NCBI RefSeq assembly: GCF_004102945.1
Contig: NZ_CP019384.1
Location: 390,001 to 422,000, forward strand
Reading direction: 5' to 3'
DNA: 32,000 nt
Origin: Candidatus Velamenicoccus archaeovorus
Lineage (GTDB): Bacteria > Omnitrophota > Gorgyraeia > Velamenicoccales > Velamenicoccaceae
Both the position numbers and the translations under genes were made by a program. The notes beneath the pieces were generated by a model, which worked only from the letters and a program-made list of their open reading frames with translations, had not been told where the DNA came from and ran no database searches. Positions 1-32,000 of the stretch are shown piece after piece. How positions within the stretch are numbered: position 1 is the first letter of the stretch; every line of letters starts with the position of its first letter.

Positions 1-93
1 GTCGGCACAAGCCTTATGCGCGCCAAAGACCCCGGCGCGCTCGCCGCGGTATTCGTTTCTTTCCTGAAGTCATCCGCTGTCGTAGGAGATTAA
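1..93 (+). CDS. trpC: 3' end of an indole-3-glycerol-phosphate synthase-like gene (partial, starts before the window)
   Basis: The frame is open from nt 1 to the TAA at 91-93 and translates VGTSLMRAKDPGALAAVFVSFLKSSAVVGD*. The xGxSLMRaxDP tail resembles TrpC C-termini. The gene lies directly upstream of trpF. Confidence 0.5.
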   Translation, partial: VGTSLMRAKDPGALAAVFVSFLKSSAVVGD

Positions 94-230
94 AGGTTTA
101 TTTTATCGGTAGATGTCACTAGGGTGTTCATGGTTGACTGTATGCGGATGACCTCTCCGAAGTCAAGCGCGCAAGCTGCTTGGCGAAGGAGGGTTTATAG
201 GCAGCACGGACTTAAAATCTGTAGAGTTCC

Positions 231-860
231 ATGAGCGTCAACGTTAAGATCTGCGGGGTCACGAACCTACGCGATGCCAGGGTTGCTGTGGCTGCGGGCG
301 CGGATTTCCTCGGGTTTGTTTTTTACAAGAAAAGCCCGCGTTACATCCCGCCTTCCAGGGCCCGCCGCCTGATCAGCCGGCTGCCCCGGACGGTCCGCAA
401 GGTTGGAGTCTTTGTCAACGAAGACAAAGAGCGCGTGAAGGCGGTGGCGGCGTCCTGCGGTCTGGACATGGTGCAGTTTCACGGCACAGAGACGCCGGCC
501 TACGTGAATTCTTTTAAAGGATGCGGCGTCATCAAGGCGGTCCGCGTCCGGGATCGCCGTTCTTTGGAGGGTTTGGACCGGTATCGGGCGGATTTTTTTC
601 TTCTGGATACTTTCCGCCGGTGTCGCTTCGGCGGAACGGGTGCGACGTTCGCCTGGAAGGTCCTGGCGCCTCTCGCAGACAAGAAGGCGAAGATCATTGT
701 TTCTGGCGGCCTGACGCCGGAGAATGTCGGCGGGTTCTTAAAAGTTTTCAGACCTTACGGCGTTGATGTCTCCAGCGGCGTGGAGAAGGCACCCGGTAAA
801 AAAGACCATAAACGCGTCAAGAGGTTCATAGATGCCGTGAAGGGTTTTGAGGGGAGATGA
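231..860 (+). CDS. trpF: Phosphoribosylanthranilate isomerase
   Basis: This 209-aa ORF has N-terminal VKICGVTNLRDARVAVAAGADFLGFVF and C-terminal GVDVSSGVE motifs typical of PRAI TIM barrels. Confidence 0.9.
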   Translation: MSVNVKICGVTNLRDARVAVAAGADFLGFVFYKKSPRYIPPSRARRLISRLPRTVRKVGVFVNEDKERVKAVAASCGLDMVQFHGTETPAYVNSFKGCGVIKAVRVRDRRSLEGLDRYRADFFLLDTFRRCRFGGTGATFAWKVLAPLADKKAKIIVSGGLTPENVGGFLKVFRPYGVDVSSGVEKAPGKKDHKRVKRFIDAVKGFEGR

Positions 861-972
861 GGTTGTGATGAATAACCAAATTCCAAGAAACAAACACGTA
901 AACGTTTGGTTATTTGAATTTGGTGTTTGATTATTGTTTCTTGATCATTGGTGATTTACTCAAGGAGTTCTT

Positions 973-1266
973 ATGACAATAAAGCAGTGGATCGAGTTAT
1001 GTCACGCGACAGCCAAGGAAAAGGGGTGGTGGGATTTCGAGCGCTCCGACGGCGAGCTCATCGCTTTGATGCATTCCGAGCTTTCCGAGGCACTGGAGGC
1101 GATGCGTAACGACCTGGGCAAGGACGCCATCGCCGAGGAGCTGGCGGATTGTTGTATCCGCATCTTTGATTATTGCGGCGCCCGCGGCCTGGATTTAGAG
1201 GAGGCGCTCAAGAAGAAAGCCGAGAAGAACAAAAGCCGGCCGTATCGGCATGGAAAGAAATTTTAA
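973..1266 (+). CDS. Small MazG-like all-alpha nucleoside triphosphate pyrophosphohydrolase
   Basis: This 97-aa ORF has the acidic helix pattern HSELSEALEA...AEELADCCIRIFD, characteristic of the MazG/dimeric-dUTPase-like NTP-PPase fold. An AAGGAG SD lies just upstream. The flanking DNA is AT-richer. Confidence 0.65.
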   Translation: MTIKQWIELCHATAKEKGWWDFERSDGELIALMHSELSEALEAMRNDLGKDAIAEELADCCIRIFDYCGARGLDLEEALKKKAEKNKSRPYRHGKKF

Positions 1267-1270
1267 TGAG

Positions 1271-1517
1271 GGCATGACTTAGCGAGCCGATGGCCGTAGG
1301 CGGTGAAGCTAAGTCATCAGCCCGAATTAATCCGCCAATGTACTGGTGGCGGATGGCACCATGGCATGACTTAGCGAGCCGATGGCCGTAGGCGGTGAAG
1401 CTAAGTCATCAGCCCGAATTAATCCGCCAATGTACTGGTGGCGGATGGCACCATGGCATGACTTAGCGAGCCGATGGCCGTAGGCGGTGAAGCTAAGTCA
1501 TCAGCCCGAATTAATCC
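1271..1517 (+). repeat. Perfect tandem repeat of a 92-bp unit, 2.7 copies (1271-1362, 1363-1454, 1455-1517 truncated)
   Basis: The copies are identical by direct comparison. Each unit has a 10-bp stem (ATGACTTAGC/GCTAAGTCAT, 24-nt loop) and an 8-bp stem (ATCCGCCA/TGGCGGAT, 9-nt loop). The period is not a multiple of 3. Confidence 0.95.
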
Positions 1518-1568
1518 CGCGAGTACCGTAAAATTCTGGAAGAATTTTACGATATCTTACGGAGCGGG
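1516..1568 (+). promoter_or_regulatory. Structured element between the tandem repeat and the small ORF, with alternative-pairing potential
   Basis: An outer CCCGC/GCGGG pairing (1516-1520 / 1564-1568) encloses a 10-bp hairpin, CGTAAAATTC (1527-1536) / GAATTTTACG (1542-1551). A second TTACGG (1557-1562) could compete for CCGTAA (1526-1531). Confidence 0.35.
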
Positions 1569-1612
1569 GCAAGTGACGTAACTTGAGTAACATTCATTAT
1601 AGGAGTTAATAT

Positions 1613-1759
1613 ATGTTTAATCTCCCCGACATGGCCAAGCTGGCGCAAACGGCCAAAGAAGTGCAGGACAAGCAACACCGGATGGAAGAGAGGAAGCTTG
1701 AAATCCTCCAGAGGATCGAGCAGAAGCTTGACCGGATTCTGGAAGAGTTGAAAAAGTGA
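1613..1759 (+). CDS. Hypothetical 48-aa helical or coiled-coil peptide (below the ORF-track cutoff)
   Basis: The ATG is preceded by AGGAG (1601-1605) at 7-nt spacing. The translation is MFNLPDMAKLAQTAKEVQDKQHRMEERKLEILQRIEQKLDRILEELKK*. The 1606-1824 minus-strand ORF looks like its shadow. Confidence 0.35.
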   Translation: MFNLPDMAKLAQTAKEVQDKQHRMEERKLEILQRIEQKLDRILEELKK

Positions 1760-1926
1760 AGCTCCGCTTTATCGGCGCTTCGCGAAACCCCGCACCGAAA
1801 GCCTTTCGGGCTTTGCACCTTCATCCCCGGACAGCCTGTCTGCCGGCAAGGCGGGGAGTCTGGGGCTTTCTGGCACTGAGTAAAATTCGTCCAACGTCTT
1901 GATGTTTTCAGGGGAGGGGGCCTGGG

Positions 1927-2775
1927 ATGTTTAAAAATTTAAAAAAGGCGGCACGAGAACTGGAAGAAATCCGCGCATTAAGCGGGTTGATGGCCAACCT
2001 TCAGACAGAGACCTACATACGGCAGTTTTTATATAATAATCCCAAATATCAGGACGCCAAGCGATTGACGCGATATGAGCATAAAGGGTTCTCGCAGCAC
2101 GGTGAAGACGGCATAATTGAAGAGATCTTTCGCCGGATCAAGACGACGTCGCAATTTTTTGTCGAGTTCGGCTGCGGGAAGCATGGCACGGAAAATAACA
2201 GTCTTTTGTTATTGTTAAAAGGGTGGCAGGGCATCTGGATGGAATATAAGCCGGTCTATGTCGAGCGGATCAAAAGTAAGTTCAAGCCCCTGATCGATAA
2301 AGGCAAATTATCCGTTTGGCGCGCATGCATTACTTCTGAAAATATCAATGAGGTCTTTGCCGAATGTCAGGTCCCCCGGGAATTCGACTTGCTTTCTATC
2401 GATATCGATGGCAACGATTATTGGGTTTGGCAGGCGCTCACGGGGTTTTCCCCGCGTGTCGTCATTATGGAATACAACGCGATTTTTCCGCCATCGATGC
2501 CATGGGTCATGAAGGAAAACTTAAAACATAAATGGGACGGCACGTCCCATTTTGGCGCCAGTCTGAAGTCGCTGGAGCTCTTGGGCGCCCGGAAGGGTTA
2601 TAAATTGGTCGGTTGCGATTTTGGCGGCGGGAACGCTTTTTTTGTCCGCGAAGACCTCGCGGGCGACCTTTTTTTGGCGCCTTTTACCGCTGAAAACCAT
2701 TATGAACCTCCCCGGTATTTCCTGGCGCGTCAGCAAGGTCATCCCAGAAATTTCGGGGATTTTGAGATAAAGTAG
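1927..2775 (+). CDS. FkbM-family (class I SAM-dependent) methyltransferase-like protein
   Basis: This 282-aa ORF has the pattern FSQHGEDGIIEEIF...FFVEFGCGKHGTENNSLLLLLKGWQGIWME. That matches the SQxGEDxxI...FVExGAxDGxxxSNT...GWxGxxxE signature seen in FkbM-type methyltransferases. Confidence 0.6.
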   Translation: MFKNLKKAARELEEIRALSGLMANLQTETYIRQFLYNNPKYQDAKRLTRYEHKGFSQHGEDGIIEEIFRRIKTTSQFFVEFGCGKHGTENNSLLLLLKGWQGIWMEYKPVYVERIKSKFKPLIDKGKLSVWRACITSENINEVFAECQVPREFDLLSIDIDGNDYWVWQALTGFSPRVVIMEYNAIFPPSMPWVMKENLKHKWDGTSHFGASLKSLELLGARKGYKLVGCDFGGGNAFFVREDLAGDLFLAPFTAENHYEPPRYFLARQQGHPRNFGDFEIK

Positions 2776-2905
2776 AGATAAGGTTCTGTCTGGGGTTTGT
2801 CCGGGTCTATCCTATCAGTAGTTATGTTGGAAGCGTCCCCTTTGGGAAGTAGATTCTCAGGGGTTATTTTTTACCTTATTTCGTTCCATAAATGGAAAAT
2901 AAAGC

Positions 2906-2934
2906 TTGATTTAATAATCCTTATGTGTTACAGT
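2906..2934 (+). promoter_or_regulatory. Sigma70-like promoter candidate for the pil-like cluster
   Basis: TTGATT (2906-2911), a 17-nt spacer, then TACAGT (2929-2934) preceded by TGT (extended -10). AAGAGG lies 8 nt upstream of the ATG at 2959. Confidence 0.4.
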
Positions 2935-2958
2935 TATGGAACGCAAGAGGTTTGTCTC

Positions 2959-4365
2959 ATGCATCCCCATTCACCTCTTTATGTCCTGGAATTCAGCGGC
3001 TCTTCTTTGCAATGCTGTCGCAGCGAGATGCGGCGTCGATCAAGGCGTCTGACCCATTGTTTTATCATCAGGGATCGGGAGGGCGTCCTGAATAATCCGC
3101 GTGTTCTCGCCCGGCATTTCCGCAAGCACGGTTTCAGGCCGATAGATCCCATTGTCATTATTCCCCGTCACCTTGCCAGCGTCCAGACATTGCGTTTGCC
3201 CTCTCAAGATAAACATGAGCTCGAGGAAATGGTCCGGCTTCACATTTCAAGGAACAGCGGTCCGGCAGGCGAGGAAGTGGTATATGACTATCAGTTTGCA
3301 GGCCTTGACGCGCAAGGATATGCCCTCGTTCATGTCTATAGTCTTCCTAAAAGCCGGTTGGAATATTATTTGATTGTCCTGAAAAAAATGGGCTTGAATC
3401 CGTCTCTGGTGACGTTTAATGTCGAGGGAATGGGGCGATGGCTTTTGCTGCAAAAGGCCAGCCGCGAGGCGACAGGGAGGTCTTTGTGCCTATTGAATGC
3501 GGGGCCCGACGGTTTTGATTTCAATGTCTTCTGCGACGGCCGAATTTATTTCAGCCGTTCTTTTTCGTTTTCTCCCATCACGGGGCCGGAGCGGGCCTCA
3601 TTGTTGTTGCGCGAGATCAAGATGAGCCTGGAGCTTTGCCGCCGGCTGGGCGGCGTGGAATTTATCTTCGACAAAAAGATCTATGTCGCGGGATCTTTTT
3701 CGCCAGAAGAGCTCCAGGCGTTGAAAAGCCATAGTTTCTTCGACGCTGTTGTTATTGAAGACGTGATCCAGGCGGGAAATCCATTCCTTCGGTCTTTGCC
3801 GGCCGAGGAGCGTTTATCGTTTGCGTCCAGTCTCGGACTGGCCATGAATCCCGAAAACGGATGTATGGATATGAGGCCGCCCGAATGCAAGGCGGAGGCC
3901 AGGGGGCGGGCTGTCGGCCGACGGTGGCATCATGGCGCGTTTCTTTTTTGCGGCCTTGTTTTTATATTGTGGTTTCTGTATGCCGCGAAGGTCGTCCGGG
4001 ACGCCGACGCGTTCACGAGGTTAAGGCATGAGATGGCGGCACAGAAGGATGTCATGACAATCGGCGATGCCGTGGCCCGCGGGGTGTGGGTTGAGAACCA
4101 CTTTGTCGCGACAGGCACCTACAAGGAGATTTTATCCGTCTTGGGGCGGCACAGCGACGAAAACATCATGATAGACGAGCTTCGCGTCCAGGGCGGAGCC
4201 AAGATATCCCTCAAAGGCTCAGGCAAAGACATGACGCATGTCCTGGATTATGTGAAGTCCTTGAAATCGGAGCGCGTTTTTCAAAAGGCCCGGTTGGAGT
4301 ATCTTATCCAGAATAAAGACGCGCTGACAGAAGGACCCGTGTCGTTCAGGGTCGCTATCCCATAG
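2959..4365 (+). CDS. PilM-like (actin-fold) / PilN-like fusion protein of a type IV pilus alignment complex
   Basis: The N-terminal roughly 330 aa resemble PilM (LYVLEFSGSSLQ..., YDYQ...VHVYSLPKSRLEYYLIVLKKMGLNP). A single TM helix (AFLFCGLVFILWFLYAAKVV) and a PilN-like periplasmic tail follow. The start was moved to ATG 2959 because the ORF-track TTG 2797 extension looks non-coding. Confidence 0.6.
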   Translation: MHPHSPLYVLEFSGSSLQCCRSEMRRRSRRLTHCFIIRDREGVLNNPRVLARHFRKHGFRPIDPIVIIPRHLASVQTLRLPSQDKHELEEMVRLHISRNSGPAGEEVVYDYQFAGLDAQGYALVHVYSLPKSRLEYYLIVLKKMGLNPSLVTFNVEGMGRWLLLQKASREATGRSLCLLNAGPDGFDFNVFCDGRIYFSRSFSFSPITGPERASLLLREIKMSLELCRRLGGVEFIFDKKIYVAGSFSPEELQALKSHSFFDAVVIEDVIQAGNPFLRSLPAEERLSFASSLGLAMNPENGCMDMRPPECKAEARGRAVGRRWHHGAFLFCGLVFILWFLYAAKVVRDADAFTRLRHEMAAQKDVMTIGDAVARGVWVENHFVATGTYKEILSVLGRHSDENIMIDELRVQGGAKISLKGSGKDMTHVLDYVKSLKSERVFQKARLEYLIQNKDALTEGPVSFRVAIP

Positions 4366-4387
4366 TTGGCTCTGCGCGGCCTAAAAG

Positions 4388-4407
4388 CTCCGCCCTTTAG
4401 GGCGGAG
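4388..4407 (+). terminator. Stem-loop just after the pilMN-like stop (possible terminator, no T-tract)
   Basis: CTCCGCCC-TTTA-GGGCGGAG, an 8-bp perfect stem with a tetraloop, 23 nt after the stop codon. Confidence 0.35.
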
Positions 4408-4445
4408 AGTGTTGTGGCCGCTTAGAGGTACCCGAAACAAGCCCC

Positions 4446-4504
4446 GGCCTCTGCCCCTGGCCTTGTCCTCGGCCTGCCCTTCGGGCAAGGCCAGGGGCGA
4501 GGCC
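4446..4504. repeat. Long GC-rich inverted repeat (19-bp stem, 1-nt bulge, 20-nt loop)
   Basis: GGCCTC(T)GCCCCTGGCCTTG at 4446-4465 pairs with CAAGGCCAGGGGCGAGGCC at 4486-4504. The loop contains its own GCCC-TTC-GGGC mini-hairpin. TCCTCGGCC (4466-4474) can alternatively pair with GGCCGAGGA (4501-4509). Confidence 0.8.
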
Positions 4505-4585
4505 GAGGAATATGGGTTGACTATTGAGGCTGGATCTTGTCTTTGTAAACAGCACATAATATGTTGAAATGTCTAATATCGAAAT

Positions 4586-4898
4586 CCCAATGACGAATAA
4601 ATGTTCAATGCCTAAAGAAAAACATGCCGAATTATGATCTTGAGGAAAGGACTGCAAAATTTGGAGAAGACATTATTGATTTTGCAAAAAAGAGGCTCGC
4701 GAAACAAAACATTGGTTGCGCATGGTGGTCAGAGTCCAAAAACCGTTAGAGCAAGAGGCGAAAAGACTTGCAGGGGAGGCGCAAGAATTGAATCTTATTT
4801 TTTGCGCGATCGTCAACAAATGCCGGAAAACTGATTCATGAATTATTGAGGTCTTGGATATTTATTCGGCATTGGTCATTAGAAATTCGTCATTGGAG
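4586..4898. repeat. Imperfect inverted repeats bracketing the decayed four-helix-bundle gene (cassette-like unit)
   Basis: The left arm at 4586-4612 is CCCAATGACGAATAAATGTTCAATGCC. The reverse complement of the right arm at 4868-4898 is CTCCAATGACGAATTTCTAATGACCAATGCC. They share CCAATGACGAAT and AATGnnCAATGCC blocks. Confidence 0.6.
4624..4841 (+). pseudogene. Degenerate four-helix-bundle (23S rRNA IVS protein family) gene with an internal deletion and frameshift
   Basis: The frame from ATG 4624 gives MPNYDLEERTAKFGEDIIDFAKKRLAKQNIG... and stops at 4747. A different frame from 4746 gives LEQEAKRLAGEAQELNLIFCAIVNKCRK..*. These are typical N- and C-terminal helices of the family. The central QxxRSxxSIxANxxEA portion is missing. 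Confidence 0.6.
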
Positions 4899-4926
4899 AA
4901 TAAACTTAACTTGTTTGGGTGTTTCT

Positions 4927-5835
4927 ATGAACATAAGTTCATTTGCGAAACACATCTTTAAACCATATCCCTGGGCCCGGGCCAAAAGATCGTTTTTAGC
5001 CATGGGATTATGCATGATTTTGAGCGCACCCGGCTGGATGGCATTGCGTCAGGCGGATAAAAGCCTTTCTGTGTTGCTGGATAGAGGCAGACAAGAGGAG
5101 GAGGCTGTTGTTTTGTTTTTGAATGTTTTGAACGAAGACAAGGGGTTAAAAGAGACATATGGCCGAAGAAAAATGGGCGAGATCTCTCTGGATGAGTCTT
5201 TAAAAGAACTGCATATGTTGGCAAAAAGAGAGAGGATTTTTTTGGGTTCTATGAAGCCGGCGCAGGCAGACGAAAAAAATGACCGGCAGGGTCTGCGGCG
5301 CAGGAAGATCGAAATGACTTTTCAGGCGCCGGAAGACGGCGTCTATCGGTTTTTGGACGGGTTTTCGGAACTCACATTTTTTTCTTCGCCTGAGTCGATG
5401 GCGATTTCTGCGTCTCCAGAAGGTGCGTCTCTCGTCGGTGTCCGCATGGCGCTTGAGGTATTCGACGATCTGCGAATACCCAAAAAGAAAGCCCGGGATT
5501 ATCTGAAAAAAGCGATTGGTTCGGGTAGGGCCTTTGCGGAACCTCAGGTCTATGTGACGGCCGCAGGCAGAAAGATATTCGGGTCGGCCAAGACCAAGCC
5601 GAAGCGGGCGATCCTGACGCAGGAAAAGAAAGAGGACATCCTGGCGCAGTTGGTGCTTGTCGGTATCGTAGAAGACGTGGGACAAGGCAGGCGTGCCGCC
5701 GTCGAAGACAAGAGATCAGCCAGGACGTCCTATCTTTGTGTCAATGATGCTGTCGGAGATCTCGTGGTTTCCGAGATCGGCGATCACCAGGTGGTTTTTT
5801 CAGGAGGCGGGCAATGCTATGCCCTCGAGCTGTGA
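4927..5835 (+). CDS. PilO-like / PilP-like pilus assembly protein (membrane-anchored)
   Basis: The TM segment is SFLAMGLCMILSAPGWMAL, followed by a charged coiled region. The C-terminal beta-domain VLVGIVEDVGQGRRAAVEDKRSARTSYLCVNDAVGDLVVSEIGDHQVVF resembles PilP/GspC HR-type domains. The gene lies between pilMN-like and the secretin. The ATG 4927 start is preferred because the upstream TTG extension overlaps the inverted-repeat arm. Confidence 0.45.
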   Translation: MNISSFAKHIFKPYPWARAKRSFLAMGLCMILSAPGWMALRQADKSLSVLLDRGRQEEEAVVLFLNVLNEDKGLKETYGRRKMGEISLDESLKELHMLAKRERIFLGSMKPAQADEKNDRQGLRRRKIEMTFQAPEDGVYRFLDGFSELTFFSSPESMAISASPEGASLVGVRMALEVFDDLRIPKKKARDYLKKAIGSGRAFAEPQVYVTAAGRKIFGSAKTKPKRAILTQEKKEDILAQLVLVGIVEDVGQGRRAAVEDKRSARTSYLCVNDAVGDLVVSEIGDHQVVFSGGGQCYALEL

Positions 5836-7424
5836 ATCCCGTTAGAGAAATTTGTTCTCGAAATGTTTACTCTGGTGGCGGTCTAAAGTCACCGTCAGTT
5901 TCCATCGGAGACGACCATCGCTTTCAGGCAGCGGCTTTTTCTAACGTGACGAGTATTTTTTTATTTGCATATCTTGTATTTTTCGCCGGCGTCGTCTCGG
6001 CCCAGGACCTGAACCCGCCTGCCGCGGCAACGGCCGCTGACAAGGTGTCGCTCGATATCAAGGGCATGGATGTCGTGGAGGTCTTGAAGATGCTGGCATC
6101 CAAGGTGCGCATCAACGTGGTCGTTGACAAGAACGTCAGCGGCCGCGTGACCGTCTTTGTGAAGGATGTCTCACCCTCTGACGCGATGAGGACGATCCTT
6201 GCTTCCAACAACCTGGTCCTGCACCAGGAGGGGGAGGTGGCGAGGATCATGACGGCCCAGGATTACGAACAGGCCTACGGCCAGAAATACGCCGATCCCC
6301 GCCGGATGCTGCGCTTGCCTTTGCGTTATTTGGCCGTCCAGCAGGCGGCCGGCCTTCTGACGCAGGTGAAGTCGGGTGTCGGGCAGATCGTCGTCGATGA
6401 GGCCTCAGGCACCCTCATCATTTTGGAGACGCCCCAAAAATTGCATGAGATGGAGATCCTGGTTCGGCAGATGGACCGTCCGATGGAAACGCGCATCTTT
6501 GACCTGAATTACGCCAAGTGCGAGAAAGCGGCGGAGTCCGTGCGGGAAGTCCTTTCCGCGAACACCGGCCGTTTGGTCGTCGACACCCGGGCCAACCGCC
6601 TGATCGTGACGGATTATCCCGAACGTCTCAACCGGGCCGAGGCCGTGATTGCGGGTCTGGATCAGAGGACGCGGGAAGTGCTGATCGATGCCAAGATCGT
6701 TCAGGTCAACTTGACCGATAAGACCTCGCTGGGCATCGATTGGGAATACGTCCTGAATAAAAAATTCTCCGTCCAGGGAATGTTCGGCAACGTAATCACC
6801 ACGACCGGCAACAAATGGACGATTGGCAGTTTGAACCCCAGCGGGCGCAATGATTACAGCGCCGTCATCGAAGCGCTGCGGACGCAGGGGGATACAAAGA
6901 TCCTTTCGGCGCCAAGGCTGGCCGTTGTCAACAACGAATCCGCCAGGATCCTTGTCGGCTCCAAGCAGGTTTACGTGACGACGACGGCGGTCCAGGGTCA
7001 ATCGACGACCGAGACGGCCGAGGCGGTCAATTTCGTGGATGTCGGCGTGAAATTGTATGTGACGCCGACCATCGGGGCGGACGATTTCATTTCCATCAAG
7101 GTCAGGCCGGAGGTCAGCGCCGTGACGGAGAATTACACGACATCGACCGGAAATAAGATCCCTATTGTCGAGACCTCGGAGACGGAAACGACGGTTCTCC
7201 TGAAGGACGGCGCGACGCTGGTTATCGGCGGCCTGATGAAAGACGAAACGGTCAAAACGGCCAACAAGATCCCCTGGGTCGGCAACGTCCCTATCCTTGG
7301 TTTTTTCTTCCGTAACACGGTCTCGGAGACGCGCAAGACGGAGCTGGTGATTTTTCTGACCTGCCGGATCATGGATTTTGCCGCTGTGCCTCCCCAGGAA
7401 AACTTAAAGTTGCAAAAAAGTTAG
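5814..7424 (+). CDS. pilQ: Secretin (PilQ / type II-III secretion system family)
   Basis: A signal-like FLFAYLVFFAGVVSAQD is followed by the N-terminal domain LDIKGMDVVEVLKMLASKVRINVVVD. The secretin core is GDTKILSAPRLAVVNNESARILVGS and the C-terminus is IPWVGNVPILGFFFRN...ELVIFLT. The start is uncertain: ATG 5814 overlaps the upstream gene, and GTG 5946 is an alternative. Confidence 0.85.
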   Translation: MLCPRAVNPVREICSRNVYSGGGLKSPSVSIGDDHRFQAAAFSNVTSIFLFAYLVFFAGVVSAQDLNPPAAATAADKVSLDIKGMDVVEVLKMLASKVRINVVVDKNVSGRVTVFVKDVSPSDAMRTILASNNLVLHQEGEVARIMTAQDYEQAYGQKYADPRRMLRLPLRYLAVQQAAGLLTQVKSGVGQIVVDEASGTLIILETPQKLHEMEILVRQMDRPMETRIFDLNYAKCEKAAESVREVLSANTGRLVVDTRANRLIVTDYPERLNRAEAVIAGLDQRTREVLIDAKIVQVNLTDKTSLGIDWEYVLNKKFSVQGMFGNVITTTGNKWTIGSLNPSGRNDYSAVIEALRTQGDTKILSAPRLAVVNNESARILVGSKQVYVTTTAVQGQSTTETAEAVNFVDVGVKLYVTPTIGADDFISIKVRPEVSAVTENYTTSTGNKIPIVETSETETTVLLKDGATLVIGGLMKDETVKTANKIPWVGNVPILGFFFRNTVSETRKTELVIFLTCRIMDFAAVPPQENLKLQKS

Positions 7425-7449
7425 GCCGTGGCTATAATGAAAATCGATC

Positions 7450-9015
7450 ATGAGACGACTCAAGCCAAAGCGCGAATCGTGGGGATCCCGTCTCGGGATC
7501 ATTATGGCTGTGGCCGGTTCTGCCGTCGGGCTTGGGAATTTTTTGAGGTTCCCGGTTCAGGCCGCAGGCAACGGCGGAGGCGCTTTTATGATCCCGTATT
7601 TCGTGGCGCTTCTCGTTCTTGGGATCCCTCTGGTCTGGATCGAATGGGCGCTGGGCCGTTATGGCGGAGGTTTTGAACACGGGACGGCCCCGGGTATCTT
7701 CCACAGCCTCCTTCAGAAGAACCGGTTCGTCAAATATTTCGGCGTGATCGGTATCTTCGGGCCGTTTGTCATTTTTATCTATTACACATTCATCGAATCC
7801 TGGACCTTGGGGTATAGTTTTTACAGCCTCAAAGGCGTCCTGGCCCAGCTCCATGACCAGTCATCGATCCAGGCCTTCCTGAAGGGGTACCAGGGGCTGG
7901 AGCAGAATTCTTTCTTTTCCAATATCGGCCCGGCGTATCTTTTTTTCATCGCGACGTTCTTTTTAAATATTTTTGTGATTTATTACGGCATACGCGGCGG
8001 CATTGAAGTCTTGTGCAAGATCGCGCTGCCTGTTTTGTTCCTTTTCGGGATCATCCTGGCTGTCCGGGTCCTGACGCTGGGCGCACCTGATCCGGCAAGG
8101 CCGGACTGGAATCTGGTCAACGGTCTTGGGTTTTTATGGAATCCGGACTTCAGCGCACTCAAGTCGGCCAAGGTCTGGCTGGCGGCGGCAGGCCAGATCT
8201 TTTTTACGCTCAGCGTCGGTATCGGCGTGATCCTGACGTATGCCAGCTACCTGTCGCGTGGAGACGACGTCGCGCTTTCCGGCTTGACCGCCGTTAGCAT
8301 GAATGAGTTCGCAGAGGTCATCCTGGGCGGATGCATCATCATCCCGGCCGCTTTCGTCTTTTTCGGGCCCGTGGATGTCCAGGCGATCGCCAAGCAGGGG
8401 GCATTCGATTTGGGGTTTGTGACCATGCCGTTGATCCTGGGTAAGATCCCCTTGGCCGCGGTTTTAAGTTTTTTATGGTTTGCGCTCCTTTTTATGGCCG
8501 GGGTGACGTCGAGCGTTTCTCTGGCGCAGCCAGCGGTCGCTTTTCTGGAAGATGAATTCGACATCTCCCGTAAAAAAGCTGTCGGGATTTTTGCGGTCGT
8601 CAGCTTTGTCCTTTGTCAGCCGGCGATCTTTTTTTTGAGCCGCGGCGTCGTCAACGAGCTGGATTTCTGGGGTGGCACATTCTGTCTCGTCCTTTTTGGA
8701 ACGGTCGAGACCATTCTTTTCGCCTGGGTCTTCGGTATGGACAGGGCGTGGGAAGAGATCCATCACGGCGCGGACATTGCCGTGCCCCGTGTCTATAAGT
8801 TCATCATCAGATACGTGACGCCTGTTTTTCTTCTGGTTATCCTGGGTTTCTGGTTTTACCAGGAGGGTTTGCCGACGATCTTGCTCAGGGGCGTGGCGGA
8901 AGCAGACAAGCCTTTTATCTTTTGGACACGCCTGGGTTTGGTGGGGTTTTTTGTGATTTTGTCCATCCTGGTCAAGCTTGCCTGGCGCCGCCGGCAGAAT
9001 AACTTGGAGGTTTAA
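7450..9015 (+). CDS. Sodium-dependent transporter, neurotransmitter:sodium symporter (NSS/SNF) family
   Basis: The N-terminal RESWGSRLGIIMAVAGSAVGLGNFLRFP signature and the multi-TM profile are diagnostic of NSS transporters. Confidence 0.9.
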   Translation: MRRLKPKRESWGSRLGIIMAVAGSAVGLGNFLRFPVQAAGNGGGAFMIPYFVALLVLGIPLVWIEWALGRYGGGFEHGTAPGIFHSLLQKNRFVKYFGVIGIFGPFVIFIYYTFIESWTLGYSFYSLKGVLAQLHDQSSIQAFLKGYQGLEQNSFFSNIGPAYLFFIATFFLNIFVIYYGIRGGIEVLCKIALPVLFLFGIILAVRVLTLGAPDPARPDWNLVNGLGFLWNPDFSALKSAKVWLAAAGQIFFTLSVGIGVILTYASYLSRGDDVALSGLTAVSMNEFAEVILGGCIIIPAAFVFFGPVDVQAIAKQGAFDLGFVTMPLILGKIPLAAVLSFLWFALLFMAGVTSSVSLAQPAVAFLEDEFDISRKKAVGIFAVVSFVLCQPAIFFLSRGVVNELDFWGGTFCLVLFGTVETILFAWVFGMDRAWEEIHHGADIAVPRVYKFIIRYVTPVFLLVILGFWFYQEGLPTILLRGVAEADKPFIFWTRLGLVGFFVILSILVKLAWRRRQNNLEV

Positions 9016-9020
9016 GCGGG

Positions 9021-9125
9021 ATGACTCTCTCCGGCTGGATCCTTTTGGCGTTGTCATGGCTGGGAATCGTTTCATTGGCCATATTTTGTTTTTATAAGAT
9101 TTTTTCAAAGAGAGAGGTCAAGTAG
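9021..9125 (+). CDS. 34-aa single-TM micro-protein coupled to the NSS transporter (MetS-like small subunit)
   Basis: The ATG lies 5 nt after the transporter stop, with GGAGG at 9006-9010. The translation is MTLSGWILLALSWLGIVSLAIFCFYKIFSKREVK*. Small hydrophobic partners commonly follow NSS genes. Confidence 0.45.
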   Translation: MTLSGWILLALSWLGIVSLAIFCFYKIFSKREVK

Positions 9126-9171
9126 TTATGGGTTGGTTGAGGTTTCGTTCCGACGGACAAGTTATGCCGTC

Positions 9172-9570
9172 ATGAAAGGTCAAATGAAGAAAAAAACTTT
9201 ATTGTCGTTTTTAATCTTGGGCGTGTTGACGGTTTTTTTAAACGGATGCGTTTGGTTGATTGTCGGCGGCGTCGGCGCCGTCGGAGGCTACACCGTGACG
9301 CGCGATACCATTCAGGGAGAATATGATGTCAAGTTCGACGACGCCTGGCGGGCCGCCCAGTCCGTCTGCAGCATCCTCGGCACTGTCGGCAACCGCGATT
9401 CCTCCGCCGGCACTGTCGAAGCCACGATCGACCGCGCCAAGGTGAGGGTGCAAATCTTCCAGATCACGCCGGAATCCATCCGTTTGAAGGTCAAGGCCAG
9501 GCGCGGCATTTTCCCGCGGCTGGGCATGGCACAAAATGTCTTCGTCAAGATCGTCCAGCAGTTGATGTGA
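9172..9570 (+). CDS. DUF3568-like lipoprotein
   Basis: The signal and lipobox are MKGQMKKKTLLSFLILGVLTVFLNGC, followed by the Gly-rich GGVGAVGGYTV and a small beta-rich domain. The start was moved to ATG 9172. Confidence 0.55.
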   Translation: MKGQMKKKTLLSFLILGVLTVFLNGCVWLIVGGVGAVGGYTVTRDTIQGEYDVKFDDAWRAAQSVCSILGTVGNRDSSAGTVEATIDRAKVRVQIFQITPESIRLKVKARRGIFPRLGMAQNVFVKIVQQLM

Positions 9571-9582
9571 TGCCCTCTTGGG

Positions 9583-9663
9583 CAGAGCAATTGAGCAATA
9601 GAAAATAGAACAAGAGAGTCTATGCCCAATTGCGGTCTAATGTTCTATTGCTCTATTGTTCAA
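9583..9663 (+). repeat. About 81-bp imperfectly palindromic repeat element, copy A
   Basis: CAGAGCAATTGAGCAATAGAAAATAGAAC...CAATTGCGGTCTA...GTTCTATTGCTCTATTGTTCAA. The two halves are self-complementary (about 19 of 23 positions). The reverse complement of 12588-12668 shares both termini and the CAATTGCGGTCTA core. Confidence 0.8.
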
Positions 9664-9673
9664 AAGGTAACCG

Positions 9674-10018
9674 ATGGCATTTTTATTTGAGAGTCTCGAA
9701 GTTTATCAAAAGGCAATCGCTTTTGCTGATGAAATTAGCGGTTTAACGGAAGGCTTCTCAAAAGGCAGTTATTATCTTACGGACCAGCTGAATCGAGCGG
9801 CGTTATCGATTTCGACCAACATCGCAGAAGGAAATGGCAGGTATGGCAAGCCAGATAGGAAGAATTTCTTTAGAATTTCTCGTGGATCAGCATTTGAGTG
9901 TATTCCGATCTTAGAGTTGTGCAAGAGGAAGAAATTGATAGGAGAAGAAAAACATAAAGCTCCGAAAGAGAACCTTGATGAAATGCGTAAGATGCTGTCA
10001 GGGCTTATGAATTATTAA
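9674..10018 (+). CDS. Four-helix-bundle protein (23S rRNA intervening-sequence protein family, TIGR02436-like)
   Basis: This 114-aa ORF has the pattern FESLEVYQKA...QLNRAALSISTNIAEGNGRY...FFRISRGSAFEC, typical of the family. Confidence 0.85.
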   Translation: MAFLFESLEVYQKAIAFADEISGLTEGFSKGSYYLTDQLNRAALSISTNIAEGNGRYGKPDRKNFFRISRGSAFECIPILELCKRKKLIGEEKHKAPKENLDEMRKMLSGLMNY

Positions 10019-10072
10019 GGCAAGCTGATGCTCGGGCGAGCAAAAACTAAGGTATAAAACGGATAGTCTCCT

Positions 10073-10876
10073 ATGAAAAAGCACATCTTTGCCTCGAGGA
10101 CGCATTATGCCATTGCGTCGCTTTTTGTCGCGGCGGCGTTCTCTCTTGTTTTCGGATGTTTGTCGCGCAGCTCCAACGAGGTCCGCGTCGTGCGGGTCGT
10201 CGACGGCGATACGGTCGACGCGGATTCGGGCATCACCATCCGCTATATCGGCATTGATACTCCTGAGACGCGGCGGCGCACATCCGCCGGCTGGATTCCG
10301 ACGGGAGATCTATACGGAGAAGAGGCCAAGAAGGCGAACGAAGCGCTCGTCATGGGCCAAAAGGTCCGTCTGGAGTATGACGTCCAGAAGAAGGATAAAT
10401 ATGGCCGGACCCTGGCGTATGTTTTTGTTCGCGAGAACAACAAAGAGGTCATGGTAGAGACGGAACTCTTGCGCCGCGGCCTGGCTTTTCTCTATACTTT
10501 GCCGCCGAATGTCCGCTATGTGGATGTTTTTCTGGCGGCGCAGAAGGAGGCCCGCCGCAACAAGGCGGGCATGTGGGCGCATGAGTTTCATGTCCCGAGT
10601 GCGCAGGCTTGCGATTTTCTCGGCCAGAGGAAGTTTGTGACAGGGAAGGTCGCAGACACACGAAGGACCGACAAGATGGTCTTTCTTGAGATGGAAGGTC
10701 TCCGCGTCATTATTTTTGCCAAAGACTTCGGCTTTTTTGAGAAGGAGGGCATTCATCCGGCGCAGGATTATGCCGGCAAGAAGGTCAGTGTCTTCGGCCT
10801 CATCAAATCATATCGGGGGTCTCCGGAGATCATCGTGAGCCACCCATGGCAGATTGAGATTGTAGATCGCCCCTGA
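10073..10876 (+). CDS. Thermonuclease (staphylococcal nuclease, SNase-like) with a C-terminal OB-fold-like extension
   Basis: An N-terminal signal or anchor is followed by VVRVVDGDTV...IRYIGIDTPE, KYGRTLAYVF and LLRRGLA...EARRNKAGMW, which match the SNase catalytic core. About 90 additional C-terminal residues follow. Confidence 0.8.
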   Translation: MKKHIFASRTHYAIASLFVAAAFSLVFGCLSRSSNEVRVVRVVDGDTVDADSGITIRYIGIDTPETRRRTSAGWIPTGDLYGEEAKKANEALVMGQKVRLEYDVQKKDKYGRTLAYVFVRENNKEVMVETELLRRGLAFLYTLPPNVRYVDVFLAAQKEARRNKAGMWAHEFHVPSAQACDFLGQRKFVTGKVADTRRTDKMVFLEMEGLRVIIFAKDFGFFEKEGIHPAQDYAGKKVSVFGLIKSYRGSPEIIVSHPWQIEIVDRP

Positions 10877-11096
10877 CCCCGCCTGTGTTATCCGCCTTCG
10901 CGCAAAAAACCGCAGGTATAAACTCGTGATTGCGACTGGCAGGAGTCGGCGAGGTCAGGAAATGCGAGCCATCAGCGCTACGGCGAGATGTCGCCATATA
11001 CGGTGAAGGTGGACCTCGCCGACGCGAAGCGGCGGCGGGTTTTCAAAGAACCGCAGCTCGTCCGCTGAAAGGGGGAGGGAGCTCCATAATAACGTC

Positions 11097-12065
11097 ATGA
11101 TTTTCCATTCATTTTTCACGACGTGCCAGGCGATCCTGGAATTGGTGATCCTCGGCGCTGTCGGTTTTTTTCTGATCCGCGGAAAGATCGTCAGCGAAGA
11201 AGGCCTGAACACCTTGAGCGAACTGGTGATCGGCCTGTTTTTGCCGCTTTTGATGTTCAGTGAGATCGCCGCGCGTTTTAGCTTCAGGCAGTTTTCGGAC
11301 TGGTGGGTCTTCCCGCTTTTGAGCGTTCTGATGACGGCTGTCGGCTACCTTTTGGGTCTGCTCTTGGTGGGTCTGGACCGTTCTCTCATTCAGCAGGAAG
11401 GGCCTTTTTTGGGTATCGCGATGTTCCAGAACTCGGGATATCTTCCTTTGCCGTTGGTTGCCAGCCTGCTTGCGCCCGGCGCCGTATCGGACATGTTCAT
11501 TTACATATTTCTTTTCCTTTTGGGTTTTAACATGACGATCTTTTCGTTCGGCGTCTTTGTCTTGTCCTGCAAAGGCAGGGCCTGCAGTTTTGATTACAAG
11601 GACATGTTCAATGCGCCCGTGATCGCGACGCTGTTGGCGCTGGCCGCCGTCTTTTTTGGGTGGACGCGCTTCATCCCGCCTTTCGTCTCCAAACCCGTCG
11701 AGATGATGGGGCGCTGCGCGATCCCTTTGTCGATCATCGTCGTGGGCGGCAATCTGGCCTTGATCCGCATCCGTTCCTTGAAACACGTCCGGCCCCTGGT
11801 CCTGAGCTTGATCGTTAAGCTCCTTTTTGTGCCCCTGGTGTTTCTTGTTTTTGTGCTGCTGGTCAAACCAAAACCCCTCGTCGGTTTGCTGTTGATGCTG
11901 CAGGCCTGCATGCCTCCGGCAGCGCTCTTGTCCGTCATCGCCAAGAATCAAAAACTGGAGGAGGGTTTGATCAACCAGGCTATTTTTTACGGCCATGTGG
12001 CAAGCATTTTTACAATCCCGCTGTTCTTGGGGCTTTACGGTGTTTTTTCAGGTTTTTTCAATTAG
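11097..12065 (+). CDS. AEC (auxin efflux carrier) family permease
   Basis: This 322-aa polytopic protein has an N-terminus (ILELVILGAVGFFLIRGKIVSEEGLNTLSELV) and overall TM layout typical of AEC transporters. Confidence 0.75.
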   Translation: MIFHSFFTTCQAILELVILGAVGFFLIRGKIVSEEGLNTLSELVIGLFLPLLMFSEIAARFSFRQFSDWWVFPLLSVLMTAVGYLLGLLLVGLDRSLIQQEGPFLGIAMFQNSGYLPLPLVASLLAPGAVSDMFIYIFLFLLGFNMTIFSFGVFVLSCKGRACSFDYKDMFNAPVIATLLALAAVFFGWTRFIPPFVSKPVEMMGRCAIPLSIIVVGGNLALIRIRSLKHVRPLVLSLIVKLLFVPLVFLVFVLLVKPKPLVGLLLMLQACMPPAALLSVIAKNQKLEEGLINQAIFYGHVASIFTIPLFLGLYGVFSGFFN

Positions 12066-12109
12066 GCGATCCTGCCCTGGAAATTCTTCATCTTGGATGG
12101 TAAAATAAT

Positions 12110-12562
12110 ATGGAAGAAAGGGTTATCGCAACGAACAGGAAGCTCTACCGGGACTTTGAGGTCTTGGAGACCTTTGAGTGCGGTATCGAGCTTAAGGGCA
12201 GCGAAGTTAAGTCGTTGCGTGAAGCCAAGGCCAACATCGATGATGCCTTCGGCCGGATAGAGACGGGTGAGGTCTATCTTTACAACTGCCACATCACTCC
12301 GTATGAAAAGGCCAGTTATTTCAAGGAAGAGGCGACCCGGCCGCGCAGGCTCCTGTTGCATAAAAACCAGATCCGTAGATTGACGGGCCAGGTATCGCAG
12401 CGCGGTTTTACCCTGGCTCCTTTGAAGCTCTATTTCAACACCAGGGGCCTCGTCAAAGTGGCGATGTCTCTGGTCCGCGGCAAAAAACTTTACGACCGCA
12501 GGGAAGATATCAAGCGCCGCGAGATGGAACGCGACATGCGGCGGGCGGCCAGAAGGAAATAG
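12110..12562 (+). CDS. smpB: SsrA-binding protein
   Basis: This 150-aa ORF has IATNRKLYRDFEVLETFECGIELKGSEVKSLR...LLLHKNQI and a basic C-terminal tail. It lies immediately upstream of tmRNA. Confidence 0.92.
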   Translation: MEERVIATNRKLYRDFEVLETFECGIELKGSEVKSLREAKANIDDAFGRIETGEVYLYNCHITPYEKASYFKEEATRPRRLLLHKNQIRRLTGQVSQRGFTLAPLKLYFNTRGLVKVAMSLVRGKKLYDRREDIKRREMERDMRRAARRK

Positions 12563-12587
12563 TTGTTCTTTGATATAGAGTAAGAGC

Positions 12588-12668
12588 TTGAACAATAGAA
12601 AATCGAGAATAGACCGCAATTGAGCCTTTGTTTGTCTATTTTCTAATTTCGATTGCTCAATTGCTCTG
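12588..12668 (-). repeat. About 81-bp palindromic repeat element, copy B (inverted relative to copy A)
   Basis: The reverse complement reads CAGAGCAATTGAGCAATCGAAATTAGAAAATAGAC...CAATTGCGGTCTATTC...TTTTCTATTGTTCAA. It aligns end to end with 9583-9663 and sits between smpB and ssrA. Confidence 0.8.
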
Positions 12669-12696
12669 TAAATTTTTGTAGAGCAAAAATTTACCT

Positions 12697-13133
12697 GGGG
12701 CTGATTGGGCTCGATTCAGGTATGTCGGGTGATGAGCAGCATGCAGAGGTTGTAAGGAGGCCTCTTTAAACACCTTACACAATACAAACGCTGAAACTGA
12801 TCCAACAGTGCTAGCAGCGCTTAATATCGTTAACCCGATATTCAATGCGCCGTTAGTAGGCGTAAGATAAGCCTTAGTCCACTCGCTGGACTAAGCCATG
12901 ACCGGGGCAATTCTGCGTGTTTCGGTGATGACGGGCTTTAGGGCCGCAAGGCCTTAAAGCAGGCAGAATAGTCCTTACCCTGCCGGCGGGATAAGGGCGA
13001 AATTTAAGCCGGCTGGTCCTGTGAGATCCTGTCTGCCGGAGACCGCAGGGCGAGAATAAATGGCAGGCTAAGCATGTAGCGGCTTTCGCTTCTCTATCTG
13101 AGGACCCGGGTTCGATTCCCGGCAGCTCCACCA
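12697..13133 (+). ncRNA. ssrA: Transfer-messenger RNA (tmRNA)
   Basis: The 5' GGGGCTGATTGGGCTCGA pairs with the 3' CAGCTCCACCA, giving an acceptor stem with a G:U at position 3. The T-arm is GGGTTCGATTCCC. The GGCTAAGCATGTAG block and a PK1-like GAGGTTGTAAGGAGGCCTC...CCTTACA precede a GCT resume codon at 12790. The gene is adjacent to smpB. Confidence 0.9.
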
Positions 13134-13235
13134 ATTTTTTCCTTAACGGAAAAAATTGGTGGCGCAGAAACAGGCGTTGCGAAGCGATAAGCGGAGCAGC
13201 CTGTTTCTGCCTCCACCACCTCGATGTATTTTCTG

Positions 13236-13267
13236 AAACCAAAGCTTTTAACGCTTTGGTTTTTTTA
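13236..13267 (+). terminator. Rho-independent terminator
   Basis: AAACCAAAGC-TTTTAAC-GCTTTGGTTT is followed by a T-run. It lies about 100 nt after the mature tmRNA 3' end. Confidence 0.6.
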
Positions 13268-13311
13268 TTGCCCGATTTAGGATATAATAAGCGAAAGACG
13301 TAAAAGAGAGG

Positions 13312-13644
13312 ATGGAGGCGGCTGTGAAAAAATGCCCTTTTTGTGCCGAAGAGATCCAGGATGAGGCGATCAAGTGCAAGCACTGCGGCAGTATGCTGGA
13401 ATCCAGCAGCAGGCTGGTATCTGCAGCGCCTAAGACGCCGTGGTACTTTAAGACATCGGCCCTGGTGATCGCCTTCCTCTGCGTCGGGCCTCTGGCCTTG
13501 CCGCTCTTGTGGTTCAATCCGCGCTTCACCATGAAGAGCAAGATCGTCTGGAGCGTCGTCGTTATCGTGGCGACGTATTATCTCGTCGTCGCCCTTGCGG
13601 ACGCCTTAAAGACCATCGGCCAGTATTATCAGGAGTTGCTCTAG
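13312..13644 (+). CDS. Zinc-ribbon domain membrane protein
   Basis: CPFCAEEI...CKHCGS forms a CxxC...CxxC zinc ribbon, followed by two predicted TM helices. Confidence 0.6.
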   Translation: MEAAVKKCPFCAEEIQDEAIKCKHCGSMLESSSRLVSAAPKTPWYFKTSALVIAFLCVGPLALPLLWFNPRFTMKSKIVWSVVVIVATYYLVVALADALKTIGQYYQELL

Positions 13645-13649
13645 AGCAT

Positions 13650-14756
13650 ATGGACCTTTCCCTTTATATCCATATCCCTTTCTGTAAGTCCAAATGTTTT
13701 TATTGCTCTTTTGCTTCGTATCCGGGCCAGGAAGATATGATCGACGCCTACCTGGATATGCTGGAGCAGGAGGCGGCAAGCTATGACAGGCCTCCATGCT
13801 CGACCGTCTACATCGGCGGCGGGACTCCGACGTATTTATCCGCGATGCAGCTTGAGAGGGTACTGGGGATCGTCCGGGACTATTTTTCGAGGGATGAGGG
13901 TTCTGAGTTCACCGTCGAGGCGAATCCGGCGACCTTCGACCGCGCCAAGGCAAAACTTCTCTTGCATTCGGGGGTCAACCGTGTGAGTCTCGGCGTTCAG
14001 TCCCTACATGACGATACCCTGCGATGGCTGGGGCGTCCGCATACGGCGGCAGAGGCGCTTGAAAGCTATCAGCTGTTGCGCGACGCGGGTTTTAAGAACA
14101 TCAACCTTGATTTTATCTACGCGCTTCCCCATGAGACACAGGATCAAGTCAAGGCCGACCTTGAAGCGATCGAGGCCCTGGGCAGCGAACATATTTCCCT
14201 CTATGCCTTGTCTATCGAGGAAGGGACTGATCTGTCGCATCGCCAGATCCAGCCGCTTGAGCCTGATCGGCAGGCTGACGATTACCGCATGGTCGTGTTA
14301 TTTTTGAAGGCGTGCGGATATGCCCAGTACGAAGTGAGCAATTTTGCCAGAGCGGGATATCTCTGCGAGCATAACATGCACTATTGGCGCGGCGGGGATT
14401 ATATCGGGCTGGGGGCGTCTGCCCACTCTCATATCCTGGGCCACCGTTTCTGGAATGCCGCAGCAGTCTCAGAATACGTTTCCCTTATGAAAACGAAGGG
14501 CCTTGCGCGCGCGGGAGAGGAACGCTTGACGCCTCAACAGCGTTTGTGTGAGACTTTCCTTATCGGTTTGAGGATGTGCGAAGGCGTCTGGCTTGAAGGC
14601 CTGGAACAGAAATTCGGCGTGATGCTGGAGGAGCGCCAGAAGGCCCTCGTCCGGCAGTTCATCGAGGAGGGGCTCTTGGAAGAATACGCAGGCGTGGTGC
14701 GCACCACACTTCAGGGAATGCTGGTTTTAGATGAGATGTGTGCGCAGTTGTGCTAG
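13650..14756 (+). CDS. hemW: Radical SAM heme chaperone HemW (oxygen-independent coproporphyrinogen-III oxidase-like)
   Basis: MDLSLYIHIPFCKSKCFYCSF carries the CxxxCxxC cluster motif, followed by VYIGGGTPT and a HemN_C-like tail. The start was set at ATG 13650; the ORF-track extension overlaps the upstream gene. Confidence 0.85.
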   Translation: MDLSLYIHIPFCKSKCFYCSFASYPGQEDMIDAYLDMLEQEAASYDRPPCSTVYIGGGTPTYLSAMQLERVLGIVRDYFSRDEGSEFTVEANPATFDRAKAKLLLHSGVNRVSLGVQSLHDDTLRWLGRPHTAAEALESYQLLRDAGFKNINLDFIYALPHETQDQVKADLEAIEALGSEHISLYALSIEEGTDLSHRQIQPLEPDRQADDYRMVVLFLKACGYAQYEVSNFARAGYLCEHNMHYWRGGDYIGLGASAHSHILGHRFWNAAAVSEYVSLMKTKGLARAGEERLTPQQRLCETFLIGLRMCEGVWLEGLEQKFGVMLEERQKALVRQFIEEGLLEEYAGVVRTTLQGMLVLDEMCAQLC

Positions 14757-14790
14757 TTTTTTTGCCGCGAGCGGGTATGTCCAAAAAGGT

Positions 14791-14820
14791 TTAGAATTTT
14801 TTCTGTCCTGCGGATATAAT
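14791..14820 (+). promoter_or_regulatory. Sigma70-like promoter candidate upstream of the lipoprotein / response-regulator pair
   Basis: TTAGAA (14791-14796), an 18-nt spacer, then a perfect TATAAT (14815-14820), about 40 nt upstream of ATG 14861. Confidence 0.4.
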
Positions 14821-14860
14821 AAATGAGTCGATAGAGCACAGAGAACAGATGGGGTGAGGC

Positions 14861-15346
14861 ATGAAGAAAAAGAGGCAAGCGATAAGTGAGATCATTTCAT
14901 TATTGAGACCCAGGAGGGTTGGTTTTTTTGTTTTTCTGTTTTCCGCGCTCTGTTTGGTGTTCTCTATGGCAAGCGGCTGTGCCAAGTGCATGCTCATGCG
15001 TTCGGAATATTATGACATGACGGGCCAGGTTTTTGCGCCAAAGGCCGCCGATGCCGAAATCCCCATCTACGAGGCCGGTCAGCAAATCGATCGTCCTTAC
15101 ACGGAGATCGGTGTCGTAAAGGTCGTTGCCCAGCCGAAGACCGGCCGCCAGGAGATCGATGAGGAATTAAGGAAGCGGGCGCGGCTGGCCGGGGCGGATG
15201 CTCTGATCGATATGAATTTTCAGGAGGACAAGGAAAACAAGGCCTGGTTTTGCGGCCGTTTGATGTCGACGCGGCATAATGCCGCCGCCGCCGCCAGGGC
15301 CGTCATATTCACGGATGCGGACAGCCATGGCCCAACAACCCCCTAA
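14861..15346 (+). CDS. Hypothetical lipoprotein
   Basis: A basic N-terminus, a hydrophobic core and the lipobox-like MASGC. No confident family assignment was made. Confidence 0.5.
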   Translation: MKKKRQAISEIISLLRPRRVGFFVFLFSALCLVFSMASGCAKCMLMRSEYYDMTGQVFAPKAADAEIPIYEAGQQIDRPYTEIGVVKVVAQPKTGRQEIDEELRKRARLAGADALIDMNFQEDKENKAWFCGRLMSTRHNAAAAARAVIFTDADSHGPTTP

Positions 15347-15749
15347 GTATATTTTGCTCGTCGATGACGAGAAAGATTTTATCGAGCCCATTTCTTTCTG
15401 GCTGCATTCCAAGGGGTATGATGTGGCTATGGCGCTGGACGGCCGTCAGGCCCTGGAGGCCATAGCTGCACGCCGGCCAGATATCGTTTTTATGGATATC
15501 AATATGCCGGGCCAGACCGGCCTGGAGACTTTGAGGGCTATCCGTCAGACCGATCAGGACCTGCCGGTCATTCTTCTGACATCGGCCTACGGGGACGAAG
15601 GCAAGATCGTTGCGGCCCGATCTCTCGGTGTTTCCGGGTTCTTCGCCAAAAACTATACGTTTGAACAGTTGATGCAGGTCTTGCAGGTAACGCTCAATGC
15701 CCATCGCGGGCTTTCTTCGGGATCCTTGCCGGCGGATGAAAAGCCGTGA
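15327..15749 (+). CDS. Single-domain response regulator (CheY-like receiver)
   Basis: ILLVDDE, FMDINMPG (phospho-acceptor Asp), LLTS and FFAK motifs are present and there is no output domain. The start at ATG 15327 overlaps the upstream gene by 20 nt. Confidence 0.85.
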   Translation: MAQQPPKYILLVDDEKDFIEPISFWLHSKGYDVAMALDGRQALEAIAARRPDIVFMDINMPGQTGLETLRAIRQTDQDLPVILLTSAYGDEGKIVAARSLGVSGFFAKNYTFEQLMQVLQVTLNAHRGLSSGSLPADEKP

Positions 15750-15894
15750 AACTCCGCCGACGCGCCTGCTTTGCAGACAGTCAGTGCTTTTTCTTCGTGT
15801 GATATAAAACGAAACGCGGCACCGAATGCTTCGGAGGTTTTGGCTTCCCATCGCCGCATAGCGGCCGGGATTCGCGGGGACGAGGAGGCGGGGG

Positions 15895-16581
15895 ATGGCG
15901 GGTATGCACGGGGCAAGGGCGGATGAGGTCATCAAGCGTCTGAAGAAAAAATATCCCTCTGCCCGCATAGCCCTGCATTCCCGTAATCCTTTGGAGCTTT
16001 TGGTGGCGACCATCCTGTCTGCGCAGTGCACGGATGCGCGCGTGAATCTTGTGACAGAAGGCCTTTTTGAGAAATACAGGACGGCGCAGGATTACGCAGA
16101 GGCCGAACCGGCGACATTGGAGCAGGAGGTCCGCTCGGCGGGGTTTTACCGTCATAAGGCCAAGAATATCATCTCTGCGGCCAAGAAGATCGTTGCCGAC
16201 TTTCATGGGGAGGTGCCGCGGACGATGCCGGAGCTCTTGACGCTCCCAGGCGTGGCGCGCAAGACCGCCAACGTCGTCCTCTACAGCGCGTTCGGCAAAA
16301 ACGAGGGGATCGCCGTAGATACGCATGTGATGCGAACGAGCCGGCGGCTGGGGCTCACGGAACACGATGATCCTGTCAGGATTGAAGAGGACCTGATGCG
16401 CCGGGTGCCGCGGCGCGAGTGGGGGGATTTCAGCCTGCGCCTGATCCTGCATGGCCGCCAGACATGTATGGCGAGGGCGCCGAAGTGTCCGGTATGCATT
16501 TTGGCTTCGGTCTGTCCGTCTAAAAAAATATTCTTTCCGGGAAGTTCAGCCTTATTGAAGGAGACGCATGGAACGCCGTAA
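15895..16581 (+). CDS. nth: Endonuclease III (DNA glycosylase / AP lyase)
   Basis: LLVATILSAQCTD, the HhH-GPD motif LPGVARKTANVVL, DTHV, and the C-terminal 4Fe-4S ligands CxxxxxxCxxCxxxxxC. Confidence 0.9.
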   Translation: MAGMHGARADEVIKRLKKKYPSARIALHSRNPLELLVATILSAQCTDARVNLVTEGLFEKYRTAQDYAEAEPATLEQEVRSAGFYRHKAKNIISAAKKIVADFHGEVPRTMPELLTLPGVARKTANVVLYSAFGKNEGIAVDTHVMRTSRRLGLTEHDDPVRIEEDLMRRVPRREWGDFSLRLILHGRQTCMARAPKCPVCILASVCPSKKIFFPGSSALLKETHGTP

Positions 16582-17086
16582 AAAAGTTTACGAGCCGATC
16601 ACGCCGCAAGAGAAGGAAAACCTGCTGCATGATTATCTGCCGTTCCTTTCCAGGGGGAAATTCGTCAATGTGGCCACCTGCAATGAGGAGCGCATGCCTA
16701 ATGTGGCGCCCAAGCTGATCGCGAAAGTCGACAATAATCTGGTCTATCTTGTCGATTACGTCATGGGATCGACCTACGCGAATCTCAAGACCAATCCACG
16801 CGTTTCCCTCTCTTTCGTCGACGAGAGGACGTTGACGGGTTACCAGTTGAACGGCGCCGTCATTGTGATCGCCTCCGGGGAAGAATTCGACAGGCTTTCC
16901 GAGGAGTTCCAGCAGATCAAGACGAATTTCACGGTCGAGCGCATTTTGTTTAATGTCAGGACAGGAGGAAAGGCCTCGCCTGTGGACCTTACGCTGCCGG
17001 AAAAATTCGTTATCCTGAAGGTGAAGGTTTTTGAAATCGTTGAGATCAGTTCTACCGGCGGCCTGAAATCCAAGTTTGCCCTTTGA
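16568..17086 (+). CDS. Pyridoxamine 5'-phosphate oxidase-like FMN-binding split-barrel protein
   Basis: VATCNEERMPNVAPK...VYLVDYVMGSTYANLKTNPRVSLSF is typical of the PNPOx-like family. Confidence 0.65.
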   Translation: MERRKKVYEPITPQEKENLLHDYLPFLSRGKFVNVATCNEERMPNVAPKLIAKVDNNLVYLVDYVMGSTYANLKTNPRVSLSFVDERTLTGYQLNGAVIVIASGEEFDRLSEEFQQIKTNFTVERILFNVRTGGKASPVDLTLPEKFVILKVKVFEIVEISSTGGLKSKFAL

Positions 17087-17097
17087 TCCGTTTCCAT

Positions 17098-17709
17098 ATG
17101 CCCTTGAGGAACATGCATACACCGGTCAGGACGGCCTTCTGGCGGATAACTCTTTTTTCACTCTTGTCCCTGTCGTTCTTCTCTTCCCGCGGCATGTGCG
17201 ATTTGTCCCCTGAACCGCTGCGCCGGGCACCGGAAATCAAGGGATCCACCTGGTTCAATGTCGATCAATATCCCCATATCAGCCTTAAATCCCTGAGGGG
17301 AAACGTCATTCTTTTGATCTTCTGGGACAGCCAAGACTTGGTTTCGGCAGAGGTGATGCAAAAGATCAATGCCCTGCGCGACCGCTATAAAGACCGGGGG
17401 CTGGAGGTGATCGGCGTCCATGATTCGGGATGGGGGCTGAATGTGTCCGAGGCCATGGTTTTAAACAAGATCCGGGAGCTCGACATCAGATTTCCCGTTG
17501 TTATGGATTCGGAGGGGACGATGCGGGTGGCCTATGATTATCTTGGCGGGGAAAGCCTGTTTCTGATCGACCGCAAGGGGTACATCCGGGGGCAATTCAT
17601 CGTCGGGCTTCCATGGAAAGACATTGAGCTGATGCTCCAGATGCTTCTGGAAGAGGGACACTCCAGGCAATGGGAATTGTATGAGAAAAAGAAAGTCAAG
17701 GGTGTTTGA
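17098..17709 (+). CDS. Secreted thioredoxin-fold (TlpA/redoxin-like) protein lacking the CxxC active site
   Basis: The layout LRGNVILLIFWDSQDLVSAEVMQKINALRDRYKDRGLEVIGVH follows the redoxin pattern (FWAxWCxxC...G..vigv). The WCxxC position reads WDSQDLV. An N-terminal hydrophobic signal is present. The start is uncertain (TTG 17083, ATG 17098 or 17113). Confidence 0.5.
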   Translation: MPLRNMHTPVRTAFWRITLFSLLSLSFFSSRGMCDLSPEPLRRAPEIKGSTWFNVDQYPHISLKSLRGNVILLIFWDSQDLVSAEVMQKINALRDRYKDRGLEVIGVHDSGWGLNVSEAMVLNKIRELDIRFPVVMDSEGTMRVAYDYLGGESLFLIDRKGYIRGQFIVGLPWKDIELMLQMLLEEGHSRQWELYEKKKVKGV

Positions 17710-17712
17710 GAG

Positions 17713-19158
17713 ATGAAAAAAAACAAGTGTGTTTGGCCGCAGGTAAGGCTGAAATTTCTCGGCGGCGTCAGGACAGTAACAGGATCCAGCCATTTGTTGA
17801 CGACGCCGAAATCGCAGGTTTTGATCGATGCCGGATTATTCTACGGCCACCGCGATGAGTTCTACAAGGTCAATACGACGTTTTCCTGCCATCTCTCGAA
17901 GGTGAGTGCCGTCGCGCTGTCCCATGCGCACATCGACCATTGCGGCAATATCCCGACGTTATTGAAACACGGATTGCGTTCGAAGATCTACACGACGTCG
18001 GCCACGCGAGATCTTTGCAAGCAGATGCTGGCGGACAGCGCCAGGGTCCAGGAAGAAGATTTCAGGTATTTGAGAAAAATAGGCCGTGGGTCAGGAGGCC
18101 GCGGCCCGCGGAACGCCCCGCCGTTCCGCGGCCCCCTCTATACCGAACGCGAAGCCCTCCGGGCGTTGGGAAAATTCCGGCCTTTGCATTACGGCCAGAG
18201 GTTTCAGGTGACCCATGATGTGACGTTGACCTTTTATGACGCCGGCCACATCCTCGGCGCCAGCGTCATTCTGATCGAGGTGCGCATGGGCCGCAAGGCG
18301 GTCCGCCTCGGGTATGCCGTTGACCTGGGCAGAAAAAACCTGCCGATGCTCAATGACCCTACCGTCTTGCGCGACCTGGATTATCTTGTGTTGGAATCGA
18401 CCTACGGCGGCAGGATGCACGCCCCCATCTCGGAAGCCAAAGAGAAGCTGCGCGAGACGATCACCAAGACCGTGGCGCGCAAAGGCAAGATCATCATCCC
18501 GGCCTTCGCCCTTGAGCGCACCCAGGAAGTCCTCTATTACATCAGCGAGCTCCTGAAGGAACGGGCGATCCCCGAGATCCCTATCTATGTGGATTCGCCC
18601 CTGGCGACCAGGATCACGGAGGTTTTCCGCAACAACGTCCACTATATGGATCCCAAAGCCAAAAACATGATCCGCAAGGAACACAGCCCCTTTGATTTCG
18701 TGCATCTTCATTATGTGCAGGGGCAGGAGGAGTCCAAGTCCCTCAACAATGACAAGCGTCCGATGATCATCCTGGCCGGTTCCGGCATGTGCGAAGCCGG
18801 CCGCGTCCTGCATCATCTGAAGAACAATATAACGGAATCCCGCAATACGGTCCTTGTTGTTGGGTATATGGCCAAGAACACGCTGGGAAAACGGATCGTG
18901 GACCGCGAGCGCATGGTCAGGATTTACGGCCTGGAGTATGAATTGAACGCCGAGGTGGTCGTGATCAACGCGCTCTCCGGCCACGCGGACTCCAACGACC
19001 TCCTGCATTATGCCCAGGAGTGCTCTCCTTTCAAAAAAGTCTTTCTTGTGCACGGGGATGAAGAACAGACCAAGAGCCTTTATGACCGGCTTTGCGAATA
19101 CAACCTGAATCCTTATATGCCGCAAAAGGACGAAGAGGTGGTCCTTTATGAAGAATGA
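17713..19158 (+). CDS. MBL-fold beta-CASP family RNA-metabolising hydrolase
   Basis: LSHAHIDHCG (HxHxDH), DAGHILGAS, a beta-CASP segment (IIIPAFALERTQEVLY), and C-terminal SGHAD and LVHGD motifs. Confidence 0.85.
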   Translation: MKKNKCVWPQVRLKFLGGVRTVTGSSHLLTTPKSQVLIDAGLFYGHRDEFYKVNTTFSCHLSKVSAVALSHAHIDHCGNIPTLLKHGLRSKIYTTSATRDLCKQMLADSARVQEEDFRYLRKIGRGSGGRGPRNAPPFRGPLYTEREALRALGKFRPLHYGQRFQVTHDVTLTFYDAGHILGASVILIEVRMGRKAVRLGYAVDLGRKNLPMLNDPTVLRDLDYLVLESTYGGRMHAPISEAKEKLRETITKTVARKGKIIIPAFALERTQEVLYYISELLKERAIPEIPIYVDSPLATRITEVFRNNVHYMDPKAKNMIRKEHSPFDFVHLHYVQGQEESKSLNNDKRPMIILAGSGMCEAGRVLHHLKNNITESRNTVLVVGYMAKNTLGKRIVDRERMVRIYGLEYELNAEVVVINALSGHADSNDLLHYAQECSPFKKVFLVHGDEEQTKSLYDRLCEYNLNPYMPQKDEEVVLYEE

Positions 19159-19186
19159 TAGGGGGGTCACCCTGTTAGAGATATGT

Positions 19187-19213
19187 CCCGTTAGAAATGA
19201 GGTTTCTAACGGG
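19187..19213 (+). terminator. Perfect 11-bp stem-loop after the beta-CASP gene (terminator-like, member of the CCCGTTAGA hairpin family)
   Basis: CCCGTTAGAAA-TGAGG-TTTCTAACGGG is followed by ACTTTATAT. Confidence 0.45.
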
Positions 19214-19312
19214 ACTTTATATGTGGGTTCACAGAGAAAAGTTCTGTTTTTTTAACAGATTAACAGATTGGATTTCCCAGTTGATGGATGGGGTCCTGTC
19301 ATCTCTAACGGC

Positions 19313-19341
19313 GTAAACCTTTTGTTTCGTTGTTCGTCTAA
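19313..19341 (+). promoter_or_regulatory. ECF-type promoter candidate for the repeat-protein / sigma / anti-sigma operon
   Basis: GTAAAC (19313-19318), a 16-nt spacer, then CGTCTAA (19335-19341). This matches the general ECF pattern (G/T)nAAC-N16-17-CGTC. It is embedded in a 12-bp perfect inverted repeat, CCTTTTGTTTCG (19318-19329) / CGAAACAAAAGG (19353-19364). Confidence 0.4.
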
Positions 19342-19373
19342 CGTGAAGGAAGCGAAACAAAAGGGAGGATGCT

Positions 19374-20000
19374 ATGAAAAATTTCGCCAAACAATTATTG
19401 TTGATCGGGTTGGGTGTCCTGGTTTTGGCGGGGGGATGTTTTTGTTTTTCTCAGGCGGGTCTGGCCGCGGGCGATGAAGAGGAGTTGTCATCGGCGCCTG
19501 GCCGCTCCGGCCGCGCCGGAGACCTGCGCGAAAAGGCCGATCGTTTAAGACGGGAAGATCCTGAGAAATTCCACCAGCTGGTGCGGGACCGCGCCCAGGC
19601 GCTGCGTGGAAAACTTCGGGACCTTAAAGAAAAAGACCCCCAGAAATACGAACAGGTCGTCGCCAGGATCCGGCAGATGAAGATTGAGCGGCTGCGGCGC
19701 CTCAAGACTGAAGATCCCGAGAAATTCAGCCGGATCATGGAACGTCGGCGTCAAGCTGTCGATAAACGTTTGAGCAGGCTTAAAGAGACCGACCCCCAGA
19801 AATATGAGAAGGTTGTAGCTTTTAAGGAGAAGCTGGGGCATCTGCAGGAACTGCGGCAGAAAGACCCCGAGGCCTTCCGTGAGTTTCTTGAGAAACATCC
19901 GCGTCTCAAGGAGCGGCTGACTTCGGGTCGCCGGGGACACGGAGCGCCGGGGCCGAGAGAGCCGCAACGGAAAGCCGCTGAATATGACGACGTCCGCTGA
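19374..20000 (+). CDS. Secreted helical repeat protein with five L[KR]xxDPxK[FY] repeats
   Basis: A signal peptide (MKNFAKQLLLIGLGVLVLAGGCFCFSQA) is followed by units of about 25 aa: REDPEKFHQL, EKDPQKYEQV, TEDPEKFSRI, ETDPQKYEKV and QKDPEAFREF. The 3' end overlaps the sigma-factor start by 17 nt. Confidence 0.6.
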   Translation: MKNFAKQLLLIGLGVLVLAGGCFCFSQAGLAAGDEEELSSAPGRSGRAGDLREKADRLRREDPEKFHQLVRDRAQALRGKLRDLKEKDPQKYEQVVARIRQMKIERLRRLKTEDPEKFSRIMERRRQAVDKRLSRLKETDPQKYEKVVAFKEKLGHLQELRQKDPEAFREFLEKHPRLKERLTSGRRGHGAPGPREPQRKAAEYDDVR

Positions 20001-20580
20001 TGCCCAAAGAAGCCTGGAGTGCGTGCGCCGTTTTCAGGAAGGCGAGAAGGCCGCGTTCGACGAGCTGGTGAGGATGCATCAGCGGCAGGCTTATGGATTT
20101 GTTTACAGTCTTATTGGGAATGTCGAGGATGCCGCGGATATCCTCCAGGAAGGGTTTCTGCGTGCTTATGAAGGGTTGGGACGGTTTCGGGGAGAATCGG
20201 GATTCAAGACGTGGTTCTACAGGATATTGATCAACCTGACGCGGGACATGCTGCGCCGACGGGGGAGGTCCCGTAAGCTTTTTTCCTATTCGCTCGATGA
20301 AGAGGACGAAAACGGGGCTGCCAAGAGCGTTCCTGATGCGACGTGGAGGCCCGATAAGGCGGCGCAAGAGCATGAATGCGAGAGTGTGCTGAACGGGGCG
20401 TTGTGCGAGCTTTCGGACCGGCAGAGAGAGGCTTTCTCGCTGCGTTATTTCCAGGGGTTGAAGACCGAAGAAGTGGCGCACATCCTGGGGTGCGGGGTCC
20501 CGACAGCCAAGGTGCATATTTTCCGGGCTGTCCGCCATATCGGCAGGATCATGGGGCCGTATATGGACGGGCGTTCGTAA
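19984..20580 (+). CDS. ECF-family RNA polymerase sigma-70 factor
   Basis: Region 2 reads FDELVRMHQRQAYGFVYSLIGNVEDAADILQEGFLRAY...FKTWFYRILIN. Region 4 reads LSDRQREAFSLRYFQGLKTEEVAHILGCGVPTAKVHIFRA. Confidence 0.9.
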   Translation: MTTSADAQRSLECVRRFQEGEKAAFDELVRMHQRQAYGFVYSLIGNVEDAADILQEGFLRAYEGLGRFRGESGFKTWFYRILINLTRDMLRRRGRSRKLFSYSLDEEDENGAAKSVPDATWRPDKAAQEHECESVLNGALCELSDRQREAFSLRYFQGLKTEEVAHILGCGVPTAKVHIFRAVRHIGRIMGPYMDGRS

Positions 20581-20594
20581 CCAGAGAGGGTTTT

Positions 20595-21113
20595 ATGGGT
20601 ATGTGTTTTTTTGTGAAACGAAAACTGCTTGATTTTGCCGAAGGGGATATTCCGGAGTGCCAGGCCGTGCAGGTGCGCGCGCATCTGGAAAGCTGTCCGG
20701 CCTGCCGCGGCCGTTTGGCGGAGATCCGCCGGGGCCTCCAGGCTGCCGGCTTGCATCGAGAAACGCAGATGTCCGAAGATTTCTGGAAGAAGTTCGATGT
20801 CGAGCTGCAGAAGAAGATCTTCGAGCGTGAATGTGAACGCTTCCCCCGCACCGGCCGGCGGTTCGTTTGGGTTGCGTCCGTATGGCGCCCGGCACTCATC
20901 GCGCTTCCCGTCCTGGTCATTATGTTCGCCGTGGCCACGCATCTGAGGGTGTTTTCTCCGGCGGCACGGGAAGAGGCGCTGGTTCGCGATGCGGCTTGGC
21001 TGATGGACGAAGCTTCGGACGAACAAGGCACGCTGTCTTCAGATGACGACATTACGGCCGATATCGAAATCCTTTATCTTGCAGATCCTTCTGCATTCCG
21101 GGAAAATGGATAA
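20595..21113 (+). CDS. Anti-sigma factor (zf-HC2 type) with a single TM helix
   Basis: HLESCPACRGRL carries the Hx3Cx2C motif near the N-terminus, with a TM helix ALIALPVLVIMFAVATHL. The gene is immediately downstream of the ECF sigma. The ATG 20595 start has a GAGAGG SD. Confidence 0.75.
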   Translation: MGMCFFVKRKLLDFAEGDIPECQAVQVRAHLESCPACRGRLAEIRRGLQAAGLHRETQMSEDFWKKFDVELQKKIFERECERFPRTGRRFVWVASVWRPALIALPVLVIMFAVATHLRVFSPAAREEALVRDAAWLMDEASDEQGTLSSDDDITADIEILYLADPSAFRENG

Positions 21114-21187
21114 GCGGTCGTCTCTTTTCGAGTGAGAGGATTTCTTTTCTCGGTTGTGTTGTTTTTCCTTCCCTTGCCTTCCTTGCG

Positions 21188-21379
21188 TTGTTATCCTTGA
21201 AGATTGCACGTGTTCTTTTTTTTCGCATGCACCGGCTCATTCTTGAGGCGAGCCAAGCCATTGCTGTGACAGAAAGGTGGATTGCGGATGTTTGGCGCAA
21301 GCCTCATCCGGCCGCCGTGGCGCTTGACCCAGCCGTTTTGGACCAAGATTCGGAGCCGAAGAAAGTCAAAATATTGTGA
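21188..21379 (+). CDS. Hypothetical small ORF (doubtful)
   Basis: This is an ORF-track entry with a TTG start and an internal ATG giving about 50 aa. No recognisable motif and no clear SD were found. Confidence 0.15.
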   Translation: MLSLKIARVLFFRMHRLILEASQAIAVTERWIADVWRKPHPAAVALDPAVLDQDSEPKKVKIL

Positions 21380-21408
21380 TTGAAAATTTAAAAAATTACT
21401 ATTATGAT
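21380..21408 (+). promoter_or_regulatory. Strong sigma70-like promoter candidate
   Basis: TTGAAA (21380-21385), a 17-nt AT-rich spacer, then TATGAT (21403-21408). An overlapping alternative is TTGTGA (21375-21380) -N17- TACTAT. Confidence 0.5.
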
Positions 21409-21414
21409 ATTAAG

Positions 21415-21787
21415 GAAGATTTAATCCTAAGTAGAAATCCCCAGGCCTTTTGCGATGCGGCCTGGCTGATGGTCAGGGCGGAAGCCCGTGGAATGAATGC
21501 AGTTGTGAAGTTCTTCTGCACCCCGCGCTTATCGGTACCTGGCGCTTTATAGGAATTGCGCCAGTGTTCCCTTGTGGGAAAATGGCGCAGGTGTTTCGCC
21601 TTCTGCGACACCCTGCGCTTATCGGAATGGCGCAGGTGTTTCGCTTTCTGCGAAAGGAGCAAGCCCTGGTCTTTAGGCGAGGGAGGTTTCGCTGACGCAA
21701 CTCGGGTTAGGACATAAGGATGGATACGGTTCTGCAGGAGAAGCAGGCCGTCATTCCAGTAGATTATTCTGGCGCAGGGAGGACACG
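21415..21787 (+). ncRNA. Candidate structured RNA or long 5' leader of unknown class, with internal direct repeats
   Basis: About 370 nt lie between the promoter and the well-supported ATG 21788 (GGGAGG SD). No credible ORF is present. There are several 7-10 bp hairpins, for example CCAGGCC/GGCCTGG, CTGGCGC/GCGCCAG and GCGCAGGTGT/ACACC(C)TGCGC. A 28-nt direct repeat occurs at 21581-21608 and 21626-21653 (27 of 28 identical). GCGCTTATCGG occurs at 21525 and 21615. Confidence 0.3.
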
Positions 21788-22369
21788 ATGCCAATTTCCC
21801 AGAGAAGGGTGTTCCAAAGCGGCTTAATTTTATTCATTTTGTTTGGTTTCGCGCACATGGGCGTTGGCGCAAAACAGTCTATCCGGCTTGGAGATGCGGT
21901 TTCTTCGGAACCTCGGTCAGGAGGGGCGGTCTGTCTTGGTTTTTTCTCGGGTGTCAGAGAGGCTTGGGCTGAGGGAGAAGACGCCAAAGAGACAGAAGTG
22001 AAAAATCAAGAAGCAGAAGCAAAAGATGCAAAAGGCGAGAGCGGGGATTATCCCGAAGAGGTCCGTGATGCGATTGAACGCCGCAGTGCCCGCCGCAATG
22101 AACTCCTGTCCTGGGAAAAGAAGGGCGTGATCGGCGAAAACATGCATGGGCATGTTGAGATCGTCAAGCGGGGGGCTTCCAAAAAAAATAATCTGGTCGC
22201 CTTGGTGGAGCAGGAAAACAGGGACCGTTCTGCGATCTATGCGTATGTCGCAAAAAAGGACAAGGTTTCCGTGAATGAAACGGTTAGGTTTTTCACCCGG
22301 AAGATCCAGACAGAAGCCCCGGCAAAGACACCGATCCAGTGTTTTAACGGAGAGTGGACAGTCAAGTAG
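21788..22369 (+). CDS. DUF1318 (YdbL-like) periplasmic protein
   Basis: A signal peptide and an acidic linker are followed by KKGVIGENMHGHVEIV...LVEQENRDRSAIYAYVAKKDKVSVNETV...GEWTVK, which matches the YdbL family pattern. Confidence 0.75.
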   Translation: MPISQRRVFQSGLILFILFGFAHMGVGAKQSIRLGDAVSSEPRSGGAVCLGFFSGVREAWAEGEDAKETEVKNQEAEAKDAKGESGDYPEEVRDAIERRSARRNELLSWEKKGVIGENMHGHVEIVKRGASKKNNLVALVEQENRDRSAIYAYVAKKDKVSVNETVRFFTRKIQTEAPAKTPIQCFNGEWTVK

Positions 22370-22425
22370 GAAGGGTGAAGGCTTCTTGGCCCCGGCGTCG
22401 CGGCGTTTGCAGAAAGGCGGCATAG

Positions 22426-22659
22426 ATGGAGAAGGTCGTCAAGACATTTGAGAAAAACAAGTTTCAGGAGATCCGTGTCGGCATCACGCAGTACCAGGGC
22501 AATGACCTGATCGACCTGCGTATTTGGGCGCTCAATCAGGGCGGACAGGAGAAAGTGCCGACGGCCAAGGGGATCTCGCTCAACGTCAAGCTCTTCTGGC
22601 ATCTCAAGGAAGCCGTAGAGCTCCTGGAAAAAGAATTGAAAGCCAACAACCTGTTGTAG
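22426..22659 (+). CDS. PC4/YdbC-family single-stranded DNA-binding protein (transcriptional coactivator p15-like)
   Basis: This 77-aa ORF reads EIRVGITQYQGNDLIDLRIW...PTAKGISLNVKLFWHLKEAVE, typical of bacterial PC4-like proteins. Confidence 0.7.
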   Translation: MEKVVKTFEKNKFQEIRVGITQYQGNDLIDLRIWALNQGGQEKVPTAKGISLNVKLFWHLKEAVELLEKELKANNLL

Positions 22660-22772
22660 GTTTTTACCCGCGCACCAGAAAGCCGCGGATGTCCAGCCAT
22701 GGATGGACGGCTCTCGGTGTGGGGTTTAACTTCACGGAAGCCAGAAAAATAAAGATGCCATGGTGAAAAACC

Positions 22773-23531
22773 GTGAAGCTTCACGTCGTGGCCGCTCTCA
22801 AGAAAACAGATGCTAATCGGGCAAAGGAACGCCAGAAGGCCATCTCCAAAAAAGTCGGCCGGGCGATCGCCGATTACGGCATGATTGAGGACGGCGACAA
22901 GATTTTGGTGGGTGTTTCCGGCGGCAAGGACAGCCTGACGCTTTTGAAGATCCTTTGGGACAGGAGGGTATTTGTCCCGATCCATTATGATGTGTTGGCA
23001 TTGCATGTGGATCTGGGGTTTACCGGGACTAAACAGGAGGCTTTCCGGAGATATCTGGAGACAGAGGGATATCCTCTTGAGGTGCGCCGCCAGGCAGTTG
23101 CGGGCGAGGGAGGGCGGGAACCCTTGACATGTTTCTGGTGTTCTTGGAATCGGCGCCGCGTGCTCTTTGAAGAAGCTAAAAAGAACGGTTGCAACAAGAT
23201 CGCTCTGGGTCACCACAAGGATGATATCGTCGAGACGATCCTGATGAATCTTTTGTTTGAAGGCGAGATCAGCGCTATGGCGCCCAAGCAAGAGATGTTT
23301 AAGGGGGAGCTCCACATCATCCGGCCGCTCGCCTATGTCGAAGAACGCGAGATCAGCCGATTTGCGCGTCTGATGGAGTTTCCGGTCTGCGGCTGTCTGT
23401 GTCCCCAGGCCGGCCGGACGCAGCGCGCGGTTGTCAAGAAGATCATCGCGGATGTGCAGAAAACGGCGCCGGGGGTCAAGTCCAATATTTTTCGCAGTCT
23501 GCAGAGGATCAAAAAAGAATATCTTCTATAA
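22773..23531 (+). CDS. ttcA: tRNA 2-thiocytidine(32) synthetase TtcA-like PP-loop ATPase
   Basis: VGRAIADYGMIEDGDKILVGVSGGKDSLTLL carries the PP-loop SGGKDS. CFWCSWNRRR, ALGHHKDDIVET, IRPLAYVEE and CGCLC motifs are colinear with TtcA. The GTG start sits inside a palindrome. Confidence 0.85.
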   Translation: MKLHVVAALKKTDANRAKERQKAISKKVGRAIADYGMIEDGDKILVGVSGGKDSLTLLKILWDRRVFVPIHYDVLALHVDLGFTGTKQEAFRRYLETEGYPLEVRRQAVAGEGGREPLTCFWCSWNRRRVLFEEAKKNGCNKIALGHHKDDIVETILMNLLFEGEISAMAPKQEMFKGELHIIRPLAYVEEREISRFARLMEFPVCGCLCPQAGRTQRAVVKKIIADVQKTAPGVKSNIFRSLQRIKKEYLL

Positions 23532-23642
23532 CCCCGTTAGAGGCACTTTTTGTTTTTCAATAACGGGATGTGATTTGACATAGAGCTGTTGGTCTCACAA
23601 AGAGAGAGTTAGAGACCATGTCTTGATCTGTCTCTAGCGGGG
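23532..23642 (+). repeat. Structured intergenic element bounded by a CCCCGTTAGAG / CTCTAGCGGGG inverted repeat
   Basis: The outer arms at 23532-23543 and 23631-23642 match at 11 of 12 positions. The inner hairpins are CCCGTTA-N21-TAACGGG and TGGTCTC-N15-GAGACCA. Confidence 0.6.
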
Positions 23643-23647
23643 TAACG

Positions 23648-25840
23648 ATGCCATTAAGGATCAATAAGAGAAACGCCATCTATGTGTTCAAGAGGGTCTT
23701 GGCGGTTTTGTTCGTGGCCGTCATCTTTTTGAGCTTTTTCTTTTTGCCGTATTACCGGCCGGACCGTCAGCTCGTTTGGTCTTTTGTGTGGAACATCCAC
23801 GCCGAGATCGTCCCCTTCGTTGCCATCCTCCAGTTTATCTTCAGTTTTGCCCTCATATTTTTCTTTCTGTATCTTTTGCGCATGCGCCGCGCCCTGTACC
23901 GGGAAAAAGAAGATTTGGCCGCGGCCATCACGAATCTGGATGTCGGGTTCTGCCGCCAGACGCCCGGAGACCAAGGGGCGTTCTTGGAGGCCAATGACGG
24001 GTTTTTGAAGATGCTCGATCTGAGCGAGAAGGAGTTGTTTGTCTTCAAGCCGGTCGACATCCATATGTCGAAGGAGAGTTACGGGGAATTCTGCGAGCTT
24101 TTGAATCATCGCGGAACATTGATCAAAGAGCTCCAGCTCAAAAAGAAAAACGGCAGCGGTGTCTGGGCCGTTGTGTCGGCGAAGGCGGTCAGGAACGAAA
24201 GGGGCGAGCTCCGGTATTACGAATATATCACCATGGATGTCAGCGAACGCAAGTGGATGGAAGAAGAGATGAGCTCGGCCTACCTGCGTTTTGAGGCGGT
24301 GATCCAGAATACCCCGAATATTGCGATCCAGGGTTTTTCTCTCGACGGCAAGATCCTGGAATGGAACCACGCCTCCGAGCTCCTGTATGGTTATCTTAAG
24401 CACGAGATCCTGGGCAAACGGGGCGAGGATTTTATTCTCAGGGAATCGGACCGGATGGAATTCCAGCAGCTTTTTGAGACGATGAGGCAGACGGGACGGC
24501 CGACGCCGCCGCGGGAATGGAAGGCCCGGACCAAAAACAACAAGGAGATCACGGTCTACTCGTCGATGTTCCCGATCTTGCACAACGACAAGGTCATCGA
24601 GATCTACTGCATGGATGTGGATATTTCCGACCGCGTCGAGACGGAGAGCAGGCTCAATGAGATTAAAGACAAGCTTGAGAGCCTGGCCTTGAAGGACCCC
24701 CTGACGGAGATCTATAATTTCCGCTATTTCCGTGAACGTCTCGCCTCGGAGTTCGAGCGCGCCAAGAGGACATTGCAGCCTTTGACGATCGTCATGATGG
24801 ACCTGGATTATTTTAAGTCCATCAATGATACCTATGGCCATCAATACGGCGACCGCGTCTTGAAACAGGTCGCCAGGTTCCTGAAGGCGGAATTGCGCAC
24901 TAACGACGTGGTCTCGCGCTGGGGCGGCGAAGAGTTTGCCATTATTCTGCCGGATACCAATCGTATCGATGGTCTGGCGGTGACGAACAAGATCCTTGAG
25001 CTGTTTCGGACGCGCAGCTTTGGGGATGTTACGAACGTCATCAAGCTCAAGTGCAGCATGGGTATCGTCAGCTATCCGGAAGACCCTTTGTTTTCCGTTG
25101 AAGAATTGATCGACGCCGGCGAAGAGTGCATTTATCGTGTCAAGGAGCGCGGCGGCGACGGCGTGGCCCTCTACGGCCACGAGATCGGTGTGGCCGAGCA
25201 CAACCTGGACAAAATGCCGGAGGAGGACCGCAAACGCTTCATCGATTCCGTCAAGCAGCGTCTTTCGTTTTACGCCGTCCGCAGCGAACGCAGCATCCTG
25301 GAGGCGATTTATTCTTTGGCCAAGAGTATCGAGTTGCGGGATCGCCGGACAAAAGAGCATTGCGACCGCATGGTCGAATACGCCGAGAAGATCGCCCAGC
25401 GGATGGGCATGAACGAGCAGGAGGTGGACAATGTCCGCCGCGCCGCCATGCTGCATGATATCGGCAAGTTGGGTATTTCGGACGCCATATTGCTGAAACC
25501 GGGGAAGTTGACGCCCGAAGAATACGAAATCGTCAAGAAGCATCCGGTGATCGGCGCCGACATCATTTCCGTCGCCGGTTTCCTCAAAGACATCGTTCCC
25601 TATATCCTGTGCCACCACGAGCATTTTGACGGTAAGGGGTATCCCAGGGGGCTCAAGGGAGAAGAGATCCCCCTTGGCGCGCGCATCATCGCCGTCGTCG
25701 ATGTCTATGAAGCGCTGACTTCCGACCGTCCCTACCATAAGGCCATTTCCAAGGACGAGGCGATCAAAATCCTCAAAGAGGGCCTGAATACCCAGTTTGA
25801 CGCCCGGGTCGTGAAGGTGTTTTTGGAAATAGTCGAGTAG
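23648..25840 (+). CDS. Membrane-anchored PAS-PAS-GGDEF-HD-GYP protein (c-di-GMP synthesis and hydrolysis domains)
   Basis: Two N-terminal TM helices and two PAS-like regions. The GGDEF domain has RWGGEEF and an RTND I-site motif 5 residues upstream. The HD-GYP domain has HDIGK and HHEHFDGKGYPRGL. Confidence 0.9.
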   Translation: MPLRINKRNAIYVFKRVLAVLFVAVIFLSFFFLPYYRPDRQLVWSFVWNIHAEIVPFVAILQFIFSFALIFFFLYLLRMRRALYREKEDLAAAITNLDVGFCRQTPGDQGAFLEANDGFLKMLDLSEKELFVFKPVDIHMSKESYGEFCELLNHRGTLIKELQLKKKNGSGVWAVVSAKAVRNERGELRYYEYITMDVSERKWMEEEMSSAYLRFEAVIQNTPNIAIQGFSLDGKILEWNHASELLYGYLKHEILGKRGEDFILRESDRMEFQQLFETMRQTGRPTPPREWKARTKNNKEITVYSSMFPILHNDKVIEIYCMDVDISDRVETESRLNEIKDKLESLALKDPLTEIYNFRYFRERLASEFERAKRTLQPLTIVMMDLDYFKSINDTYGHQYGDRVLKQVARFLKAELRTNDVVSRWGGEEFAIILPDTNRIDGLAVTNKILELFRTRSFGDVTNVIKLKCSMGIVSYPEDPLFSVEELIDAGEECIYRVKERGGDGVALYGHEIGVAEHNLDKMPEEDRKRFIDSVKQRLSFYAVRSERSILEAIYSLAKSIELRDRRTKEHCDRMVEYAEKIAQRMGMNEQEVDNVRRAAMLHDIGKLGISDAILLKPGKLTPEEYEIVKKHPVIGADIISVAGFLKDIVPYILCHHEHFDGKGYPRGLKGEEIPLGARIIAVVDVYEALTSDRPYHKAISKDEAIKILKEGLNTQFDARVVKVFLEIVE

Positions 25841-26053
25841 TCAAATGACGGCATAGTTTAGGCACTTCCTTTATATGGTATAAGGAAGGCCTACCCTTTC
25901 TGGGTTAGCGAGCGAAGCGCCGCTAAGTTACCTGCCGGAATTTGACCCCCACACTAATTATCAAGGGTGTTAGCGGGGGAAGATTTTGTAATAGCGATAA
26001 AGTGATAATGGGTGCGGGGGTTTCATTCGCGGCCGGCCTGCCGGCCTATGACT

Positions 26054-26079
26054 TATGGAATTTGCAGAAGAATTCCATA
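26054..26079 (+). promoter_or_regulatory. Perfect 9-bp hairpin in the leader of the 1091-aa gene
   Basis: TATGGAATT-TGCAGAAG-AATTCCATA lies about 30 nt upstream of the GTG start at 26111 (AAGGAG SD at 26096-26101). Confidence 0.4.
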
Positions 26080-26110
26080 AATCATCCGTTCATGAAAGGA
26101 GTTCGAGACA

Positions 26111-29100
26111 GTGTCTGTAGCTTATCGTTTTCAGAAGACGGGCGATTTTGTCATTGAAGACTATAATCGCGCCAGGGCATGGTCGAGTTTTTTTCCGGGG
26201 ATCGCCGGCCTTTACGGCATCCCTTTGTGGGTCTTTTACGTCAATCGCGGCCAGTGTATCGCCTCCGCCGGCATCCGCACCAAGGACGAGGCCATGATGG
26301 AATATCTTCCCGCGAACAAGGCATATCAGTTGACGCCGACGCAGGGGTTCCGGACGTTCATCAAGGTGCGCCGAGGTAAAAAACAGATTTTTTATGAGCC
26401 GTTTTCCCCCGTTCATGCCGCAGGGGCGGCCGAAGGCATTTCTAACAGGCTCACTATCAGACCGTATGAACTGGAGCTGACGGAGGTCAATACCGTCCTT
26501 GGTCTCAAGACGGAGGTCCTTTATTTTTGTCTCCCCGGTGAACCTTATGCGGCCCTGGTGCGTTGCCTGACGGTGACAAATATATCGCCGCAGCCCCAAG
26601 GCCTTGTCGTCTTAGACGGTCTGGCCGCCCTCGTGCCTTACGGCGTCAATAATTTCTTTTTGAAAGAGATGAGCCGTACCATCGAGGCATGGATGACGGT
26701 CGAGAATATCGGCAGCGGCATCCCGCTGTATAAACTATCGACAGACCCTCGGGACACCGCCCAGGTGGCTTTTGTGAGGGGCGCGCATTTCTATATGGGG
26801 TTTGAGGAAGGCAAGACCTGCCGTTCCAACAAGGTCATCGCCGACCCGCAGGCGATCTTCGGTCAAGAGACGGATCTTATTCGTCCCTCGAGATTTGAAG
26901 AGTCTGCCGCGTTTGCCTATCCGGCCCGCCAGGCGGCAACCAATAAGATGGCCTGCGCTTTTTCTTTTCTGCGCTGGCATCTGAAGAAAGCGCAGTTCTC
27001 TTCGCATATGTCCTTGCTTGGGCACGTTTTCGACGTCGGCGACGTCAAAAAGTACGGCCTGGAAAAGATCGATGCTTCTTTCATCCGCGCCAAGCGCCGG
27101 GAGAACCGCATTCTCGTCGAGGACATCACCGACAGGATCTTTACCGCCAGCGGCAAGCCCGTGCTGGACCAGTATGCGCGCCAGACATATCTCGATAATG
27201 TCCTGAGGGGCGGCCTTCCGGTGACGCTCGGGTTGGATGGCAAGAAAAAAACGGTTTATGTTTTTTCGCGCAAACATGGTGATCTTGAACGCGATTACAA
27301 CAGGTTCGTGGTGACGGCCACATACTTCAGCGAAGGGGAAGGCAACTACCGGGACGTCAACCAGAACAGGCGCAGCGACGTGTTTTTCAATCCAGCGGTC
27401 GGCGACCAGAATGTCCGCGATTTTTTGAATCTCATTCAGCTCGACGGCTACAATCCCCTGATTTACAAGGGCAGGAGGCATGTTATCCATCCCGACGATT
27501 TTGTGGCCGGCGGGCTGGCGGATTGCTTCCATGAAAAAGACGCCAAAAAGCTGGCGCACATCCTCAGCAAGCCCTTCACCGTCGGAGAAGTCTTTCAGTA
27601 TTTGAGCGAGAACCGGATCCGCTCAACCTGCTCCCGGGATGAGCTTATCCGCCGCATCCTTTCTTTGTCGTCTTCCTGCGAGGAGGCCCTTTTCGGCGAA
27701 GGGTATTGGTCGGATCACTGGACGTACAACACGGACCTTTTGGAGAGTTTTTACGCGCTCTACCCGGAGCGGATGAACCATCTCCTTTTTGAAGACAGGA
27801 CTTTTACGTATTTCGATTCTCCGGCTTGCGTCAAACCCCGTTCGGAGCGTTACTGCGTCCAGCATGGAGAGGTGCGGCAGTTCCATGCCGTCTATGTCGA
27901 CGAAGAGAAGAACCAGCTTATCCAGAAGCGTCACGACCACAAAAACAAGGTCCGCACGCAAAACGGCGACGGTGAAGTCCTGAAAACCACGCTGATCGAT
28001 AAGCTCGTTTGCCTCATCACGAACAAGTTGGCGACCCTGGACCCTTATGGCGCCGGTGTCGAGATGGAGGCGGACAAGCCGAATTGGTATGATGCCCTCA
28101 ATGGTCTTCCAGCTCTCCTCGGGTCGTCGCTTTCCGAAACATTCGAGATCAAACGCCTGATCCTTTTTCTCAAGAGGATCTTTGAGGAGCTGCATATTCC
28201 CGACGGACAAACGGTTCAGCTCGTTGCGGAAGTCGGCGGTTTCATGGGGCAGATCAGGGATTTCCTGGAGAGCACGCTCTCCGATGAGGAATATTGGGAC
28301 GAGTCCCATGCGGCCCAGGAAAGCTATCGCGCCCGGGTGAGGCGCGGGGTCGCCGGCGATGCCCCCAAGATCGTCACCGTGGCCGAATTGAAGGCCTTTT
28401 TTGATCTGGCTTTGAGGAAGATCAATGCCGGCATTGCCAAAGGGTGCGATAAGGCCACAGGCCAGGTGAGGACGTATTTTTCCTACACGGCCCTTCATCA
28501 TGAGACCCATACGGATGCCGCCGGAAGGCATCGTGTGGTTGTGCGCGATTTTCGCCAGAGGCGTCTGCCCATGTTTCTGGAAGGTTATGTGCATGCCTTG
28601 CGTACGGAACACTTCAAATCTGCAGAGATCCACAGGGCCGTCAAAAAAAGCCCCCTCTGGGACAAAAAGCTCAGGATGTACAAGGTGAATGCGTCTCTTC
28701 AGAAAGAGAGCTATGAGATCGGCCGCGCCAGGGCCTTTACGCCGGGGTGGCTTGAGAACGAGTCTATCTGGCTTCACATGGAATATAAATATCTCCTGGA
28801 GCTTTTGAAGAATGGTTTGATAGAAGAATTTTATAAGAGCGCATCGGAAGTGCTGGTTTGTTTTCAGAGGCCGCAGCGTTACGGCCGCAGCATCTTGGAG
28901 AATTCGTCTTTCATGGCATCCAGCGCCCATGTCGATCCGTCCGTGCACGGCCAGGGATTCGTCGCGCGCCTCAGTGGCTCAACAGCCGAATTCATCCACA
29001 TGTGGCTTCTCGTGTCCATAGGCCAGAGGCCTTTTTTTGTGGATAACGCCGGAGAGCTTTCTTTGCGGATGGAACCCATGCTGTCCAGGGATTTGTTTAC

Positions 29101-29386
29101 CGCCAAGGTGCGGCAGGATACTTGTTGTGATATCGACGGACGGCGGCGCGATATCCAGACGCCTGTGTCGGCGTATACATTCCTCTTCCTTGGCCGTACG
29201 ATCGTCACATACCTTAACCCGAAAAAGAGGGATACGTTCGGCAAAAACGGTGTGCGTGTGGCCCGGATTAGGCTTTATGAGGGCGAAAAAGTCGTCCTTG
29301 AGACCGGGGGCTGTGTTGTGAGAGCTCCGTTTGCGGCCCAAGTGCGCGACGGCCGTATTTCCAAGATCGAGGCAGAATTAGGGTGA
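26111..29386 (+). CDS. Large (1091 aa) poorly characterised protein, possibly an (alpha/alpha)6-barrel glycoside phosphorylase or hydrolase-like enzyme (GH94/GH149/GH161-like)
   Basis: This is a long uninterrupted ORF with a good SD and no signal peptide. The N-terminal FVIEDY...FFPGIAGLYGIPLWVFYVNRGQ and central NYRDVNQNRRSD (RDxxQ-like) segments recall large glucan phosphorylase-type proteins. The functional call is tentative and made from memory of motif patterns only. Confidence 0.35.
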   Translation: MSVAYRFQKTGDFVIEDYNRARAWSSFFPGIAGLYGIPLWVFYVNRGQCIASAGIRTKDEAMMEYLPANKAYQLTPTQGFRTFIKVRRGKKQIFYEPFSPVHAAGAAEGISNRLTIRPYELELTEVNTVLGLKTEVLYFCLPGEPYAALVRCLTVTNISPQPQGLVVLDGLAALVPYGVNNFFLKEMSRTIEAWMTVENIGSGIPLYKLSTDPRDTAQVAFVRGAHFYMGFEEGKTCRSNKVIADPQAIFGQETDLIRPSRFEESAAFAYPARQAATNKMACAFSFLRWHLKKAQFSSHMSLLGHVFDVGDVKKYGLEKIDASFIRAKRRENRILVEDITDRIFTASGKPVLDQYARQTYLDNVLRGGLPVTLGLDGKKKTVYVFSRKHGDLERDYNRFVVTATYFSEGEGNYRDVNQNRRSDVFFNPAVGDQNVRDFLNLIQLDGYNPLIYKGRRHVIHPDDFVAGGLADCFHEKDAKKLAHILSKPFTVGEVFQYLSENRIRSTCSRDELIRRILSLSSSCEEALFGEGYWSDHWTYNTDLLESFYALYPERMNHLLFEDRTFTYFDSPACVKPRSERYCVQHGEVRQFHAVYVDEEKNQLIQKRHDHKNKVRTQNGDGEVLKTTLIDKLVCLITNKLATLDPYGAGVEMEADKPNWYDALNGLPALLGSSLSETFEIKRLILFLKRIFEELHIPDGQTVQLVAEVGGFMGQIRDFLESTLSDEEYWDESHAAQESYRARVRRGVAGDAPKIVTVAELKAFFDLALRKINAGIAKGCDKATGQVRTYFSYTALHHETHTDAAGRHRVVVRDFRQRRLPMFLEGYVHALRTEHFKSAEIHRAVKKSPLWDKKLRMYKVNASLQKESYEIGRARAFTPGWLENESIWLHMEYKYLLELLKNGLIEEFYKSASEVLVCFQRPQRYGRSILENSSFMASSAHVDPSVHGQGFVARLSGSTAEFIHMWLLVSIGQRPFFVDNAGELSLRMEPMLSRDLFTAKVRQDTCCDIDGRRRDIQTPVSAYTFLFLGRTIVTYLNPKKRDTFGKNGVRVARIRLYEGEKVVLETGGCVVRAPFAAQVRDGRISKIEAELG

Positions 29387-29483
29387 TTTTCTGACAAGAG
29401 AAAGCCTTAGCAGGCAACCTGCCTTGGCTTCAGTCTACAGCCAGAACCAAGGATAAGGCCAAAGGCAGGAATCAAAAGGTGGC

Positions 29484-30035
29484 ATGATGAGAAGAAGAGC
29501 TTTGGGATTGTTGTGCGGCGTGGCCCTGTTTGTGGCGGGATGCGCGACGGTATCGGAGACAGGCGATAGGTACCGGGCGGCTATCCAGGCCTTCCGGAAT
29601 GACCAGTCCTATTTTGCTTTCATGCACCTGAAGGCTATCGTCAAAGACGACCCGAATTCTCCTTATGCGCCAGCGGCTGCATTTGCCCTCGGGGAGTATT
29701 ATTTCGATAACGCGGATACGCTTAATGCCATCAAGACCCTTTCGGACTACGTGAGCCGCTATCCGAAGGACAAGGGGGTCGTCTTCGCCAAGCTTATCAT
29801 TTACAAGATCATCACCGGGATCAAAAAAGATGAGCGTTTGAGCGAAGAACAGGCGGCCTTGATCAAAGAGATCCGCAAAGAGCTTTTCTCTCAGCCGCTT
29901 TTTCTGATCTTTTACGACAGGAAGATCCCGCGTTCCTACAAGTCCATTTTCGATCACTCCTATCTTGTCTATGACTACGTCGACAAGATCAAGGTTTTCC
30001 GCGATGATAAAAACTTCCTCGAACTCTCGCCATAA
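29484..30035 (+). CDS. TPR-like outer-membrane lipoprotein (BamD/YbgF-like)
   Basis: The lipobox is LFVAGC. AIQAFRNDQSYFAFMHLKAIVKDDPNSPYAPAAAFALGEYYF...LSDYVSRYP resembles BamD/YfiO-type TPR repeats. Confidence 0.5.
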   Translation: MMRRRALGLLCGVALFVAGCATVSETGDRYRAAIQAFRNDQSYFAFMHLKAIVKDDPNSPYAPAAAFALGEYYFDNADTLNAIKTLSDYVSRYPKDKGVVFAKLIIYKIITGIKKDERLSEEQAALIKEIRKELFSQPLFLIFYDRKIPRSYKSIFDHSYLVYDYVDKIKVFRDDKNFLELSP

Positions 30036-32000
30036 AACGTGGCGGCGCCTGCTTATTATTGTCGCCGGAGTTTTTCTTTTCTGGGCATCGGCAAGCGCTG
30101 TGCTGACAGCGATCCTCAATGCACAGCTTTCGGCCTTGAAACCGTTTTTCCGCTCCGAAGGATTGACCCTTGGTCATGGACGCGCCATTTTCAATCTTTT
30201 CTCGGGCGCTGTCATTAATAATTTCTACTGCGAGGACAGCGAGGGTTTTCTGTGGCGCATCAAGCGCCTGGGCATCGGCTTCGATGTTTCCTCCGTCCTG
30301 CGCGGCAAGGTCGAGATCAAAAATCTTGTTTTCGGGGAGAGTCGCATCGATCCCCGAAGGCTCTTTGCGCATGCGGACGACCTAGGCCGTATCACCGGCC
30401 GCCTGGACAGGAATGTCGGTTTTTTTGACACGACATATTTCGGATGCGATCGCCTCAGTCTTGGAGAGAGCGGAGCTGTTGCCATCCAAGGATATCTCTC
30501 CCGCCTTCCGGGAGGCCTTTATATCTCCAAGGGAGAGCTGACCCTTTTGTCCGTTGCTTTTTTGCAAAAGGTGGATCCGGCAGCCCTCAACGGAGGCATC
30601 GCCGAACCCCTGGATTATCTTCTGGATATACAGGTCAAGGACGGGACGGGGGAGATCCAGCGTTTCGAGATCAATAATGCACTCCTGCATTGTGCGGGTT
30701 CAGGCAAGATCAGCGGCGTCGGAACAGACGAGGCCGCCATAGACATGGCGCTCAATGCGCGCCGTCTTATCCTTGACGATCTGCCGGTCATCAACAGCAA
30801 GGATATGCAGACGCGCGGTACGGCGGAATTTACGCTTCATCTTGGCGGGCCCTTGAAACGGCCGGACATCCGCGCGACGCTGAAGATCGACAATGCCGAA
30901 CAGGAGGTTTTGGACGGTTTGTCCCTGCGCAAGGTGAACGGCACGGTCGTTTATGAGAAGGGCAGGATTTCTTCTTCCCGGATAGATTTTTTTCTTAATC
31001 AGGTCCCTTTTCAGGCAGATTTTTTGGTCGACACCAGCAGGACCCGGCCCCACATTTTTCTGGATTTGAGCTCTGTGCCGCAGGGTAAGGATTCCAGCGA
31101 TCTCGTCGTTAAGCTCGATGCGGATTGGACGCAGGACCTCCGCCTGCGGGGGGAGGCGGGCGGTTCCTGGCGCTATGTGTCCCAGGATCTTGTCCATCAT
31201 ATCGCCTTTGTCGTTAAGGGATTGGAGGCGGGGATCGACCGAGACCTGTCTTTTTCTTCGGACGATGTCCGTCTTTCTTTCGACGTCACATCCGGAAAAG
31301 ACAACAACACCAAAGATGTCTTCCATCGCACCTTCATATTGAAGGACGTCTCGGCCACCGGCAGGAAACAGAAAGAGGGATTCGCGCTGGAACCTTTGAA
31401 GGCCGCCTGTTACGGCGGGACGCTGGAAGGCCGGGTTTTCTTTTATTCGACAACGGCCGGAGCCTTTGGCGCCAATGCGGAAGGGCATGTCCGCGGCATG
31501 GACCTTCAGACTTTTGTCGAGCAGACACCGGAACAGACATCGCTTATCCTTGGCCGCCTGGACGGCGACCTGAAATTCGACACGGAGCTCAAAGATATGC
31601 TCAAGGGGCAGTTTTTTGTGACAAACGGCGTGATCGAACAGAATTCCCTTATGAATGCCGTTGCGGATTTTCTGGGTGTGCCTTCCTTGAAAAAGATCGC
31701 CTTTAAGGATTTGTCCGTTTTTTTTAGCGGCGGCCGCGGAGATTACTCCTCGAAGGTCTCCCTGACGTCGGATGATGTTTCAGCCCTTCTGGAGGGTGAT
31801 GTCACCAGTTACGACACGATGGATGGCTATCTTTCTGTTGTCATTTCCACGCGTCTTCTCAATGAATCGAAACAGTTCAGGAAGATGCTGGTTTACATCA
31901 AGCATGACCAGCCGTCTGTCTCTTTTCCGTTCAAGATTTCTTCTTATATCGAGAGTCCGCGCATCCTGTGGCTCAAAAATGAATTCAAGGAGAAACTCTC
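30004..32000 (+). CDS. AsmA/TamB-like large envelope protein (partial, runs off the window end; not in the ORF track)
   Basis: Manual translation from ATG 30004 is stop-free to nt 32000. It has an N-terminal TM anchor (WRRLLIIVAGVFLFWASASAVL) and a repetitive beta-rich body. The C-terminal-like segments (GRLDGDLKF...VTNGVI...SFPFKISSYIESPRI) are typical of AsmA-family proteins. Only antisense shadow ORFs are listed in the track here. Confidence 0.6.
   Translation, partial: MIKTSSNSRHKTWRRLLIIVAGVFLFWASASAVLTAILNAQLSALKPFFRSEGLTLGHGRAIFNLFSGAVINNFYCEDSEGFLWRIKRLGIGFDVSSVLRGKVEIKNLVFGESRIDPRRLFAHADDLGRITGRLDRNVGFFDTTYFGCDRLSLGESGAVAIQGYLSRLPGGLYISKGELTLLSVAFLQKVDPAALNGGIAEPLDYLLDIQVKDGTGEIQRFEINNALLHCAGSGKISGVGTDEAAIDMALNARRLILDDLPVINSKDMQTRGTAEFTLHLGGPLKRPDIRATLKIDNAEQEVLDGLSLRKVNGTVVYEKGRISSSRIDFFLNQVPFQADFLVDTSRTRPHIFLDLSSVPQGKDSSDLVVKLDADWTQDLRLRGEAGGSWRYVSQDLVHHIAFVVKGLEAGIDRDLSFSSDDVRLSFDVTSGKDNNTKDVFHRTFILKDVSATGRKQKEGFALEPLKAACYGGTLEGRVFFYSTTAGAFGANAEGHVRGMDLQTFVEQTPEQTSLILGRLDGDLKFDTELKDMLKGQFFVTNGVIEQNSLMNAVADFLGVPSLKKIAFKDLSVFFSGGRGDYSSKVSLTSDDVSALLEGDVTSYDTMDGYLSVVISTRLLNESKQFRKMLVYIKHDQPSVSFPFKISSYIESPRILWLKNEFKEKL

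Follow-up and report, generated by a model that had tools for sequence, protein, structure and literature searches.

The 674-nt gap between the anti-sigma factor gene and the DUF1318 gene holds the remains of a short ydbH-like gene. The gap lies within a 32,000-nt stretch of DNA, referred to here in its entirety as the window, and homology searches against intact relatives establish the copy in the window as a pseudogene. The explanation that we consider likely for the locus as a whole is a dead ydbH-like gene that carries a neutral 269-nt insertion and retains an inherited conserved motif, which would act as an internal promoter for the DUF1318 gene. The original prediction described a dedicated non-coding locus in which a strong promoter drives a structured RNA. 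Its statement that the region has no credible ORF is borne out. The dedicated non-coding locus is not, and the nhmmer, tblastn, and blastn searches identify the region as the remnant of a ydbH-like coding gene. The clade of the window likely consists of Candidatus Velamenicoccus archaeovorus and its close kin (Omnitrophota). A public metatranscriptome for this organism, from a limonene enrichment and mapped by its authors to CP019384, is SRR30230645 (cited in PMC13153191). The features of the locus are listed in Table 1.

Table 1 Features of the locus. Coordinates are positions in the window.
Feature	Position	Strand	Basis
Anti-sigma (zf-HC2) gene, upstream boundary of the gap	20595..21113	+	Pfam PF13490 and synteny
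Gap between the anti-sigma and DUF1318 genes (674 nt)	21114-21787
ydbH-like 5' remnant, ~codons 13-50, N-terminal transmembrane region	21151..21253	+	nhmmer model 38-149, E 2.5e-4
Deletion scar, 72 nt in place of ~630 nt of gene interior	21254..21325	+	nhmmer, model 150-782 missing
ydbH-like 3' remnant part 1, ~codons 261-295 (...DPxxL..QNIVIENLKNYYYDI..)	21326..21425	+	nhmmer model 783-880, E 1.6e-19
Left half of the frozen island, with promoter-like site	21362..21408	+	promoter scan and frozen synonymous sites
Clade-specific 269-nt insertion splitting the island	21426..21694	+	junctions mapped against intact genes
24-nt patch matching the anti-sigma gene at 20983-21006, 22/24 identical	21449..21472	+	local alignment
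Tandem duplication, 28-nt repeat, 45-nt period	21581-21608 and 21626-21653	+	repeat search
ydbH-like 3' remnant part 2, ~codons 295-324 (RN.GQDIRMD..LQ.. then ..GR..L.LFW.)	21695..21781	+	nhmmer model 884-971, E 6.6e-14
Right half of the frozen island	21695-21724	+	within 3' remnant part 2
DUF1318 (ydbL-like) gene, intact	21788..22369	+	Pfam PF07027, E 4.6e-14

The gene order in relatives is ECF sigma factor, anti-sigma factor, ydbH-like (~328 amino acids), ynbE/ydbL-like fusion (DUF1318), and PC4. Synteny places the anti-sigma gene of the window in the same conserved string, and an ECF-type motif, GTAAACC...CGTCTAA, is kept 5' of the string at 19313-19341. The ydbH-like gene stands directly 5' of DUF1318 in all 10+ lineages, and intact genes of 327-330 amino acids occupy exactly this slot in L008-L011, L013, L016, L017, L019/L022, L020, L023, and L024. 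An nhmmer profile built from eight intact genes gave three collinear matches in the window. The 5' remnant aligned by blastn with positions 1562-1696 of L008 at 64% identity (E 1.7e-7), and its three-frame translation contains frameshifts and one stop. Residues ~57-260 of the protein had no tblastn match in the window. The first part of the 3' remnant was recovered by tblastn of the whole window with 18 of 26 identities (E 2e-6), and its DNA is 93% identical to L008 2357-2414. The second part contains an in-frame stop and a frameshift and gave tblastn fragments in two frames. The damage to the ORF comprises the ~630-nt interior loss, frameshifts and stops at the ends, and the 269-nt insertion after codon ~295; stops and frameshifts also interrupt the translations of the relatives L001 and L005. 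These lesions mark the window copy as a pseudogene and not a functional YdbH-like family member. It resembles other bacterial pseudogenes in consisting of pieces, still in collinear order, of a gene kept intact elsewhere, in its stops, frameshifts, and big internal deletion, and in its approximately neutral divergence with the accompanying loss of a functional partner. It differs from them in that a ~47-nt piece of the remnant, and probably also a ~30-nt piece, is still strongly constrained, which points to a non-coding function that outlasted the gene.

The family assignment is drawn from several sources. Pfam PF11739 (YdbH-like) was matched by four of the nine aligned homologues with a best E of 5.2e-10, and AsmA was matched by one. 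The closest intact homologue (P0007) had no Pfam or NCBIfam match when searched alone, and the hhalign comparison with Escherichia coli YdbH was weak (E 0.012, probability 3.5%). One homologue carries the NCBI name [quoted passage not shown], and the homologue alignment shows a hydrophobic N-terminal stretch. YdbH belongs to the AsmA-like proteins and transports lipids between membranes (Kumar, Davis & Ruiz 2024, PMC11126948). In E. coli, ydbH-ynbE-ydbL form an operon, and the YdbH C terminus is bound by YnbE (PMC11126948). The relatives share with this operon the direct succession of a ydbH-like and a DUF1318/ydbL-like gene, and their downstream protein has a YnbE-like lipoprotein module at its N terminus. 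Protein conservation among the homologues is highest in the YdbH-like C terminus, whose E. coli counterpart contacts YnbE. The two systems differ in size, with 879 amino acids in E. coli YdbH compared to ~328 in the Omnitrophota protein, and in the placement of the relatives' string behind an ECF sigma/anti-sigma pair. YnbE and YdbL are seemingly fused into a single protein in the relatives, unlike in E. coli. The window departs further from the E. coli operon: the ydbH-like gene is dead, the YnbE-like module is gone, and the YdbL-like domain alone survives.

The DUF1318 gene downstream of the pseudogene is under purifying selection with a dN/dS of 0.15-0.24, and this selection means that it still has to be expressed. 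In an alignment of its N terminus, the window, L001, L005, and L007 have Phe in place of the lipobox Cys and lack 19 residues. The residues lost belong to the YnbE-like N-terminal module found in lineages with an intact ydbH-like gene, and this module in the relatives matches E. coli YnbE with an E of 5e-4.

The original prediction placed a near-consensus promoter in the region, and the sequence TTGAAA-N17-TATGAT is present on the + strand at 21380-21408 with 10 of 12 consensus matches. The -35 hexamer spans 21380-21385, a 17-nt spacer separates it from the -10 hexamer at 21403-21408, and the predicted transcript start is near 21415. This exact sequence occurs once in the window and never in shuffles. 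Counting both strands, the window has five sites with at least 10/12 matches, three of them deep inside genes, so the hexamers alone are weak evidence. A sigma-70 promoter scan at the tmRNA, intended as a usage calibration, found none. The sequence TTGAAA-N17-TATGAT corresponds to the codons for IENLKNYYYD of the ydbH-like gene, and the AT-richness of the "promoter patch" comes from the residues encoded there, IENLKNYYYDI.

The comparative evidence for the promoter comes from synonymous sites. The motif lies within an island of ~87-90 nt in the last 40 codons of the short ydbH-like genes of Omnitrophota. Synonymous sites in the island are frozen across six intact lineages: codons are identical at 23 of 27 conserved degenerate columns compared to 7 of 56 elsewhere (Fisher p 1.2e-10), and the pattern used for sequence retrieval left synonymous sites free. 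In L023 and L024, at 37-38% protein identity, the island is uninterrupted and 74-75 of 87 nt are identical; both hexamers are unchanged, and the spacer varies, with synonymous changes. The left half of the island has 0-1 differences in 47 nt among relatives with a dead ORF, compared to a neutral divergence of 0.13-0.25. A single site varies in these 47 nt across the diverged dead-ORF copies of the window, L001, and L005, and the near-identical L025 adds no differences. The right half departs from the intact consensus at 0-2 of 30 positions in the dead-ORF clade, where ~30% divergence would be expected. The invariance of the left half where the ORF is dead identifies the island as a nucleotide-level element. 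We conclude that the island is probably a sigma-70-type internal promoter for the downstream ynbE/ydbL-like gene that would act independently of ydbH. The promoter call therefore gains comparative support from the frozen synonymous sites and the unchanged left half, and the claimed leader of ~370 nt 5' of DUF1318 would follow if the predicted promoter fires.

Internal sigma-70 promoters are known from the 3' ends of upstream operon genes, and the island resembles them in its near-consensus hexamers with 17-nt spacing, in the location of the motif ~110-130 nt 5' of the start codon of the following gene in the intact lineages, and in the synonymous-site constraint expected from embedded regulatory DNA. 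It is unlike them in that the conserved block of ~87 nt exceeds what a promoter needs, and the window has in addition a 269-nt insertion ~10 nt 3' of the predicted transcript start. Two other accounts of the island were rejected. An overlapping ORF as the source of the frozen synonymous sites is contradicted by stops in all other island frames, and for an ECF-sigma promoter the GTAAACC...CGTCTAA motif of the operon has no counterpart there.

The conserved block runs from ~13 nt 5' of the -35 hexamer to ~47 nt beyond the -10 hexamer, and together with the constrained right half this reach indicates that something besides a promoter may be encoded. We consider it unlikely, at perhaps the level of a serious minority view, that the island is instead some other nucleic-acid element, such as an mRNA structure or processing site, a site bound by a small RNA or a protein, a promoter on the antisense strand, or an operator through which the ynbE/ydbL-like gene is regulated. 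The length of the conserved block fits this proposal, as do a 7-bp helix (UGUGAUU/AAUUACG) that could enclose the motif, a reverse strand of the intact island that reads TTGCGT-N16-TATCAT by inspection, and a right half that is kept in the dead-ORF clade though it lies 200-316 nt from the left half. However, the two hexamers, set at the optimal 17-nt spacing, show no change at all while the spacer between them accumulates synonymous changes in L023 and L024, and the insertion disrupts the candidate helix as well as the -35/-10 pair of the antisense strand in a clade whose left half is still invariant. An Rfam scan of the intact loci found nothing at the island, and RNAalifold on the native leader returned an unfavourable covariation term of +1.57; the island lacks covariation because it is invariant. 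The identity of the island could also reflect recent recombination or gene conversion among co-occurring strains and not selection, an account to which we give very little credence. Four lineages with identical islands do occur together in one metagenome (Ga0265297), and the comparison of the window with L025 is a mosaic, with 0 differences in 312 nt followed by 16 in 362 nt, which suggests that recombination occurs in this region. What speaks against conversion is that the same sharp island boundaries appear in every lineage, from several unrelated samples, and that the graded divergence of L023 and L024 with the hexamers spared is the prediction of selection and not of conversion tracts. An extension of the internal promoter reading, which we regard as possible but doubtful, is that the island is a regulatory module of a kind not described before. 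Made up of a promoter together with a conserved leader or operator, it would uncouple the YnbE/YdbL-like partner from YdbH expression, and the two halves would still be working in the clade of the window after the death of the gene and their 269-nt separation.

All the repeats and hairpins on which the structured RNA had been based fall within the 269-nt insertion. The 28-nt direct repeat at 21581 and 21626 is present as described, with 27 of 28 positions identical at 45-nt spacing, and GCGCTTATCGG occurs at 21525 and 21615 as part of a 25-nt repeat with 90-nt spacing. The 28-nt repeat belongs to a unit with a 90-nt period that also includes 21511-21535 and 21601-21625. The three TTTCGC segments said to compete for one GCGAAA were located at 21594, 21639, and 21687; the GCGAAA is single, and its position is 21650-21655, 2 nt from the 21652-21657 originally given. 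Two of the three TTTCGC copies owe their existence solely to their place in the duplicated 28-mer. The antisense ORF (21402-21794, 130 amino acids) contains SQKAKHLRH twice as claimed, and several hairpins of 5-10 bp are predicted. The ORFs in the insertion have stop positions that differ among relatives, and they have no Pfam matches. Fold stability is modestly above that of shuffles, with z = -1.6 for a 386-nt stretch and -2.3 to -2.5 for the + strand of the insertion, and the insertion folds more strongly on the - strand (z = -4.2). A CRISPR-like mini-array was rejected because the spacers would be only 17 nt and the true period is 90 nt, the mark of a tandem duplication. A CsrB/RsmZ-like CsrA sponge was also rejected: 13 GGA in 373 nt (0.035/nt) compared to 0.0225/nt in the window is a 1.5-fold excess that is not significant.

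The distribution and divergence of the insertion show that it is not conserved. It is absent from L007 and from eight lineages whose gene is intact; the loci that lack it are L007, L008, L013, L016-L020, and L023/L024. Its length is 269 nt in the window, 268 nt in L025, 316 nt in L001, and 200 nt in L005. L001 has one extra 90-nt unit and L005 has no array, and close relatives differ by a 90-nt duplication and by a ~115-nt loss or replacement. Divergence is 0.026 from L025 (pS 0.026) and 0.10-0.27 from L001 and L005, plus 47-126 gap columns. By these comparisons the insertion appears to be clade-specific filler that evolves approximately neutrally. It may be under weak constraint, four variants being all that exist.

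These data weigh against the idea that the ~370 nt form a new riboswitch- or attenuator-like structured leader in which TTTCGC/GCGAAA helices compete for cis-regulation, or else a small RNA in its own right, which we now regard as very improbable. The promoter-like site upstream with its comparative support, the predicted hairpins, and the fold scores of the insertion are in keeping with it, and one hairpin remains paired through a compensatory-looking double change, TTCCC/GGGAA in the window being TTCGCC/GGCGAA in L005. In L001 or L005, stems of other hairpins are disrupted. The structured part sits within a dead gene as an insertion that all other lineages lack, it gains and loses large segments among close relatives, it diverges at or above the synonymous rate, and two of the "competing" segments are products of the tandem duplication. 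No terminator-like site was found on the + strand between 20800 and 22600, and there was no element that would sequester a ribosome binding site. A scan of the window at the Rfam gathering threshold found no known family in the region, and a scan of the region at E<=10 returned only noise (CRISPR-DR57, E 9; DLEU2_5, E 9.2). The riboswitch, attenuator, and small RNA claims are therefore not borne out, and the comparison with relatives to which the original prediction had pointed gave, for the structured part, absence outside the clade and lack of conservation inside it. The sole real Rfam match in the window at the gathering threshold is a tmRNA at 12697-13133.

The origin of the insertion is partly legible. 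Its 24-nt patch aligns with the anti-sigma gene with a score of 38 compared to a shuffle mean of 17.3 (sd 2.2; z ~9), and none of 500 shuffles reached 38. The alignment identifies the patch as a copy from the adjacent anti-sigma gene. Wider homology to the anti-sigma gene was rejected since significance is limited to a patch of 24-33 nt, and an origin from the deleted part of ydbH was rejected because the nhmmer profile has no match in the insertion on either strand. The insertion has some features of a small mobile or multi-copy element, MITE-like or a REP/BIME-like palindromic cluster, that landed in the gene, but we judge such an origin improbable. A quasi-palindromic arm of ~15 nt (AATGGCGCAGGTGTT) in both orientations recalls REP clusters, both strands fold, and the right end weakly resembles the left junction (~9/15 positions), possibly a decayed target duplication. 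Metagenome contigs also break inside the insertion, and L002 and L003 start exactly within the repeat; the internal tandem repeat and the invariant island common to co-occurring strains account for these breaks. Like REP/BIME clusters and duplications driven by quasi-palindromes, the insertion has a GC-rich imperfect palindrome arm in both orientations, and its tandem copy number differs between strains. Unlike them, it has one segment templated from a neighboring gene, and the searches found no dispersed copies. Neither the 32-kb window nor ~100 kb of related loci contains another copy. The only match to its exact 24-mer in 185,579 GTDB species-representative genomes was a chance match in an Acidobacteria contig. 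Plasmids and viral contigs gave no match, and a protein-database proxy search returned only the orthologous locus. Clear terminal inverted repeats are also lacking.

The history that we propose for a dead gene with an inherited promoter can be put together from these observations. The ydbH-like gene was wrecked by the interior loss, the lesions at both ends, and the insertion, and the same clade has lost its partner, the YnbE-like lipoprotein module at the start of the downstream protein. The promoter-like motif is an inheritance from the IENLKNYYYD coding sequence, in an island that outlives its ORF, and as a sigma-70-type internal promoter it would drive the ynbE/ydbL-like gene with no dependence on ydbH. 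The insertion is templated in part from the anti-sigma gene and has since grown through tandem duplication, in 45- and 90-nt steps, of a quasi-palindromic unit. Transcription from the promoter, if it occurs, would leave the insertion as a passive passenger in the 5' leader of the DUF1318 mRNA.

The locus is an ordinary pseudogene plus one modestly interesting conserved element, and one false candidate riboswitch or small RNA is removed. It illustrates a recurring trap in which a decaying gene imitates a promoter plus structured leader: AT-rich codons pass for hexamers, and tandem duplications of a quasi-palindrome pass for competing helices. A YdbH-like lipid-bridge protein and its YnbE-like module have been lost together in a predatory ultramicrobacterial lineage that keeps the YdbL-like domain. 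This joint loss agrees with the functional coupling demonstrated in E. coli, and it prompts one to ask what YdbL does by itself. The island that is frozen at synonymous sites marks an embedded regulatory element in this gene family that is worth mapping.

The DNA between the anti-sigma and DUF1318 genes is a pseudogene of a ydbH-like gene. Both flanking genes belong to a conserved string that encodes a 208-aa protein, an ECF sigma factor, the anti-sigma factor, the gap, DUF1318, a PC4-like protein, a PP-loop ATPase, and a PAS-GGDEF-HD protein. Syntenic contigs were reached through homologues of the window's DUF1318 protein. A similar gap is present in two close relatives, L001 and L005, which encode a DUF1318 protein 90–91% identical to the window's. 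One step further out, in the L008–L011 lineage, the neighboring genes are 75–91% identical in DNA, and here a 329-aa gene exactly fills the gap slot with start and stop codons that abut or overlap the neighbors. Comparison of the intact protein with the whole window by tblastn returned QNIVIENLKNYYYDI at 21340–21417 (E 2e-6) and weaker collinear pieces in two frames at 21699–21781. A nucleotide profile of eight intact genes gave three matches in the window, collinear and on the same strand. Stops and frameshifts interrupt the translations of the gap in the window, L001, and L005. The collinear remnants and the disrupted translations together identify the gap as a pseudogene, which has lost ~630 nt of its interior by deletion and gained an insertion of ~270 nt between model positions 880 and 884.

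Features of the gap and of the upstream sigma factor string
Feature	Position	Profile model positions	E value	Description
Gap	21114–21787			674 nt between the anti-sigma gene (zf-HC2) upstream and the DUF1318 gene downstream
5' remnant	21151–21253	38–149	2.5e-4	Match to the nucleotide profile of eight intact genes
3' remnant, part 1	21326–21423	783–880	1.6e-19	Match to the nucleotide profile
3' remnant, part 2	21695–21781	884–971	6.6e-14	Match to the nucleotide profile
ECF-type promoter-like motif	19313–19341			GTAAACC-N15-CGTCTAA, just upstream of the 208-aa gene heading the sigma/anti-sigma string

The intact protein alone has no Pfam or NCBIfam match; four of nine family members match PF11739 (YdbH-like; best E 5e-10), one matches AsmA, and one is listed at NCBI as 'YdbH domain-containing protein [Candidatus Omnitrophota bacterium]'. 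In the ydbH-ynbE-ydbL operon of E. coli, YnbE, an outer-membrane lipoprotein, binds the YdbH C terminus to make an intermembrane lipid bridge, and YdbL (DUF1318) is a periplasmic protein that restrains YnbE multimerization (PMC11126948). Where the ydbH-like gene is intact, DUF1318 starts with a lipobox (LLGC) and the module IDTKKPIQVDVKMRVD; a single comparison with E. coli YnbE aligns this module at the lipidated cysteine (E 5e-4). The protein of these lineages (L008 2515–3102 was compared) has the appearance of a fused YnbE-YdbL lipoprotein. The window shares with L001, L005, and L007 the replacement of the lipobox Cys by Phe (LFGFAH) and a deletion of 19 module residues. Thus, the lipid-bridge protein and its partner module were lost together, the YnbE-like module alongside the ydbH-like gene. 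The YdbL-like domain is retained under purifying selection (dN/dS 0.15–0.24). DUF1318 of the window's clade (21788–22369) looks like a secreted YdbL-only protein.

The original prediction read this region as a promoter followed by ~370 nt of structured non-coding sequence upstream of DUF1318, which might be a novel cis-regulatory leader with a riboswitch- or attenuator-like arrangement or an independent sRNA. Its sequence elements are present: a 28-nt direct repeat with copies at 21581 and 21626 (27/28 identical), a GCGCTTATCGG repeat at 21525 and 21615 that is part of a 25-nt repeat with a 90-nt period, TTTCGC segments at 21594, 21639, and 21687, and a 130-aa antisense ORF containing SQKAKHLRH twice. 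The single GCGAAA exists, but at 21650, 2 nt from where it had been placed. Every repeat and hairpin falls within 21426–21694, an insertion in the ydbH-like remnant. DNA alignment with the intact genes sets the junctions at ...GGAAGATTTAAT / 269 nt / ACGCAACTCGGG... in the window; the corresponding sequence of the intact genes is ...GGGAAGATTGAATTACGCAACTTGGG.... L007, which has a 71% identical DUF1318, lacks the insertion, as do eight lineages in which the gene is intact (L008, L013, L016–L020, and L023/L024). The four carriers of the insertion, the window, L025 (a Ca. Velamenicoccus archaeovorus MAG with a near-identical locus, pS 0.026), L001, and L005, have 269, 268, 316, and 200 nt, respectively; L001 has one additional 90-nt tandem unit, and L005 has a divergent stretch instead of the tandem array.

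The hairpins are predicted, but the fold of the + strand is just modestly more stable than shuffled sequences (z = −1.6 over 386 nt and −2.3 to −2.5 in the core), and the − strand is more stable (z = −4.2). Palindromes at the DNA level are a better match for this strand pattern than a selected RNA. Several of the stems are disrupted in one or another relative, and only one small hairpin has a compensatory-looking change. The insertion differs from L025 by 0.026 (pS 0.026) and from L001 and L005 by 0.10 to 0.27 plus 47–126 gap columns (pS 0.13–0.25); its substitution rate equals or exceeds the local synonymous rate. The region has no Rfam match even at E ≤ 10, and a scan of its + strand found no intrinsic terminator. 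These data point to neutrally evolving DNA rather than regulatory RNA. A riboswitch, attenuator, sRNA, CRISPR array, and CsrB-like sponge were each rejected as the identity of the region, and a MITE is not demonstrable. No second copy was found in the window or the fetched loci, in plasmids or viral contigs, or in 185,579 species-representative genomes, where the sole match is a chance 24-mer; the antisense ORF, used as a proxy query, found no other copy in a 5.8-billion-protein collection. A 24-nt patch (21449–21472) was copied from the adjoining anti-sigma gene (22/24 identical, ~9 sd above shuffles), which suggests filler DNA made from a template. The original interpretation is partly supported: the supposed novel structured RNA is debris, and comparative evidence now backs a plausible promoter.

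Between the window and L025 the gap is a mosaic, with 0 differences in 21114–21425 and 16 in 21426–21787; this suggests that a recombination boundary lies close to the insertion. DUF1318 also has raised non-synonymous change in the same comparison (pN 0.033 against 0.010 overall).

The promoter-like TTGAAA-N17-TATGAT at 21380–21408 (+ strand) matches 10 of 12 consensus positions and is the sole exact site of its kind in the window. It is AT-rich because it codes for I-E-N-L-K-N-Y-Y-Y-D, and the hexamers are the same in the intact genes. A metagenome collection was scanned for more lineages with a back-translated pattern in which synonymous positions were all unconstrained, and all matches used identical codons. 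Six intact genes (pairwise DNA identity 53–95%) were aligned by codon; columns with a conserved, degenerate amino acid had identical codons in 23/27 cases inside an ~87-nt island, CAAAATATTGTGATTGAAAATTTRAAAAATTACTATTATGATATAGGGAAGATTGAATTACGCAACTTGGGTCAGGACATAAGGATG, versus 7/56 in the rest of the gene (Fisher p = 1.2e-10). Two further homologues (37–38% protein identity) keep 74–75 of the 87 nt, with both hexamers unchanged and synonymous changes in the spacer. In the dead-ORF clade, the 47 nt around the motif have one variable site among the window, L001, and L005 and no difference between the window and L025, and the right half of the island (21695–21724) differs from the intact consensus at 0–2 of 30 positions. 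The 5' remnant and 3' tail diverge by 0.13–0.22 among the window, L001, and L005, and compared to L008 the 5' remnant is just 64% and the 3' part 71% identical. Conservation that extends into the dead-ORF clade shows constraint on the nucleotides that persists without the protein.

We favor, with some reserve, a promoter as the function of the island. The most economical reading, and a plausible one, is that an internal sigma-70-type promoter drives the ynbE/ydbL-like gene, because the hexamers are consensus-like, their spacing is 17 nt, and the downstream gene is still needed. Equally good hexamer matches also occur inside other window genes, and the island is longer than a promoter requires. 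An RNA structure in the island could give no covariation signal because the island is invariant. The operon's ECF-type promoter was rejected as its identity; that motif is a different conserved one (table), identical in L001, L005, and L011 within differing intergenic DNA, and probably serves the ECF sigma factor as its autoregulated promoter. Another 10/12 site, TTGCAA-N17-TATAAT at 7410–7438, overlaps the last codons of ORF 5814–7424 directly upstream of ORF 7450–9015 and may be a second promoter lying within the 3' end of the gene before it.

Several metagenome contigs begin inside the tandem repeat, as assembly breaks are expected at repeats. Many contigs end within ~140 nt of the island or inside the tandem repeat (ends, L007, L013, L018, and L020; starts, L002, L003, L004, and L006), and one sample, Ga0265297, contains four lineages with an identical island, which probably tangles the assembly graph.

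Elsewhere in the window, 1271–1517 is a perfect tandem repeat (92-nt unit, 2.7 copies, 100% identical) with inverted repeats GGCATGACTTAGC...GCTAAGTCATC and GGCGGAT/ATCCGCC in each copy and no sequence kinship to the insertion. A tmRNA gene (12697–13133; Rfam RF00023, 140 bits, E 3.5e-55) is followed by a terminator-like hairpin at 13235–13263. After the beta-CASP/RMMBL gene, 19186–19269 holds the perfect hairpin CCCGTTAGAAA...TTTCTAACGGG followed by 2.2 short tandem copies of TTAACAGA; L001 and L005 have a different sequence of similar architecture there.

Loss of the YnbE module and the 3' frameshift were likely the earliest events because they are common to L007, whose contig begins inside the island and does not cover the ydbH interior upstream. 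The insertion would be a later event in the window's clade, since the L007 island is uninterrupted. Template switching or filler synthesis may have created it, with later slippage at quasi-palindromes. Transcripts in the window are predicted to start near 21415, and the insertion would form a passive ~370-nt leader on the DUF1318 mRNA. As a whole, the region belongs to a known kind: a bacterial pseudogene within a recognized operon type (ydbH/ynbE-ydbL) with an embedded putative internal promoter. What is modestly new is the ~87-nt island of frozen synonymous sites in the ydbH-like family, together with the fact that it outlived the gene, in two pieces.
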